From: a virus
DNA: 38,328 nucleotides
Direction: 5' to 3' (one strand)
Virus record (IMG/VR): IMGVR_UViG_3300045988_083892
Coordinates: 1-38,328 of that record
Shown here piece after piece: positions 1 through 38,328 of this stretch. How positions within the stretch are numbered: position 1 is the stretch's first letter; every line of letters begins with the position of its first letter. Both the position numbers and the translations under genes were made by a program. The notes under the pieces were generated by a model. The model had not been told where the DNA came from and did not search any database. It saw only the letters and a program-made list of their open reading frames with translations.

Positions 1-55
1 CGCCCCACGCCCAATTCATCAACATCAATCAGCCTCATGGTCAGCACCTCCGTCC
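1..55. repeat. Left copy of an exact 55-bp direct terminal repeat (identical to 38274..38328)
   Basis: Read directly: cgccccacgcccaattcatcaacatcaatcagcctcatggtcagcacctccgtcc occurs at both ends of the window. This is the signature of a circular assembly overlap or terminal redundancy. Confidence 0.97.
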
Positions 56-360
56 ATCTTTGCCCCGCAGTTGGGGCAATAGTTAGATTTTACGGCGGTT
101 CCCCGCCCACAGAGACCGCATCTGTAAGTAGCCCTCGCAACCGCTACCGCACCAGACGGCGTCCACCTCCAAAAAGATGATGGCTCTTTTTCCCATAGTC
201 CATGCACCACCGGGGCCACGTCGGCGGCCGTCTGTGCGTCTACCTCGCATATCACATCTTCCAGCAAGCCGCAACCGTGTACGTCATCAACGTCAGCATG
301 AGCATCGCGCCAGCCATCTAAAATCTCGCGCAGCGCCTCCCGCTTAATGTATTCAGCCAT
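25..360 (-). CDS. Small hypothetical protein with a C-terminal zinc ribbon; one of three related small proteins (with 37580..37879 and 38021..38311)
   Basis: ORF track 25..375; start moved to ATG 360 behind a GGGAGGG RBS. It has CGLCG...CPNCG cysteine pairs and an AADVAPVVHGLW motif. Its stop overlaps the start of the 38021..38311 gene once the 55-bp repeat is collapsed. Confidence 0.7.
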   Translation of the reverse strand: MAEYIKREALREILDGWRDAHADVDDVHGCGLLEDVICEVDAQTAADVAPVVHGLWEKEPSSFWRWTPSGAVAVARATYRCGLCGRGTAVKSNYCPNCGAKMDGGADHEAD

Positions 361-408
361 TCCTAACCCTCCCAAATCTCAATAAAGCTATCGTACATGA
401 TTTTCCCC

Positions 409-612
409 CTATCTCGTCGCAATAGCCTTTACGGCACACTCTCCGCGTTCTGCTACATACCACGCGCAGCGCTCATGTACGCAACCGCTGTAAAAACGAT
501 TTCCCGCGTCCGGCATAAGGAACGGGCAATAAACCTCCCTCTTTTCTTCCTTCTGGTTGTCGCTCTTCCAATCATCAATAAACTTATTCCACATCGTTTT
601 CCTCTTCGCCAT
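409..612 (-). CDS. Small Cys-containing hypothetical protein
   Basis: ORF track 409..612. The internal ATG at 594 has a better GAGGAA RBS and may be the true start. The gene sits in a tightly packed leftward operon. Confidence 0.6.
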   Translation of the reverse strand: MAKRKTMWNKFIDDWKSDNQKEEKREVYCPFLMPDAGNRFYSGCVHERCAWYVAERGECAVKAIATR

Positions 613-850
613 CCTTAATCGTCACGCGAATTTCAACTACTCGACCATCTTTGAGCGTCCATTCCCATCCGCTTGATGACGCTTTAGAGCAATCAAAACC
701 ACCAAGCAGTTCCATCACCATATGGTCACGAACAGCTTCAATCGCTTCTTCAGTAACGTCTGATTTATTACGCCACAAGGATTTGTTCTTTGGCTCAAGC
801 GTTCCTGCGTAAATACCGAAAGCGCCACAGCCAACATGATATTCAGCCAT
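584..850 (-). CDS. Hypothetical phage protein (MAEYHVGCGAFGIYAG N-terminus)
   Basis: ORF track 584..874; start moved to ATG 850 behind GGGAGGAAAACG. The start overlaps the stop of the ASCH gene by 8 nt. Confidence 0.7.
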   Translation of the reverse strand: MAEYHVGCGAFGIYAGTLEPKNKSLWRNKSDVTEEAIEAVRDHMVMELLGGFDCSKASSSGWEWTLKDGRVVEIRVTIKDGEEENDVE

Positions 851-1433
851 CGTTTTCCTCCCATTCCTCCACATAGCACCAGCTTTGCGGTGCTTTAGTA
901 ATCGCCGCTGGAATCATGCAATTTTCATCATAGATACAGGCTGTGCTTTCGTACCCGCTTTTGCTGCATGATTTGCATTTTTCCCAAGTGTAAAATTCTA
1001 TCAGTTCCTTCGGCGTATCATAAATGCGCAGGTCGGAAATATGCCAGCCGTATCCGGTTCCCTTTAGGTAGTTCACAATTTCTTCTCGCGTCAGGCAGGT
1101 TTGCTTTTCTACGTCATCCGGTGCATGGTTGAGGGGCGCAAGCTCATAAATCCGGTCACAGGTAAACTCGCCAGCAATATGCCCGTTGAAAACGTCCCAG
1201 ATTTTGTCCGCTTCTGCTCTGCTATACCCTGAAATCCGGGTAAACTCTGTGAACCAATCACCACGGAAAACATCTCCCCACACAAGGAATGGCCTTATAT
1301 TTGTGCAGTAAATATAGCACTTAAACGGCGTTTCCAGCTTCGGCTTGGTCTTGCGGACTTCGATAGTCTTTTCGCCGTTGGCAATCTTCTCCACCCACTT
1401 TGGGCGGATGCTCAGCATAACAGCTTTATTCAT
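843..1433 (-). CDS. ASCH domain protein
   Basis: The N-terminus MNKAVMLSIRPKWVEKIANGEKTIEVRK matches the usual ASCH opening (SI.P.y...I..G.K..E.R), and the length is 196 aa. Assignment is from remembered family features. Confidence 0.7.
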   Translation of the reverse strand: MNKAVMLSIRPKWVEKIANGEKTIEVRKTKPKLETPFKCYIYCTNIRPFLVWGDVFRGDWFTEFTRISGYSRAEADKIWDVFNGHIAGEFTCDRIYELAPLNHAPDDVEKQTCLTREEIVNYLKGTGYGWHISDLRIYDTPKELIEFYTWEKCKSCSKSGYESTACIYDENCMIPAAITKAPQSWCYVEEWEENDG

Positions 1434-1470
1434 CCTTCATCGCCTCCAATGCGAAAACTTAAATGGCGCT

Positions 1471-2130
1471 TTAACAGACTGTGACATTCCACTCCGCCTC
1501 CTCACAAATATCTACGATATGGTCGCACAATGCAGCCGGGATGACAGACCGCTCCACGCTGCCAGCCAGCCCTTGCGTTCCCGTTTTGGCCCCGCGCGGG
1601 GCAGAGATATGGCACGGGTCGCCGTTATGACAAGGCGGTTTAAATCTGGGAAGCGGATGATTTGTCCAGATGTCCGTGGGCTTCATTCGGGCGTCCCCGT
1701 ACTGACAGTATGTGACGGTGTACCGGGGCAGCCCCTCCATCCACGTCATTTTGCGCATCCCTCCACGCGGATTTTCAATGAACCAGTAAGTCGGGCTCAA
1801 TGCTAAGATCAGCCGCAGCACGTGCTGGTCCACTGCATCGCAAAACTTGGCATACTCGCTCACCGGGTCCAAATTTCCTGTCTCGGGGTTTTTCCGCCTG
1901 TGGTGGCTGATAGCCGCAATAGAAAATGTGGCGCAGTCCGGGCTTGCCCAGATCACATCAGGCCGCCCAAACTCCCGCAGCACATCCTCCGCAGTCAGAT
2001 GCAGGATGTCAGCATATAGGTCGATGCGGTCAAATCGTTTGTCCCACTCTACGGAGTACACCTTGTGGCCCCGGGCCTCGAACGCCTTCCCTATAGAGCG
2101 CGTCCCGGCAAATAACTCAAGCACCTTCAT
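1471..2130 (-). CDS. DNA (cytosine-5) methyltransferase, short orphan form
   Basis: Motif I is LELFAGTRSIG and motif IV-like is ASPDCATFS (PDC instead of the usual PC). Motif VI is FIENPRGG, motif VIII-like is CQYGDARMKPT, and the C-terminus has ERSVIPAALCDHIV. Start set to ATG 2130, in an ATGA overlap with the upstream stop. No restriction endonuclease gene is adjacent. Confidence 0.8.
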   Translation of the reverse strand: MKVLELFAGTRSIGKAFEARGHKVYSVEWDKRFDRIDLYADILHLTAEDVLREFGRPDVIWASPDCATFSIAAISHHRRKNPETGNLDPVSEYAKFCDAVDQHVLRLILALSPTYWFIENPRGGMRKMTWMEGLPRYTVTYCQYGDARMKPTDIWTNHPLPRFKPPCHNGDPCHISAPRGAKTGTQGLAGSVERSVIPAALCDHIVDICEEAEWNVTVC

Positions 2131-2492
2131 CCATTGTCCTCCACCTCCGCAAGCCAGAATTTCTCCCGGCACTCATAGCACGTGCTATTAGCGACTTTGC
2201 AACGGCCTTTTCCGTCCCTATACGTAGCAGAGATCGCAATCGGGCATATCGTTATGACGCCATTATGCGTGAGTTCTGCCTCCGGCCACTGCTTCAGGAA
2301 CTCGCTCTGGCGGGTTTTTATGGGATGCTCCGCGGCCCACTGTTCCACGATAGCAACGGCCTCCTCCGGGTGGTTTTTTTGCCAGGAATTGCAGGATTCC
2401 CACTTGCCTCTTCTTTTCCAAAACTCACATTTGATGCATTCAGCGTTGCACATTCTGCCAAGCGTTTTTACAAACTTCACAGCATCCATCAT
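2127..2492 (-). CDS. Cys-rich hypothetical protein
   Basis: 121-aa ORF with a GAGGAGG RBS and ATGA coupling to rusA upstream and the methyltransferase downstream. It has several CxxC-like pairs (CNAECIKC, CYEC). Confidence 0.75.
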   Translation of the reverse strand: MMDAVKFVKTLGRMCNAECIKCEFWKRRGKWESCNSWQKNHPEEAVAIVEQWAAEHPIKTRQSEFLKQWPEAELTHNGVITICPIAISATYRDGKGRCKVANSTCYECREKFWLAEVEDNG

Positions 2493-2896
2493 TTTTCCTC
2501 CTCAATGGTGACCTCCACGCGGGAGGCACCAGTCGTCTGGTACTTCCGCACCGTCAGAGACGATACGGCGCTGTCATCGTTGTAGGCGTGGGTGTTCAGC
2601 GCGTCCAGAATGGCCTTCGCCACGTTGTCAGCGTCAGGGCGCTTGGTGTGGGGCGTACCGTCCATCGCAGCGGCCTTTTTCTTCGATGTGCTCTTTGGCA
2701 CCGTGAAGAACGCCGTGACGGTGGCCCTGAGCGGCACACCCGCCGCAAAGCCCTTTCCGCTCTGGCACTTCCAGCACTGCACCACCTTGTCCTCATAGTC
2801 CCGCGTTTTCTGCGGGGTATGTGCGTGGCCATCCCTTGTGAACCGGGGACGGCCTTTGCCCACCGGAATACCGGGGACCGTAAATTCAACCTTCAT
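2489..2896 (-). CDS. rusA: RusA-family crossover junction endodeoxyribonuclease (Holliday junction resolvase)
   Basis: GIPVGKGRPRF near the N-terminus and KRPDADNVAKAILDALN...YNDDSAV match RusA family hallmarks. Length is 135 aa. Confidence 0.9.
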   Translation of the reverse strand: MKVEFTVPGIPVGKGRPRFTRDGHAHTPQKTRDYEDKVVQCWKCQSGKGFAAGVPLRATVTAFFTVPKSTSKKKAAAMDGTPHTKRPDADNVAKAILDALNTHAYNDDSAVSSLTVRKYQTTGASRVEVTIEEEK

Positions 2897-3021
2897 CGCT
2901 TTTCTTCCTTTCCGTTGACAATGACTTGCACCACCCGGACACGGCCCAGAGGCTCCAGCAGCATGGCCACGGTTTCCTTGCAGGCCAGCAGGTCACCGTC
3001 CTCATGGATGTCAATGACCAT
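2893..3021 (-). CDS. 42-aa hypothetical peptide (below the ORF-track size cut-off)
   Basis: Hand translation gives MVIDIHEDGDLLACKETVAMLLEPLGRVRVVQVIVNGKEEKR. ATG 3021 lies 13 nt after GAAGGAGGAA, and the TGA overlaps the rusA ATG (ATGA). It exactly fills the gap between two coupled genes. Confidence 0.5.
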   Translation of the reverse strand: MVIDIHEDGDLLACKETVAMLLEPLGRVRVVQVIVNGKEEKR

Positions 3022-3022
3022 T

Positions 3023-3286
3023 CTAACCACGGCGTTCCTCCTTCACGAACTCCGGGCAGGACCGGATGGCATAAGATGTCAGCACCCGCTTCTTCCGTCC
3101 CATCCCGGTGGATCGCTCCGTCCGGGTGGGCTTTGCCTTCCAGCCCGGAACTGGCTCAAAACGGGGCTTGTGGGTCACTGGATCAATACCGGACCAGGAA
3201 CACCCGCCGCAGGCTTTTGCGCAGTCCCAGCAGAGCTGACTGTGGGGGGCAATGAGGCAATCCGACAGCTTAATATCCGCAGCCAT
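3023..3286 (-). CDS. Cys-rich hypothetical protein
   Basis: 87-aa ORF with CWDCAKACGGCSW. Its start overlaps the upstream stop (TAATG). Confidence 0.7.
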   Translation of the reverse strand: MAADIKLSDCLIAPHSQLCWDCAKACGGCSWSGIDPVTHKPRFEPVPGWKAKPTRTERSTGMGRKKRVLTSYAIRSCPEFVKEERRG

Positions 3287-3690
3287 TACACGCCAGCTCC
3301 TTTCGCCATCTTTTCCCAGTCCGCATAGGTCATGCCCTGTTTTTTTGCTTCGGAGGGGGTGGGGATACCGGCATCGTGCCAGCGCTTGCGCTGTTCGCCT
3401 GCCCTGACGTAAAACTTTTCCAGATAGGCGTCGGACGGCTCCGGCATGGGTGCCTCCTTCGCCTTGCGGGCCTCCGGTTTGGGCAGGTAGGGGACCAGCT
3501 CGGAAGCATCCGGTGGGAACCGATTTTCCCGCGCCCGGAGGATGACCGCCTGTTTCGCGTCCTCATAAGCCCACGGCTTCAACACCAGCGTCCACGCCTC
3601 TAAATCTGCGGGGGTGCGGGGCTGCTGTTTGGAGCTGGGGTAAAGGGTCTCGATCAGGTTAAACAACCGCTTGGTGTCCTGTTTCTCCAT
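3286..3690 (-). CDS. Putative replicative-helicase loader, SPP1 G39P-like N-terminal domain
   Basis: LFNLIETLYPS...EAWTLVLKPWAYEDAKQAVILRARENRFPPDASELV follows the G39P pattern as I remember it (YP, W..L, Y.D...A, fPP). It has an AGGAGAAG RBS and sits directly downstream of the ori-like module. Confidence 0.55.
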   Translation of the reverse strand: MEKQDTKRLFNLIETLYPSSKQQPRTPADLEAWTLVLKPWAYEDAKQAVILRARENRFPPDASELVPYLPKPEARKAKEAPMPEPSDAYLEKFYVRAGEQRKRWHDAGIPTPSEAKKQGMTYADWEKMAKGAGV

Positions 3691-3715
3691 GTTCTTCTCC
3701 TGTAAGACTTCCGTA

Positions 3716-3803
3716 GAAGCCTCTAATTAGTCTCTAATTCCTGTATTAGCATCTAATTCTTTTCCCCCTGCCAATAGAGAGATAAATATATATATATATA
3801 TAA
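3716..3803. repeat. Ori-like / operator-like module I: TCTAAT boxes (direct and inverted), a C-run, AGAGAGATA, and an (AT)n tract
   Basis: Read directly: ctCTAATTAGtctCTAATTcctgtATTAGcatCTAATTcttttccccctgccaatagagagataa followed by atatatatatatatata (3786..3802). It lies in a 242-bp ORF-free gap and is homologous by eye to 13743..13830. Confidence 0.6.
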
Positions 3804-3932
3804 TCTTTTCTTCTTAGGGGGGTGTGGGGGGACGTTCTTCTTTTCTCTGCGGCTGCTGTGTGCGTCGGTGATCGTGCTGTGGCTTGCTTGCATCCACCCG
3901 TCATCACTCTTTAGACACACACGGCAACGTTG

Positions 3933-4346
3933 TTAAAAGGGAAGCTCCCCGTCATCCTGAATTTCTTCAAAGCCTCCGCTGCTGTTCATGGGCGGGGCGG
4001 CGGCGGTGCGGGCGTCGATGTGCTGAGCGCCGACAGATGCCCACTCCGCGATAAAGTCGATATAAGTCTTGCCCTCGTAGTCACGGGCTTCTACGCGGCC
4101 CACAGCAATGATGGGATCGCCTTTTGAGGCACTGGAGACCACCCGGCCCATGGAGCCGAAGCCCTTGACGGTCATCCAGACGGTGGTCCCGTCGGCCTTG
4201 CTGTAGGCCGGGACGGAGACGGAACCGATAACGGTTCCATTTTTGGAGGTGAAGATCTGGGCGTCCTTGGCGCAGCGCCCGCAGATCAGGCCGGTTTTCT
4301 GCTGTACGCCCTCCCGGTTGTAGTCCGGCAGCCCATTGATGAACAT
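3933..4346 (-). CDS. ssb: Single-stranded DNA-binding protein
   Basis: 137 aa with an OB-fold-like core and the acidic C-terminal tip EEIQDDGELPF typical of bacterial and phage SSB. It sits next to the annealing protein and exonuclease genes. Confidence 0.85.
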   Translation of the reverse strand: MFINGLPDYNREGVQQKTGLICGRCAKDAQIFTSKNGTVIGSVSVPAYSKADGTTVWMTVKGFGSMGRVVSSASKGDPIIAVGRVEARDYEGKTYIDFIAEWASVGAQHIDARTAAAPPMNSSGGFEEIQDDGELPF

Positions 4347-5066
4347 TTACGCTTCCTCCTTCGGCTCCAGAGCTTCCAGCAGAGCATCAAAGTCCTTTGC
4401 CTTGACCTTGCTGGCACTGTCATAGCCATGGGCCTTCAGGTGGGCCTTGGCCTCGGACTTGGTGAGACCGTGACGGGAACAAGCAGAATAAAAGAATTTG
4501 ACCTGCGCGGCGGAAATGGGGGCCTCCGGGTCTTTCCCGGCATAGTAGGCAGAGCCGTCCTCCATATCGCTTTCAATATCTTGAGTGAAGCTGTCCGACA
4601 TACAGCCCAGGGACAAGGCCGCAGAGACAAGCGCCCGCTTCTGAGCCATTTTGACGGCGCTGTTGGCCCCATCATAGGGGGACTGGGAGCCGGTGCGCCC
4701 CTCCCGGGTATTTCCGGAGCCGTAAGCCGAGGTGATGACGTATTCCGTGCCGTTGACGATCTTCACCAGGTCGCAGCGGACAAGGAAGTAGAAAAAGCCG
4801 TGCTCGATGTCCTCCAGCTTGCTTTCCAGCGTGTAGCGCTGGCAGAGGCCGTAAGCCACGGCCACTTTTTCTGCGCCAGATTTGAACAGGGTTGGGTTTT
4901 TCGTCATGGCGTCGCCGTTCTTCTTGCGGATCATGCCGAAGTCGATGCCGCGTTTCAGGGTGGCGGGGACGCCGTCAGGGGCGCAGATGGTGTAATTTCC
5001 GGTGCGGGGGACGGGGGCCACCATCAGTGCGGCGGCGTTATAGTTGTACAGGGTCAGCTCATTCAT
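4347..5066 (-). CDS. Putative single-strand annealing protein (Rad52/Sak-like; family not firmly assigned)
   Basis: It lies between the exonuclease and SSB, the same order as SPP1 34.1-35-36. The motif NSAVKMAQKRALVSAALSLG resembles the K.A..RA...lG motif of Rad52-like annealing proteins. Confidence 0.45.
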   Translation of the reverse strand: MNELTLYNYNAAALMVAPVPRTGNYTICAPDGVPATLKRGIDFGMIRKKNGDAMTKNPTLFKSGAEKVAVAYGLCQRYTLESKLEDIEHGFFYFLVRCDLVKIVNGTEYVITSAYGSGNTREGRTGSQSPYDGANSAVKMAQKRALVSAALSLGCMSDSFTQDIESDMEDGSAYYAGKDPEAPISAAQVKFFYSACSRHGLTKSEAKAHLKAHGYDSASKVKAKDFDALLEALEPKEEA

Positions 5067-5641
5067 GTGCGTTTCTTCCTTTCTGTGGCATGGTGGAGGG
5101 TAATGCAGGCCCCTAAGAGGCCGGGACGCGGTGTGACCATGGCAAGCTGATATGTCCCATCGTGGGAGAGTTTCAGGGCGTAGAGTTCAGCAAACAGGAT
5201 GCCGCCGCGTTCATGCTGGAGCAGCTGGTAATAGCCGGTCATCTGAGCGGAAAGGGCGGCGTCATGGAGCTGTCCGGTCTTTATGTCTAAAATCAATGGA
5301 CTTTCGCGGATGGTGCCGAAACGATCCAGTGTTCCGGCAAAGCCTACGTCAAGGCTCCCCATGGGGTGTTCGATCAGCTGCCAGTCCGGCTTATAGTCCG
5401 CCAGAAACCGGCGGTAGGCTTTCAGGTATCCGGCGATCTCCGGTGTTTCCTCCGGCTCCTCGCCGTAGTCGATGAGGGCGCAGGCTTCGTGAATGGCGGT
5501 TCCCCGGCAGGCGGCAGCCTCCGCCAGCCATGGCCGGTCTGACTTATAATCATAGGCACAGAAGCGGGTGACTTCGGTCACGCTGGGCAGCTGGACGCCA
5601 TCAAGGGTGTAGGTGTGGGTGGCTTCGTCAAATGTCAGCAT
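5063..5641 (-). CDS. PD-(D/E)XK family exonuclease (RecB/Cas4-like phage recombination nuclease)
   Basis: Start moved to ATG 5641 (MLTFDEATHTYTLDGVQLPSVTEV). Motifs present are GTAIHEA, GTLDRF and ILDIKTG (D..(D/E)xK). The gene lies upstream of the annealing protein. Confidence 0.75.
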   Translation of the reverse strand: MLTFDEATHTYTLDGVQLPSVTEVTRFCAYDYKSDRPWLAEAAACRGTAIHEACALIDYGEEPEETPEIAGYLKAYRRFLADYKPDWQLIEHPMGSLDVGFAGTLDRFGTIRESPLILDIKTGQLHDAALSAQMTGYYQLLQHERGGILFAELYALKLSHDGTYQLAMVTPRPGLLGACITLHHATERKKRT

Positions 5642-5852
5642 TGGGACCCCCCGTGTACAGAACCGGGATACCGAGAGCATTGGCAAACAGATCCATGTCG
5701 TCATCAATCTTATCCAGCAGGTAATCCTTGAAGCAGAGCGGGCAGTACAGCTCGCCGTTCGGGAGCTGGAACATCCGGTCGCAGTCATCCTCTGCGGCGG
5801 GGTTCATCGGATGGTCGCAGTGGGCACAAATGGGATATGTTTTTCTGGTCAT
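5628..5852 (-). CDS. Zinc-ribbon hypothetical protein
   Basis: Start moved to ATG 5852 behind GGAGGGAG. It has CAHC...CPLC cysteine pairs and is 74 aa long. Confidence 0.65.
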   Translation of the reverse strand: MTRKTYPICAHCDHPMNPAAEDDCDRMFQLPNGELYCPLCFKDYLLDKIDDDMDLFANALGIPVLYTGGPNADI

Positions 5853-6040
5853 AGTTGGGTCTCCCTCCAGACACGGACCGCATGGGCGATGTCCGTATAT
5901 TTTTTCGTGCGGTAGCCGCAGGAATCGCAGAGGACGAAAAACAGATCCTCTTTGCCGGGGGCTACCATCCGTTTCCCGCCATACATATGGCACCGGGGGC
6001 AGGGCGGTAATTCTGCCATCCGGCCACGGCGTCTGCGCAT
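5849..6040 (-). CDS. Lar-like restriction alleviation family zinc-ribbon protein (tentative)
   Basis: LPPCPRCHMYGG...FFVLCDSCGYRT...AHAVRVWRE matches the Lar-family layout as I remember it (CP.CG ... C..Cg ... A...WN.R). Length is 63 aa. An alternative start is ATG 6019. Confidence 0.5.
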   Translation of the reverse strand: MRRRRGRMAELPPCPRCHMYGGKRMVAPGKEDLFFVLCDSCGYRTKKYTDIAHAVRVWRETQL

Positions 6041-6168
6041 CAGATCACGCCCAGCAAGTGGGCCAGCACCGTGAGCAGAAAGCCGAGGAAGCAGCCGAAG
6101 GAGATCCGGGCGGAGAAGTCGGCCCGGTCCCGGCGGCGCTCCTCCCGCGTGCGGCTATCTCTTTTCAT
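6040..6168 (-). CDS. 42-aa single-pass membrane peptide (below the ORF-track cut-off)
   Basis: Hand translation gives MKRDSRTREERRRDRADFSARISFGCFLGFLLTVLAHLLGVI. Its TGA overlaps the next ATG by 1 nt. It has a charged head and a hydrophobic tail. Confidence 0.45.
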   Translation of the reverse strand: MKRDSRTREERRRDRADFSARISFGCFLGFLLTVLAHLLGVI

Positions 6169-6265
6169 GGCAGGGCCTCCTCTCAATCATGTCTACAATT
6201 TTGAAAGGCCACGCGGCGGCGGTGGCCGCGCCGATCAGAACGAAAACGAATGTTGTGGTATCCAT
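6155..6265 (-). CDS. 36-aa membrane peptide (below the ORF-track cut-off)
   Basis: Hand translation gives MDTTTFVFVLIGAATAAAWPFKIVDMIERRPCHEKR. A GAGGAGG RBS lies 7 nt upstream of ATG 6265. Confidence 0.45.
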   Translation of the reverse strand: MDTTTFVFVLIGAATAAAWPFKIVDMIERRPCHEKR

Positions 6266-6267
6266 AG

Positions 6268-6483
6268 TCAAACCTCCTCAAAGTGGTAGCACTGGCGCAG
6301 GCCGTTCTCAAAGGTGGCCAGAAACCAGCGGTGCGGGATGTTGGTGTAAGTGATGGTGCCGGTTTTCAGGCGGGGATGGTCATCCTCAATTTGAAACGGC
6401 CATGTTCCCCGTGTGCCCAGTGACGGGCGGTGGGGTGTTTCCGGGGCCTGACGGCTGCGGGTGATGCTGTTGTAGCTGCTCAT
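6268..6483 (-). CDS. Hypothetical protein
   Basis: 71-aa ORF coupled by ATGA to the upstream gene. No recognisable motif. Confidence 0.6.
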   Translation of the reverse strand: MSSYNSITRSRQAPETPHRPSLGTRGTWPFQIEDDHPRLKTGTITYTNIPHRWFLATFENGLRQCYHFEEV

Positions 6484-6680
6484 TTTTTACCTCCACAGAG
6501 TTGCCGGGCGAAGGTGGCGGCGGAGATGTAGCCGCCCTTCTGCAAAGGGAAATGGCGCTGAATGGTGCGCAGATCTTTCATGCCGGTGAATTTCCGAATG
6601 TCAGATAGGTTCAGAAGCTGCCGACCGCCGGTAAAGGCGAGGATTTGTTCCAGATTGTCTCGATATGCGGGATGTTCCAT
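6480..6680 (-). CDS. Small putative HTH DNA-binding protein
   Basis: 66 aa. LLNLSDIRKFTGMKDLRTIQRHF looks like a helix-turn-helix. It has a strong AAAGGAGGA RBS and is preceded by copy A of the 22-nt leader motif. Confidence 0.5.
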   Translation of the reverse strand: MEHPAYRDNLEQILAFTGGRQLLNLSDIRKFTGMKDLRTIQRHFPLQKGGYISAATFARQLCGGKK

Positions 6681-7056
6681 AAGGGTCCTCCTTTTTGGGT
6701 ATTGTCGTGATTGCGATTGATGGAGCGATGCGTAGCTAAATTAAGCCGCCGCACTGCCGAGCCTATCTATGCCATGCCGTGGCCTCGCCGAGCCGAGCTA
6801 TTCCGTTGCATTTCCTTGCCTCTGTGCATTGCCTTTGCTAAGCGTTTCTCCGCTTTGCCTTTGCTGTTACCAGCATCGCATAGCATTGCCGTGGCCAATC
6901 TTTGCGTTACATGGCCTTGCCGTTGCTTTGCGCCTCCTGACCTTGCCCAGCCCCTCGTTTCCGTGGCAAATCACCGCCGGGCCATGCTTTGCCGTGGCTT
7001 TTCCGAGCGCCTCACAGCGTTTCCATTGCTTAGCGCCGCGGGACTTCTCCGCTGCG
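6681..7056 (-). repeat. 376-bp ORF-free block with degenerate 9-mer repeats (GCMACGGMA on the transcribed strand)
   Basis: Read on the minus strand: GCCACGGCAAAGC, TGCCACGGAAACG, GCAACGGCAAGGC, GGCCACGGCAATGC, GCAACGGAATAGC and GGCCACGGCATGGC, at irregular 26-86 nt spacing. GCGGAGAA occurs twice. CTAAGC and CTTAGC can pair over about 190 nt. The transcribed strand is very T-poor. Confidence 0.7.
6702..6723 (-). promoter_or_regulatory. Conserved 22-nt leader motif, copy A (sense: CCATCAATCGCAATCACGACAA)
   Basis: One of five near-identical copies, each just 5' of a Shine-Dalgarno sequence. See also 7662, 9305, 12636 and 12849. Confidence 0.6.
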
Positions 7057-7650
7057 TTACTGGATCTCCTCCCAGACGAACCGGCCCTTGCCGCTGTTCC
7101 GCCACTGGCCAATGCCGGAGTACCGTCCATAGTCCAGCCATTCCCGGACGGCCTTCTCGTGATCGTCGCTGAAGCAGACCACCCGGAACTCGCAGGTAGC
7201 GCCTGCGGGGATCTCCTCACTCATGGCAAGGCTGACGCGCTCGCCCTGCGCCGTCTGTGCTCTCAGGGGGCGCTGACACTCGCCAATAGTGCCGTCAAAC
7301 TCCAGCGGGATCACGCGGGGCTCCGGGAAGATCAGCTTGTCGATCTCCTTCTTGTAAGCCTTGATCTTCTCACTGGCCGTGCCCTTGACCTTGCGGAGGC
7401 CGCCGCAGGTATCCTTGAAAAAGCCTTTGATCTGGTAGTCATACAGGAACGGGGTGCCATCCTCCATCCGGGGGAACACCGTCATGGCCTTCTCTGCCAC
7501 GACATCAGCGCCCAGCGCGGAGACTTCCTCCTCCACGGTGGCGGCATCGGGGGACTTGGAGCCAATGAACTCCCGGTAGATCTCCGGGTTGGCCGGGGAC
7601 GTGCCCAGAATTGGCTCGGTGAAGGTGAGCTTTACTTTCAGTTCTTTCAT
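7057..7650 (-). CDS. Hypothetical 197-aa protein with a RAMP-like C-terminal glycine-rich loop
   Basis: Start moved to ATG 7650 (AAGGAGA RBS). The N-terminus is MKELKVKLTFTEPILGTSP. The extreme C-terminus YSGIGQWRNSGKGRFVWEEI resembles the G.G.....G.G loop of Cas5/Cas6/Cas7-type RAMP proteins. No firm family assignment. Confidence 0.75.
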   Translation of the reverse strand: MKELKVKLTFTEPILGTSPANPEIYREFIGSKSPDAATVEEEVSALGADVVAEKAMTVFPRMEDGTPFLYDYQIKGFFKDTCGGLRKVKGTASEKIKAYKKEIDKLIFPEPRVIPLEFDGTIGECQRPLRAQTAQGERVSLAMSEEIPAGATCEFRVVCFSDDHEKAVREWLDYGRYSGIGQWRNSGKGRFVWEEIQ

Positions 7651-7661
7651 GTTGTTTCTCC

Positions 7662-7688
7662 TTTTCGTGATTGCTGATTGCAAGTTGG
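7662..7688 (-). promoter_or_regulatory. Conserved leader motif, copy B (sense: CCAACTTGCAATCAGCAATCACGAAAA)
   Basis: It contains GCAATCA twice in tandem and lies immediately 5' of the RBS of the 7650 gene. Confidence 0.5.
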
Positions 7689-7706
7689 TGTGAATTGGTG
7701 TATGTT
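7678..7706 (+). promoter_or_regulatory. Sigma-70-like promoter for the rightward membrane-protein gene
   Basis: TTGCAA (7678..7683), a 17-nt spacer, then TATGTT (7701..7706), 22 nt upstream of ATG 7728. Confidence 0.5.
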
Positions 7707-7727
7707 TGTGGGTAAGGGGGGATTGAA

Positions 7728-8042
7728 ATGAAGAAAATACTGAGCGGAATTTTAGATTTTACGGAATTTGTCCCGTTGGGATGGGTTTTGACCTGTATTG
7801 ATCTGGGGGTTGACTGGATCATAGAATTACCGGTTGAAGGTCTGTTGACCTTGGCAGCAGCAACATTTATCGCCGGAATACTTTCAACATTCGGGTCTTT
7901 TGTTGCGGCTGGCGGGAATTGGGGGAACTCCATGCCAACCGGGCACGATTTGCCCATTGGAGAGCGGATCAGAAACCTTCTGATTATGCTGGCGGTGCTT
8001 GCGTTTATCACCTATGCAATTAGGCTTGCAATGCCATCGTAA
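7728..8042 (+). CDS. Multi-pass membrane protein; lower-GC moron oriented against the early operon (possible superinfection exclusion)
   Basis: 104 aa with several hydrophobic segments (VPLGWVLTCIDLGV, LLTLAAATFIAGILSTFGSFVAA, LLIMLAVLAFITYAI) and a GGGGGGA RBS. It is visibly more AT-rich than its neighbours. Confidence 0.75.
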   Translation: MKKILSGILDFTEFVPLGWVLTCIDLGVDWIIELPVEGLLTLAAATFIAGILSTFGSFVAAGGNWGNSMPTGHDLPIGERIRNLLIMLAVLAFITYAIRLAMPS

Positions 8043-8320
8043 AAAGACTTGCGCGGGCGTTCCTGTTTTGGTAAAATAAGTGCATCCCATTAGAAAGGGG
8101 GCGAGGCCTATCAAAGCTGCGCTTAAAGCGTTTGCCAAGGCAGGCTTTTTGCCTCCCACGCCAGAACACCACCAAACCAGGTGGCGGCCGGTAGGTGGGA
8201 AAACGGAGCTGCAACCGTAAGGATGGCGCGTCAAGATAGAAGCAAGGCCATTCTTTGTCTTAAATTAGGTCAAACCAGACGTAGTTAAGTGCATTGACGC
8301 TTCTGGGAAAGCGCAGGGAG

Positions 8321-8352
8321 AATTATTCGTGGAATGGCCGCGAATAATTTTT
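8321..8352 (+). terminator. Rho-independent terminator (plus strand)
   Basis: A 12-bp stem, aattattcgtgg / ccgcgaataatt, with a 5-nt loop, followed by a T run (8348..8352). Confidence 0.7.
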
Positions 8353-8375
8353 CCGGGAAATAGTTCGATTAAATC

Positions 8376-8576
8376 TTACTTTCTGGGTATAAAAATATTG
8401 TCCATGGGGACGCCGTAAAGATCGCAGAGGGAAAGCAGCTTGTCCGCCGGGGGAAATCGCTTGCCGATCTCCCAATTATAAATCGTGCGGCTGCTGACCC
8501 CAATGGATCTTGCGGCGTCTGCCTGCTTCATTCCACGGTTTACGCGGGCGGCGCGGAGGGTAACTTGAAAGCTCAT
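8376..8576 (-). CDS. Cro-like XRE-family HTH regulator (first gene of the leftward early arm)
   Basis: Start moved to ATG 8576 (AAAGGAG RBS). The HTH is RGMKQADAARSIGVSSRTIYNWEIGKRFP. It is 66 aa and divergent from the cI-like gene. Confidence 0.85.
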   Translation of the reverse strand: MSFQVTLRAARVNRGMKQADAARSIGVSSRTIYNWEIGKRFPPADKLLSLCDLYGVPMDNIFIPRK

Positions 8577-8612
8577 AGCGCGAACTCCTTTCGTTCGATT
8601 TAATCTAACATT

Positions 8613-8641
8613 ATAATACCACCGGCGAAAAGGGATGTCAA
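8613..8641 (-). promoter_or_regulatory. Leftward early promoter
   Basis: On the minus strand: TTGACA (8641..8636), a 17-nt spacer, then TATTAT (8618..8613), with TATAAT also overlapping. Confidence 0.65.
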
Positions 8642-8673
8642 GCAAAAAGTTAGGTTAAAACGAAAAAAAGTTC

Positions 8674-8702
8674 TTGCAATTCGATTTAAAATGACTTACA
8701 AT
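8674..8702 (+). promoter_or_regulatory. Rightward repressor promoter
   Basis: TTGCAA (8674..8679), a 17-nt spacer, then TACAAT (8697..8702). The -10 covers ATG 8701, so the repressor most likely starts at ATG 8731. Confidence 0.6.
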
Positions 8703-8730
8703 GGATTTAACAAAAAAGGGGGTGAAACCA

Positions 8731-9078
8731 ATGGGGCAAGAAGAAATCTGTGCAGTTTTTGCGCGGAATCTAAATAAATTGATGGTCCGGGAAAACCTGA
8801 AGCAAAGCGATCTCGTATTAAAATTGAGCGTGTCGAAAGCGCAGGTATCAGATTGGTGCGCCGGGAAGAACATTCCCAGATCGAACTATCTGGCCGCGCT
8901 GGTAGACCTGTTCGGCTGTCAGCTTTCAGAACTCATGAGCGAAAAACAGCCCGCCCCCACGGATGAGGGCGAGCTGAGCGAAGAGGATAAAAAGCTGCTC
9001 ATGATGATCCACAATCTTTCTCCGGAGAATCGGGCGCGGATCGTTGCGATAATAGAAGCTCTTGCAGGGCTTGAATAG
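8731..9078 (+). CDS. cI-like XRE-family repressor (HTH plus short C-terminal helical tail)
   Basis: Start set to ATG 8731 behind AAGGGGGTGA. The HTH is LKQSDLVLKLSVSKAQVSDWCAGKNIP. An acidic linker follows, then LLMMIHNLSPENRARIVAIIEALAGLE. Confidence 0.85.
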   Translation: MGQEEICAVFARNLNKLMVRENLKQSDLVLKLSVSKAQVSDWCAGKNIPRSNYLAALVDLFGCQLSELMSEKQPAPTDEGELSEEDKKLLMMIHNLSPENRARIVAIIEALAGLE

Positions 9079-9139
9079 CAAGCGCCTGCTTTTCAGGGGA
9101 CAGGGAACGCAATGCCAACAGGATTTCAAGGTCTGTCAT
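8999..9139 (-). CDS. Candidate 46-aa ORF convergent with, and 3'-overlapping, the repressor gene; it resembles the repressor C-terminal tail
   Basis: ATG 9139 lies 6 nt after AAAGGAG. The peptide is MTDLEILLALRSLSPEKQALAIQALQELLLSQRSAPDSPEKDCGSS. Its last 26 codons are antisense to the repressor 3' end, so it may be spurious. Confidence 0.3.
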   Translation of the reverse strand: MTDLEILLALRSLSPEKQALAIQALQELLLSQRSAPDSPEKDCGSS

Positions 9140-9162
9140 GGGATGCTCCTTTCTATTTGAAA

Positions 9163-9189
9163 CCCCGGCCCGCCGAAGCGGGACCGGGG
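9163..9189. other. GC-rich stem-loop
   Basis: ccccggcccgc cgaa gcggg(a)ccgggg: an 11-bp stem with one bulge and a tetraloop (UUCG when read on the minus strand). Confidence 0.6.
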
Positions 9190-9256
9190 AAAGGGGAGGG
9201 GCCTGAGGATAGAATAGCACAGCGGCGGAATGGATTTGAGGACATTTTGTCGTAAG

Positions 9257-9296
9257 AAAATAAAAAGCCGTCTGAGTGTTCCAGCACTCAGACGGC
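9257..9296 (-). terminator. Rho-independent terminator (minus strand) facing the integrase gene
   Basis: A perfect 12-bp stem, gccgtctgagtg / cactcagacggc, with a 6-nt loop. On the minus strand it is followed by TTTTTATTTT. Confidence 0.7.
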
Positions 9297-9304
9297 AGAT
9301 GATA

Positions 9305-9326
9305 CCACCAATCGCAATCACGACAA
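9305..9326 (+). promoter_or_regulatory. Conserved 22-nt leader motif, copy E (CCACCAATCGCAATCACGACAA), the only plus-strand copy, upstream of int
   Basis: It matches copy A at 21 of 22 positions. It is followed by AAAGGAGGA and lies 68 nt before the int ATG. Confidence 0.6.
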
Positions 9327-9393
9327 AGCCAAAGGAGGATCAACCACAGTATAGCACGATCCCCCTGGCGATGCAACAGGAGGAAAGGCAAAA

Positions 9394-10476
9394 ATGGCAA
9401 AGAAAAGCAAATATGGCGTCCGAAAGGACGGGCTGCACGAGGCAATCCGCACTATCAACGGCAAGCGGGTGGCCTTTCGCGGCAAGACAGATCGAGAGAT
9501 CGACCGCAAAATCTTAGAGTACCAGATGGAGGCGGAGAAGGGCCGGAATTTCCCGGTGATCGCGGATGAATGGGAGCGGGAACACGAGAGCGAGATCTCC
9601 GAATCATCCCGGCGGGTATACAGCTACGCTGTGAAGCGTCTGAAAAAGGCGTTTCCGGGCAGGGCGTCGGAGATCGAGCCGGTAGACGTGCGAAACTACA
9701 TCAAGCGCTTTGAGGCGCAAGGGCGCAGTGCCAACAGCGTCGGCATTGAGCTGGCGGTCTGCCGGATGATTTTTGCCCACGCGGTCATCCAGGGAGACAT
9801 TCGGATCAATCCGGCGGCGGAGGTGAAAAAAAGCCGGGGCCTGCCCTGCAAAAAGCGGGAGGCACTGACGGAGGAACAGGAGGAGGCCGTGAAAGCGGCG
9901 GGTCTGACAAAGGCGGGCCGCTGGTGGCTGTTTGGCTATCTGCTGCTTTACACCGGATGCCGCCGGGGTGAGGCGTTGGCGCTGACCTACAAGGACATTG
10001 ACCGCCGCGCCGGTGTGATACACGTCAACAAAAAGGTCAGCTACGCCACCGGCAAGCCGGTGCTCGAAAATCACCTGAAGTCGGAGAACGGTCTGCGGGA
10101 CATTCCCCTGCTGCCCCCTCTGGCGGACGCATTGCCGAAAAACCGGATCGGGCTGCTGTTCCCCGGTGACGATGGGGGCTATATGCGGCCCCACGAGATC
10201 ACGCGGGAGTGGCGGCACTACTGCCGGGGCGTTGGCCTGAATGAGATCCAGCAGGGCGAAAACGGCGAGACGTTGGAGACGTTCCCTATCACGCCGCACT
10301 GCTTCAGGCACAGCTTTGCAACGATCTGCTATGAGGCGGGGCTTGATCCAAGACAGGCGGCTGGCCTGCTGGGCGATACGCCGGAGGTGGTGGAAGCGGT
10401 TTACACCCATCTGCGGCAGGACCGAAAGCAGACGGCAGCCGAAAAGCTGACGGCGTATTTTGAAGCTGTAAAGTAA
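9394..10476 (+). CDS. int: Tyrosine recombinase / phage integrase
   Basis: 360 aa. Catalytic-region motifs are TGCRRGEALAL, HCFRHSFAT and LLGDTPEVVEAVYTHL (the R...HxxR...Y pattern). It has an N-terminal SAM-like core-binding region and an AGGAGGAAAGG RBS. Confidence 0.92.
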   Translation: MAKKSKYGVRKDGLHEAIRTINGKRVAFRGKTDREIDRKILEYQMEAEKGRNFPVIADEWEREHESEISESSRRVYSYAVKRLKKAFPGRASEIEPVDVRNYIKRFEAQGRSANSVGIELAVCRMIFAHAVIQGDIRINPAAEVKKSRGLPCKKREALTEEQEEAVKAAGLTKAGRWWLFGYLLLYTGCRRGEALALTYKDIDRRAGVIHVNKKVSYATGKPVLENHLKSENGLRDIPLLPPLADALPKNRIGLLFPGDDGGYMRPHEITREWRHYCRGVGLNEIQQGENGETLETFPITPHCFRHSFATICYEAGLDPRQAAGLLGDTPEVVEAVYTHLRQDRKQTAAEKLTAYFEAVK

Positions 10477-10518
10477 AAGCACTTTCGTGTGTATCTTTAT
10501 GGAAGAAAATGGAAGCAA

Positions 10519-10739
10519 ACTGTGAACTTACTGTGAAGGTCGGGGCATGATTTATGCAACATCGTGTGACACTATCAGGCAAAGGCTAAAGAAGCCGAAG
10601 GCGTTGAAAATAAAGGCTTTGATGGCGCACAGTGTCAACGAGTGGAATTTAGAGAAAATCGTGAAAATTTAATACTTTTATAACACTTTTTGAGGAATGG
10701 CAAGGGATTGGCGGCTATACTGTGAATGTTCTGTGAAGC
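10519..10739. repeat. Candidate attP: two 21-bp modules, each carrying a CTGTGAA pair (arm-type integrase sites)
   Basis: actgtgaacttactgtgaagg at 10519..10539 and actgtgaatgttctgtgaagc at 10719..10739, in the same orientation and 200 bp apart. They flank an AT-richer ORF-free stretch directly downstream of int. Confidence 0.55.
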
Positions 10740-10755
10740 GCAGAGAAAATGGCAT

Positions 10756-10798
10756 AAAAAATCAGCGGCTCGGATGGCTCCGGGCCGCTGATCTTTTT
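10756..10798. terminator. Bidirectional rho-independent terminator
   Basis: aaaaa ATCAGCGGCtCGGAtggcTCCGgGCCGCTGAT ctttttcgg. A long interrupted stem is flanked by an A-run and a T-run. It sits between the attP region and the end of the leftward accessory operon. Confidence 0.8.
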
Positions 10799-10804
10799 CG
10801 GCTG

Positions 10805-11212
10805 TCATATGCTCAACATGGCGGCACCGTTAACGATGATCTGTGCCTCATCTGGGTGGACATCATTCCATGCATCCTTGAACGTCCACGCGTTGAAACG
10901 GAAATCCGGCAGACTGGGAAAGGGAATCAGCTCGCCCAACTCGCTTAGCACGTTACACACGGCCAGCGCGGACGCGCGGGAGATCGGGAGAAAATACAAG
11001 CGCTGGATCTCGCGCATGATGGCGTTGTGTGCGTCCTGTTCCGGGGTGGTGGACATTAGTGGGGTCGGAAATGCAAGGGTGTCCGCCTCCGGCTCTGCAT
11101 GCTTGCGCTCCACCTCCGCCACGATGTCGGCAGTGTTTCCGCCCAGCATATACAGGTAGCCACTCGCAGCGGCACCATATTGGGCCTTGTAGCTGTCCAT
11201 CAGATTAGCCAT
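10805..11212 (-). CDS. Hypothetical protein
   Basis: 135-aa ORF whose start overlaps the upstream stop by 8 nt. No recognisable motif. Confidence 0.7.
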   Translation of the reverse strand: MANLMDSYKAQYGAAASGYLYMLGGNTADIVAEVERKHAEPEADTLAFPTPLMSTTPEQDAHNAIMREIQRLYFLPISRASALAVCNVLSELGELIPFPSLPDFRFNAWTFKDAWNDVHPDEAQIIVNGAAMLSI

Positions 11213-11387
11213 TGTTCCGGGTCTCCTCTCTGTGATCTCTCAAGTATTTTTCGGCCTGCTCCGCCATGTGGGAGCAGCGCCAGCCCTCCGGGGTGGTTAG
11301 CCCGCAGTTGCCGCAGTTACCGCAGCGGCGGTACTCGCCCAGGATTGCGGCGGCGTGGGCCGCGTCTCGGATATAGTAGTTTGCCAT
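11205..11387 (-). CDS. Small Cys-rich hypothetical protein
   Basis: Start moved to ATG 11387 behind GGAGAAAGGA. It contains RRCGNCGNCG...WRC and is 60 aa. Confidence 0.6.
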   Translation of the reverse strand: MANYYIRDAAHAAAILGEYRRCGNCGNCGLTTPEGWRCSHMAEQAEKYLRDHREETRNNG

Positions 11388-11454
11388 GGCGTTCAGTCCT
11401 TTCTCCGGCGGGGGCCGGTCTGTAAGTTGATGGTAACATGGTCCGCGCGACTTG

Positions 11455-11910
11455 TCAACGCTCCCAGCTGCGCTTGTCGGTGTCCTGCATGGTCTCAATG
11501 CCGGGGCGCTGGTGCTTCAGCTCGGCGAACCGGGCAAAGGCTTTCCGGCGCTCTGTGCCGAAATATTTCTCGTCCAAAACGCGCTCCGTGGTGCCGTCCT
11601 CATAAGTGCGGACGATCCGCACAAAGTAGATCACCGGCTTACCCCTGTAACCGGGGTCCCGGGTCAGCTCCAGCCGGTCACGGTATGCGGCAGTCGCAAG
11701 GGCGGCGTATCGCTCCGCCAGGGCTGCGCGGTACTCGGCCAGCTGGTCGATCAGCGCGTGGCACTGGGCAATGACCCGGGCGGCGCTGTCATCGTTGGCC
11801 TTGATGCGGTCGGCGGTCAGGACGTCGGGCCGAAGCAGATAGGCGGTCAGCCGGATTTCAGCCTCGCGGCTGGGGTTGCCGTAGCGCTGGAATAGATCAA
11901 GATAGCTCAT
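11455..11910 (-). CDS. Hypothetical protein
   Basis: Start moved to ATG 11910 (GAGGAGG RBS; ATGA overlap with the upstream gene). 151 aa, helical and Arg/Ala-rich. Confidence 0.7.
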   Translation of the reverse strand: MSYLDLFQRYGNPSREAEIRLTAYLLRPDVLTADRIKANDDSAARVIAQCHALIDQLAEYRAALAERYAALATAAYRDRLELTRDPGYRGKPVIYFVRIVRTYEDGTTERVLDEKYFGTERRKAFARFAELKHQRPGIETMQDTDKRSWER

Positions 11911-12074
11911 TGGGTAGCCTCCTCGCAGCTGGTGACGGTCCAATAGGCGATCCCGTCGGGGCTATGCTCGTCACTTCCCCACCCGATTACCGTTCCGGCG
12001 GGGATGGGGTCGAAAGCTAAAATGGCTTCATGCCGGGAAGTGCGTGTATTTTCGAGGCGGATTAAATATTTCAT
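11907..12074 (-). CDS. Small hypothetical protein
   Basis: Start moved to ATG 12074 behind AAGGAGA. 55 aa, beginning MKYLIRLEN. Confidence 0.6.
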   Translation of the reverse strand: MKYLIRLENTRTSRHEAILAFDPIPAGTVIGWGSDEHSPDGIAYWTVTSCEEATQ

Positions 12075-12109
12075 GTTCGATTCTCCTTTTAGTGGGTGGC
12101 GCGCCCCGG

Positions 12110-12613
12110 TCAAGCCGGGAGCGCATCGGAGGTGGCAGCGGAGCGGGCAAAGGTGGTGCTGCCGTACTTACTGCGGATCTCTGCCATGGTCTTGGTGCCC
12201 TTGTGCCAGCGCTGGCCTTCCTCGGCGAAATGCCAACTCCATAGCTTCTTAGTGGAGGACCAGCGGCACCCGGCAGCCTTCAGGGCTTCCTTGTGCTCCT
12301 TGGTGTTGCCGCCGATCCAGAGCCAGCGGCCGCACAACTCAATTTCGAGGCCGTCCAGCTTCAGCAGGGCCGCGATGATAGCAATGAAATCGCCGGCGCT
12401 CTCGGTGGTGGCGTGGGTCCGTCCGGTGGTGTCCTCGGCGGCCTGCTCGTTCTGGCTGCGCTTCAGGACTTCAAACCGGGCGGAATACTCGGCGTTGATG
12501 GCCTGCATGGTGGCGGTGTCTCCGCCCATGTCGGGGTGGTTCTTCATGGCGGCGGCCTTGTAAGCCTTCTTCAGTTCGTCGAGGTTGCGGCAGTTGATAA
12601 AGTAAGTAGTCAT
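12110..12613 (-). CDS. J-domain (DnaJ-like) protein with a W-rich C-terminal domain
   Basis: LDELKKAYKAAAMKNHPDMGGDTATMQAINAEYSARFEVLK is a canonical J domain with an HPD motif. The C-terminus has WLWIGGNTKEHKEALKAAGCRWSSTKKLWSWH. It has a TAGGAGGA RBS. Confidence 0.85.
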   Translation of the reverse strand: MTTYFINCRNLDELKKAYKAAAMKNHPDMGGDTATMQAINAEYSARFEVLKRSQNEQAAEDTTGRTHATTESAGDFIAIIAALLKLDGLEIELCGRWLWIGGNTKEHKEALKAAGCRWSSTKKLWSWHFAEEGQRWHKGTKTMAEIRSKYGSTTFARSAATSDALPA

Positions 12614-12635
12614 TTTGTGATCCTCCTAAAAATTT

Positions 12636-12657
12636 TTGTCGTGATTGCGGTTGGTGG
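12636..12657 (-). promoter_or_regulatory. Conserved 22-nt leader motif, copy C (sense: CCACCAACCGCAATCACGACAA)
   Basis: It lies between the stop of the 51-aa ORF and the RBS of the J-domain gene. Confidence 0.6.
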
Positions 12658-12658
12658 G

Positions 12659-12814
12659 TTAGCGGGTGGGGCGAGAACCTTCGGCATCCTGCTCCCAGAT
12701 CTCGACGGTGTAACCGCGTTGCTTGAGCTGTTGTGCGAGGGCCTGCGCTGCATCAATGGTGCTGCGGTAGCTGATGGCGGGGTTAGTCTTGCAATAGATA
12801 ATCATGTATTTCAT
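12659..12814 (-). CDS. 51-aa hypothetical protein (below the ORF-track cut-off)
   Basis: Hand translation gives MKYMIIYCKTNPAISYRSTIDAAQALAQQLKQRGYTVEIWEQDAEGSRPTR. It is the first ORF after the leftward promoter and has a GGAAAGGA RBS. Confidence 0.5.
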   Translation of the reverse strand: MKYMIIYCKTNPAISYRSTIDAAQALAQQLKQRGYTVEIWEQDAEGSRPTR

Positions 12815-12848
12815 GGTGTTGTCCTTTCCGGCCTGTCGGCCTGTGGCG

Positions 12849-12870
12849 TTGTCGTGGTTGCTTTTGTTGG
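12849..12870 (-). promoter_or_regulatory. Conserved leader motif, copy D (diverged; sense: CCAACAAAAGCAACCACGACAA)
   Basis: It begins about 5 nt after the -10 of the leftward promoter, at or near the predicted transcript 5' end. Confidence 0.45.
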
Positions 12871-12874
12871 CCTA

Positions 12875-12908
12875 ATCATAGCATGGCAACATGCAACATG
12901 TCAACATG
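12875..12908 (-). promoter_or_regulatory. Leftward promoter of the accessory operon, overlapped by three tandem CATGTTG boxes
   Basis: On the minus strand: TTGACA (12904..12899), an 18-nt spacer, then TATGAT (12880..12875). On the plus strand, caacatg occurs at 12887, 12894 and 12902. Confidence 0.6.
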
Positions 12909-12972
12909 CAAAATAGACAAACGTGAGCCAACTTTTTTGGTTATTTTTGCATGGCGTCATGTTTTTCGAATG

Positions 12973-12981
12973 TGATATAAT
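12973..12981 (+). promoter_or_regulatory. Extended -10 promoter (TGaTATAAT) for the GIY-YIG gene
   Basis: tgatataat lies 18 nt upstream of ATG 12999. GAGGTGA is the RBS. Confidence 0.55.
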
Positions 12982-12998
12982 ATAAGCGAGGTGATTAT

Positions 12999-13454
12999 AT
13001 GAAAATACCAGATTATTCTGGAGCAGGAATTTACAAAATCAAAATCGGGAGTGCCTTTTATGTCGGGTCATCAAAGAACATCAAAAAACGGATACGGTCC
13101 CACCTGAGCAACATAGCAAACGGAACGGAAATGAAGAAAATTCAAGCAGCCGCCGAAAGCGGAGAGGAAATACATGTTGACATACTCGAAAAAATTTCTG
13201 ATAATGAAACCGTATGGCACATGCTGTTGAGGGAAAGATACTGGATCGAACAGCTGCGGCCAGAGCTTAACAGCGCGCCGCCGGGCGGCTATGATGATGT
13301 CTTTGACAGGATCAGAGCAGCGGAAGAAAGCGCAAGGCGTCATGAACGGATCGCCGCCGGTCATCGGGCTTACGCCAAGAGCATGAAAAGGAAATATTTG
13401 AGAAAGATAGGTGGCGAAATTGACAACAAACAGGAAGAAACTGGAAACAAATGA
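12999..13454 (+). CDS. GIY-YIG nuclease domain protein (free-standing, low GC)
   Basis: GIYKIKIGSAFYVGSSKNIKKRIRSHL ... RERYWIEQLRPELN matches the GIY, YVG, R and E motifs. It has a basic C-terminal tail and is markedly AT-richer than the rest of the genome. Confidence 0.85.
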   Translation: MKIPDYSGAGIYKIKIGSAFYVGSSKNIKKRIRSHLSNIANGTEMKKIQAAAESGEEIHVDILEKISDNETVWHMLLRERYWIEQLRPELNSAPPGGYDDVFDRIRAAEESARRHERIAAGHRAYAKSMKRKYLRKIGGEIDNKQEETGNK

Positions 13455-13605
13455 GAGGTATTTACAAAAGCTGGAAAGGATCGTTTTTCGGATCCATAAG
13501 GACGGCAGCGACGGATTTACAAAAGATCAGGTAGAAGCGGCAGCAGCGGCGGCAGGCCAGAGCGTCAACGCCTGGATCATTGAGGCCATCCGGGACAAGC
13601 TGTAA
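13411..13605 (+). CDS. Ribbon-helix-helix (Arc/CopG-like) DNA-binding protein
   Basis: ERIVFRIHKD (beta strand) ... GQSVNAWIIEAIRDKL is typical of Arc/CopG RHH proteins. It uses a GTG start and overlaps the GIY-YIG gene by 44 nt. The RBS is weak, so the start is uncertain. Confidence 0.65.
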   Translation: MAKLTTNRKKLETNERYLQKLERIVFRIHKDGSDGFTKDQVEAAAAAAGQSVNAWIIEAIRDKL

Positions 13606-13616
13606 CGAGAGCGAAA

Positions 13617-13652
13617 GCGTCGAGGGATAACACCCCCGGCGCTTTTCTCTTT
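13617..13652 (+). terminator. Rho-independent terminator after the RHH gene
   Basis: Stem gcgtcgaggg / cccccggcgc (one mismatch, one G-T pair), loop ataaca, then ttttctcttt. Confidence 0.65.
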
Positions 13653-13653
13653 G

Positions 13654-13737
13654 TGTGGGGCGGGGCGGCAGCAGCGGCAGAGGGAGAGAGGGAGAAGGAG
13701 GGGGGACTATAGGGGGGAGAATAAGAGAGTGAGAGTG
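13654..13737 (+). repeat. Polypurine (G/A) tract with a perfect 15-nt mirror repeat
   Basis: 13679..13706 is 28 consecutive purines. gagggagagagggag (13680..13694) is mirror-symmetric. The whole span is roughly 85% purine by eye. Confidence 0.85.
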
Positions 13738-13742
13738 TTACA

Positions 13743-13830
13743 AGCGTCTAATAAGCGTTAGATGCTTAGTATTAGCGTCTAATACTTAGCACACCCCCCA
13801 AAGAGAGATATATATTCTCTGGGTATAGAT
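13743..13830. repeat. Ori-like / operator-like module II: two long palindromes built from GCGTCTAAT half-sites, a C-run, AGAGAGATA, and TA-rich tracts
   Basis: AGCGTCTAAtaagcgTTAGATGCT at 13743..13766. CTTAGTATTAGcgtCTAATACTTAG at 13765..13789 (11-bp arms, one mismatch). These are followed by ccccccaaagagagatatatat and tatagatatatatac. It aligns by eye with 3743..3793. Confidence 0.65.
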
Positions 13831-13974
13831 ATATATACTTGCTTCTACTGGGAGAGTCACGAAAGAGGGAGACACGGCGAATAAAAAACGCGAGAGAGCG
13901 AGGAAACACGAGGAAACGTGAGCAAAACAGAGCATTTGCAAGGTATTCGAAGCTATTGCGAGGTAGACCGCGAA

Positions 13975-14227
13975 TGGGGCGGGGCTGGCGGTGGGCTGGT
14001 GGATGGCGGCGGCTGATGGGGGCAATTCGGCGGGGGCAATTCCCTTTCCCGGTGAGATTTAAGGGGTCATTAAATATTTTCGTTGCGGCTGCTTGGCTTC
14101 GGCTGCTGCTGTGTTGTTTCTGTGCAGTTTCTCTCCCGGTTCGGGCTATTCCGGTCACGGCTCCGGCTGGGGCTTTATCCATCTCCGGGGCTGGGGCTGA
14201 TGGTCTGGGGCTGGTGGTGGCTGATGG
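13975..14227 (+). repeat. G-rich short-repeat field (GGGGCTGG, GGCTGATGG, GGGGGCAATTC)
   Basis: GGGGCTGG-type boxes occur at 13981, 14187, 14193 and 14207. GGCTGATGG occurs at 14011, 14195 and 14219. GGGGGCAATTC occurs at 14018 and 14032. TGGGGCGGGGC is also found at 13658. Confidence 0.8.
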
Positions 14228-14252
14228 TGAAGGCTTCTTCTACCGATGGATA

Positions 14253-14405
14253 GGAGGGGTAGCGGAAAAAGAGGGGGTGTCTCTTCCTCGTGGTATAGGG
14301 CTATATACCCACATCCCCTCTCCCCTCTGAGAAACCTGTCAGTGCAGCTGCGGAAAGCTATGCCGGTGATCCCTCTGGGGGGGTGGCGGAAAAAGGGGGC
14401 GGGGG
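14253..14405 (+). repeat. Two copies of GGGGT(A/G)GCGGAAAAAG(A)GGGGG bracketing a long imperfect hairpin
   Basis: The copies are at 14253..14279 and 14377..14405. agagggggtgt (14270..14280) pairs with acatcccctct (14311..14321). The inner stem is gtggtata / tatatacccac. Confidence 0.7.
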
Positions 14406-14542
14406 ATTTTATGTAGAACATTACGAAAATAACTGAAACCTATTGTATTCGCTTGATGAAATATGCTTGAATGAAGTTGGCGGAAGAGGTTTCCACCTGC
14501 CTCCTATGTCAGACGCCAGTTTTCACTTTCCTTTCCTGTTGC

Positions 14543-14567
14543 CCGGTGGGCCGGTCGGGCCCACCGG
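14543..14567 (+). other. Perfect 10-bp GC-rich hairpin 5 nt upstream of the tRNA
   Basis: ccggtgggcc ggtcg ggcccaccgg, with no T-run after it. Confidence 0.7.
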
Positions 14568-14572
14568 AGCAT

Positions 14573-14648
14573 GGTTTCGTAGCTCAGTCGGAAGAGCGAG
14601 CGGTTGTTAACCGCTGGGTCGCAGGTTCAATCCCTGCCGAAACCGCCA
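14573..14648 (+). tRNA. tRNA-Asn (anticodon GUU) with encoded CCA
   Basis: Hand-folded cloverleaf. Acceptor stem GGTTTCG/CGAAACC; D stem GCTC/GAGC; anticodon stem AGCGG/CCGCT; loop TTGTTAA; 5-nt variable loop; T arm GCAGG-TTCAATC-CCTGC; discriminator G; then CCA. Confidence 0.93.
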
Positions 14649-14675
14649 GAATTTTTTGTGAGAGGGGGCCGGGGC

Positions 14676-15197
14676 ATGGCCAAGACAGCATCGAACCACA
14701 GCAAGGCACACATGGACGATATGAACAAGAAGGCCGCCGCGGCCCACAAGAAACAGACGATTGAGAGGATCAAGGTGTTTTTGGAGCAATCCGAGAATTA
14801 CTTTGACGTGCAGGATCGACTGAAACAGGCATACAGTGAGGCGGGCCTTGCCAATGCGATGCGATGGACGGTTCAGCGGCTTCAGGGGTATTACGACTAC
14901 AACGATGGCCGGGAGGCCGAGGTGGTCGAGGCACAGGTGGAAGCCTTTGAAGCGGGCAATGAGGAGATTGAGGACCCCCGCTGCGTCATGAGCTACTACG
15001 TGCGGCTTGCGTACCAGCGCATCCAGGAGCAGATCGACACCAGCCCCATCTACCAGGAAAAGGGCATGGTGACGCGAGGCATTTTTCTGAACAAGCAGAA
15101 GCGTCTGGGCGGCTATCAGGACAAGCAGGAGACCCGACAGGACATCAGCGTGAACGTGACCTTCGGGGACGGCGTGGACGCAAGCGACTTCAAGTGA
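14676..15197 (+). CDS. Hypothetical protein, first gene of the late arm
   Basis: Start moved to ATG 14676 (GAGAGGGGG RBS) because the longer track ORF would run through the tRNA. 173 aa. No recognisable motif. Confidence 0.7.
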   Translation: MAKTASNHSKAHMDDMNKKAAAAHKKQTIERIKVFLEQSENYFDVQDRLKQAYSEAGLANAMRWTVQRLQGYYDYNDGREAEVVEAQVEAFEAGNEEIEDPRCVMSYYVRLAYQRIQEQIDTSPIYQEKGMVTRGIFLNKQKRLGGYQDKQETRQDISVNVTFGDGVDASDFK

Positions 15198-15209
15198 GGA
15201 GGCGGCAAG

Positions 15210-15452
15210 GTGAACGGTCTGATTTTGGTTTTATCCCTGATCTGCGGCGCGGCCAGCATGGGCGCTGCCGTATGCGCAGTGCTGATTTTGCGGCTGCTGC
15301 GTGAGATCAAAGCCACCTCCCCCACCGAACCGGAGAAGCCGGAGGCTGAGGAACCTACGGACCGGCAGAAAAGCGTGGAACAGGGCATTGACAACCTGAT
15401 GACCTACGACCTGAACACCATGAAAGCCAGCCTGAAGGGGCGGGAGGTGTGA
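15210..15452 (+). CDS. Small N-terminally membrane-anchored protein
   Basis: GTG start 7 nt after GAGGAGG. LILVLSLICGAASMGAAVCAVLILRLL is a transmembrane helix. Confidence 0.65.
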   Translation: MNGLILVLSLICGAASMGAAVCAVLILRLLREIKATSPTEPEKPEAEEPTDRQKSVEQGIDNLMTYDLNTMKASLKGREV

Positions 15453-15453
15453 T

Positions 15454-15903
15454 ATGGCGGTTACGGTACAGCAGATTTTCGACATCGCCATCCACCTGAT
15501 GGATTCCCAGAACGAATCCACCGGCTCCACGGACACGGCGGACACCAAGGAATACCGGCTGCGGACCGTTTCTCTGCTGAACAGCGTTTTAGACCGGGCA
15601 TTTCCGTACAGCGACAACTACCGGGACGCTTTGGAGGCGGCGGGCGGCAAGCGGCCTATCTGCCCCAAGGTGACGGAGATGGCGGACGAGGTGGCGCTGG
15701 ATGAGCGGATCTGCACCGGGGCGCTGCCCTACGGGCTGGCAGGTCTGCTGCTGCTGGAAGAGGACCCCAGTAGAGCCAACTTTCTGTGGCAGACGTTTCT
15801 GGAACAGTTGGAACTGTGCCGCCAGAGCCTGCCCAGCGTGATCGGCGACGTGGAAAACCTCTACGGAGGCATTGAACACGGGGAGTTTGGAGCATGGTGG
15901 TAG
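15454..15903 (+). CDS. Hypothetical virion-module protein (possible head-tail adaptor, by position only)
   Basis: 149-aa ORF packed tightly against its neighbours in the late arm. No firm motif. Confidence 0.7.
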   Translation: MAVTVQQIFDIAIHLMDSQNESTGSTDTADTKEYRLRTVSLLNSVLDRAFPYSDNYRDALEAAGGKRPICPKVTEMADEVALDERICTGALPYGLAGLLLLEEDPSRANFLWQTFLEQLELCRQSLPSVIGDVENLYGGIEHGEFGAWW

Positions 15904-16082
15904 ATGGGACGTGGGTCTACCGCTGCCCTATCTGCGGGAAAGCGCTTCAGCATATCGAACCGGGCAGTGTGATCTACAACACGCCCATTTACTGCCGAAG
16001 ATGCAAGGTGAGCCACTACCCCACCATTTTTGAGGGGCGGGAGCTGGATACAGACGTCCCCTTCCCTCTGAAAACCGAATAA
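15894..16082 (+). CDS. Cysteine-rich KTR-like zinc-ribbon protein
   Basis: WVYRCPICGKALQHIEPGSVIYNTPIYCRRCKVSH follows the cysteine-rich KTR layout as I remember it (W..CP.CG.K....I...T.L.NFPLYCPKCK). Confidence 0.6.
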   Translation: MVVDGTWVYRCPICGKALQHIEPGSVIYNTPIYCRRCKVSHYPTIFEGRELDTDVPFPLKTE

Positions 16083-16148
16083 AAACGAGAGCCCAACGAG
16101 GCCATGAGAGCGGCGAAAGCCGTTTCTTGTGGTCTCGTTTTTGTTTTG
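16083..16148 (+). terminator. Candidate attenuator or terminator structure
   Basis: aaacgaga ... tctcgttt closes a roughly 40-nt structured loop that includes gcggc-gaaa-gccgt. It is followed by ttgttttg. Confidence 0.35.
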
Positions 16149-16217
16149 TCAGCAAAGCCAGACCAGGCTTTGGAAATACAAAAAACCGGCCAGACCAGGC
16201 CGGGGAAAGAGGCAAAT

Positions 16218-17123
16218 ATGTTCGAAAACACGAACCAGATCCCCGAACAGGAGCCCGAAACTACGGACGCCTTTTTGGATGGCTGGGACGGCGAAGCAGA
16301 AGCAGCGGCAGACCAGCCGGAAGTGGACGCAGAGCCGATGGAGACTGGCGAGGAAACGCCTGCCGAGGACCCAAGTGAGAGCGTGGAGACGCCGGAAGAG
16401 GGCACCGATCTTCCCGCAGACGCGGAACAGGCAGCCCAGACGCAGCAGACCGAGACAGAGACCGTGGACGCACGGCCCCAGACATGGGAGCTACGGCACA
16501 TGGGCGAGGTGCGGCAGGCCAACGAAGCGGAAATGGTGGCACTGGCCCAGAAGGGCATGGACTATGACCGAATCCGCAGCCAGTATGACGAGTTTAAGCC
16601 TGTGATGGAGATGGTCAACCGCTTTGCGAACCAGCAGGGGTTGAACACCAAGGACTACATTTCCATGCTCCGGACGCAGGCAAAGCAGGCCGAGGGCCTG
16701 AGTGAAGCGGACGCGCGGCGCTCCGTGGAGCTTGAGGACCGGGAGGCCGTTGTGGCCGTCGCAGAAGCAGAGCGGCAGGCCCAGCAGGACGCCATGGCGC
16801 AGGCCCAGCGGGCCGAGGCCGAGGCGGCAAGCCGCCGACAGGCGGACATTCAGGAATTTCAACAGACATTCCCCGAGGCAGCAAAGGACCCCAACAACAT
16901 TCCCCCCCAAGTCTGGGCAGACGTGCGGAACGGATCTTCTCTGGTAGCCGCCTACGCCCGGTACGCCGTGCAGCAGGCGCGGCAGGACGCGGCAGACGCC
17001 AAGCGGGAGACCGCCTCTGTACAGCAGAACCAGCGGAACGCGGAGCGCTCCACCGGCAGCATGAGAAGCGCCGGTGATGGGCTGAAGTCTAAGGACCCGT
17101 TTCTGGAGGGCTGGGGGGACTAA
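16218..17123 (+). CDS. Putative scaffolding protein
   Basis: Start moved to ATG 16218. It has a very acidic N-terminus and an Ala/Gln/Arg/Glu coiled-coil segment (AEAERQAQQDAMAQAQRAEAEAASRRQ). It lies immediately upstream of the capsid gene. Confidence 0.6.
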   Translation: MFENTNQIPEQEPETTDAFLDGWDGEAEAAADQPEVDAEPMETGEETPAEDPSESVETPEEGTDLPADAEQAAQTQQTETETVDARPQTWELRHMGEVRQANEAEMVALAQKGMDYDRIRSQYDEFKPVMEMVNRFANQQGLNTKDYISMLRTQAKQAEGLSEADARRSVELEDREAVVAVAEAERQAQQDAMAQAQRAEAEAASRRQADIQEFQQTFPEAAKDPNNIPPQVWADVRNGSSLVAAYARYAVQQARQDAADAKRETASVQQNQRNAERSTGSMRSAGDGLKSKDPFLEGWGD

Positions 17124-17168
17124 GCCTTTGCATCGCCGGGGAGACCGACGAAAGAGAGGTTTTGAACC

Positions 17169-18221
17169 ATGGCTATCAATTACGCCGTTAAATACGCAAC
17201 CAAGATCGCGGAGGCTTTCTCTAAGCCTTCTATCACCGACGACGATGCCGGTAAGGCATACACCTGGACCGGCCCCAACAGCAAGACCATTGTCGTTGGC
17301 AGTGTGGACACCGTGCCGGAGACCGAGTACACCAACACCGGCGACAACCGATTCGGCACCACCTATGACCTGGGCGACACTCAGCAGGAGATGACCTGCG
17401 AGCAGAAGCCCGCCTTCTCCTTCACCATCGACGCGGTGGATCAGACGGATCAGGCCATTGAGAAGTCCGCTTCCCGCGCCCTGCGGCGTCAGCTGGAGCA
17501 GCGGACCACCCCCAACATGGACCGCCACCGCATCAAGAAGTGGGTGATGGGCGCTAATATCCAGCGTCAGGAGACAACCGCCCCCACCAAGAGCACCATC
17601 GGCGGCCTGATTATTGACCTGAACGCCGATATGACCAACGCCCTGGTGCCCATGGAGAACCGCACCCTGTACATTGCCACCAGCTATTACAAGCTGCTGA
17701 AGCAGGATCCCGCCTGGCTGGGCACCGAGAGCCTTGCCAAGGAGGCCCTGACCAGAGGCGTGGTGGGCCAGTACGACGGCTGCCGGGTGAAGAACATCCC
17801 CGACCGCTATATGCCCGCCGGCGTGTACTTCTTCATCAAGTGGAAGGGAAGCACCGTGGACCCCGTGAAGCTGGCGCAGTACGACATTTTGCCCAAGGTG
17901 AAGGGCTATTCTGGACCCGTGGTGCAGGGCGTGACCTACTATGACAGCTTCGTGCTGGGTGCCAAGGGCGACGGTGTTGCCGTGTGCGGCAACGCTGCCA
18001 TTCTGGCCGCACCCGTGATGTCTATTACCGGCCATGCCGTCAGCATCACTGCCGTGTCCGGTGTGGTGTTCAAGTACACCACCGACGGCACCAACCCCCG
18101 GTACTCCAACACCGCCCAAATCTACACCGCTGCTGTGACCCTGACCGCCGGTCAGACCATGCGGGCTGTGGCCACCAAGGACGGCTGCGTGGGCATTGAG
18201 GGCACCAAGGATTACGAGTGA
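17169..18221 (+). CDS. Major capsid protein with a C-terminal Ig-like / chitobiase-type (CHB_HEX_C-like) domain
   Basis: 350 aa, following the scaffold-like gene and followed by a strong hairpin. The last 76 aa or so (FKYTTDGTNPRYSNTAQIYTAAVTLTAGQTMRAVATKDG) match the YT.DGS.P ... Y...i.l....i.a.a pattern of that domain. Confidence 0.7.
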   Translation: MAINYAVKYATKIAEAFSKPSITDDDAGKAYTWTGPNSKTIVVGSVDTVPETEYTNTGDNRFGTTYDLGDTQQEMTCEQKPAFSFTIDAVDQTDQAIEKSASRALRRQLEQRTTPNMDRHRIKKWVMGANIQRQETTAPTKSTIGGLIIDLNADMTNALVPMENRTLYIATSYYKLLKQDPAWLGTESLAKEALTRGVVGQYDGCRVKNIPDRYMPAGVYFFIKWKGSTVDPVKLAQYDILPKVKGYSGPVVQGVTYYDSFVLGAKGDGVAVCGNAAILAAPVMSITGHAVSITAVSGVVFKYTTDGTNPRYSNTAQIYTAAVTLTAGQTMRAVATKDGCVGIEGTKDYE

Positions 18222-18227
18222 TCTCAT

Positions 18228-18251
18228 GGGAGGGGGCTGCGGCCCCTTCCC
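18228..18251 (+). other. GC-rich hairpin after the capsid gene (attenuator or stabiliser candidate)
   Basis: gggagggggc tgcg gccccttccc: a 10-bp stem including one G-T pair, with no T-run. Confidence 0.45.
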
Positions 18252-18311
18252 GCCTATATGGACGGAGCGGGTGCATGAACCCGGCCCGTCCGCCAGATAT
18301 AAGGAGCGATT

Positions 18312-19697
18312 ATGCCTCGATATAAACAGACAGCAGGCGGAACGGTACAAGTGGATTTGGGGACGCTGAACCCCAAACAGAAGCAGTTCTGCCAGTCCCG
18401 GAGCCGGTACACGGCTTACGGCGGTGCCAGAGGCGGCGGCAAGACACACGTTCTGCTGCGGAAGGCGGCAGGCGGCGCGCTCACCTACTCCGGCATCAAG
18501 ATCCTGATCGTGCGCCGGGAGTACCCGGAATTGGAGCAGAACATCATTCTGCCCATGCAGAAGCTGATCCCGCCGGAGGTGGGCAGCTACAACGGCAGTA
18601 TGCGCATGATGTTTTTCTGCAACGGCAGCATTATCAAGTTCGGCCACTACGGAGCGGGGGACGATCAGGAATATCAGGGACTTGAATTTGACTGGATCTT
18701 CATGGAGGAGGCCACCCAGTTCTCAGAATCCCAGTTCCGCACGCTGGGCGCGTGTTTGCGCGGCGCGACGAAGTTTCCCCGGCGGATGTACCTGACCTGC
18801 AACCCCGGCGGCATCGGCCACCTGTGGGTAAAGAGGCTGTTCGTGGATCGGGAATACCGGGAGGGGGAAAAGGCCAAGGATTACACCTTTATCCCCGCCA
18901 CGGTGGACGATAACCCCCAGCTTTTGGAGGCGTCCCCGGAGTACAAGCAAATGCTGGACCTACTGCCGGAGGATGTGCGGCGGGCGTGGCGCTACGGCGA
19001 TTGGAACGCCATGGCAGGCACGTTCTTCCCGGAGTTCCGGCGGGAGACCCATGTGATCACGCCCTTTGTGCGGGTGCCCCAGGAGTGGAAGAAATACCGG
19101 GCGTTCGATTATGGTCTTGATATGTTCGCCTGCCTTTGGGTGGCGGTGGACTTTGAGGGGCGGGCCTATGTGTACCGGGAGGTACAGCAAAGCGGCCTGA
19201 TCGTCAGCGAGGCGGCAAAGCTGGCAATTGCCCTGACGCCGCCGGAGGAACACATTGAGTTCACCATTGCCCCGCCGGATATGTGGAACCGGCAGAAGGA
19301 CAGCGGGCGGAGCATGGCAGAGATTTTTGCACAGAACGGATTAGGGCTGCTGAAAGCCAGCAATAACCGCGTTCAGGGCTGGATGGCCGTCAAGGAGCTG
19401 CTGAAGCCCATGAAGAGTGACACGGACCGGCCCGGACTACTGGTGACGGAAAACTGCGTGGGCCTGATCCGCAATCTGCCCTCCATCCAGCATGACGAGA
19501 AAAACCCGTCGGACTGCGCCACGGAGCCCCACGAGATCACCCATATCTGCGACGCTGCCCGGTATTTCTGCGTGACCCGCGTTTTGGGCGCTCAGAAAAC
19601 CGTGGAGAAGATCGTGGACGATTTCGACGAGGGCGAGGACTACGATGACGTGATGACGGGCGGGGAAATGACCGCCGGTTATCTATCATACGGATAA
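18312..19697 (+). CDS. terL: Terminase large subunit
   Basis: Walker A is YGGARGGGKTH and Walker B-like is FDWIFMEEATQF. It has a C-terminal nuclease-like region and is 461 aa with an AAGGAG RBS. Confidence 0.9.
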   Translation: MPRYKQTAGGTVQVDLGTLNPKQKQFCQSRSRYTAYGGARGGGKTHVLLRKAAGGALTYSGIKILIVRREYPELEQNIILPMQKLIPPEVGSYNGSMRMMFFCNGSIIKFGHYGAGDDQEYQGLEFDWIFMEEATQFSESQFRTLGACLRGATKFPRRMYLTCNPGGIGHLWVKRLFVDREYREGEKAKDYTFIPATVDDNPQLLEASPEYKQMLDLLPEDVRRAWRYGDWNAMAGTFFPEFRRETHVITPFVRVPQEWKKYRAFDYGLDMFACLWVAVDFEGRAYVYREVQQSGLIVSEAAKLAIALTPPEEHIEFTIAPPDMWNRQKDSGRSMAEIFAQNGLGLLKASNNRVQGWMAVKELLKPMKSDTDRPGLLVTENCVGLIRNLPSIQHDEKNPSDCATEPHEITHICDAARYFCVTRVLGAQKTVEKIVDDFDEGEDYDDVMTGGEMTAGYLSYG

Positions 19698-19711
19698 AGG
19701 AGGCCCGGACG

Positions 19712-21559
19712 ATGGCTCAAATCACATCCAGCAACGATATTCAGGTGTTGAAGATTCGCCAGTTTCTGGGCCTGAACGAGAACCCGGACGGGGATACCAA
19801 GATCAAGAACGGCGAAATGAGCAAGATGCGGAACTTCCGCGTGACGCGGGAGAAGCACTTGCAGCTCCGCCCCGGCACCAAGACAGTCCTGAACCTGAAA
19901 ACGGCATGGGATGCATGGTGCGCGGAGAGCGGCCACACGGCCCCCACAGAGAGCCCTGTTTTCTCCGGGGCGTGGGAGGGCGTGGTAGACAGCAAGCAGC
20001 GGACCCTTGCCGCCTTCGGCGGGCTGATCTTCTCTCTGGACCCGGCGGCGCTTACCGTCAAAGTGGTAGGCCAGTGCACACAGGACCAGACCTCGTTCTT
20101 TGGCTTTTCCAACAAGGTCTATCTGCTGAACGGCCATGAGTACATGAGCTGGGACGGCAAGGAGGACAGCAGCTTTGCGGCGGTGGAGGGCTATATCCCC
20201 ACAGTGATGAACGCCACCACGCCTGCGGGCGGCGGGTTTCTGCTGGAAAACGTAAACCGGCTGACGGGCAAGCGAAAGGTGCTATATTCCCCGGACGGCA
20301 AGGAGACGGTTTTCCACATCCCGGAAAAGACAGTGGATGAGATCATCTCCGTGAAGATTGGAGACACGGCACAGACTTACACCTCTGACCTGAAGGCACG
20401 GACCTTCACCATTACCCCCGCCCCAGCCGCCGGGACCAACACACTGGAGCTGGTCTACCGCAGCGGCAACGGAGAACGGGCGCAGGTGACTGGGATGCGC
20501 TTCTCCGAGCTTTACAACGGCCAGACGGACAGCCGCGTGTTTCTCTACGGAGACGGCACTAACAAGACCATTTACTCCGGGATTGATTCCACCACGGGTA
20601 AGCCATCGGCGGAATACTTCCCGGATCTGTACGAGGCAGAGGTGGGCGAGGCCAACACGCCCATCACCGGCATGGTGCGCCATTACGCACGGCTGGTGGT
20701 ATTCAAACAGGACGCCACCTACTCCATGAGCTATTCCACACTGGTAACGGCTACGGATGTTACCACGGCGGCGTTCTACGTGACCCCTGTCAACCGGCAG
20801 TTCGGCAACAAGGCTCCGGGACAGGTGGACATTCTGGAGAACAACCCACTGACGCTGGACGATCAGGCGGTGTATCGGTGGCGGAGCGTATCTACCGGCG
20901 GCAATATCACCTTTGACGAGCGGAACGCGGAACGGATCTCCGACCGGGTAGAGGTGACGCTGCAAGGCTTTGACATGGCAGAAACCCGGACCTTCAACCG
21001 AAAATCGGCGCAGGAATACTGGTGGATGTACGGAGACAAGGCGCTGATCCTGAACTACGGCGCGGACGCATGGTATCTCTATACCGGACTGAGCTTCCGG
21101 GCCATGGTGGAGGTTGGGCTGGAGACCTACGGCTTCCGGCCCGACGGCGGCGTGGTGCATCTTTCCCGGCAGTACCGGAACGATGACGGCAAGGACATTG
21201 ACGCCTACGCAGCTACCGGCTCCATGGATTTTGACCGGGACTGGGTGCTAAAGTACAGCCCGCTTATTTTCGTGGCGATCCAGCCGGAGAGCAACGCCCG
21301 TGTGCATGTGACGGTGGAGACCAACCGCCGCAGCGACTACCCGGAGAAAACCGTATCCTCCGGCCTGACCACCTTTGCCCATGCGGATTTCGCCCACTGG
21401 TCTTTCGGCACCAACCGAAAGCCGCAGGTACGGCGGGTAAAGATGAAGGTGAAGAAGGCCACCTTCTACAAGCTGGTATTCAAGAGCAAATCGGCATCGT
21501 CTACCGCAACGGTTCTGGAGACGGATGTGCAGCTCCGCTATACCGGGAATGTGAAATAA
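19712..21559 (+). CDS. Virion structural protein, putative tail tubular protein B / nozzle (T7 gp12-like)
   Basis: 615 aa. The N-terminus FLGLNENPDGDTKIKNGEMSKMRNFRVTREKHLQLRPG parallels T7 gp12 GGISQQPD...NG...GLQKRP as I remember it. The protein is beta-rich throughout and lies between terL and the portal gene. Confidence 0.4.
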   Translation: MAQITSSNDIQVLKIRQFLGLNENPDGDTKIKNGEMSKMRNFRVTREKHLQLRPGTKTVLNLKTAWDAWCAESGHTAPTESPVFSGAWEGVVDSKQRTLAAFGGLIFSLDPAALTVKVVGQCTQDQTSFFGFSNKVYLLNGHEYMSWDGKEDSSFAAVEGYIPTVMNATTPAGGGFLLENVNRLTGKRKVLYSPDGKETVFHIPEKTVDEIISVKIGDTAQTYTSDLKARTFTITPAPAAGTNTLELVYRSGNGERAQVTGMRFSELYNGQTDSRVFLYGDGTNKTIYSGIDSTTGKPSAEYFPDLYEAEVGEANTPITGMVRHYARLVVFKQDATYSMSYSTLVTATDVTTAAFYVTPVNRQFGNKAPGQVDILENNPLTLDDQAVYRWRSVSTGGNITFDERNAERISDRVEVTLQGFDMAETRTFNRKSAQEYWWMYGDKALILNYGADAWYLYTGLSFRAMVEVGLETYGFRPDGGVVHLSRQYRNDDGKDIDAYAATGSMDFDRDWVLKYSPLIFVAIQPESNARVHVTVETNRRSDYPEKTVSSGLTTFAHADFAHWSFGTNRKPQVRRVKMKVKKATFYKLVFKSKSASSTATVLETDVQLRYTGNVK

Positions 21560-21571
21560 AGGGGTGAACCC

Positions 21572-23248
21572 ATGAGCAAACAGACGATGACCCCGGAGCG
21601 GGTCGGTAAGGAATACAGCGCGGGGATCAGCTTCAACAGCGGCATTGACCTCTATGACTGCGTGGAGACCAACGAAAATTTCTTCATCGGGAAGCAGTGG
21701 GAGGGTGTGCAGAGCAACGGACTCCCAACCCCCGTATTTAACTTCTTGAAGCGGGTGGTACTGTTCTCCGTGGCGAATATCTCCACGGATAATCTGAAAC
21801 TGTGGGCGCGGGCCATGTCCTCCAGCGGGGAGCGGAATACGCAGACCTTGGAGCTGGTGGCGGATATTCTCAACGATCAGTTCGCGTCCATCTTTGAGCA
21901 CAACAGCATCGGCGGGCGCATCCGGGAGTTTACCAGAAACGCCGCCGTGGACGGTGACGGCTGTATGTATACCTATTGGGACGATACGGCGGAGACCGGA
22001 CAGGCCAGCAAGGGGGCCATCCGCACGGAGGTCCTGATGAATACGCAGGTCCTGTTCGGCAATCCCAATAACCGGGACGTACAGAGCCAGCCCTACATCA
22101 TTCTGGAGCGGCGGATGCTGCTGAGTGAAGCCCGGAAGCGGGCCAAGCGGTACGGCAAAGACCCGGACGAGATCCAGCCGGACAACAAGGACTGCGGAAA
22201 CAACTATATGGATTCCATGAGCGGCAGCGGGAACAAGGTGACGGTGCTGCTCCGGCTGTGGAAGGATGACGAGACAGGCACTGTCCATGCCTACGAGTGC
22301 ACCCGGCAGGCAGAGATCCGGGGCAATCTGGACCTCGGTATCAAGCTGTATCCCCTGACGTGGATGAACTGGGACTATGTGCAGGACTGCTATCACGGAC
22401 AGGCCATGATCACCGGCCTGCTCCCGAACCAGATCTTTGTAAACAAGCTGTTCGCCATGTCCATGATCTCCCTTATGACGCTGGCCTATCCGAAGGTGGT
22501 ATATGATTCCACCAAGGTAGCCAAGTGGACGAACAAGATCGGCGGGGCTATCCCGGTGAACGGCAGTGTGGAGGGCGTGGCGAAGATCATTGACCCGGCC
22601 AGCATCTCCCCACAGATCAGCCAGTTTATTGATATTGCCATCAGCTACACGCAGAAGTTCCTCGGCGCATCGGACGTGGCGCTGGGCGATACCCGCCCGG
22701 ACAACACCTCCGCCATCATCGCCTTGCAACGGGCGGCGGCAACCCCCATGGAGCTGACGAAGCAGAACCTTTTGCAGAGCATTGAGGATCTGGGCCGCAT
22801 CTACATGGAGTTCATGGGCGAATACTACGGAGAACGGTATGTGGAGATCTCCAACCCCTATGACAACAGCAAATTGGTGGTCCCCTTTGACTTCTCCATC
22901 CTGAAGGAGATCCCCTTTACCATCGGACTGGACGCGGGCGCGGCTTCCTATTGGAGCGAGATCGCGGCCATGCAGACGCTGGACAACCTTCTGATGCAGG
23001 GTAAGATCTCCACGGTGGAGTATCTGAAGCGTCTGCCCGCCGGACAGATCACCGACAAGGAGGCGCTGATCCAGACCCTCCAGCAGCAGGAGCTTGCCAT
23101 GATGGGCGGCGGTCAGCCGGAAGCAGAGGGCGAACAGCCTGTTGCTCAGGAAGAAAACGTCCCCATTCGGGGCGGGGCCGGATACGGCCAGTTACAGCGG
23201 AAAATCAACGAGACAGGCGAAGTGCCAAAAACGGAGGTAGGTGCTTAA
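21572..23248 (+). CDS. Portal protein
   Basis: 558 aa. NENFFIGKQWEG near the N-terminus, the central LLPNQIFVNKLFAMSMISLM segment and the C-terminal helical tail resemble portal proteins. It sits in the packaging/head module. Confidence 0.7.
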   Translation: MSKQTMTPERVGKEYSAGISFNSGIDLYDCVETNENFFIGKQWEGVQSNGLPTPVFNFLKRVVLFSVANISTDNLKLWARAMSSSGERNTQTLELVADILNDQFASIFEHNSIGGRIREFTRNAAVDGDGCMYTYWDDTAETGQASKGAIRTEVLMNTQVLFGNPNNRDVQSQPYIILERRMLLSEARKRAKRYGKDPDEIQPDNKDCGNNYMDSMSGSGNKVTVLLRLWKDDETGTVHAYECTRQAEIRGNLDLGIKLYPLTWMNWDYVQDCYHGQAMITGLLPNQIFVNKLFAMSMISLMTLAYPKVVYDSTKVAKWTNKIGGAIPVNGSVEGVAKIIDPASISPQISQFIDIAISYTQKFLGASDVALGDTRPDNTSAIIALQRAAATPMELTKQNLLQSIEDLGRIYMEFMGEYYGERYVEISNPYDNSKLVVPFDFSILKEIPFTIGLDAGAASYWSEIAAMQTLDNLLMQGKISTVEYLKRLPAGQITDKEALIQTLQQQELAMMGGGQPEAEGEQPVAQEENVPIRGGAGYGQLQRKINETGEVPKTEVGA

Positions 23249-25729
23249 ATGGAGAAGCGATTGACAGCGGACCTGAACGTGGTAGCTAACTCCAATCTGG
23301 AGATCCAGCTGCTGGACGGCAATCTGAATATCATTCAGAAGCTGGATGACGAGCCGAACGACGTAGGCGGTCTGACCAGTGCGGAGCTAAAAGCCAAGTT
23401 CGACGAATCCGGCAACATTATCAAAAAGTACATCAATGAGACCCTGATCCCGGCAGTGCTGACGGATGACGCCACGGAAGAAAGCCGCAAGCAGGCGGAA
23501 GCGGCGCGTGTCGCGGCAGAGCAGGGGCGCGTGACCGCCGAGGAAGGCCGGGTATCTGCGGAAACAGCACGGGCAGCGGCGGAGCAAGCCCGGTCCGAGG
23601 CCGAAGCCTCCCGCGTGTCCGCCGAAAACGCGAGAGCGGCGGCGGAGACGGCCAGAGCCGACGAAACCGCCGGGATCGTAGCCCGGGCAACCGAACAGGC
23701 CAACGCGGCGGCGGGCAGCGCGTCCCAAGCCGCAGGCAGTGAGCAGAGCGCCAAGGATGCGGCGGGTACGGCCACCGGCGCGGCAATCTCCGCCAGCCAG
23801 TCGGAAACGGCGGCATCCGGCTCCGCGTCTCAGGCCAGCGCGGCAGCGGCGGCGGCGGCTGGAAGCGCCGCAGGCGCAGAGACTGCCAGCAAAACCGCTC
23901 AAAGCTGGGCCGTAGGCGGAACCGGCACCAGACCCGGGGAGGACACGGACAACGCCAAGTATTGGGCAGAGAAGGCACAGGCAGTTGTGGGCGGTGACTT
24001 CGCTACCAAGGTGGAGGCGCAGGGCTATGTAACGGCGCATAATGAGAGCAACGTCGCCCACTCGGACATCCGAAAGGCGCTGGAAGGCAAGGCGGCGGCC
24101 ACACACGCCAGCCAGCACGGGAAGGATGGGGCGGATCCCATTACCCCTGCGGCCATCGGCGCTGCATCGCTGGGCGCGGACGGCAAGGTGCCTGCAAGCC
24201 AGTTGCCGGAAACTAACACATATACCAAGGATGAAATACTCAAAGATGCCACGGCTGCCAAGTTTGGCAAGGATACCGGCGCTGTGCCGGATGAGGTGCT
24301 GGATGTGCTGAGCAAGAGCGTATTGGAGGGCACCTATCCGGTTGTAGATGTGTACGCGGGACAGAATTGGGAAAAGGGCACTGTGCCCAACGTCAGCGGG
24401 TCCGTGTGGCAGCAAATTGCGGTTGCAAACAACATCCTTTTTTCGTTCCCAATCAGCGGTACAACCGCAGTCATGTCAACGGACGGAAAAACATGGACAA
24501 CACTTACGATCCCAACTGTATCGGGTGGTTATAACTATGGTGGTAGACACAGAATTGTGTATGTGGGTGACACATATTATCTTCTGATACCCATTACATC
24601 AAGCCCATACAAGGCAATTATTTATGCTACGCAAAATCTGTCTACATGGACTTTAAAGTGCACGCTATCGCTAACTAACATTGCGTACGACCTGTTTTAC
24701 AGCAATTATCTGAGCAAATTTGTCCTTATCGACATATACGGCAAGGTGTATTTGAGCAGCGATGCGGAAAATTGGGAAAGCACATACAGCCTCGGAACGT
24801 CAGCGTCAAGCCATCCAACGTTTAACAATGGCATTGACGGTCCCGATGGCTTCTATATTGCAGTCCCCGTCTCCAAAAAAATTCAGGTCTTTAAGCTCAA
24901 ATCTGATAGTTTTGAAACGGTTTTTACGTCTGCGGACCTGTCAAACACAATCGAAAACGTTGCTTTTGTAAAATTTAAAGGAAAATATTTTGTGTATTCC
25001 GCGTATGGCATAGCGCACAGCGAGGACCTAAAAGCGTGGCAGTTGTCCGACGCAAATTATCAATCGAGCAGCGCAAATGTTACAACCATTACGCAGCAGC
25101 TTGCGTGCAGCGATGTCAATGTGCTCATTAAATTTGGCCTTGAGTCTCTTGTGAGCTTCGATGGACTTAATTTTAAACGCATTACGGATAGCGTGTCATC
25201 GCAGCAGGGGAGCATGGCATACATTAACGGCGTTTTCTGCTTCCATTCGCAAGGCGCTCCGTCCGCAATCAATCCTTATTACACCCCCGACACCACATTT
25301 AAGGACGAGCCGGGGCTGGTAGATGTGCTTGGAAATATGGTCAATATCCCATTAAAGCAAATTGCGGGGGCGGCAAGTATCGAGATCGGAACGTATACGG
25401 GCACCGGCGGATATGGCTCGTCGCATAGTCGGGCACTTGTTTTTGCTAAAAAGCCAATAATTGTTTTTGTGTTCCAGATTGAGGCAATGACAAACAATTA
25501 CGATGGCGGCTTGTGTATACTGTTTCCGTCCGCCGAAAAAATGGCAATATACGGGACAAACTCATTTACAACCTCCGAGAATATATTTAGCGCACAAGAC
25601 CTCGCTGTATCAGCAAGCGGCGCAAATATAACCTTAAAGTGGACCCCCGTTAGAGATATTTACGTCGGGGCGATGTGTAACAAAGCTAAAAAATATGGCT
25701 ATGCTGCTTTTTTTAGTGAGGAAGGGTAA
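23249..25729 (+). CDS. Tail fibre / receptor-binding protein: Ala-rich coiled-coil N-terminal half plus Asp-box (BNR-like) beta-propeller C-terminal half
   Basis: AEQGRVTAEEGRVSAETARAAAEQARSEAEASRVSAENARAAAETARA repeats are typical of phage fibres. The C-terminal half has STDGKTWTT, SSDAENWES, SEDLKAWQ and SFDGLNFK (S.D.G.TW-type boxes). Confidence 0.75.
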   Translation: MEKRLTADLNVVANSNLEIQLLDGNLNIIQKLDDEPNDVGGLTSAELKAKFDESGNIIKKYINETLIPAVLTDDATEESRKQAEAARVAAEQGRVTAEEGRVSAETARAAAEQARSEAEASRVSAENARAAAETARADETAGIVARATEQANAAAGSASQAAGSEQSAKDAAGTATGAAISASQSETAASGSASQASAAAAAAAGSAAGAETASKTAQSWAVGGTGTRPGEDTDNAKYWAEKAQAVVGGDFATKVEAQGYVTAHNESNVAHSDIRKALEGKAAATHASQHGKDGADPITPAAIGAASLGADGKVPASQLPETNTYTKDEILKDATAAKFGKDTGAVPDEVLDVLSKSVLEGTYPVVDVYAGQNWEKGTVPNVSGSVWQQIAVANNILFSFPISGTTAVMSTDGKTWTTLTIPTVSGGYNYGGRHRIVYVGDTYYLLIPITSSPYKAIIYATQNLSTWTLKCTLSLTNIAYDLFYSNYLSKFVLIDIYGKVYLSSDAENWESTYSLGTSASSHPTFNNGIDGPDGFYIAVPVSKKIQVFKLKSDSFETVFTSADLSNTIENVAFVKFKGKYFVYSAYGIAHSEDLKAWQLSDANYQSSSANVTTITQQLACSDVNVLIKFGLESLVSFDGLNFKRITDSVSSQQGSMAYINGVFCFHSQGAPSAINPYYTPDTTFKDEPGLVDVLGNMVNIPLKQIAGAASIEIGTYTGTGGYGSSHSRALVFAKKPIIVFVFQIEAMTNNYDGGLCILFPSAEKMAIYGTNSFTTSENIFSAQDLAVSASGANITLKWTPVRDIYVGAMCNKAKKYGYAAFFSEEG

Positions 25730-25732
25730 AAA

Positions 25733-26023
25733 ATGCGAATTATTGAGATCACGCCGCTGGACAACGGCGCACACAACAACCAGACCTCCAATGCCATCAT
25801 GACCCCGCCTCCCGGCTGGGCGGAGATACCGGCGGGTATGGCCGTGCCGGAGACGTTCCCGTTTGTTGACATCGAGGTGGAGGGCAATGTTGTGGTCAAG
25901 ATGACTGCTGGGACGGTGCCGGAGCCGGAGCCTGAGCCAACGCCGGAGCCGACGCAGCTTGACCGCATCGAGGCGCAGAGCGCCTACACCGCCATGATGA
26001 CCGGCACACTTTTGGAGGGCTGA
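25733..26023 (+). CDS. Small fibre-associated protein (XkdW-like by position)
   Basis: 96 aa with a PEPEPEPTPEPT linker and a QLDRIEAQSAYTAMMTGTLLEG tail. It lies directly upstream of the XkdX-like gene. Confidence 0.6.
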   Translation: MRIIEITPLDNGAHNNQTSNAIMTPPPGWAEIPAGMAVPETFPFVDIEVEGNVVVKMTAGTVPEPEPEPTPEPTQLDRIEAQSAYTAMMTGTLLEG

Positions 26024-26024
26024 T

Positions 26025-26159
26025 ATGAGAGACAAAATCGCAAAATGGTACGCGCAGGGCCTCTGGACGGAGGATATGGTACGTACAGCCGTGAAAAAGG
26101 GCGTTATCACCGAGGCCGAGGCGGAGGAAATTTTGGGCGAGAAAAAGCCGGAGGTTTAA
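26025..26159 (+). CDS. XkdX-family small phage protein (below the ORF-track cut-off)
   Basis: Hand translation gives MRDKIAKWYAQGLWTEDMVRTAVKKGVITEAEAEEILGEKKPEV. This matches the XkdX pattern W...Y..GLWT...V...V.KG.IT..EY..I. Confidence 0.7.
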   Translation: MRDKIAKWYAQGLWTEDMVRTAVKKGVITEAEAEEILGEKKPEV

Positions 26160-26230
26160 TCCTCCGGCAGGACCCACAGATACAAATGAAACCGGCTGAG
26201 TAAGCCGTAAAAATTGAAAGGAGAAACACT

Positions 26231-26557
26231 ATGAAGAAGAAGTTTGCCGAGATCATCAACGAGGGCAAGAAGAACGGCGAGAGCATCGAGGTTATCAACA
26301 CCAAGCTGAAGGAGGCCGGTGCCAACTTCCATTTAAACCCCGACGGTGGTATCGCCGGTTGGTCTGAGAAGGAAATGGCCGAGGGCTTCATCCCCGCAGA
26401 GACCGAGCCGGAGGACGTGAAGCATCTCCGTGACATCATGCGGTACAAGCCGGAGCTGGCGGGCCAGACCATGACCGTGACCGTTGCCGAGGGCCGCTAT
26501 GAGGTGACCTACAACGCCAACGGAAACCCGGTAAAGGCCGTGCGGGTGAACCACTGA
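26231..26557 (+). CDS. Hypothetical protein upstream of the holin
   Basis: 108-aa ORF with an AAAGGAGA RBS. No recognisable motif. Confidence 0.7.
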   Translation: MKKKFAEIINEGKKNGESIEVINTKLKEAGANFHLNPDGGIAGWSEKEMAEGFIPAETEPEDVKHLRDIMRYKPELAGQTMTVTVAEGRYEVTYNANGNPVKAVRVNH

Positions 26558-26583
26558 AGCACTGTGCAGGGAGGGCAAAAGCT

Positions 26584-27033
26584 ATGAACGCAGTACATAT
26601 TAAAAATCTGATTCTGGCGGCGCTGGCAACAACCGGCTCTGTCATCGCACAGGCTTTGGGCGGCTTGGATATGGCGCTGAAAGTGCTGATCTGCTTTATG
26701 GTGCTGGATTACGCCACGGGCTGGCTGGTGGCGGCGATCTGGCACAAGTCCGGGAAGAGCAGCACCGGGGCGCTGAGTTCCGATGCAGGCTTCAAGGGTC
26801 TCGCGAAGAAGTGCGTAGAACTGGCGCTTGTCTGGATGGGGGCGCTGTTAGACCAAGCTACATCCAGCGACTTTGTGAGAGACGCGGTTTGTATGTTCTT
26901 CATCGCCAATGAGGGATTGAGTATTTTAGAGAACACGGCCATTATGGGCGTTCCCTACCCGGCCTTTGTAAAGAATATGCTGGACGCCATCCGGCAGGCC
27001 AGCGACGAGGGCAAGCAGGAGGCCGGGACATGA
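26584..27033 (+). CDS. Holin (Phage_holin_4 / LL-H family)
   Basis: LDYATGWLVA ... LSSDAGFKGLAKKC ... FFIANEGLSILENTAIMGVP matches the family pattern DY.TG ... S..g.kG..kK ... NE..SI.EN. It has three hydrophobic segments. Confidence 0.88.
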   Translation: MNAVHIKNLILAALATTGSVIAQALGGLDMALKVLICFMVLDYATGWLVAAIWHKSGKSSTGALSSDAGFKGLAKKCVELALVWMGALLDQATSSDFVRDAVCMFFIANEGLSILENTAIMGVPYPAFVKNMLDAIRQASDEGKQEAGT

Positions 27034-28055
27034 TGACGAGAGCGGGCACAGTCCCGCTCTCCGACCTCCAATTTTTGAAAATCTATTTCAATAAGCGGCG
27101 TCTCCGCTCCACCACGGCCAACCTGAAGAAGATGCTGGCGGAGGCGGGCGGGGACGCTATCTGCAATGGCTCCATTTTCCTGCGGAACCAGACCCCGGCC
27201 TGCCATTTAAAGGCAGACGGTAAAGTTTACAAGGCCCCCAATTACCGGGCATGGGCCATCAGCTGGGACACCCCGGCAGACTTCGGCGTGAAAACCGTGC
27301 CCAACAGCGACGCAAACTACATGGAGTGCGTTCACCTCATCATCGACGGCAAGAAGATCAGCCCTATCCACTGCGGGGCGGACATGAAGTACAAAGCCCC
27401 GCGAACGGCCATCGGCACCAAGGATGGGCGGTTCGCCTACTACGTGAGCCGTGACCGGCGGACACCGGAACAGCTCCGTGACCTGCTGGCCGCGTCCGGC
27501 TGGGACAACGCCATTATGATGGACGGCGGCGGGAGCACCTGCTTCATGGATCCGACGGGCAAGGGCTTTACCGGGGACGGGCGGGTGATCCCGTTCTTCC
27601 TGGTGTGGAAACTGAAAAGCGGGGATGCGTGTGAGCCGGAAGGAGAGAAACCTATGGTAGAGATCAACGCCTATTCCAAGGCGAAGGACGGCAGCAAAAA
27701 GCTGTCCACAAACTTTACAGTGAAAGAATTTGCCTGCAAGGATGGCTCCGATGCCGTTCTGGTAGCCCCCCGGCTGGTGATGGTCTTGCAGAGCATCCGC
27801 AGTCACTTTGGCGTTCCGGTGGTCATTCACAGTGCCTACCGGACGCCGCAGTACAATGCCAAGGTGGACGGCGCAGAGCACAGCCAGCACTGCTACGGCA
27901 CGGCGGCGGACATCACCGTGAAAGGACAGACCCCGGCGCAGGTAGCGGCCTACGCAAGAGAGCTGATGCCGGACTGGGGTGGCGTTGGCGTATACAGTCA
28001 GAAGGGCTTTACCCACATCGACGTGCGGGAGGTCCGGGCCGACTGGAACGGATAA
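27030..28055 (+). CDS. Endolysin: N-terminal phosphodiester glycosidase (NAGPA-like) domain plus C-terminal Peptidase_M15-like domain
   Basis: The N-terminal half has AIMMDGGGSTCF. The C-terminal half has HSAYRTPQYNAKVDGAEHSQHCYGTAADI ... GGVGVY..FTHIDVR (the H..D..H zinc-peptidase pattern). It is coupled to the holin by ATGA. Confidence 0.85.
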   Translation: MMTRAGTVPLSDLQFLKIYFNKRRLRSTTANLKKMLAEAGGDAICNGSIFLRNQTPACHLKADGKVYKAPNYRAWAISWDTPADFGVKTVPNSDANYMECVHLIIDGKKISPIHCGADMKYKAPRTAIGTKDGRFAYYVSRDRRTPEQLRDLLAASGWDNAIMMDGGGSTCFMDPTGKGFTGDGRVIPFFLVWKLKSGDACEPEGEKPMVEINAYSKAKDGSKKLSTNFTVKEFACKDGSDAVLVAPRLVMVLQSIRSHFGVPVVIHSAYRTPQYNAKVDGAEHSQHCYGTAADITVKGQTPAQVAAYARELMPDWGGVGVYSQKGFTHIDVREVRADWNG

Positions 28056-28067
28056 GGAGGGCCAAGT

Positions 28068-30068
28068 ATGGCAGGGTACTACGATAAAAACAAGGACTAC
28101 TCCAAGGAACTTCAGCGGACGGACCTGTCTGCCTCCGAGCGGGACCGGCTGACCCAGGAGCGGCAGAATAAGATCGACGATAAGTACGGCGGCAGAGAGC
28201 CGAACATGATCGGCTCCGACAAGACGTATTCTCAGACCTACGGCGGGTCCAGCAACCGGGGGAACAGCGGAAGTTCCGGCGGCAGCTCTCAGGGGACCTT
28301 TGGAGGGTATACCTACGACCGCAAGGACAATGGCGGCGGCATCTACGGGACGCCCACCAGCAATTCCGAGGTAAAGAACTACAAGCAAAACGGCGTATCG
28401 TACCGGGTCGGCGCGGACATGAGCCGCCGCGAAGATCTGGCGAACCGGTATCAGGTGTCCAACGGCTATACCGTGTTCTATGACGATAACGGCTATGCCT
28501 ACAAGGCGGTGAAGGGCGCGGCGGACTACACCCCCCATCAGGACATCAACGCCGGGAACGGCAGCTATGGAAAGAGCGGTGCGTGGACGGACAACGAAAT
28601 GATGTCCGCACTGGACCGCTCCAAGATCACGGACATCCGCAACCGGCTACAGCGGGGCGAGATCACCGGCGATCAGGCGAACCAGGCGGCAAACGCCATC
28701 CGTGCCGGATATGGCTACACCATCGACAAGAACGGCTATGTGACAGACAGCGGCGCTCTCGCCGGCGTAAATGACCTGCGCAGGCGGCTGGGGCTTTCCA
28801 CCGGCCCAGAGAGTGCAGAGCTTGACTATTATCGGTATCTCATGGGGACGGACACCTCCCCCGCCGCACAGGCCAGCGGCAAGGTGCAGTCTTTCGGGGA
28901 CTATCTGGCGGCAAATGGCGGCGTGCAGGCTGGGACCTCCGGCTATGGCACACCGGCGTACAGCCAGCAGCGGGTCACGGACATCAATGCAGGGAGCGTG
29001 CCGACGCAGAACTCCGGCGCCGCGCAGACCGGCGTGAGCTTTGACATTGGGGACGGCAGCGACTACTTAAAAGAGCTGTACGCCAAGAAGGTGGCGGCGG
29101 AGCTGGCGGCGCTGAAATCCGCTTACGAGCAGAACACCGCCACACTGGACGCCAGCCGTGCGCAGATCGCGCCGGTGTACGACATTGCCCGGAACAGTGC
29201 GGCCAACCAGAACGCCTTGAGCCGGGGCAGATTTCAGGAGATGGCGGTGGCAAACGGCCTGAACACCGGCACCACCGGACAAGCGGCGCTGGCACAGGAC
29301 GTTGTGCTCCAGCAGAACCTATCCCAGATCGACCGGGAGCAGGCGGAAAAGACGGCGGCTATCGACCTCCAGCGGAGCCAGCTTGACACAGAGTACCGAA
29401 ACGCCATTGCCAAGGCAGAGGCCACGGGAGACGCGGAGCTGGCAAACGCCCTGTATGATGAATACGTCCGGCAACAGAACTTCTACGCCAAGTACGGCGG
29501 GCAGACCGGCGGCTCCGGCTCCGGTTCTTCCGGCGGCAGCGCCGTAGTAAAGCCGACGCTGACTGCCAGTCAGGTACAGTCCGCGCTGAAAAACGGCATC
29601 GTGACGGATGACGTGATCTCCGCTTTCGATTACTACTACGGGCAGGGGGCCTACGATTCTCTGTACGGCACCGGCAAGCTGACCTCCGGCGGGTCCTCCA
29701 GCGGCTCCACCTCCGGGGCCAAGAAGGGCAGCTACTCCAACGGCTCCCTGACCAATCAGCAGGTGAAGCAGCTCCAGAAATACTACGGCGTGTCTCAGGA
29801 CGGCAAGTGGGGGGCCAACTCAAAGAAGGCCGCAGGCGGCCTGACGGCTGATAAGGCATGGGCGAAGTATCAGGGGAGCAGCGGAAGCAGCACCGGCAGC
29901 ATGACGCAGGGCGCTTTCATAGCGTCGGCCACCAGCCTGAACACGGATCTGAGTAACGGCAATGTGGACCGGGCATACAACTGGCTTACCAAGAACTATG
30001 GAAAGCTCTCCGCCAGCCAGAAGCAGGAGGTCCAGAACCTGCTGGCACAGTACGGGATTTCTTACTGA
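28068..30068 (+). CDS. 666-aa virion-associated / ejection-type protein candidate with Gly/Ser linkers and a peptidoglycan-binding-like repeat
   Basis: AAGGAGGG RBS. It has GS-rich linkers and VKQLQKYYGVSQDGKWGANSKKAAGGL (about 29748..29870), which resembles PG_binding_1 (lQ..LG...DG.fG..T). It lies downstream of the lysis genes. Confidence 0.6.
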   Translation: MAGYYDKNKDYSKELQRTDLSASERDRLTQERQNKIDDKYGGREPNMIGSDKTYSQTYGGSSNRGNSGSSGGSSQGTFGGYTYDRKDNGGGIYGTPTSNSEVKNYKQNGVSYRVGADMSRREDLANRYQVSNGYTVFYDDNGYAYKAVKGAADYTPHQDINAGNGSYGKSGAWTDNEMMSALDRSKITDIRNRLQRGEITGDQANQAANAIRAGYGYTIDKNGYVTDSGALAGVNDLRRRLGLSTGPESAELDYYRYLMGTDTSPAAQASGKVQSFGDYLAANGGVQAGTSGYGTPAYSQQRVTDINAGSVPTQNSGAAQTGVSFDIGDGSDYLKELYAKKVAAELAALKSAYEQNTATLDASRAQIAPVYDIARNSAANQNALSRGRFQEMAVANGLNTGTTGQAALAQDVVLQQNLSQIDREQAEKTAAIDLQRSQLDTEYRNAIAKAEATGDAELANALYDEYVRQQNFYAKYGGQTGGSGSGSSGGSAVVKPTLTASQVQSALKNGIVTDDVISAFDYYYGQGAYDSLYGTGKLTSGGSSSGSTSGAKKGSYSNGSLTNQQVKQLQKYYGVSQDGKWGANSKKAAGGLTADKAWAKYQGSSGSSTGSMTQGAFIASATSLNTDLSNGNVDRAYNWLTKNYGKLSASQKQEVQNLLAQYGISY

Positions 30069-30081
30069 GAGGTGCACCAGT

Positions 30082-33000
30082 ATGGCAAAAACACTAAGCG
30101 GATTTAAGGTAATTGGCGATACCTCCAAAATCGGAGCAGGCAGCAAAAAAGGAAGCGCGGGGCAGACAAGCCCCACGCCTTCTTCCAATGGGAGCAGCCG
30201 GACGCTTGGAGGCTTCAAGGTCATTGGCGACACCTCGAAAATCGGGGCAAAGGCCACCGCAAAGACCACACAGCAGACCGGCGCACAGAGCGCCACCCTT
30301 ACTCAAAGCACCACCCGCTACCCGCAGCCCATGGACAATGTAGGGAGGCAAACAGGGACCAACAGCCGCTTGCTTGCGGACACGAAGCAAAGCGGGACAC
30401 TCATCCCATTTCTTGATAACGGGCGCGTGGGGAAGGTAATCTCCGGTGCAGCGAAGTCCACCGGCTCCGCCTACGCAAATCTGGGCGGCGTGCTGGCGGA
30501 GGGGGCCGGGAAGCTGAATACCCGGATCGCCAACCAGAACGCCGGGGCTTCCCTGCAAAGCGACCATGACGCGGTGGAGCGGTACGAGAAGATGCTCCGG
30601 GACGTGAAGTGGGCCAACGGCAAGGCCATGACGGCGGCGGACGTGAAGCAGGTGCAGGGCTACCTTTCTGCCGCAAAACGCCGCATCGCGTCCCACGAAG
30701 GCTATACCAAGGCGGTGGAGCGGTCCGACAAGGCAGTGGCGGACAAGGCATATCAGAAGGCGGACCGTCTGTCCCAAAGCTCCGCAGAGGACGTGGCACA
30801 GGCCAAGGAAGGGCTGGGTCCGGTGGGCCAGTTCGCCGTGGATCTGGGCGTTCAGGGCGTGCAGATGGCGGGGGACGTGGCGGCCAGCGCCGTGATCCCC
30901 GGAGCCGGTCTCGCTCTGATGACGGCCCGGTCTGCCGGAAGCAGCGCCCAACAGGCCAGACAGGCCGGGGCCAGCTATGACCAGCAGCTTGCCTACGGAC
31001 TGGGCAGCGGCGCGCTGAGCCTTGCCACGGAGAAGATCAGCAACGTGGCAGACCCCTTCAAGAAGGCGTTTGGCGGCGGCGTTCTGGACAAGGCCATCAG
31101 CGGTGCGCTTGCCAAAATGAATAACAGCGCGGCGGGCCGTGTAGCCCTCTCCATGATCTCCGAGGGCGGTGAGGAATTTATCGAAGATATTTTCCAGCCC
31201 GTCTTGCAGCGGGCCACCTATGACCCCTCTGCCCGGTTCGATCTGAGCGAGGCGCTGTATGACGCGGCGGTGGGTGCTGCCATGGGCGGCATCGGCGCAG
31301 GCGTTGACGTTATCCGACAGCGTGGAAGCAGTCAGGCGGACGCACAGCCTACGCAGGAGGCACGCCCAGAGGTGCGGGAGGGTATTGATACCCCCACCCC
31401 CGCAAACGCCGCAGAGGGCACGCAAAACGCCGCCTCCGGGGTGGAAGCGGCGGAGAATATTCGGGTGGGTCAGGCGACTACCATCAAGAAGCCTTACAAG
31501 GGCGAAGTGCCTACCCAGGCCCAGCGGCAAAACACAGCACCGGTGCAGGTGAGCAGCGAAGCCCTGACCCGAGCGCAGAACAGTATTGCCGGGGCGCGGG
31601 GGCTGGAATTTTCCCTTCCGGGACAGAGCTTTAAGAGTACGCTGAAGAACGTCTACAAGAGCATCTTCAAGCCTGCAAAGGGCGTTGTTGTAGAGGGAAC
31701 CTCTTTCGGCGGACAGCCCTACGCGGTAGACATCAATAACAACGTGCCCGGAAAGGTTATCAGTGACCCAAATTTGACAGCCGAAAAGCTGTCCGTATTG
31801 GGAAACTTGACGGAAATCGTGCAAAATGGGGAGTATGTTGGCAGCGGTGAATATGTTCCCCACGGGGCAAAGACCAAGAAGACTGTTCGTTACGATTATT
31901 TTGAAACCCCCGTTGAAATCAATGGCAAACAATATATTGCCTCGTTTGATGTGGAAGTTGAACCAAATGTCAACAACTATCGGACGCATAAGCTAATAAA
32001 AATGGACTTGAATGAAGTTTCCGGCCCTGACGTAGGTCCAGCACCTACCGCGACGGAAACTCATTCAAGCCCTGTTGAGGGTACGCGTCCCCTCAATGCT
32101 AATGATAGCATAGCACAAGGGGCGGAAAATGTCAAGAACGGGGGAAGCCGGGACATTCTCTCTGAAATCCTGTTTGGGAAGAATCGGGCGGATATGGACG
32201 TCCTGACGCCAGAGCAGCAAAACGCCATATATCAGGCAAATGAAGCCGGAACCGTTGGCATGGACGCCACCGGCAAGGTGTTCCAGATCGACCCGGAGCA
32301 GCATATCGACCGGCGGCGGATGGAGACGGTGGGCGGCAGAGACGTAAACGCCTTCCAGTTCGACCACCCGGAGCTGCATCACTATTATCAGGAAGCGGCC
32401 AACGCCCTGATCGCGGATGCGGACCTCTCCCTCCAGCAGCCCATGAGCCGCCGTTATGAGCGAACCATGGAGGGTAACACCGTTCAGCAGGCGGCGCAGA
32501 CCTCGCCACACCTGCGTCAGGCCATGGATGAAACCGGGCTTTCCCGTGACGCCATTATCGACGCAGCCCAGCGGATCATCACCGATCAGGGGCAGGAGAA
32601 TGTGGCGGCGGCCAAGCGGGTGGAGCTGATTCTGGATGATATGCTCTCCCACGGCTACACCACCATGACCGGCGAACAGGTAGGGCCCAACAGCGGGTAT
32701 CTAACCGCCAAGCAGGGCATTTTGGGGGCCGGAGAGGTGGAGGCCAGAGGTCATGGGCTGGATGGGATTGACGGATTTGACGGTCTTGGCAACGCAGACG
32801 CCGGGACGGTGAACACCGACTTTGACCGGATGCAGGCCCGGAGCGAGGAGTTCCACCCGGTCAATCCAAACAGTGCGGAGCGGGTGCAGAATGACCAGCG
32901 CCGCGCCCCTTCCGAAGTCCCCGTTGTGAACCCTGACACCGGGCGGAACGTGGAGAAAACGGTCTCCACCATTCTCAATAGCCCCTTGACCTCCCCGGAG

Positions 33001-35625
33001 ATGGCGACCGTGTATGAAAACGCCATTGCCGGCGGCGCGTTCGACTATGACGTGGTGACGGACCGGAGCGCCGTGCAGCAGGCGCAGGCCAAGATCGCGC
33101 GGGACGGCTGGCGTGAGGTGGCGAACAGCTTCATTGCCAAGGCGGAGCTGGGACAGCGGATCACCAAGGCGGACACCGCCGAGGCTATCAGCGCCTACAA
33201 CCTTGCCATTTCCGAAGGAGACCACAAGGCCGCCTTTGAGCTGGCAACGGCCATTGCGGACGCGGCTCACGACAGCGCACAGATGGTGCAGGCCATGAAC
33301 CTGATGAACCGGTTGACGCCGGAGGGCCGTCTGCTGACGCTGCGGCGGCTGGTAGACAAAATGAATGACCGGGCGGCACGGCAGAACCGGGCACCCCGGC
33401 AGAACACCGCCGACAGCGGAGACGTGGAAGGCGCACGGGTGGACTACATTGACAAGGTGACGGGCTTCACCCTCTCTGACGAGCTGGCCACCAACTACCT
33501 GATGGCAGAGACGGACGCGGAGCGGGCGGCGGCGTGGGACGCCATCACAACGTCCATTGCAGACCAGATCCCCAGCACGTTCCGGGAGAAGGCCAATTTC
33601 TGGCGGTACACCTCCATGCTGACCAACCCCACCACCCACATCCGCAACATCATGGGCAACGCCATTCAGATGGGTGCGCGGAAGATCAAGGACGGTATCG
33701 GAACCGCAATCGAGCGGGCGGTCATCAAGGATCAGAGCCAGCGGACAAAGGCCGTGAATGTTGACAAGGATCTGAAAGCCTTTGCCAAGGGCCAGTATGA
33801 GACGGACCAGAGCGCGGCTATGGGCAGCGGGAAGTATTCTGACGCTACGGCGGCAGGCATTAAGCGGGAGATCCAGAGCAAACGGAAAATGTTCAAGGGG
33901 GAGGATGTTCTCTCCCGCGCCGTACAGGGCATTGGAGACCTGAACAGCCGCGCCCTTGACTATGAGGACGTGATCTTCAACCGCGCGGCCTATGTGGACA
34001 GCTTCGCCCAAGCACTGCAAGCCAAGGGCGTGACGGCGGCAGAGGCCCACGCGGGCACCAGACCCGCAGACGTAGAGGCGGCACGGGCCTACGCCATTGA
34101 GGAAGCGCAGAAGGCCACTTACCGCAACACCACGGCGCTTTCCGAGGCGCTGTCTCAGTTTGGCCGCTATGAGGGGGATAACCCGGTAAAACGGGCAGGT
34201 TCCTTCGTGGCGGACGCCCTGTTCCCCTTTCGCAAGACCCCGGCCAATATCCTGACCACGGGCCTTGATTACAGCCCTGTTGGCATCGCAAAGAGTGTGA
34301 AGGAAGCTCTGTGGGATGTGCGGAGAGGCAACTGCACGGCGGCGGACGCCGTGGATTCCCTTGCATCCGGCCTCACCGGAACCGGCATTTTCGCGCTGGG
34401 CGCTTATCTGGCGGCGGAGGGTCTGCTCCACGTCCGGGCCGGTGACGATGACAAGGAAGAAGCCTTTGAGAAGTCCATGGGGGGGCAGGATTATGCCATC
34501 CAGATCGGGGACAAGTCCTACACGCTGGACTGGGCGCTTCCTGCGGCAATGCCCCTGTTTGCGGGCGCTGCCACCGAAAAATCCCATGAAAAGGGCGGCA
34601 GCACCTTCGACGCGCTGGTGGATTCTCTGCTGGGGATGCAGGACGTTGTGCTGGAAACCTCCATGCTGTCCTCCCTGAATGACCTGATCTCCTATTGGAG
34701 CTACGCCGACAACAAGGTTGGCTATCTGCTTGACCGGGCGGCCAGTAGCTATGCCGGACAGTATATCCCCGCCGCCGGCAGCAAGGTTGCCTCCGTATTT
34801 GATAATACGGTGCGGAAAAGCTATGTGGAGAAGGGCTCCGGGCAGGTCGCCTCTGACGTGAACTATTTCTTGCAGGGGGCGGCGAAGAAGGTCCCCGGCG
34901 CACGGAATCAGCTTCAGCCCATGGTGGATATGTGGGGCAACGAGGTCTCCAACGGCTCCGCACCGGAGCGGGTGTTCCAGTCTTTCTTCTCCCCCGGCTT
35001 CCTGAAGGCGCAGGACAACAGCCCCGCCACGCAGGAGATCCGGCGGCTGGCGAAGGCCACCGGAGACAGCACCGTTTATCCGGCGGCGGCGGAGAAGACC
35101 TATACGGTGAAGGGTGAGACCCGGACCCTGACCGGCGAGGAATACACCCGGTACGCCAAGGCCATGGGCCAGACGCGGAAGGAACTGGTGGAAACGGCGG
35201 TGAAGCTGCCCGCCTACAAGTCCATGAGCGACAGCGAAAAGGCGGACTACATCCAGAACGTCTACAAGTACGCCAGAGAAACGGCCCGTCAGCAGGTGGA
35301 CCCCAAGTATGAGCCAAGCGCTGCATGGATCAAAAACGCGCAGACGGCCAAGCGGGACATCGGCGTATCCACCGGGGAATTTCTGGCCCTGTACCAGAAG
35401 TACGGCAGCGGCAAAATGAGCGGCGCAGCCTACGAGAAAGTGAAGCAGGCGCATGATTCCGGTCTTTCCCCCAAGGAATATTTCTCCCTGAAGGACAGGG
35501 CCGACGCGGACGGAAACGGCAGGGTCAGCAAGGCGGAGGCCAGCGCCGCCCTTGCCGGTCAGGAGCACCGGGCGGATCTGTGGGACATTATCTGCACCAC
35601 CAACGCCAAGAACCCCTATAAGTAA
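30082..35625 (+). CDS. 1847-aa giant multi-domain virion / polyvalent-type protein
   Basis: Start set to ATG 30082 behind GAGAGGTG. It has a duplicated N-terminal 16-aa motif, Ala/Gly-rich hydrophobic stretches, a low-GC internal cassette, a long conserved-looking C-terminal region (FWRYTSMLTNPTTHIRN, FPFRKTPANIL), and a C-terminal EF-hand-like loop. Confidence 0.8.
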   Translation: MAKTLSGFKVIGDTSKIGAGSKKGSAGQTSPTPSSNGSSRTLGGFKVIGDTSKIGAKATAKTTQQTGAQSATLTQSTTRYPQPMDNVGRQTGTNSRLLADTKQSGTLIPFLDNGRVGKVISGAAKSTGSAYANLGGVLAEGAGKLNTRIANQNAGASLQSDHDAVERYEKMLRDVKWANGKAMTAADVKQVQGYLSAAKRRIASHEGYTKAVERSDKAVADKAYQKADRLSQSSAEDVAQAKEGLGPVGQFAVDLGVQGVQMAGDVAASAVIPGAGLALMTARSAGSSAQQARQAGASYDQQLAYGLGSGALSLATEKISNVADPFKKAFGGGVLDKAISGALAKMNNSAAGRVALSMISEGGEEFIEDIFQPVLQRATYDPSARFDLSEALYDAAVGAAMGGIGAGVDVIRQRGSSQADAQPTQEARPEVREGIDTPTPANAAEGTQNAASGVEAAENIRVGQATTIKKPYKGEVPTQAQRQNTAPVQVSSEALTRAQNSIAGARGLEFSLPGQSFKSTLKNVYKSIFKPAKGVVVEGTSFGGQPYAVDINNNVPGKVISDPNLTAEKLSVLGNLTEIVQNGEYVGSGEYVPHGAKTKKTVRYDYFETPVEINGKQYIASFDVEVEPNVNNYRTHKLIKMDLNEVSGPDVGPAPTATETHSSPVEGTRPLNANDSIAQGAENVKNGGSRDILSEILFGKNRADMDVLTPEQQNAIYQANEAGTVGMDATGKVFQIDPEQHIDRRRMETVGGRDVNAFQFDHPELHHYYQEAANALIADADLSLQQPMSRRYERTMEGNTVQQAAQTSPHLRQAMDETGLSRDAIIDAAQRIITDQGQENVAAAKRVELILDDMLSHGYTTMTGEQVGPNSGYLTAKQGILGAGEVEARGHGLDGIDGFDGLGNADAGTVNTDFDRMQARSEEFHPVNPNSAERVQNDQRRAPSEVPVVNPDTGRNVEKTVSTILNSPLTSPEMATVYENAIAGGAFDYDVVTDRSAVQQAQAKIARDGWREVANSFIAKAELGQRITKADTAEAISAYNLAISEGDHKAAFELATAIADAAHDSAQMVQAMNLMNRLTPEGRLLTLRRLVDKMNDRAARQNRAPRQNTADSGDVEGARVDYIDKVTGFTLSDELATNYLMAETDAERAAAWDAITTSIADQIPSTFREKANFWRYTSMLTNPTTHIRNIMGNAIQMGARKIKDGIGTAIERAVIKDQSQRTKAVNVDKDLKAFAKGQYETDQSAAMGSGKYSDATAAGIKREIQSKRKMFKGEDVLSRAVQGIGDLNSRALDYEDVIFNRAAYVDSFAQALQAKGVTAAEAHAGTRPADVEAARAYAIEEAQKATYRNTTALSEALSQFGRYEGDNPVKRAGSFVADALFPFRKTPANILTTGLDYSPVGIAKSVKEALWDVRRGNCTAADAVDSLASGLTGTGIFALGAYLAAEGLLHVRAGDDDKEEAFEKSMGGQDYAIQIGDKSYTLDWALPAAMPLFAGAATEKSHEKGGSTFDALVDSLLGMQDVVLETSMLSSLNDLISYWSYADNKVGYLLDRAASSYAGQYIPAAGSKVASVFDNTVRKSYVEKGSGQVASDVNYFLQGAAKKVPGARNQLQPMVDMWGNEVSNGSAPERVFQSFFSPGFLKAQDNSPATQEIRRLAKATGDSTVYPAAAEKTYTVKGETRTLTGEEYTRYAKAMGQTRKELVETAVKLPAYKSMSDSEKADYIQNVYKYARETARQQVDPKYEPSAAWIKNAQTAKRDIGVSTGEFLALYQKYGSGKMSGAAYEKVKQAHDSGLSPKEYFSLKDRADADGNGRVSKAEASAALAGQEHRADLWDIICTTNAKNPYK

Positions 35626-35626
35626 G

Positions 35627-35662
35627 AAAACACCCTCGCCGTCTGGCGGGGGTGTTTTGTTT
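35627..35662. terminator. Bidirectional rho-independent terminator between the convergent late and early arms
   Basis: aaaa ACACCCTCGCC gtct GGCGGGGGTGT tttgtttggttt. Confidence 0.85.
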
Positions 35663-35667
35663 GGTTT

Positions 35668-35967
35668 CTACATCATGGACAGGAGCGTTTTCACATGGGC
35701 GGCGCGGTCCAGCATCCGCTCACGCACCCAGTCCCAGACGGCCTGCTCGGCTTCCGTGGGATGGTGACCGGCGTCCTTCGCCTTTTCGATGTGGCGGGCG
35801 GCCATCTCATAGAGCCGATTGGCATGACCCAGCTCCTGACGGCTGAGGTCGGCGTAAGTGCTGGCGTCCTCCGGGTCCTCGGCGTGCTTGACAGCCTCCC
35901 GGGCGTACTTCTCGGCATCGTCCAGCTCTTCCCGGATGCCTTCGGCAAAGTATCTGATCTCGTACAT
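35668..35967 (-). CDS. Helical hypothetical protein
   Basis: 99-aa ORF, charged and helical (YAREAVKHAEDPEDASTYADLSRQELGHANRLYEMAARH). Confidence 0.7.
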   Translation of the reverse strand: MYEIRYFAEGIREELDDAEKYAREAVKHAEDPEDASTYADLSRQELGHANRLYEMAARHIEKAKDAGHHPTEAEQAVWDWVRERMLDRAAHVKTLLSMM

Positions 35968-35976
35968 ACGATCCTC

Positions 35977-36315
35977 CTAACTCTGCTTGATAAGGGTGTA
36001 GAGCTTGTCCACATCCCCTTCATTCAGCGTGACGTTCCCGATCAGGGGGATATTGGTTGTGACGGGGCCTTTGGCGGCCTCGGTTTTCAGGCAGGCGTAG
36101 ATCTTGTCAATATCTACGTTCCCCGCCTCGTCAAAGACGCCGAGGGCCTTCACGGCGGGATGCTCCCGGAGGGCGGAAAGGCTGGCGTCCAAATTGCCAA
36201 GGGCCATAGCGGCCCCGGCACCGACGGCCCATTTCTGCCAGCCGGTGAGCTTGCCGGTAAATTCCTCATCTACATAGCGGGCAGCGCCCTGCTTGATCTG
36301 TTCTAATGTTACCAT
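35977..36315 (-). CDS. Hypothetical protein
   Basis: Start moved to ATG 36315 behind GGAGGAAT. 112 aa. Confidence 0.7.
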   Translation of the reverse strand: MVTLEQIKQGAARYVDEEFTGKLTGWQKWAVGAGAAMALGNLDASLSALREHPAVKALGVFDEAGNVDIDKIYACLKTEAAKGPVTTNIPLIGNVTLNEGDVDKLYTLIKQS

Positions 36316-36334
36316 ATATTCCTCCAATGACGGG

Positions 36335-36363
36335 AGAGAGGGGCGCTATGCCCCTCTCTTTTT
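36335..36363 (+). terminator. Hairpin with a plus-strand T-run inside a minus-strand gene block
   Basis: agagaggggc gctat gcccctctct tttt: a perfect 10-bp stem. The T-run is on the plus strand only. Confidence 0.45.
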
Positions 36364-36376
36364 CCCTCTTCGTCTC

Positions 36377-36970
36377 TTAGCGACCGCAGTTGCAGTCACA
36401 GGTGGAGACGGGGAGGGGGTTATAGGTGGACTGGGGCGTGGTGCCGGTGCCGGTGGTGATGTCCGCGACCATTTTGGGGTAAAAGGTGGCGTTGGTGTAG
36501 GTGACAATGGTATTGTCAGCGCACTTCCGCTCGTCCCGCTCCCGGGAAATGGCCCCGCACAGCTCGTTCTTGCAGCAGTCCATACGCTCCTGCAACAGCT
36601 GGAAGCTGTCCTTGGTGGCCTGATTGTTGACCGCCTGAGAAGCCAGCGCACCATGCACCTCGCCCAGCTTGCCGTCGATGTACTTGTACATCTCCAACAT
36701 CTTCTGGTCCTGGTAGGTGTTGGCATCCCGCAGGGCAATGTCGCTGCGGAGCTTAGCGTTCTCCTGCACCATGGACAGCTCGTAGCGGTTGACCGTGTGG
36801 TTCTCGCTGCATCCGGCCTCCGCCGCCATACCAGCGGCAAAGGGGATGACGCGATTGCCCAGCAGCATCCCGCCAAGACCGCCCAGAGAGTTCAGGACGC
36901 CCAGAGACAGACCGGCAATGCCGGTGCCGAGAGCAGTGCCCGCGACGCCCTTGCTTGCAAATTCAGCCAT
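36377..36970 (-). CDS. Hypothetical protein: glycine-zipper-like N-terminus, coiled-coil middle, Cys-rich C-terminal tip
   Basis: Start moved to ATG 36970 behind GGAGAAGGAGGAA. The N-terminus has GVAGTALGTGIAGLSLGVLNSLGGLGGMLLG and the C-terminus has STCDCNCGR. Confidence 0.7.
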   Translation of the reverse strand: MAEFASKGVAGTALGTGIAGLSLGVLNSLGGLGGMLLGNRVIPFAAGMAAEAGCSENHTVNRYELSMVQENAKLRSDIALRDANTYQDQKMLEMYKYIDGKLGEVHGALASQAVNNQATKDSFQLLQERMDCCKNELCGAISRERDERKCADNTIVTYTNATFYPKMVADITTGTGTTPQSTYNPLPVSTCDCNCGR

Positions 36971-37020
36971 AGAGAAATTCCTCCTTCTCCAAAAATACAC
37001 CCCCTGTTTCCGCGCGCAAA

Positions 37021-37064
37021 ACAAGCGGTGCTCTATGGTTACCGTACCACAGGACACCGCTTGT
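37021..37064 (-). terminator. Candidate terminator or attenuator after the sigma-r4-like gene
   Basis: A perfect 10-bp stem, acaagcggtg / caccgcttgt, with a 24-nt loop. On the minus strand it is followed by TTTG, a short U-run. Confidence 0.4.
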
Positions 37065-37070
37065 CATGGC

Positions 37071-37289
37071 TTATGGATGCTTTTTGCTTGGGCGGGATAT
37101 GCCCGCTTTATCCCGGATGGAGCGCAGGCAGGAGGTGACGGAGGATCGGGACAAGTACAGCTCTGCTGCCGCATCCTCGATCGCCCAGCCGCGGCGGCAA
37201 ACCAGATTGAACACGCGCCGCTCCCGGTCGGTGAGATAGCGGCACTGCTCCATTTTCTTGAGCTGCTGGACGGTGTATCGGTATTTCAT
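37071..37289 (-). CDS. Sigma-70 region-4-like HTH protein (candidate late-gene activator)
   Basis: LTDRERRVFNLVCRRGWAIEDAAAELYLSRSSVTSCLRSIRDK matches the sigma r4 / LuxR-type HTH pattern. Only 72 aa. Confidence 0.65.
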   Translation of the reverse strand: MKYRYTVQQLKKMEQCRYLTDRERRVFNLVCRRGWAIEDAAAELYLSRSSVTSCLRSIRDKAGISRPSKKHP

Positions 37290-37342
37290 AATGGGCCTCC
37301 TTTATGAAGTGCCCTTCCCCTTTGACCTACCGATGCAGGGGG

Positions 37343-37543
37343 TCAGGACCCCTGCGCATCTATCATGGCTAACAGCTTTTCCAGATCGTAAAAATTCCGG
37401 GGGTCCAGCCCGGTTTCCCGCTGAATGAGCCGAAAGCGGTAGCGGATGGAGTTGTAGTGCAGGTAAACCGCGCCGCTGGTCTTTTTCATGCTCATGTTGT
37501 TCTCCGCATAGGCTTTCAGAAGTTTTCTGTCCCGATCCTCCAT
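37343..37543 (-). CDS. PucR-C-terminal-like HTH protein
   Basis: AVYLHYNSIRYRFRLIQRETGLDPRNFYDLEKLLAMI resembles the PucR/CdaR C-terminal HTH (hrnT..YRl..i...tG.d). 66 aa. Confidence 0.55.
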   Translation of the reverse strand: MEDRDRKLLKAYAENNMSMKKTSGAVYLHYNSIRYRFRLIQRETGLDPRNFYDLEKLLAMIDAQGS

Positions 37544-37579
37544 AGCTTACCTCCTTTTGTTGCGGGGGGCGGCTGGCGG

Positions 37580-37879
37580 TCAGCCATCCGCACTGGTTTT
37601 TCGCTCGCCGATGCTGCAAAAGCCATCTGGCGGCATTGGTTCGTATGTTTCCCAGCAGATGGAGACGTCACCGGTTCCGGGTCCCCAATCTTTACAGTCC
37701 TTGCAGCGAAGTACCTGCACCACATCGGCGGCAGGCAGCTTTCCGATAGCAATTTCAGCTTCACACAGCTTGCGATACATTGCGTGTTCAAAGCCTTTGA
37801 ATGGCTTAAACTGCCGAAATTCGTTCTCTAATTCGATCAGCAGATTGACCACTTTGCGTTTCTCGATGTACTCATCCAT
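37580..37879 (-). CDS. Small Cys-rich protein, related to 38021..38311
   Basis: Start moved to ATG 37879 behind GGTGGAAAG. It shares AADVVQVLRCKDCKDW ... FCSIGERK with the RCKDCKH ... FCSYSERK protein. Confidence 0.7.
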   Translation of the reverse strand: MDEYIEKRKVVNLLIELENEFRQFKPFKGFEHAMYRKLCEAEIAIGKLPAADVVQVLRCKDCKDWGPGTGDVSICWETYEPMPPDGFCSIGERKTSADG

Positions 37880-37880
37880 C

Positions 37881-38024
37881 TTACTTTCCACCCAACAAGT
37901 ACAGTTTCAGCCACAGGGGGATGTCGGCGGTCAAAATGCTTTTGAAATAAAACACGATAAACGCAATGCCAGCGGCTATAACCAGCGTCCAAAAGGCTAT
38001 CATCAGCCAGTCTTTCAGTTTCAT
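37881..38024 (-). CDS. 47-aa membrane peptide (below the ORF-track cut-off)
   Basis: Hand translation gives MKLKDWLMIAFWTLVIAAGIAFIVFYFKSILTADIPLWLKLYLLGGK. It is coupled by ATGA to the upstream gene and fills the gap exactly. Confidence 0.5.
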   Translation of the reverse strand: MKLKDWLMIAFWTLVIAAGIAFIVFYFKSILTADIPLWLKLYLLGGK

Positions 38025-38311
38025 TCAGCTCCGTCATCCTTTCTCTCGCTGTAACTGCAAAAGAATGTCCTTGTGTCCAGCTCAAACGGCAAAAACGCGA
38101 TGTTTGTTTTGGAGCAAAATGCGTATATATCTTTTCGATTCCACACGCACAAATGCTTACAGTCTTTGCACCGCGTCACGACCACGGCATCCACGGTGGG
38201 GGCTTTTTCAATCAAGCCAAGTAAGCCGTTCCAACCAGCACAATACGCCGCAGGGAGAACATCTTTGCTGCACCGCCCCACGCCCAATTCATCAACATCA
38301 ATCAGCCTCAT
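38021..38311 (-). CDS. Small Cys-rich protein, related to 37580..37879
   Basis: Start set to ATG 38311, 6 nt after GGAGGTG. It contains VVVTRCKDCKHLCVW ... FCSYSERK. Its 5' end lies inside the terminal repeat. Confidence 0.7.
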   Translation of the reverse strand: MRLIDVDELGVGRCSKDVLPAAYCAGWNGLLGLIEKAPTVDAVVVTRCKDCKHLCVWNRKDIYAFCSKTNIAFLPFELDTRTFFCSYSERKDDGAE

Positions 38312-38328
38312 GGTCAGCACCTCCGTCC
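38274..38328. repeat. Right copy of the exact 55-bp direct terminal repeat
   Basis: Identical to 1..55, base for base. Confidence 0.97.

What the first reader, a model, noticed from the sequence alone, without database searches (positions are those of the whole stretch)
3716..3803. Duplicated palindrome / C-run / AGAGAGATA / (TA)n module at two loci about 10 kb apart (second copy 13743..13830): twin origins or shared operators?
GTATTAGCaTCTAATtCTT..CCCCC..AAtAGAGAGATAaATATAT (3743..3793) aligns by eye with GTATTAGCgTCTAATaCTT..CCCCCC..AAaGAGAGATATATAT (13769..13815), matching at roughly 40 of 50 positions in the same orientation.

Both copies carry further TCTAAT/ATTAG boxes forming palindromes. 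Both are flanked by G-runs and a gcggctgctgtgtg-like string (3849 and 14100).

Copy I sits between ssb and the G39P-like loader. Copy II sits just after the RHH gene and before the late arm.

Iterons plus an AT-rich unwinding tract are what an origin looks like, and SPP1 is known to have two initiator-bound origins (oriL and oriR). Alternatively the TCTAA-N-TTAGA palindromes may be operators for the adjacent Arc-like RHH protein, since the Arc operator also uses TAGA half-sites.
Basis: partly seen in the sequence, partly recalled or inferred. Interest (0 to 1): 0.65.

Follow-up and report, generated by a model that had tools for sequence, protein, structure and literature searches.

The report
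Duplicated box-plus-(TA)n non-coding module in gut phage
A temperate gut phage of Oscillospiraceae carries two copies of a non-coding module, short symmetric DNA boxes next to an easily melted TA-repeat; it looks most like a pair of replication origins, but a transcription-control site is nearly as likely.

Summary
3713-3815 aligns with 13738-13846 in the same orientation, scoring 49 against 17.4 +/- 2.2 for shuffles (0 of 1000 reach it).

The window is a complete circular genome of about 38.3 kb from a temperate Oscillospiraceae phage. More than 100 related contigs carry the module at both loci.

It has two parts:
- A core: C-run, AGAGAGAT, a length-variable (TA)n tract, a pyrimidine run and a G-run. 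It is roughly symmetric. The two copies are the two least stable duplex stretches in the genome.
- A swappable cassette of about 11-bp boxes, TTAG-N3-CTAA, roughly one helical turn apart.

Copy I lies between ssb and a lone G39P-like loader gene, where SPP1 has gene 38 with oriL. Copy II lies in a roughly 970-nt non-coding leader after the RHH gene's terminator.

What I ruled out or weakened:
- No conserved -35/-10 spacing exists on either strand.
- The CI/Cro operators are a different sequence.
- The four RHH N-terminal variants do not follow the cassette type, so the RHH-operator idea is disfavoured.
- No G38P- or G40P-like gene was found, and no protein that varies with the boxes.

Best reading: an origin-type site of iterons plus an unwinding element (about 0.38). 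Main rival: a factor-dependent promoter/operator (about 0.30). No replication or transcript data could be obtained.

The parts
3716..3757 (.). Box array I. Half box GAAG-CCT-CTAA at 3716-3726, then dyad boxes TTAG-TCT-CTAA (3727-3737) and TTAG-CAT-CTAA (3746-3756). Starts are spaced 11 and 19 nt.
   Evidence: The half-sites are conserved and the N3 spacer varies among relatives.
3764..3768 (.). C5 run, the left GC clamp of core I.
   Evidence: It pairs with the G-run in the folds.
3776..3783 (+). AGAGAGAT purine tract of core I.
   Evidence: this motif occurs only at the two loci.
3782..3804 (.). A/T tract including (TA)10, ending in TATAAT (3799-3804). It is the least stable duplex in the genome.
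   Evidence: Its length varies by roughly 7-23 nt among relatives.
3805..3831 (.). Pyrimidine tract CTTTTCTTCTT followed by G6-TGT-G6 (3817-3831), the right GC clamp.
   Evidence: Conserved in all locus I variants.
3852..3928 (-). Long inverted repeat just after the ssb stop codon. It contains the 'gcggctgctgtgtg' string as one arm. No U-tract follows it.
   Evidence: RNA fold -30.2 kcal/mol, z -2.4.
3691..3723 (-). Leader of the loader gene: SD AGGAG (3697-3701 on the + strand) and a hairpin with a UACG tetraloop (3706-3723).
   Evidence: two-hairpin leader, z -4.0; no compensatory changes. The hairpin and SD are duplicated in L354.
3286..3690 (-). G39P-like helicase loader gene, with no organizer or helicase neighbour.
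3933..4346 (-). SSB gene.
13741..13791 (.). Box array II: CAAG-CGT-CTAA (13741-13751), TTAG-ATG-CTTA (13758-13768), TTAG-CGT-CTAA (13772-13782), and the 13+3+13 perfect palindrome at 13763-13791.
   Evidence: In relatives this cassette is replaced by types A', B, C or D.
13794..13823 (.). Core II: C6 (13794-13799), AGAGAGAT (13802-13809), (TA)n (13808-13815), then TCTCTGGG.
13824..13846 (+). Second TA tract TATAGATATATATAC, with TATACT at 13834-13839, followed by TTGCTTCT. This is the right border conserved in cassette types A, B and D.
13700..13717 (.). G6-ACTATA-G6. It is the inverted counterpart of the C6-TATAAT-C6 found in more distant relatives.
13614..13655 (+). Intrinsic terminator of the RHH gene: hairpin followed by TTTTCTCTTT.
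   Evidence: -25.4 kcal/mol, z -2.8.
13411..13605 (+). RHH/HicB-like ORF. Only its last 23 codons are conserved across relatives.

Best explanation
The two loci are copies of a two-part, cis-acting DNA site that most likely works as an origin-type nucleoprotein and unwinding site.

Shown:
- Each copy has 2-3 dyad boxes (TTAG-N3-CTAA), most of them spaced at about one helical turn or a multiple of it.
- Next to them lies a roughly symmetric core: a length-variable (TA)n tract between a purine run and a pyrimidine run, closed by C and G runs.
- The two cores are the two most easily melted stretches of the genome.
- The module is conserved at both positions in the whole phage family.

Inferred:
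- An unidentified box-binding protein, which is neither CI/Cro nor the RHH protein, assembles on the phased boxes and distorts the neighbouring TA tract.
- The GC clamps confine the bubble.
- SSB and the G39P-like loader, both encoded right beside copy I, bring in the host replicative helicase, since the phage has none of its own.
- Copy I would be the working origin, in the slot of SPP1 oriL.
- Copy II would be a second binding or initiation site, comparable to SPP1 oriR. In SPP1, oriR is proposed to stall the fork and trigger the switch to concatemer synthesis.
For: Position.
- Copy I fills the only large gap of the early leftward operon. It lies between ssb and a G39P-like gene.
- In SPP1 and in Paenibacillus phage Pd_22F, that place holds the organizer gene. 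In SPP1 it also holds oriL.

Anatomy.
- Repeated boxes lie next to an AT-rich tract, which is the organisation described for SPP1 oriL and oriR (PMC6316719, PMC5737612).
- Both copies have the same polarity on the + strand even though the flanking genes run in opposite directions.

Physical property. Loci I and II rank first and second for lowest duplex stability at window sizes of 30, 50 and 100 nt.

Tolerance of length change. The A/T tract varies by roughly 7-23 nt among relatives. An unwinding element tolerates that; a fixed promoter spacer does not.

Symmetry conserved, sequence not. Variants of core I keep an AT-rich centre between complementary arms of different sequence: C5/G6, CACACAC/GTGTGTG, CTCTCTCTC/GAGAGAGAG.

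Not a plain promoter.
- The phage's real early promoters are near-consensus (TTGACA-17-TATTAT, TTGCAA-17-TACAAT).
- Neither strand of the module has a -35/-10 pair conserved among relatives.
- No terminator separates ssb from the loader gene, so no new promoter is needed there.

Weak support. The cumulative GC-skew minimum falls at 3400-3800, inside a run of genes that all point the same way.
Against: - No origin-binding initiator was found (G38P/DUF4373, DnaD-like, Rep/HUH), and no phage helicase, in Pfam, PHROG or PDB scans of nearly all early ORFs.
- Box cassettes at locus I (types T, G, N and others) and at locus II (types A, A', B, C, D) assort independently of each other. They also assort independently of every phage protein tested, apart from physical linkage.
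- Many relatives have no TTAG boxes at locus II (type B, the majority) or at either locus.
- The GC-skew pattern does not fit a simple bidirectional model.
- The right edge of each TA tract reads as a -10 hexamer (TATAAT, TATACT). Copy II sits where a late promoter is needed, after a terminator.
- There are no replication data of any kind.
Confidence: 0.38

Rival explanations
1. The module is a factor-dependent promoter/operator used twice. The right edge of the TA tract is the -10 element (TATAAT at 3799-3804, TATACT at 13834-13839). The boxes bind an activator or repressor. Copy II would be the late promoter. Copy I would drive an antisense or origin-activating RNA rightwards, or, read on the other strand, a middle promoter for the loader operon with the boxes acting as a downstream operator.
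For: - Both TA tracts end in hexamers that resemble -10 elements, and the sequence just downstream is also similar (CTTTTCTTCT against CTTGCTTCT).
- Copy II follows the terminator of the RHH gene. No consensus promoter lies between it and the late genes, so a late promoter is needed about there.
- Dyad boxes are typical operators.
- Two small HTH regulators conserved in all relatives are encoded at the end of the early operon: 37343-37543(-), PucR-type, 1e-12; and 37071-37289(-), sigma region 4/GerE-like.
- In L354 the whole module stays upstream of an inserted gene, as a regulatory region would.
- The L348-type core has CTAACA-17-TATTAT on the loader strand (read directly).
Against: - No -35/-10 pair is conserved among relatives on either strand. 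The TAGAGA-18-TATAAT match in the window depends on its particular (TA)10 length.
- The TA tract length varies in 2-nt steps, which would change both spacing and helical phase.
- The two copies share one polarity, but the genes next to them point in opposite directions.
- The order of boxes and TA tract is not fixed in type C cassettes.
- No regulator varies with the boxes.
Confidence: 0.3
2. The boxes are operators of the adjacent Arc-like RHH protein (13411-13605).
For: - An RHH-like ORF ends 133 nt upstream of copy II. It neighbours this non-coding region even in distant relatives.
- Short dyad or tandem sites about one helical turn apart are typical of RHH proteins (general knowledge of Arc, MetJ, CopG and omega).
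Against: - Among relatives the ORF has at least four unrelated N-terminal halves, which include the DNA-reading beta-strand. Variants v1, v2 and v3 all occur with cassette type A; all four occur with type B; v1 and v2 occur with types C and D.
- Copy I is 10 kb from the RHH gene.
- Relatives keep the RHH gene while lacking the boxes altogether.
Confidence: 0.05
3. The module acts in RNA. The palindromes form hairpins in the local transcript: the minus-strand leader of the loader gene and the plus-strand late leader. These could serve as processing, stability or translation-control sites.
For: - The loader leader (3770-3691, minus strand) folds into a well-defined two-hairpin structure: -16.7 kcal/mol, z -4.0, MFE frequency 0.59. 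One hairpin has a UACG tetraloop just upstream of the SD.
- The cassette of copy II folds with z -2.8 on the + strand.
- Palindromes form hairpins in either transcript, which would remove the orientation problem.
- Three one-sided changes keep pairing through G-U on the mRNA strand.
Against: - There are no compensatory changes. The covariation score is no better than shuffles, and several variants break pairs.
- Cassette types C, D and most of G are direct repeats that form no hairpin.
- The main core hairpin is no more stable than shuffles, z +0.3.
- Rfam gives nothing.
Confidence: 0.1
4. The module has no dedicated function of its own. It would be a recombination-prone junction of low-complexity DNA (TA microsatellite, G/C runs) where mosaic blocks are exchanged, copied from one locus to the other by chance.
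For: - Cassettes are swapped precisely between conserved flanks.
- Type A' is a deletion between the two AGCGTCTAATA repeats.
- Many assemblies break inside the two loci.
- Boxes are absent from many viable-looking relatives.
Against: - The core is kept at both loci in essentially every family member, while neighbouring genes are exchanged.
- Box half-sites are conserved while their spacers vary. The variant TAAG-N3-CTTA keeps the symmetry.
- Arm complementarity is kept with different arm sequences.
Confidence: 0.1

Closest known systems
SPP1 oriL and oriR (Bacillus subtilis phage SPP1)
   Same: - Two similarly organised sites about 10-13 kb apart on the circular map, each with repeats next to an AT-rich unwinding tract.
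- One site lies in the replication module just upstream of the G39P-type loader gene. The other lies in a long non-coding stretch near the late genes.
- The exonuclease, annealing protein, SSB and RusA-type resolvase genes are arranged around it in the same way.
   Different: - No G38P-type origin-binding gene exists here; the slot is non-coding, whereas oriL lies inside gene 38.
- There is no G40P helicase.
- The repeats are 11-bp dyad boxes, not AB boxes.
- The boxes are a swappable cassette and are missing in many relatives.
- This phage is temperate, with an integrase and a CI/Cro switch.
Iteron plus AT-rich origins of lambdoid phages (ori-lambda)
   Same: Dyad-symmetric repeats at helical phasing next to an AT-rich tract with purine/pyrimidine strand bias, located in the replication gene cluster.
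   Different: Ori-lambda lies inside the gene of the protein that binds it (O). Here no such gene was found, and there is a second copy elsewhere in the genome.
Operator/promoter modules used twice in one phage (lambda OL/PL and OR/PR; P22 immI Arc/Mnt operators)
   Same: Clusters of short dyad sites next to a -10-like element, at two distant loci.
   Different: - The lambda modules face outwards with fixed promoter geometry and bind a repressor that co-varies with them.
- Here both copies have the same polarity, the spacing is not conserved, the CI/Cro operators are a different sequence (TTCGATTTAA), and no co-varying regulator was found.
Double-strand origin of rolling-circle plasmids (pMV158: 11-bp direct repeats plus a hairpin with the nick site)
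   Same: About 11-bp repeats next to an inverted repeat that could extrude as a hairpin.
   Different: No HUH/Rep nuclease gene was found and no recognisable nick sequence. This comparison rests on memory only.

Membership tests
SPP1-type twin origins (oriL/oriR) | Array of repeats (iterons) at each site | tested here: met
   TTAG-N3-CTAA boxes occur only at the two loci, 3 found against 0.11 expected. There are 2-5 units at 10-11 nt phase in cassette types A, C, D, G and T.
SPP1-type twin origins (oriL/oriR) | Adjacent AT-rich DNA unwinding element | tested here: met
   The two loci rank first and second for lowest nearest-neighbour duplex stability in the genome at 30, 50 and 100 nt. Actual unwinding was not tested.
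SPP1-type twin origins (oriL/oriR) | Phage-encoded origin-binding protein (G38P/replisome organizer), with oriL inside its gene | tested here: not met
   No hit to an organizer, DUF4373, DnaD or Rep family in the early ORFs scanned. The slot upstream of the loader is 242 nt of non-coding DNA.
SPP1-type twin origins (oriL/oriR) | G39P-type loader together with a G40P (DnaB-type) helicase | tested here: not met
   The loader is present. No helicase-sized ORF lies in the early operon and no helicase hit was found. Pd_22F shows the full triad for comparison.
SPP1-type twin origins (oriL/oriR) | Replication starts at the site, and the initiator binds both sites | not testable with these tools
Sigma-A promoter with operator | -35 and -10 hexamers 16-18 nt apart, conserved among relatives | tested here: not met
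   The only match is TAGAGA-18-TATAAT in the window. The spacer is 10-16 nt in most relatives because the (TA)n length varies. No match at locus II.
Sigma-A promoter with operator | Dyad-symmetric operator next to the promoter | tested here: met
Sigma-A promoter with operator | A cognate regulator that varies together with the operator type | tested here: not met
   No window ORF follows the box type beyond linkage to neighbouring genes. The CI/Cro operators are TTCGATTTAA.
Sigma-A promoter with operator | A transcript starts at the site | not testable with these tools
   No transcript data were available.
Arc/Mnt-type RHH operator | The operator co-varies with the DNA-reading beta-strand of the adjacent RHH protein | tested here: not met
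   Four N-terminal variants were found. Three of them (v1-v3) occur with cassette type A.
Intrinsic terminator | GC-rich hairpin followed by a U-run on the transcribed strand | tested here: not met
   No terminator was found on the minus strand at locus I or inside module II. The real terminator lies at 13614-13655, outside the module.
Known RNA family (Rfam) | Match to a curated covariance model | tested here: not met
   Only the tRNA passes the threshold. Sub-threshold hits are chance hairpin matches.

The most novel reading that the evidence does not exclude
This phage family may have dispensed with its own origin-binding protein and helicase. It would keep only a bare iteron/unwinding cassette in the old organizer slot, plus a lone G39P-like loader. 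Origin recognition would then be left to a host protein or to an unrecognised small phage protein. The box cassettes exchanged between relatives at both loci would act as interchangeable specificity or incompatibility determinants, and the second copy would serve as an oriR-like fork-stalling site.
Probability: 0.12. Interest if true: 0.7.

Novelty: new variant of a known kind. Interest (0 to 1): 0.45.

Why it matters
These phages are common in the human gut: more than 100 related contigs were recovered here, and one early protein has more than 7900 close homologues. Their hosts, Dysosmobacter and Oscillibacter, are hard to grow, and nothing is known about how such phages replicate or time their gene expression.

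A defined 100-nt module present twice per genome gives two short fragments that can be tested directly. Possible tests are protein pull-down, plasmid replication or interference assays, 5'-end mapping, and read-depth profiles.

If the module is an origin, it would show an SPP1-like replication module that works with a loader but without its organizer and helicase. If it is a promoter/operator, it would define the middle or late regulatory signal of this phage group.

The length-variable TA tract also explains why assemblies of these phages often break at these two places.

Tried and rejected
- Exact-pattern scan of viral contigs with GTATTAGCNTCTAAT: 120 or more unrelated chance hits, of no use.
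- Megablast of 6 kb against GenBank phages: no match.
- DnaA boxes: 9 one-mismatch hits, none at either locus, not enriched.
- Terminator reading of the core: no U-run. The main core hairpin is no better than shuffles.
- Rfam at gathering and relaxed thresholds: only the tRNA.
- RNA covariation in the loader leader: none.
- Intrinsic curvature as the reason for the boxes: only the 98th and 92nd percentile. The real curvature peak is 90 nt downstream, at about 13925.
- Co-variation of box type with CI, Cro, SSB, the loader, the 87-aa protein, the small HTH regulators and all other early ORFs: nothing beyond linkage. T boxes occur with two loader N-domain types.
- Coding potential of 13606-14572: no ORF is conserved among relatives.
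- Contig ends at the loci as possible physical genome ends: the ends are scattered over about 150 nt and some carry adapter sequence, so they are assembly breaks.
- A third occurrence of GTATTAGCGTCTAA in two relatives lies inside a coding gene, so it is chance.
- CIRCE/HrcA resemblance (TTAGCAC...): the right arm is absent. Rejected by eye.
- More distant relatives (226-aa protein 55-63% identical; TerL 76-82%) lack the module.
- Search for an initiator by structure: the 197-aa early protein turned out to be Cas7-like, not an initiator.

Full report
**What the window is.** The window has a 55-nt exact terminal repeat, so it is a circular assembly of one 38,273-bp genome. It encodes:
- a tyrosine integrase, 9394-10476(+);
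- a CI-like repressor, 8701-9078(+), and a Cro-like HTH protein, 8376-8645(-);
- a long leftward early operon that runs through the window ends;
- a rightward structural arm, with the large terminase at 18312-19697.

No GenBank phage is close. The nearest relatives are IMG/VR and ENA human-gut contigs of 38-40 kb. Related terminases sit in Dysosmobacter, Oscillibacter and other Oscillospiraceae genomes. The host is therefore a Bacillota member with sigma-A type promoters.

- 3714-3814 aligns with 13739-13846 in the same orientation. The score is 49 against 17.4 +/- 2.2 for dinucleotide shuffles, and 0 of 1000 reach it.
- Five of 8 TCTAAT lie in the two loci.
- The fuller box TTAG-N3-CTAA occurs three times, all there, against 0.11 expected.
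- AGAGAGATAWATATAT occurs only there.
- Six of 16 G/C runs of at least 6 bases lie at the loci.
- The 'gcggctgctgtgtg' similarity in the flanks is marginal, with 3 of 500 shuffles reaching it. At locus I the string is one arm of a long inverted repeat after ssb.

**Anatomy from comparison.** I collected locus I from 35 viral and 79 metagenome contigs, and locus II from 36 viral contigs. Both loci are conserved in position in the whole family, and both have two parts.

The first part is a core. It consists of a C-run, AGAGAGAT, an A/T tract built on (TA)n, a pyrimidine run and a G-run.
- The commonest form of locus II (type B: CCCCCTACCCCAGAGAGATAAATATATATTTCTTACAGGGGGGTGT) is even closer to locus I (CCCCCTGCCAATAGAGAGATAAATATATATAATCTTTTCTTCTTAGGGGGGTGT) than the window's own locus II is.
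- The duplication is therefore a property of the family and not of this genome alone.
- The core is roughly symmetric. Variants of locus I keep an AT-rich centre between complementary arms of different sequence: C5/G6, CACACAC/GTGTGTG (fold z -4.3) and CTCTCTCTC/GAGAGAGAG (z -2.7).
- The A/T tract varies by roughly 7-23 nt among relatives.

The second part is a cassette of boxes between conserved flanks.
- Locus I has types T (the TCTAAT boxes), G (TAATAGCTTCT twice, plus TTAGCTGCTGCAGCAGCTAA) and N (GTAGnACnTCT three times, no TTAG boxes), plus further variants.
- Locus II has type A (the window), A' (one box, a deletion between the two AGCGTCTAATA repeats), B (no boxes, the majority), C and D.
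- Types A, C, D, G and T share one unit, T(T/A)AG-N3-CT(T/A)A, at 10-11 nt phase. The half-sites are conserved and the spacers vary. One variant, TAAG-N3-CTTA, keeps the symmetry.
- The family, as defined by TerL at 98% or more, is the only group with the module. Relatives with TerL at 76-82% instead have C6-TATAAT-C6, a large AGAGAG/TATA palindrome (z -5.4 and -6.0) and a terminator after the same RHH gene.

**What the module is not.**
- It is not coding. No ORF is conserved in 13606-14572, and the 2-nt length steps of the TA tract exclude a reading frame at locus I.
- It is not a terminator.
- It matches no known RNA family.
- It is not the CI/Cro operator set. The cI-cro region has near-consensus promoters, TTGACA-17-TATTAT and TTGCAA-17-TACAAT, with TTCGATTTAA repeats.
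- It is not a plain sigma-A promoter. The one match, TAGAGA-18-TATAAT, depends on the window's (TA)10 length and is lost in relatives.
- It is probably not the operator of the neighbouring RHH protein. That ORF has at least four unrelated N-terminal halves, including the beta-strand that reads DNA in this fold. Variants v1, v2 and v3 all occur with cassette type A, and all four occur with type B.

**Who binds the boxes is unknown.**
- Pairing loci by contig (19 genomes) shows that the cassette types at the two loci assort independently: T with A, B or C; G with A or B; N with B.
- No window ORF follows box type except through linkage to the adjacent loader and SSB genes. T boxes occur with two quite different loader N-domains.
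- Two small HTH proteins at the far end of the early operon are conserved in all types, so they cannot explain cassette specificity. They are a PucR-type protein at 37343-37543(-) and a sigma region 4/GerE-like protein at 37071-37289(-).

**Evidence that bears on function.**
1. Loci I and II are the first and second least stable duplex stretches of the genome at 30, 50 and 100 nt.
2. Copy I occupies the place between ssb and the G39P-like gene.
   - In SPP1 that place holds gene 38 with oriL inside it. In Paenibacillus phage Pd_22F it holds a DUF4373 organizer followed by the loader and a DnaB helicase.
   - The window has neither organizer nor helicase.
3. SPP1's two origins share repeats plus an AT-rich unwinding element. 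They lie about 13 kb apart, and oriR sits in a long intergenic region (PMC6316719).
4. No terminator separates ssb from the loader, so a promoter is not required at locus I.
5. A terminator does follow the RHH gene (-25.4 kcal/mol plus a U-run), and no consensus promoter precedes the late genes. A late promoter must therefore lie somewhere in the 970-nt leader, and copy II is a candidate.
6. Both copies have the same polarity on the + strand although the neighbouring genes diverge. This fits a function tied to the DNA molecule, such as replication direction, or a rightward promoter at both sites.
7. The cumulative GC-skew minimum falls on locus I. However, the skew elsewhere does not fit a simple replication model, so this counts for little.
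8. The loader leader folds well on the mRNA strand (z -4.0), with a UACG hairpin before the SD, but there is no covariation.
9. In L354 a 237-aa gene is inserted between the module and the loader. The module stays upstream and the hairpin-SD piece is duplicated. This fits either reading.

**Verdict.** The module is a real, family-conserved, cis-acting DNA element with a conserved meltable core and an exchangeable array of dyad boxes.
- The origin-type reading (boxes as iterons, TA tract as unwinding element, SSB and loader encoded alongside) is the best single explanation, at about 0.38. Its weak points are the missing initiator and the dispensability of the boxes.
- A factor-dependent promoter/operator is close behind, at about 0.30.
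- The RHH-operator idea is disfavoured (0.05).
- An RNA-level role (0.10) and a functionless recombination junction (0.10) remain possible.
- Replication and transcript data would decide the matter.

Noticed in passing
window 7057-7650 (-): An early-operon protein of 197 aa has more than 7900 homologues at 80% identity or more in gut metagenomes, with no Pfam family and no name. It has a C-terminal glycine-rich loop (SGIGQWRNSGKGRF). Its AlphaFold model is of low confidence (pLDDT 59.5, pTM 0.59). The model matches Cas7/Csm3-type RAMP subunits of type VII and type III CRISPR complexes (8z4j_F, E 6e-5, TM 0.55). It may be a lone phage-encoded Cas7-like protein.
   Followed up: partly
window 14573-14648 (+): A tRNA-Asn (GTT) gene lies at the end of the long non-coding leader, just before the first late ORF.
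   Followed up: yes
window 1-55 and 38274-38328: A 55-nt exact terminal direct repeat shows that the window is a circular assembly of one 38,273-bp genome. Relatives bridge the junction.
   Followed up: yes
window 12999-13605 (+): The GIY-YIG nuclease gene (12999-13454) overlaps the start of the RHH ORF. None of the 19 paired relatives has a match to it. Across relatives only the last 23 codons of the RHH ORF are conserved, joined to at least four different N-terminal halves.
   Followed up: partly
window 13700-13717; L199, L203, L205, L219, L224, L234: G6-ACTATA-G6 in the window is the inverted counterpart of C6-TATAAT-C6 in more distant relatives. There it is followed by a long AGAGAG/TATA palindrome and a terminator, which may be a small RNA gene or a leader.
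   Followed up: partly
window 13890-13945: Phased A-tracts (CGAGGAAACA repeated, then GAGCAAAACA) give the second-highest predicted intrinsic curvature of the genome, 90 nt downstream of module II. The nearby AATAAAAAACGCGAGAG motif is conserved even in distant relatives.
   Followed up: no
window 14058-14080: The palindrome ATTTAA-N-TTAAAT (GATTTAAGGGGTCATTAAAT) is conserved in position in distant relatives. The tandem GGGGGCAATTC repeats at 14018-14042 are not obviously conserved there. Together they could be a packaging or regulator site.
   Followed up: no
L141, L152, L186, L280-L346 (several): About 17 of 80 metagenome contigs, and several IMG/VR contigs, end inside locus I or locus II. 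The ends are scattered over about 150 nt. The TA tract and the cassette differences between strains break assemblies there.
   Followed up: partly
L165:1-23 and L190:1-52: Two IMG/VR contigs begin with sequencing adapter (Nextera mosaic end; TruSeq index adapter) fused to phage sequence near window 14406 and about 14150.
   Followed up: no
L354:2255-2968: One relative has a 237-aa gene (coiled coil plus zinc-ribbon-like CxxC pairs) inserted between module I and the loader. The UACG hairpin and SD are duplicated.
   Followed up: partly
window 37071-37543 (-): Two small HTH proteins lie at the far end of the early operon and are conserved in all relatives: a PucR-type protein of 66 aa (1e-12) and a sigma region 4/GerE-like protein of 72 aa. 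They are candidate late regulators.
   Followed up: partly
window 8360-8700: The cI-cro switch region has near-consensus divergent promoters and three TTCGATTTAA-type repeats, which are probably the CI/Cro operators.
   Followed up: partly
window 12110-12613 (-) and 17169-18221 (+): One protein has an N-terminal J-domain (DnaJ-like, 1.3e-4). The 350-aa protein just upstream of the terminase has a C-terminal CHB_HEX_C/Fn3-associated domain, yet it hits a 'major head protein' PHROG.
   Followed up: no

What the first reader, a model, noticed from the sequence alone, without database searches (positions are those of the whole stretch)
6681..7056. 376-bp T-poor non-coding block with six degenerate GCMACGGMA boxes inside the early operon
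Two co-oriented early genes are separated by 376 bp with no credible ORF. Elsewhere in this arm, genes overlap by ATGA.

On the transcribed strand the block is G/A/C-rich and about 10% T by eye. It carries GCCACGGCA-type 9-mers six times, GCTCGG three times and GCGGAGAA twice. A CTAAGC / CTTAGC pair could close a roughly 190-nt domain. The block ends in copy A of the 22-nt leader motif.

The irregular spacing (26-86 nt) argues against a CRISPR array. An iteron field (origin or partition-like site), a protein-binding RNA, or a processed non-coding RNA all remain possible.
Basis: partly seen in the sequence, partly recalled or inferred. Interest (0 to 1): 0.65.

Follow-up and report, generated by a model that had tools for sequence, protein, structure and literature searches.

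The report
Phage VIPR guide-RNA repeat array
The "non-coding block" is a phased array of about 63 five-letter repeats next to a small Cas7-like protein, which matches the phage VIPR RNA-guided DNA-silencing system first described in 2026 preprints; it is real and functional, but its kind is already known.

Summary
In detail: 6681..7056 is non-coding, has 13% T on the transcribed (minus) strand, and carries six GCMACGGMA boxes.

The boxes are only the visible part of a larger pattern. The block is a lattice of about 63 pentanucleotide units, G-[C/A]-N-N-N, with one extra G about every six units. The Fourier period is 5.1-5.15 nt, there is no codon periodicity, and the signal occurs nowhere else in the window.

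The upstream gene (7057..7650, 197 aa) models as a minimal Cas7-type RAMP. It aligns with the solved Vipr protein of phage SUSP1 (hhalign E 1.4e-5).

In about 150 of 164 related loci (53-99% protein identity) the same gene touches such an array. The array lies downstream or upstream, and its phased G is always on the gene's sense strand. No other gene is conserved.

Among related arrays the G hardly changes, while positions 4-5 change 4-6 times more often.

This fits VIPR: Vipr protomers coat a pentanucleotide-repeat vrRNA whose variable bases read the DNA of competing phages.

This locus differs from the characterised type. It has a single G rather than GGY, no interspersed tails and no conserved accessory gene. 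I found no targets and had no RNA data.

The parts
7057..7650 (-). vipr-like gene (gene A): a 197-aa minimal single-RRM RAMP with a glycine-rich loop (GIGQWRNSGKGRF) and a conserved thumb-like loop (QRPLRAQTAQGERV).
   Evidence: AF2 model: pLDDT 71.8, pTM 0.71. The top 50 Foldseek PDB hits are all type VII Cas7, Csm3, Csm5 or Cas7-11, with E down to 4e-6 and TM about 0.53. The family profile hits type VII Cas7 (E 4.8e-5), Csm4 (1.7e-3) and the SUSP1 Vipr chain 36pp_D (0.36). hhalign against SUSP1 Vipr: probability 80%, E 1.4e-5, 173 aligned columns. No Pfam, PHROG, NCBIfam or PADLOC family matches. Coding periodicity of 3.0 nt.
6727..7056 (-). Candidate vrRNA array: about 63 head-to-tail units, mostly 5-mers G-[C/A]-N-N-N with about 12 six-mers. 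It starts directly after the vipr stop codon (TAA-C-GCAGCG-G...).
   Evidence: Autocorrelation and Fourier period of 5.1-5.15 nt. Viterbi segmentation. Unique in the window. No terminator-like site lies between the early promoter and the block on the minus strand.
6777..7029 (-). Nine GCNANGG punctuation boxes, with 5' ends at 7029, 6998, 6967, 6926, 6895, 6864, 6838, 6809 and 6783. Each adds one nucleotide (a second G) to the 5-nt lattice.
   Evidence: Positions and spacings of 31, 31, 41, 31, 31, 26, 29 and 26 nt. Across 126 arrays, six-mers recur every 5, 6 or 7 units in 77% of cases, against 20% expected if placed at random. Positions G1, C2 and G6 of the six-mers change in only 0.4-1.0% of aligned pairs.
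6687..6770 (-). 3' flank of the array, conserved in the closest clade (ATAGATAGGCTCGGCAGTGCGGCGGCTTAnnTTAGCTACGCA...CAATCGCAATCACGACAA...AAGGAGG). It is either a candidate 3' tail or simply the 5' UTR of the next gene.
   Evidence: It is conserved in 17 distinct relatives whose arrays otherwise differ. RNAalifold predicts a hairpin, but 0 of 17 pairs show compensatory change.
6702..6723 (-). Copy A of the 22-nt leader motif CCAYCAAYCGCAATCACGACAA.
   Evidence: The core occurs as four exact copies in the window, each 10-15 nt before a Shine-Dalgarno sequence. No link to VIPR is shown.
8613..8641 (-). Early leftward promoter-like site (TTGACA-17-TATTAT with TG) upstream of the cro-like gene. It is the likely source of transcription through vipr and the array.
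   Evidence: Matches 11 of 12 consensus positions. The sequence was read. That transcription reaches the block is an inference.
6480..6680 (-). Gene B: a 66-aa protein immediately after the array. It is not shown to belong to the system.
   Evidence: Present after the array in only 20 of 164 loci. No Pfam or PHROG hit. The AF2 model has pLDDT 86, but no significant structural match was found (E >= 0.29).

Best explanation
The block plus the gene upstream of it is a VIPR (Viral Interference Programmable Repeat) module carried by a temperate siphovirus-like phage of gut Oscillospiraceae.

Shown here:
- The block is a phase-locked array of about 63 pentanucleotide repeats with an invariant G.
- It sits next to a Cas7-like RAMP gene that is homologous to Vipr.
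- The pair is inherited together across at least 150 loci. The array lies on either side of the gene but always on its sense strand.
- The invariant G is conserved, while repeat positions 4-5 turn over fast.

Inferred by homology with the SUSP1 system (bioRxiv 10.64898/2026.04.26.720920 and .720927):
- The array is transcribed with the early operon.
- One Vipr protomer binds each repeat and forms a helical filament. It holds the G between the thumb arginine and the G-loop tryptophan, and holds the following C/A near the G-loop arginine.
- The variable bases are exposed and pair with double-stranded DNA of a competing phage or mobile element, which silences its transcription.

Speculative: the GCNANGG boxes, which recur about every 31 nt (six repeats), may mark boundaries or register shifts between successive guides. 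Their spacing coincides with the six-protomer helical turn reported for the SUSP1 filament.
For: RAMP/Cas7 fold.

Homology to SUSP1 Vipr: full-length hhalign with E 1.4e-5. The G-loop aligns as GVGDWRPRFGRF against GIGQWRNSGKGRF. W and R, which contact G2 and Y3 in SUSP1, are kept. D177, which reads G1, is Q here. That matches the loss of the first G in these repeats.

Pentanucleotide array:
- Period 5.10-5.25 nt in nearly all 83 viral and about 74 of 80 genomic loci.
- Position weights are G 97% at position 1 and C 58% / A 30% at position 2.
- The preprint lists YNNNG and NNNNG repeats as alternative vrRNA forms.

Linkage and orientation:
- Gene A is the only gene family present in all 164 loci.
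- The array is upstream in about 12 loci and on both sides in several.
- The phased base is G on the sense strand in all of the roughly 90 blocks examined.

Constraint pattern: in 5-mers, substitutions run 2.4% at position 1 against 10.7-15.1% at positions 4-5.

Not a structured RNA and not coding.

Phage context: integrase, cI/cro-like genes, TerL, portal, major capsid protein and endolysin.
Against: - Transcription, processing and protein binding are therefore untested.
- The repeat has a single conserved G, not the canonical GGY.
- The period is 5.16 nt, not the 5.0 nt of the SUSP1 arrays. The parts of the preprints I could read do not describe the extra-G punctuation.
- No repeated structured tail is present. 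The conserved 3' flank has no covariation support.
- No accessory (vap) gene is conserved.
- No DNA target was found under any of 24 pairing rules in 1.1 Mb of related phage loci. None was found in 50,697 phage genomes under a contiguous 3-nt rule.
- Similarity to SUSP1 Vipr is remote: hhalign probability is 80%, and phmmer alone gives E 0.36.
- The AF2 model has only moderate confidence.
Confidence: 0.85

Rival explanations
1. A DNA-level element. The block would be an iteron, centromere or origin array on double-stranded DNA, read every half helical turn by gene A's product or by a host protein.
For: Twice the lattice period is 10.3 bp, close to the B-DNA helical repeat. The lattice is phase-locked: the residual is 0.45 nt against 0.89 nt in shuffles, and the mean unit is 5.158 +/- 0.025 nt in 126 arrays. 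The block lies next to the replication and recombination module. Initiator-plus-iteron pairs are also tightly linked.
Against: The partner protein has an RNA-binding RAMP fold related to Vipr. No Rep or ParA partner is conserved. All units in all arrays point the same way relative to the gene, even when the array has moved upstream. There is no adjacent AT-rich unwinding region. The phage integrates (integrase), so it has no obvious need for a partition site.
Confidence: 0.05
2. A decoy or sponge RNA. The transcript would titrate a host RNA-binding protein, such as CsrA through its A(N)GGA-like boxes, or host CRISPR RAMP subunits, rather than guiding DNA recognition.
For: About half of the six-mer boxes read A(N)GGA (ACGGAA, AAGGAA, ATGGAA). 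The density of one box per roughly 31 nt resembles multi-site sponge RNAs (my recollection of CsrB). No DNA targets were found.
Against: The other half of the boxes read GGCA. The G-N4 lattice between boxes is unexplained by CsrA. A sponge model does not predict the tight linkage with a Vipr homologue. The hypervariable positions 4-5 fit a programmable guide better than a fixed decoy.
Confidence: 0.05
3. A structured or processed regulatory RNA, such as an antitermination or leader element with a roughly 190-nt closed domain, acting in cis on the early operon.
For: The block lies inside the early operon just after the cro-like gene. GCTAAGC and GCTTAGC are complementary.
Against: Folding energy equals that of shuffles: z = -0.39 for the window and mean z = -0.14 over 80 arrays. 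No Rfam family matches. Array sequences cannot be aligned between relatives, and array length varies from about 130 to 1000 nt.
Confidence: 0.03
4. A decayed pseudogene or a neutral microsatellite with no function.
For: Length varies between close relatives, which is typical of slippage-prone repeats.
Against: There is no 3-nt periodicity. The G lattice and GCNANGG boxes are conserved in relatives down to 53% protein identity and across several bacterial classes, while the remaining positions are free to change. The period is the same everywhere.
Confidence: 0.02

Closest known systems
VIPR type II (Escherichia phage SUSP1 and a Pseudomonas fulva prophage), bioRxiv 10.64898/2026.04.26.720920 and 10.64898/2026.04.26.720927
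   Same: Both are phage-encoded. Both have a minimal RAMP of about 20 kDa with a G-loop (xWR motif) and a thumb arginine. In both, the gene is flanked by same-strand tandem pentanucleotide repeats with conserved G positions and hypervariable positions. The SUSP1 filament has one protomer per repeat and six protomers per turn.
   Different: - The repeat here is G-[C/A]-N-N-N with a single G, whereas SUSP1 has GGY/NN.
- The G-loop residue Asp177 of SUSP1 is Gln here.
- The array here is one uninterrupted run of about 330 nt (130-1000 nt in relatives). SUSP1 has roughly 100-nt vrRNAs of 9-16 repeats, each capped by a structured tail.
- The lattice period is 5.16 nt with an extra G about every six repeats, against exactly 5.0 nt in SUSP1.
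- No vap gene is conserved here.
Other VIPR types with NNNGG, YNNNG or NNNNG repeats and 'staggered arrays with overlapping vrRNAs' (same preprint: methods and legends of fig. S17-S18)
   Same: The preprint states that alternative repeat forms exist. [quoted passage not shown] This is the closest textual match to a continuous array with 1-nt register shifts.
   Different: The figures and data tables were not available to me. I could not check whether this Oscillospiraceae clade, its roughly 31-nt superperiod or its GCNANGG boxes are what is drawn there. The preprint says the staggered architecture was not among those confirmed by sRNA-seq.
Class 1 CRISPR Cas7 backbone on crRNA (Csm3, type VII Cas7)
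   Same: The RRM, G-loop and thumb fold is shared, as is the logic of one protomer per fixed RNA increment.
   Different: There are no CRISPR repeats or spacers, no other cas genes, and no Cas6, Cas5 or Cas10. The increment is 5 nt, not 6 nt. The RNA itself is periodic.
TRAP binding to (G/U)AG repeats in the Bacillus trp leader (a works-like comparison only; from my own knowledge)
   Same: A protein oligomer reads a short conserved motif that recurs every 5-6 nt on single-stranded RNA.
   Different: The fold is unrelated. TRAP is a closed 11-mer ring with 11 repeats and has a regulatory role in cis. No variable positions are read out.
Iteron or centromere arrays bound by ribbon-helix-helix proteins (for example ParR-parC, ParG-parH; from my own knowledge)
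   Same: Both are dense direct repeats of a very short degenerate motif, placed next to the gene of the binding protein.
   Different: Those act on double-stranded DNA, usually together with a ParA or ParM partner. Their periods are whole numbers of base pairs. The partner here is a RAMP, and the orientation relative to transcription is fixed.

Membership tests
VIPR system | Vipr protein: a small (about 20 kDa) single-RRM RAMP with a glycine-rich loop and a thumb | tested here: met
   The protein is 197 aa. The AF2 model's top 50 PDB matches are all Cas7-family RAMPs. The profile hits type VII Cas7 (E 4.8e-5) and Csm4. The G-loop GIGQWRNSGKGRF and the loop QRPLRAQTAQGERV are nearly invariant.
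VIPR system | Sequence homology to an experimentally characterised Vipr (SUSP1) | tested here: met
   The A2 profile picks ORF 28474..29061(-) as its best hit in the SUSP1 genome (E 2e-4). hhalign gives probability 80%, E 1.4e-5 and 173 aligned columns end to end. The relationship is remote but collinear. PDB chain 36pp_D ('SUSP1 Vipr protein') scores E 0.36 in the profile search.
VIPR system | The vipr gene is flanked by long intergenic regions that carry tandem pentanucleotide repeats on the same strand | tested here: met
   This holds for the window. It also holds for nearly all 83 viral loci and about 74 of 80 genomic loci. The array lies downstream or upstream, and G is always phased on the sense strand.
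VIPR system | Repeat consensus GGY/NN (YNNGG) | tested here: not met
   Position 1 is G in 97% of units. The neighbouring position is C 58%, A 30% and G only 3%. A GG doublet occurs only at the six-mer boxes. The preprint accepts NNNGG, YNNNG and NNNNG as alternative vrRNA forms, and this array fits the YNNNG/NNNNG form.
VIPR system | Scaffold positions are conserved and guide positions are hypervariable among relatives | tested here: met
   In 438 aligned array segments, the substitution frequency is 2.4% at G, 8% at positions 2-3, 10.7% at position 4 and 15.1% at position 5. The pairs are not phylogenetically independent.
VIPR system | vrRNAs are expressed, processed to discrete species, and co-purify with Vipr | not testable with these tools
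The only indirect support is a promoter upstream and no terminator-like site before the block.
VIPR system | A structured, invariant 3' tail caps each vrRNA (type II) | tested here: inconclusive
   There are no repeated tails inside the array. One conserved 3' flank of about 80 nt exists in the close clade, but 0 of its 17 predicted pairs show compensatory change. Array folding energy equals that of shuffles.
VIPR system | An accessory vap gene lies next to vipr | tested here: not met
   No gene family other than gene A is shared by more than 93 of 164 loci, and that family is the cro/cI-like HTH upstream. Gene B follows the array in only 20 loci and has no recognisable DNA-binding fold. The preprint says loci 'typically' have a vap gene, so this feature is not strictly defining.
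VIPR system | The variable bases match DNA of competing phages or mobile elements under a gapped code | tested here: inconclusive
   I tested 24 pairing rules against 1.1 Mb of related loci. There were no long matches beyond shuffled controls, and only a mild excess of short contiguous 3-nt-per-unit matches. blastn of the concatenated triplets against 50,697 phage genomes gave nothing below E 0.05. The databases were small, and the code for this repeat type is unknown.
VIPR system | Encoded by a virus or provirus | tested here: met
   The window carries an integrase, cI/cro-like genes, RusA, SSB, an exonuclease, TerL, a portal protein, a major capsid protein and an endolysin. Relatives are IMG/VR contigs and prophage regions of Oscillospiraceae and other Clostridia MAGs.
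CRISPR array | Identical direct repeats of 23-50 nt separated by unique spacers of similar length, with cas genes nearby | tested here: not met
   The repeat finder gives only degenerate 31-nt families at 61-71% identity. The true unit is 5 nt. No other cas-like gene is present.
Iteron origin or partition site | Direct repeats bound as double-stranded DNA by a Rep or centromere-binding protein, with an AT-rich region or a ParA-type partner | tested here: not met
   No Rep or ParA gene is conserved next to the array. The GC content of the block is 54-58%, with no AT-rich flank. The partner has a RAMP fold. DNA binding itself is not testable here.

The most novel reading that the evidence does not exclude
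This very abundant gut-phage clade (more than 8000 protein clusters at 90% identity) may be a VIPR architecture that has not yet been characterised. Four features set it apart:
- It recognises a single G, and the G-loop Asp is replaced by Gln.
- It has three variable bases per repeat, which implies a pairing code different from the published 'NN plus 1-nt skip' rule.
- Its arrays are uninterrupted runs of 60-200 repeats.
- The arrays are phase-locked to a 5.16-nt lattice by strongly conserved GCNANGG boxes about every six repeats. That spacing matches one helical turn of the Vipr filament, so the boxes may set guide boundaries or filament register.
Probability: 0.3. Interest if true: 0.6.

Novelty: new member of a known kind. 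Interest (0 to 1): 0.45.

Why it matters
VIPR was proposed in 2026 as an RNA-guided DNA-recognition system older than CRISPR. It reads DNA through a non-contiguous code and needs only one small protein and one RNA.

This window places such a module in the early operon of a temperate phage of human-gut Oscillospiraceae. Its relatives are extremely common in gut metagenomes, so inter-phage silencing of this kind may be widespread in the gut virome.

The single-G repeat, the Asp-to-Gln change in the G-loop and the punctuation about every 31 nt give concrete handles for two questions. One is how the recognition code varies between VIPR types. The other is how long arrays are divided into guides.

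There is also a practical point for annotation. T-poor periodic blocks of this kind produce spurious ORFs that cluster between genomes.

Tried and rejected
- **Rfam.** At gathering thresholds only the tRNA-Asn matched.
- **Structured-RNA hypothesis.** The window z-score is -0.39. Over 80 arrays the mean z is -0.14, so there is no selection either for or against structure.
- **Tail hairpin.** No covariation was found.
- **Curated protein libraries for gene A** (Pfam, PHROG, NCBIfam, PADLOC). Nothing significant matched. The only traces were sub-threshold hits on the G-loop of Cas6 and Csm4.
- **Conserved partner gene (vap).** None was found. Gene B was modelled with confidence (pLDDT 86) but has no significant structural neighbour.
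- **Target prediction.** I tested dinucleotide and trinucleotide read-outs at every offset with 0-3 skipped bases, using exact seeds and extended scoring against 1.1 Mb of related loci. There was no tail excess over shuffled-unit controls. A mild excess for contiguous n3n4n5 (k=4: 2102 against 1806 +/- 74) did not extend to long matches, so I treat it as unproven. A 20/20 hit in L111 falls next to that locus's own array and was dismissed.
- **blastn of the concatenated triplets against INPHARED.** Only chance-level hits were returned.
- **Early ideas dropped after the fold search.** These were a CsrA sponge, TRAP-like attenuation, a Chi-site array, a DGR or retron template (no reverse transcriptase is present), and DNA helical phasing as the primary constraint.

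Full report
**What is in the sequence**

All genes in this arm run on the minus strand. Gene A (7057..7650) ends in TAA at 7057, and the next gene (6480..6680) starts 376 nt later.

On the transcribed strand the block has 13% T, against 19.8% for the arm. The six GCMACGGMA boxes are real and all lie on that strand. About 2.2 matches would be expected in the whole window. GCGGAGAA occurs twice in the block and GCTCGG four times. The observation therefore stands.

**The real pattern**

- Autocorrelation of the block peaks at lags 5, 10/11, 16, 21, 26, 31, 36 and 41, with z up to 8.4.
- The Fourier maximum is at 5.1-5.15 nt with power 7.8. The best of 200 shuffles reaches 4.1.
- There is no 3-nt signal in the block, whereas gene A shows a clean 3.0-nt coding period.
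- A scan of all 38 kb finds this periodicity only at 6681..7060.

I segmented the block with a simple unit model. With the consensus GCNANGG there are nine, spaced 31, 31, 41, 31, 31, 26, 29 and 26 nt. The apparent irregular spacing came from too narrow a consensus.

**Relatives**

Three GenBank gut-phage records keep gene A at about 76% nucleotide identity. Each is followed by a T-poor block of a different length that cannot be aligned to this one.

I then collected two larger sets:
- 80 IMG/VR loci.
- 80 loci from bacterial genomes and MAGs with 96% down to 53% protein identity. Most are Oscillospiraceae and other Clostridia, and the nearest is a Dysosmobacter MAG. Some are Coriobacteriia and one is a Synergistaceae MAG.

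Nearly every locus has a periodic block that touches gene A, and the best period is 5.10-5.25 nt everywhere. The block is usually just after the stop codon. In about 12 loci it lies just before the start codon, and in several it is on both sides. In all of the roughly 90 blocks examined, the phased base is G on gene A's sense strand.

Clustering all ORFs within 4 kb of gene A shows that gene A is the only family present in all 164 loci. The next real family is a cro/cI-like HTH, found upstream in 93 loci. The protein and the array are therefore a self-contained two-part module with a fixed strand relationship.

**Fine structure of the arrays**

In 126 non-redundant arrays the mean unit length is 5.158 +/- 0.025 nt. 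Six-mers recur every 5, 6 or 7 units in 77% of cases, against 20% for random placement. Unit starts deviate from a perfect lattice by 0.45 nt, against 0.89 nt when unit order is shuffled.

I tallied substitutions in 438 aligned segments of related arrays:

| Unit type | Position | Sites changed |
|---|---|---|
| 5-mer | 1 (G) | 2.4% |
| 5-mer | 2-3 | about 8% |
| 5-mer | 4 | 10.7% |
| 5-mer | 5 | 15.1% |
| 6-mer | G1, C2, G6 | 0.4-1.0% |

The result is a conserved scaffold with hypervariable positions, plus strongly constrained punctuation.

Folding energies do not differ from dinucleotide shuffles. The window gives z = -0.39, and 80 arrays give a mean z of -0.14. This argues against a structured RNA and against the proposed CTAAGC/CTTAGC domain.

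**The protein**

Gene A has no Pfam, PHROG, NCBIfam or PADLOC family. It nevertheless belongs to a very large family, with more than 8000 clusters at 90% identity and 1805 at 50%.

- An AF2 model (pLDDT 71.8, pTM 0.71) matches only Cas7-type RAMPs in the PDB: type VII Cas7, Csm3, Csm5 and Cas7-11. E-values go down to 4e-6 and TM is about 0.53.
- A family profile hits type VII Cas7 (E 4.8e-5), Csm4 (1.7e-3) and, weakly, a chain deposited as 'SUSP1 Vipr protein'.
- In BFVD, a 66%-identical viral protein is already labelled 'Cas system-associated RAMP superfamily protein'.

**Identification with VIPR**

The Vipr hit led to two 2026 preprints. VIPR systems consist of a minimal, phage-encoded RAMP (Vipr) and vrRNAs made of tandem pentanucleotide repeats. 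In these repeats a conserved GGY alternates with hypervariable NN. The NN bases read double-stranded DNA with a one-nucleotide skip and silence competing phages or satellites.

The methods section states that other clades use NNNGG, YNNNG or NNNNG repeats. A supplementary figure legend describes 'staggered' arrays in which one vrRNA ends where the next begins.

The cryo-EM paper reports the following:
- One protomer binds per repeat.
- The filament is a right-handed helix with six protomers per turn, or five when DNA is bound.
- G1 is read by H17 and D177.
- G2 is held by thumb R138 and G-loop W178.
- Y3 is held by R179.

I fetched the SUSP1 genome and located its vipr gene at 28474..29061(-), the best hit of my profile. 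Aligning it gave hhalign probability 80%, E 1.4e-5 and 173 columns end to end. The G-loops align as GVGDWRPRFGRF against GIGQWRNSGKGRF. The tryptophan and arginine are kept, and the aspartate that reads the first G is glutamine here. That fits arrays that have lost the first G.

**Where this locus differs from the characterised type**

- SUSP1 arrays have an exact 5.0-nt period and separate vrRNAs of about 100 nt, each with a structured tail.
- Here the array is continuous and follows a 5.16-nt lattice with GCNANGG boxes.
- There is only one conserved 3' flank of about 80 nt in the close clade, and it lacks covariation support.
- No accessory gene is conserved. The 66-aa gene after the array has no recognisable DNA-binding fold.

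The box spacing of about six repeats coincides with the six-protomer turn of the filament. I note this as a coincidence worth testing, not as a finding.

**Function**

By homology, the most likely mechanism has three steps:
1. The early leftward promoter (8641..8613, 11 of 12 consensus matches; no terminator-like site before the block) transcribes vipr and the array.
2. Vipr coats the repeats.
3. The exposed variable bases guide the filament to DNA of a competitor.

I tried to find targets. I tested 24 read-out rules against 1.1 Mb of related phage loci, and a BLAST search of the concatenated variable triplets against 50,697 phage genomes. Neither gave anything beyond controls. Transcription, processing, binding and targeting therefore all remain inferred.

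**Rivals**

- A double-stranded iteron or centromere reading is suggested by 2 x 5.16 = 10.3 bp and by the phase locking. It is disfavoured by the RAMP partner, the fixed strand orientation, and the lack of a Rep or ParA partner.
- A sponge RNA, a structured cis-regulator and a decayed pseudogene are each contradicted by the linkage, folding or conservation data.

**Verdict**

The feature is real, non-random and functional. It is best filed as a new member of the recently described VIPR systems, of the single-G (YNNNG/NNNNG) repeat form. The iteron option and the closed-domain idea were not. Novelty is limited by the 2026 preprints. Whether the 5.16-nt lattice and its punctuation are already covered by the preprint's 'staggered array' class could not be checked, because I could not see the supplementary figures or data tables, only the figure legends.

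Noticed in passing
6702..6723 (-), 7665..7674 (-), 9314..9323 (+), 12639..12648 (-): The leader motif CCAYCAAYCGCAATCACGACAA has an exact core, GCAATCACGA, present four times. Each copy sits 10-15 nt upstream of a Shine-Dalgarno sequence: before gene B, before vipr, about 70 nt before the integrase, and before the 12110..12613 gene. It could be a shared translation or processing signal, or a module-junction sequence. With one mismatch allowed, the count (5) is not significant against shuffles (17 of 100 shuffles reach it), but the extended similarity and consistent placement are striking.
   Followed up: partly
7728..8042 (+): A 104-aa ORF that reads as hydrophobic, membrane-like, by eye lies antisense between the cro-like gene and vipr. 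It looks like a moron inserted in the early operon, with a terminator-like hairpin at 8130..8145 (+).
   Followed up: no
8376..9078: Immunity region. It holds a cro-like HTH (8376..8578/8645, minus strand), a divergent cI-like HTH (8701..9078, plus strand), and a near-consensus promoter between them (TTGACA-17-TATTAT, 8641..8613, minus strand).
   Followed up: partly
14573..14648 (+): A tRNA-Asn (GTT) gene lies between the integrase/regulatory region and the structural genes.
   Followed up: no
6711..7172 (+), 6769..7677 (+), 6867..7220 (-): Long spurious ORFs run through the T-poor periodic block. Equivalent ORFs in other loci cluster with each other by BLAST (clusters 3 and 5), so automated annotation may call them conserved hypothetical proteins.
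   Followed up: partly
L087, L100, L104, L111, L121, L154, L158, L163; L108; L162: Some relatives carry arrays on both sides of vipr. L108 has an array of about 1040 nt, and L162 has about 1.3 kb of array upstream. A few loci (L086, L149, L157) have the gene but no detectable array.
   Followed up: partly
L111, L119, L128, L142 (arrays of low-GC relatives): In these arrays T rises to 24-31% and C falls to 8-15%, yet the G lattice persists.
   Followed up: partly
7056..7040 (-) and the equivalent position in most loci: Arrays begin immediately after the vipr stop codon with a box (TAA-C-GCAGCGG / GCGACGG / GCAACGG). This start is conserved even where the rest of the array differs, which suggests a fixed 5' start of the array.
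   Followed up: no

Follow-up and report, generated by a model that had tools for sequence, protein, structure and literature searches.

A gene-free block with a conserved box module at the head of the packaging operon of an uncultured temperate phage: a candidate late-control region

The 967-bp gap at positions 13606-14572 of an uncultured phage genome of 38,328 nt (IMG/VR record IMGVR_UViG_3300045988_083892, analysed over its full length and here called the window) is real and non-coding. On balance we favour reading it as a gene-free DNA control region that heads the late operon (packaging, head, tail and lysis) of a temperate phage. Its conserved part is a collinear string of short linear motifs, kept as sequence and not as structure, and includes a 15-base box, apparently undescribed, that is found again in dozens of related uncultured phages. 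The earlier note, made from the letters of the window, had put forward a large structured RNA, which is now largely refuted; the late-control region that it named as a fallback fits, the block lying directly upstream of the terminase small subunit gene (terS) at the head of the late operon.

Layout of the block

Every feature that the earlier note had listed was found again, at its place or very near it. Together with the flanking genes and the elements described below, the features are as follows.

13411..13605, + strand: gene for a 64-aa ribbon-helix-helix (RHH, Arc/HicB-like) protein, with a weak Pfam HicB match and a phrog_13890 match
13613..13655, + strand: intrinsic terminator of the RHH transcript, hairpin 13613-13646 (-20.8 kcal/mol), then T-run TTTTCTCTTT
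13656-13735: purine-rich tract
13700-13717, inside the purine block: GGGGGG-ACTATA-GGGGGG, the inverted form of C6-TATAAT-C6
13740-13792: two adjacent palindromes (-18 kcal/mol, z -3.0), sub-lineage-specific
13806-13839: TA tracts that include GGGTATAG, similar to the TATA portion of the box-1 module
13883..13894, + strand: AAAAAACGCGAG motif, in the same order and orientation in lineages L105, L109, L116, L206 and L150
13899-13918, + strand: tandem CGAGGAAAC(A/G), gapped in 14% of the family
13963..14034: sub-lineage insertion with boxes GGGGCTGG and GGCTGATGG, GGGGGCAATTC copy 1 and the beginning of copy 2
14018-14028 and 14032-14042: two copies of GGGGGCAATTC
14057..14075: palindrome ATTTAA-N7-TTAAAT, present in many lineages
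14109..14124, + strand: direct repeat CTGTGT-N5-CTGTG in 11-bp phase, matching the type of the attP arm repeats
14160..14250: G-rich repeats (GGGGCTGG, GGCTGATGG; repeats D4, D5, D7 and D17), poorly conserved (family identity 0.21-0.61)
14253-14275 and 14377-14399: duplicated GCGGAAAAA box, copies 87% identical
14256..14314, + strand: box-1 module, consisting of GGGGTAGCGGAAAAA (14256-14270), 21 nt, GGTATAGG (14292-14299), CTATATAC and CCCACAT (14308-14314)
14270-14280 with 14311-14321: 11-nt inverted repeat
14380..14412, + strand: box 2 (GGGGTGGCGGAAAAA, one mismatch to box 1), then a G-run and ATTTTAT
14386..14485, + strand: most conserved stretch in the family (95-98% identity, 87% in one 20-nt bin)
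14479..14497, + strand: small hairpin GGCGGA..TCCGCC (-7.5 kcal/mol, z 0), weak alone
14543-14567, + strand: perfect 10-bp GC hairpin (-28.6 kcal/mol, z -5.2), 5 nt before the tRNA and with no U-run
14573-14648, + strand: tRNA-Asn(GTT) (ARAGORN; Rfam 67.9 bits)
14676..15197, + strand: terS, the first gene of the late operon

The terminator at 13613-13655 has the GC-rich hairpin, U-run, conservation and gene-end position of an intrinsic terminator: 13626-13645 is 94% identical across the family, and the consensus fold of the region reaches z -3.2 (RNAalifold against shuffles). An A-rich run lies upstream of the hairpin, and the terminator probably works in both directions. A simple terminator scanner missed it, probably because of an internal stem mismatch.

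Several of the listed repeats are confined to particular lineages, among them the twin palindromes and the insertion boxes. The palindromes at 13746-13790 are absent from ~83% of family members (13746-13765 is gapped in 83%), and the insertion at 13963-14034, which also holds the ATG of a 118-aa ORF, is missing in 65-79% (about 70%). For the tandem repeat at 13899-13918 we found no conservation across lineages. The TA tracts comprise repeats D9 and D3, the latter 77% identical to 14287-14308, and similar GTATAG...ATATATAC motifs occur in L105 and L109. The region of the AAAAAACGCGAG motif has a 14-nt exact match in L144, and other lineages, too, have GGCAATTC-like boxes in their spacers. The symmetry of the 14057-14075 palindrome survives changes on both arms (TTAAC..GTTAA; TATAAT..ATTATA); folded as RNA, this palindrome makes a negligible hairpin (-1.2 kcal/mol, z +0.2).

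Twenty-two lineages have the C6-TATAAT-C6 element, 410-840 nt upstream of box 1, with the C-form on the terS strand in 16 and the G-form in the other six, the window included; in C-form lineages the order of element and terminator is swapped relative to the window. An inverton was considered and rejected: no lineage mixes the two orientations (all 42 family members agree), and the flanks of the block hold only a weak 13-nt inverted repeat.

Direct repeats, TA tracts and palindromes are also what a replication origin with iteron-like repeats and AT-rich DNA would offer, and GC skew is strongly positive at the block. We nevertheless regard an origin as most improbable: the genes for the helicase loader, SSB, exonuclease and RusA are on the opposite strand at a great distance, most relatives lack the palindromes and some of the repeats, and the conserved parts point toward terS and are tied to packaging genes.

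Coding status

No ORF in the spacer is conserved in frame, extent or strand among 42 relatives (the window ORFs compared have 163 aa, + strand from 13839, and 136 aa, - strand), which bears out the claim that the block is non-coding, and in one relative the whole spacer lacks any ORF of at least 60 aa. The period-3 signal in substitutions is 0-1.7 over most of the spacer and 2.9 in one interval, against 5-22 in terS. Most of the spacer changes about as fast as third codon positions do, with conserved islands in it. Doubt had been voiced about an ORF of about 119 aa from ATG 13974, and with good reason: its start region is absent in ~70% of relatives and the ORF is not shared. The 118- and 163-aa ORFs (13974 and 13839) have no Pfam match. 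Elsewhere in the window, stretches of ~0.5 kb without long ORFs lie near 6204-6711 and 8234-8701.

Flanking genes and relatives

Homologues of the terS product at 38-48% identity carry PF16677 (GP3_package), and a scaffold-like gene, the major capsid protein, TerL and the portal follow downstream. The gene order is kept to ~40% TerS identity in all relatives fetched: a small RHH gene, a gene-free spacer of 0.8-1.2 kb, then the packaging genes. Where terL comes first, the box module precedes terL. RHH homologues were found 0.5-1.1 kb upstream of the box in 19 of the 30 module-bearing loci with enough upstream sequence; in the closer lineages the C-terminal helix of the protein is nearly invariant, and the DNA-reading beta-strand is variable.

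The phage is temperate, with an integrase gene at 9394-10476. Comparison with GenBank DNA found no characterised phage close to the window; the nearest GenBank TerL proteins, at 54% identity or less, belong to unannotated 'Bacteriophage sp.' from human faeces. An exact 24-mer from the most conserved stretch had no match in 185,579 species genomes.

The box module and the leader

The 15-nt box GGGGTAGCGGAAAAA is invariant in about 40-50 distinct lineages (48 aligned). Across these its distance to the TATA-like element is fixed within 1-2 nt, and box 1 always points toward terS or terL. An exact-match scan with the box recovered more than 100 contigs. Boxes 1 and 2 are the only two copies in the window, 124 nt apart; most lineages have a looser second box with its G-run 67-291 nt (mostly 80-125) downstream of box 1. 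A full-text literature search with the 11-nt box core GTAGCGGAAAA returned only unrelated papers, and the 15-bp box matches no consensus known to us.

The RHH protein was rejected as reader of the box: its DNA-reading strand varies while the box is invariant, so this obvious candidate does not fit. A sigma-70-region-4-like late regulator such as that of L098 and L099 has no homologue in the window.

Column entropy is 0.21 over 14386-14535, compared with 0.35-0.49 elsewhere in the spacer, and the stretch 14386-14485 is probably the core promoter or the leader of the late transcript, to judge by its conservation. At 14479-14497 the family alignment shows one compensatory pair, A14484:T14492 to G:C. 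The GC hairpin at 14543-14567 has eight invariant base pairs and is kept in relatives that have no tRNA at this place. Other relatives fill the tRNA slot with an odd 78-nt tRNA or an extra tRNA-Trp or tRNA-Ser.

Conserved RNA structure

GOLLD and ROOL RNAs typically occur in phages and prophages next to tRNA genes, and the block, long, non-coding and beside a tRNA in a temperate phage, has that location. A + strand RNA of this type, or of a new ornate class, ending at the tRNA could also account for the many short conserved islands between variable segments (at least 500 nt, in many lineages) and for the few inverted repeats that stay symmetric through changes on both arms. The searches went the other way, and we now consider such an RNA very unlikely. 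With Rfam cmscan, the whole window gave only the tRNA at gathering score, and 13400-14800 at E<=10 gave only the tRNA and chance-level matches to unrelated families, with no GOLLD or ROOL. Fourteen distant homologous loci held no large-RNA family at gathering score; their matches were tRNAs, one skipping-rope RNA and, elsewhere, one hammerhead.

Consensus folding of 13656-14455 on both strands showed no excess over column shuffles (RNAalifold, z +1.5 to -2.8), and in the family as a whole the two ends alone, namely the 5' terminator and the 3' hairpin with the tRNA, beat shuffles. When the family alignment was scanned all-against-all for covariation, the acceptor stem of the tRNA was the one signal that stood out; the best-scoring pairs outside the tRNA were rejected as purine/pyrimidine low complexity. 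Low complexity also accounts for the suggested pairing of purine with pyrimidine runs, which is mere R/Y compatibility, and most other lineages have the purine block in inverted form. As for the proposed 11-bp hairpin at 14270..14321, the inverted repeat is there but its pairing is not kept: across 48 aligned lineages 48% of cells pair, against 41-50% in slid controls. One conserved element is inverted between lineages, most columns evolve at near-neutral rates, and large parts are deleted in most family members, all of which speaks against a large RNA. The idea of an RNA-gene slot beside the tRNA holds for the last ~100-250 nt before terS, where relatives carry other tRNAs or a skipping-rope RNA, but not for the rest of the block.

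A smaller RNA was also considered. The box-1 module might be the promoter of a short or weakly structured cis-acting leader, of the lambda 6S/tR' type or put-like, that gates late read-through. The conserved CCCACA(C)RT and TTCnCAGAC downstream of the TATA-like element look like an initially transcribed region, of the 30 lineages in which a box 2 was detected 23 have a short T-run after its G-run, and the window has a C-rich stretch, 14315-14325, that can base-pair with the G-run at 14395-14405 directly ahead of UUUUAU. Pairing of the C-run behind CCCACA with the box-2 G-run would make a terminator hairpin, but across lineages this putative hairpin is no stabler or more often paired than shuffles (most z -1.5 to +1.7). 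RNAalifold finds no consensus structure in the module (0 pairs predicted over 48 lineages), and we recognised no Q-, N- or LoaP-like gene among the scanned ORFs of the early side and beside the block, many of them unannotated. Such a leader seems quite unlikely.

A repeat shared with attP

The phased direct repeat at 14109 has two counterparts beside the integrase gene, in the attP arms at 10520-10535 and 10720-10735; three matches in the window compare with 0.38 expected. Relatives have the same phased repeats behind int. The type of repeat changes in step at the attP side and in the spacer, being CTGTG at both in the window, L192, L195, L217 and L175, and CTGCG at both in L127 and L140, a co-variation that rests on two CTGCG lineage groups, possibly related. 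When attP region and spacer were compared directly, only the direct repeat exceeded shuffled controls, and only in L140 and L217; a wider similarity between the two regions was rejected.

Two further proposals failed. The RHH protein does not appear to read the CTGYG repeat, as its beta-strand does not track repeat type. The spacer itself is not attP, since it is intact inside the integrated prophages L105 (245-kb contig) and L113 (75-kb contig). The junction of the L113 prophage maps to the int-proximal region of L114.

Late control or packaging site

If the block is a late-control region, its parts could act as follows. The terminator at 13613-13655 would end the upstream RHH transcript. The weakly constrained stretch behind it carries motifs of protein-binding type (C6-TATAAT-C6, a palindrome and the 11-bp-phased repeat shared with the attP arms), and through that repeat the integrase or an excision factor might also bind the spacer, coupling late expression to the excision state. 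Box GGGGTAGCGGAAAAA, the fixed spacer, the TATA-like element and CCCACA come next, then the looser second box. A putative factor, probably highly conserved, would read both boxes and turn late transcription on; candidates are a late activator of the phage and a component of the host RNA polymerase. The highly conserved leader, the stabilising or processing hairpin and tRNA-Asn directly precede terS, and the transcript would pass through the tRNA, to be cut out, into terS.

Promoter searches gave a mixed picture. A search of positions 13606-14676 for sigma-70-type promoters (-35/-10 hexamers spaced by 16-18 nt) found none in the window. Canonical promoters of this type do lie between the box module and terS in L105, L118 and L113; being downstream of the module, they place it in an upstream regulatory position. 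Over other lineages the distance from module to canonical promoter varies from ~20 to 200 nt, which is unusual for a simple activator site and counts against late control. We found no late activator or sigma-like gene in the window.

The main rival is a packaging site. On that account the block is a pac or cos region, in which the small terminase, bound to the phased repeats and both boxes ahead of its own gene, bends the DNA, and the large terminase cuts nearby. A pac role would predict the same position and orientation as a late-control region. The block does lie immediately upstream of a P22 gp3-type terS, or of terL in other lineages; the box is asymmetric with an A-tract, is duplicated 124 nt apart and has phased repeats near it; and the P22-type portal and Terminase_3/6N TerL of relatives suggest headful packaging, which needs a pac site. 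We still think this unlikely. The box is invariant although TerS is only ~40% identical and gene order differs among lineages, characterised P22-type pac sites lie inside terS and not up to 400 nt upstream of it, and the TATA-like element at fixed distance and the constant orientation toward the operon fit promoter architecture better. The window was assembled as a circle (55-bp overlap), and the starting points of related contigs are scattered and arbitrary; contig ends, taken as a proxy for genome termini, do not pile up at the block, which in circular assemblies speaks only weakly against pac.

Late control remains our preferred reading. It would give a large group of uncultured temperate phages from metagenomes, without a characterised relative and with their nearest GenBank kin in human faeces, a concrete cis-element for their late genes: a 15-bp box with a partner in fixed phase, and possibly a regulatory link between an attP-type site and the packaging operon. 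A bolder version, which we hold to be rather doubtful, is that the module of ~60-100 bp, second box included, represents an undescribed class of late-gene switch in dozens of lineages, with one conserved reader and wired to attP such that excision state gates the packaging genes. For this phage group the box also serves as an inexpensive sequence marker of where the packaging module begins. A false lead is removed as well: that a phage gap is long, rich in repeats and next to a tRNA does not alone amount to evidence for an RNA of the GOLLD/ROOL kind.

Comparison with known systems

With GOLLD and ROOL the block shares its temperate-phage context, tRNA adjacency and size as a non-coding block; it differs in having no covariance-model match and no conserved secondary structure, and in that parts of it are inverted or deleted among relatives.

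Like the pac regions of SPP1 (pacL/pacC/pacR), P22 and P1, it lies beside terS, spans a few hundred bp and has duplicated asymmetric A-tract boxes and phased repeats. Unlike them it lies upstream of terS and not inside it, with a box that is invariant while TerS diverges.

The shared repeat recalls the dual-site excision and transcription regulators P2 Cox and 186 Apl and integrase arm-type sites: direct repeats spaced by roughly one helical turn are found at attP as well as in a transcription control region, and here the two co-vary. The second Cox or Apl site of P2 and 186 is the early lysis-lysogeny switch, whereas here the second site lies upstream of the late and packaging operon, with only one repeat pair in the spacer and a putative binding protein.

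The remaining comparison is with temperate late-control regions, such as PR'-qut-tR' of lambda and Stx phages and the activator-dependent late promoters of RinA/ArpU/LtrC/Alt type that Gram-positive phages have ahead of terS. The block is much longer than these (0.8-1.2 kb), no Q- or RinA-like gene was recognised among the window ORFs scanned, and the hairpin of a putative terminated leader of the lambda tR' type did no better than shuffles. It is, as they are, non-coding and directly upstream of the first late or packaging gene. Like them it has conserved upstream elements of fixed orientation and, as in the late regions of lambda and Stx phages, a tRNA in the leader. RinA-type phages have a small sigma-70-region-4-like gene immediately before terS, and the relatives L098 and L099 likewise carry such a gene directly before theirs.

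Genome context of the block

The window is circularly closed, since positions 1-55 overlap 38274-38328 exactly (55 bp); it is thus a complete assembly of ~38.27 kb whose first base is arbitrary. The phage is temperate, with replication genes on the minus strand and a late operon that includes the major capsid protein (MCP), terminase large subunit (TerL) and portal genes. No DNA-level match to any GenBank phage was found, and the phages closest to it by TerL are unannotated ones recovered from human faeces. At 23501-24000, within an 826-aa late gene (23249-25729), GC content jumps to 0.72 with a strong A-over-T skew, and GCG/GGC repeats lie at 23836-23859.

Directly 5′ of the block (the ORF-poor spacer at 13606-14572) is the gene for a small ribbon-helix-helix (RHH) protein of 64 aa, with its stop codon at 13603-13605. 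The features that the earlier note listed between this stop codon and tRNA-Asn were recovered.

Features of the window and of the block (coordinates, strand, description)
8701-9078, repressor-like gene
9394-10476, integrase gene (int)
12999-13454 (+), GIY-YIG endonuclease gene, preceding the RHH gene and overlapping its start by 44 nt
13613-13655, terminator hairpin and T-run, -20.8 kcal/mol
13740-13792, two palindromes
in the block, purine tract
in the block, TA tracts
in the block, tandem CGAGGAAAC
in the block, GGGGGCAATTC, two copies
in the block, G-rich repeats
14253-14275 and 14377-14399, duplicated GCGGAAAAA box
14270-14280 with 14311-14321, 11-nt inverted repeat
14543-14567, perfect 10-bp hairpin, -28.6 kcal/mol, z -5.2, 5 nt 5′ of the tRNA
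14573-14648, tRNA-Asn
14676-15197, terS-type (terminase small subunit) gene, directly after tRNA-Asn
17169-18221 (+), MCP, late operon
18312-19697 (+), TerL, late operon
21572-23248 (+), portal, late operon

The GIY-YIG gene looks like a homing-endonuclease insertion, because the distant lineages L105, L109 and L113 have no Pfam-annotated counterpart in that place. A Pfam scan of the 14676-15197 product itself gave no match; its homologues (38-48% identity, E ~1e-24 to the window protein) carry PF16677 (GP3_package, the P22-type small terminase). The block therefore stands at the start of the packaging/late operon, in keeping with the late-control region that the earlier note offered as one of its alternatives.

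Coding capacity

The block is non-coding. In the family comparison, for which 53 related IMG/VR loci were fetched, the spacer was at least 970 nt in all 42 relatives having both flanking genes. Its ORFs of at least 60 aa share no frame, extent or strand among relatives, and one relative has no such ORF; 13963-14034, which holds the start of a previously considered 119-aa ORF, is missing in ~70% of the relatives. The 3-base periodicity of substitutions is strong in terS (power ratio 5-22), moderate in the RHH gene (~3) and absent from the spacer (0-1.7, with one window at 2.9). In L017, L029 and L037 the spacer is 0.3-1 kb longer, the extra sequence directly after the RHH stop encoding a 123-aa ORF ahead of the conserved spacer.

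RNA structure

The proposal of a large structured RNA is largely refuted by Rfam, RNAalifold and covariation. At Rfam 15 gathering thresholds the tRNA alone is matched, and at E≤10 over 13400-14800 only chance-level matches to unrelated families were added. An all-against-all scan of the 42-sequence alignment for compatible covarying helices ranked the tRNA acceptor stem first; beyond the tRNA, all that it returned were purine runs paired with pyrimidine runs, a kind of pairing that any R-Y change leaves intact. Sliding-window RNAalifold (32 non-redundant family members versus column shuffles) gave z of -3.2 at the terminator, windows with the hairpin plus tRNA reached -4 to -7.5, and values over 13656-14455 were only +1.5 to -2.8 on both strands. 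A test of a short leader-RNA mechanism gave no support.

Over most of the spacer, column entropy (0.35-0.49) resembles that of terS third codon positions (0.3-0.39), with the exception of 14386-14535 (0.21), so constraint is limited to islands.

A conserved box module

Every lineage carries the sequence GGGGTAGCGGAAAAA once or twice, and an exact-match scan of IMG/VR found it in at least 119 loci. Common to ~40-50 distinct lineages is an extended module made up of the box, a G-rich stretch of 21-23 nt that has a CTC core, GGTATAGG (replaced in AT-rich lineages by TATATATAAT), ATAT, C(C)CACAC(A/G)T and, in many cases, TTCnCAGAC. Most lineages have a second, looser box and G-run 67-291 nt (mostly 80-125 nt) downstream of box 1; in the window the box occurs at 14256 and 14380 and nowhere else. 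Of the non-redundant loci that bear the module, 19 of 30 have an RHH gene at most 1.5 kb upstream and 16 of 34 a PF16677-type terS at most 1.6 kb downstream; in two lineages without such a terS the module is 260-400 nt upstream of terL.

Across the 48-lineage module alignment, the window hairpin 14270-14321 pairs in 48% of cells, no different from the slid controls (41-50%), and RNAalifold predicts zero base pairs. What is conserved in the module is thus its linear sequence, at a fixed spacing and always pointing toward the packaging genes, a pattern characteristic of DNA sites of the promoter or activator kind. L105, L118 and L113 have a canonical sigma-70-type promoter between module and terS; the window has no such match over 13606-14676, and its 14386-14485 stretch (95-98% conserved) is likely the functional equivalent.

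Distant relatives

Contigs encoding remoter TerS homologues (65-70% and ~40-48% identity) were fetched, and all are arranged alike: int comes first, then small minus-strand genes, one of them DnaJ-like, the small plus-strand RHH gene, 0.8-1.2 kb without credible genes and terS, with MCP, TerL and portal further on. Their BLAST similarity to the window is limited to the RHH gene and a short box; the family-alignment profile gives collinear homology over ~13881-14408 in many lineages. Several related phages (L109 6338-6790, L112, L119, L120 and L183 4773-5588) have Tad2-like (anti-Thoeris) domains among the products of the early part of their late operon, and among the minus-strand small genes of L118, 1758-1822 (-) matches the type II hammerhead ribozyme (42 bits, gathering score 37).

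attP-type repeats and other motifs

Two distant contigs, L105 and L113, are integrated prophages with the spacer intact. Comparison of L113 with L114 puts attP beside int, which rules out the spacer as attP. Right after the integrase stop codon of the window, CTGTGA-N5-CTGTG direct repeats at 10520-10535 and 10720-10735, ~200 bp apart, are probably the attP arm-type sites; at the same place, relatives carry CTGTGTATTTT units, 2-3 in tandem. The spacer carries CTGTGT-N5-CTGTG (14109-14124), with an 11-bp phase in nearly all lineages, and the phased motif has three matches in the window versus 0.38 expected. Repeat type agrees between the two sides, CTGCG in L127 and L140 and CTGTG in the window, L192, L195/L144, L217 and L175, so one protein, the integrase arm-binding domain or an excision factor, probably binds both. 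The RHH protein is an unlikely reader of box or phased repeat, since the strand with which it reads DNA differs among lineages that share an invariant box, and does not track repeat type.

GGGGGG-ACTATA-GGGGGG (13700-13717) of the window is the inverted form of a C6-TATAAT-C6 element. Sixteen lineages carry this element on the terS strand and 6 carry it inverted; in the former, element and terminator have swapped order. The palindrome 14057-14075 keeps its symmetry via paired changes across lineages, and as RNA folds to merely -1.2 kcal/mol.

The slot before terS

Relatives have, at the tRNA-Asn slot, an odd 78-nt tRNA instead, an added tRNA-Trp or tRNA-Ser, or no tRNA. The 78-nt gene, found in 13 of 43 loci scanned (including L002 5895-5972 and L018 5857-5934), has identical acceptor, D and T arms and an aberrant, enlarged anticodon arm (ARAGORN 'tRNA-??? 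(cg)'); it may have arisen by decay of a tRNA, or may act as an unusual decoder. The intermediate relative L098 has a skipping-rope RNA (RF02924, 5312-5405 (+), 55 bits versus a gathering score of 36.7) in roughly this slot, with the box block on one side and a 77-aa gene, a sigma70_r4-like gene and terS on the other. In the intermediate relatives L098 (5679-5981) and L099 (1475-1774) this ~100-aa sigma-70 region-4/ECF-like gene is directly 5′ of terS, a position typical for a late activator; no homologue was found in the window. The hairpin 14543-14567 is retained even in relatives without the tRNA. Given this hairpin and the variable content of the slot, the small RNA genes are cargo of the late leader and do not belong to a larger RNA.

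Comparison with known elements

The main rival explanation is that the block has a pac function. We consider the block best read as a DNA control region of the late/packaging operon. Such a region is a known kind of element; the conserved box module within it is apparently undescribed, and the link of the block to attP-type repeats is unexpected.
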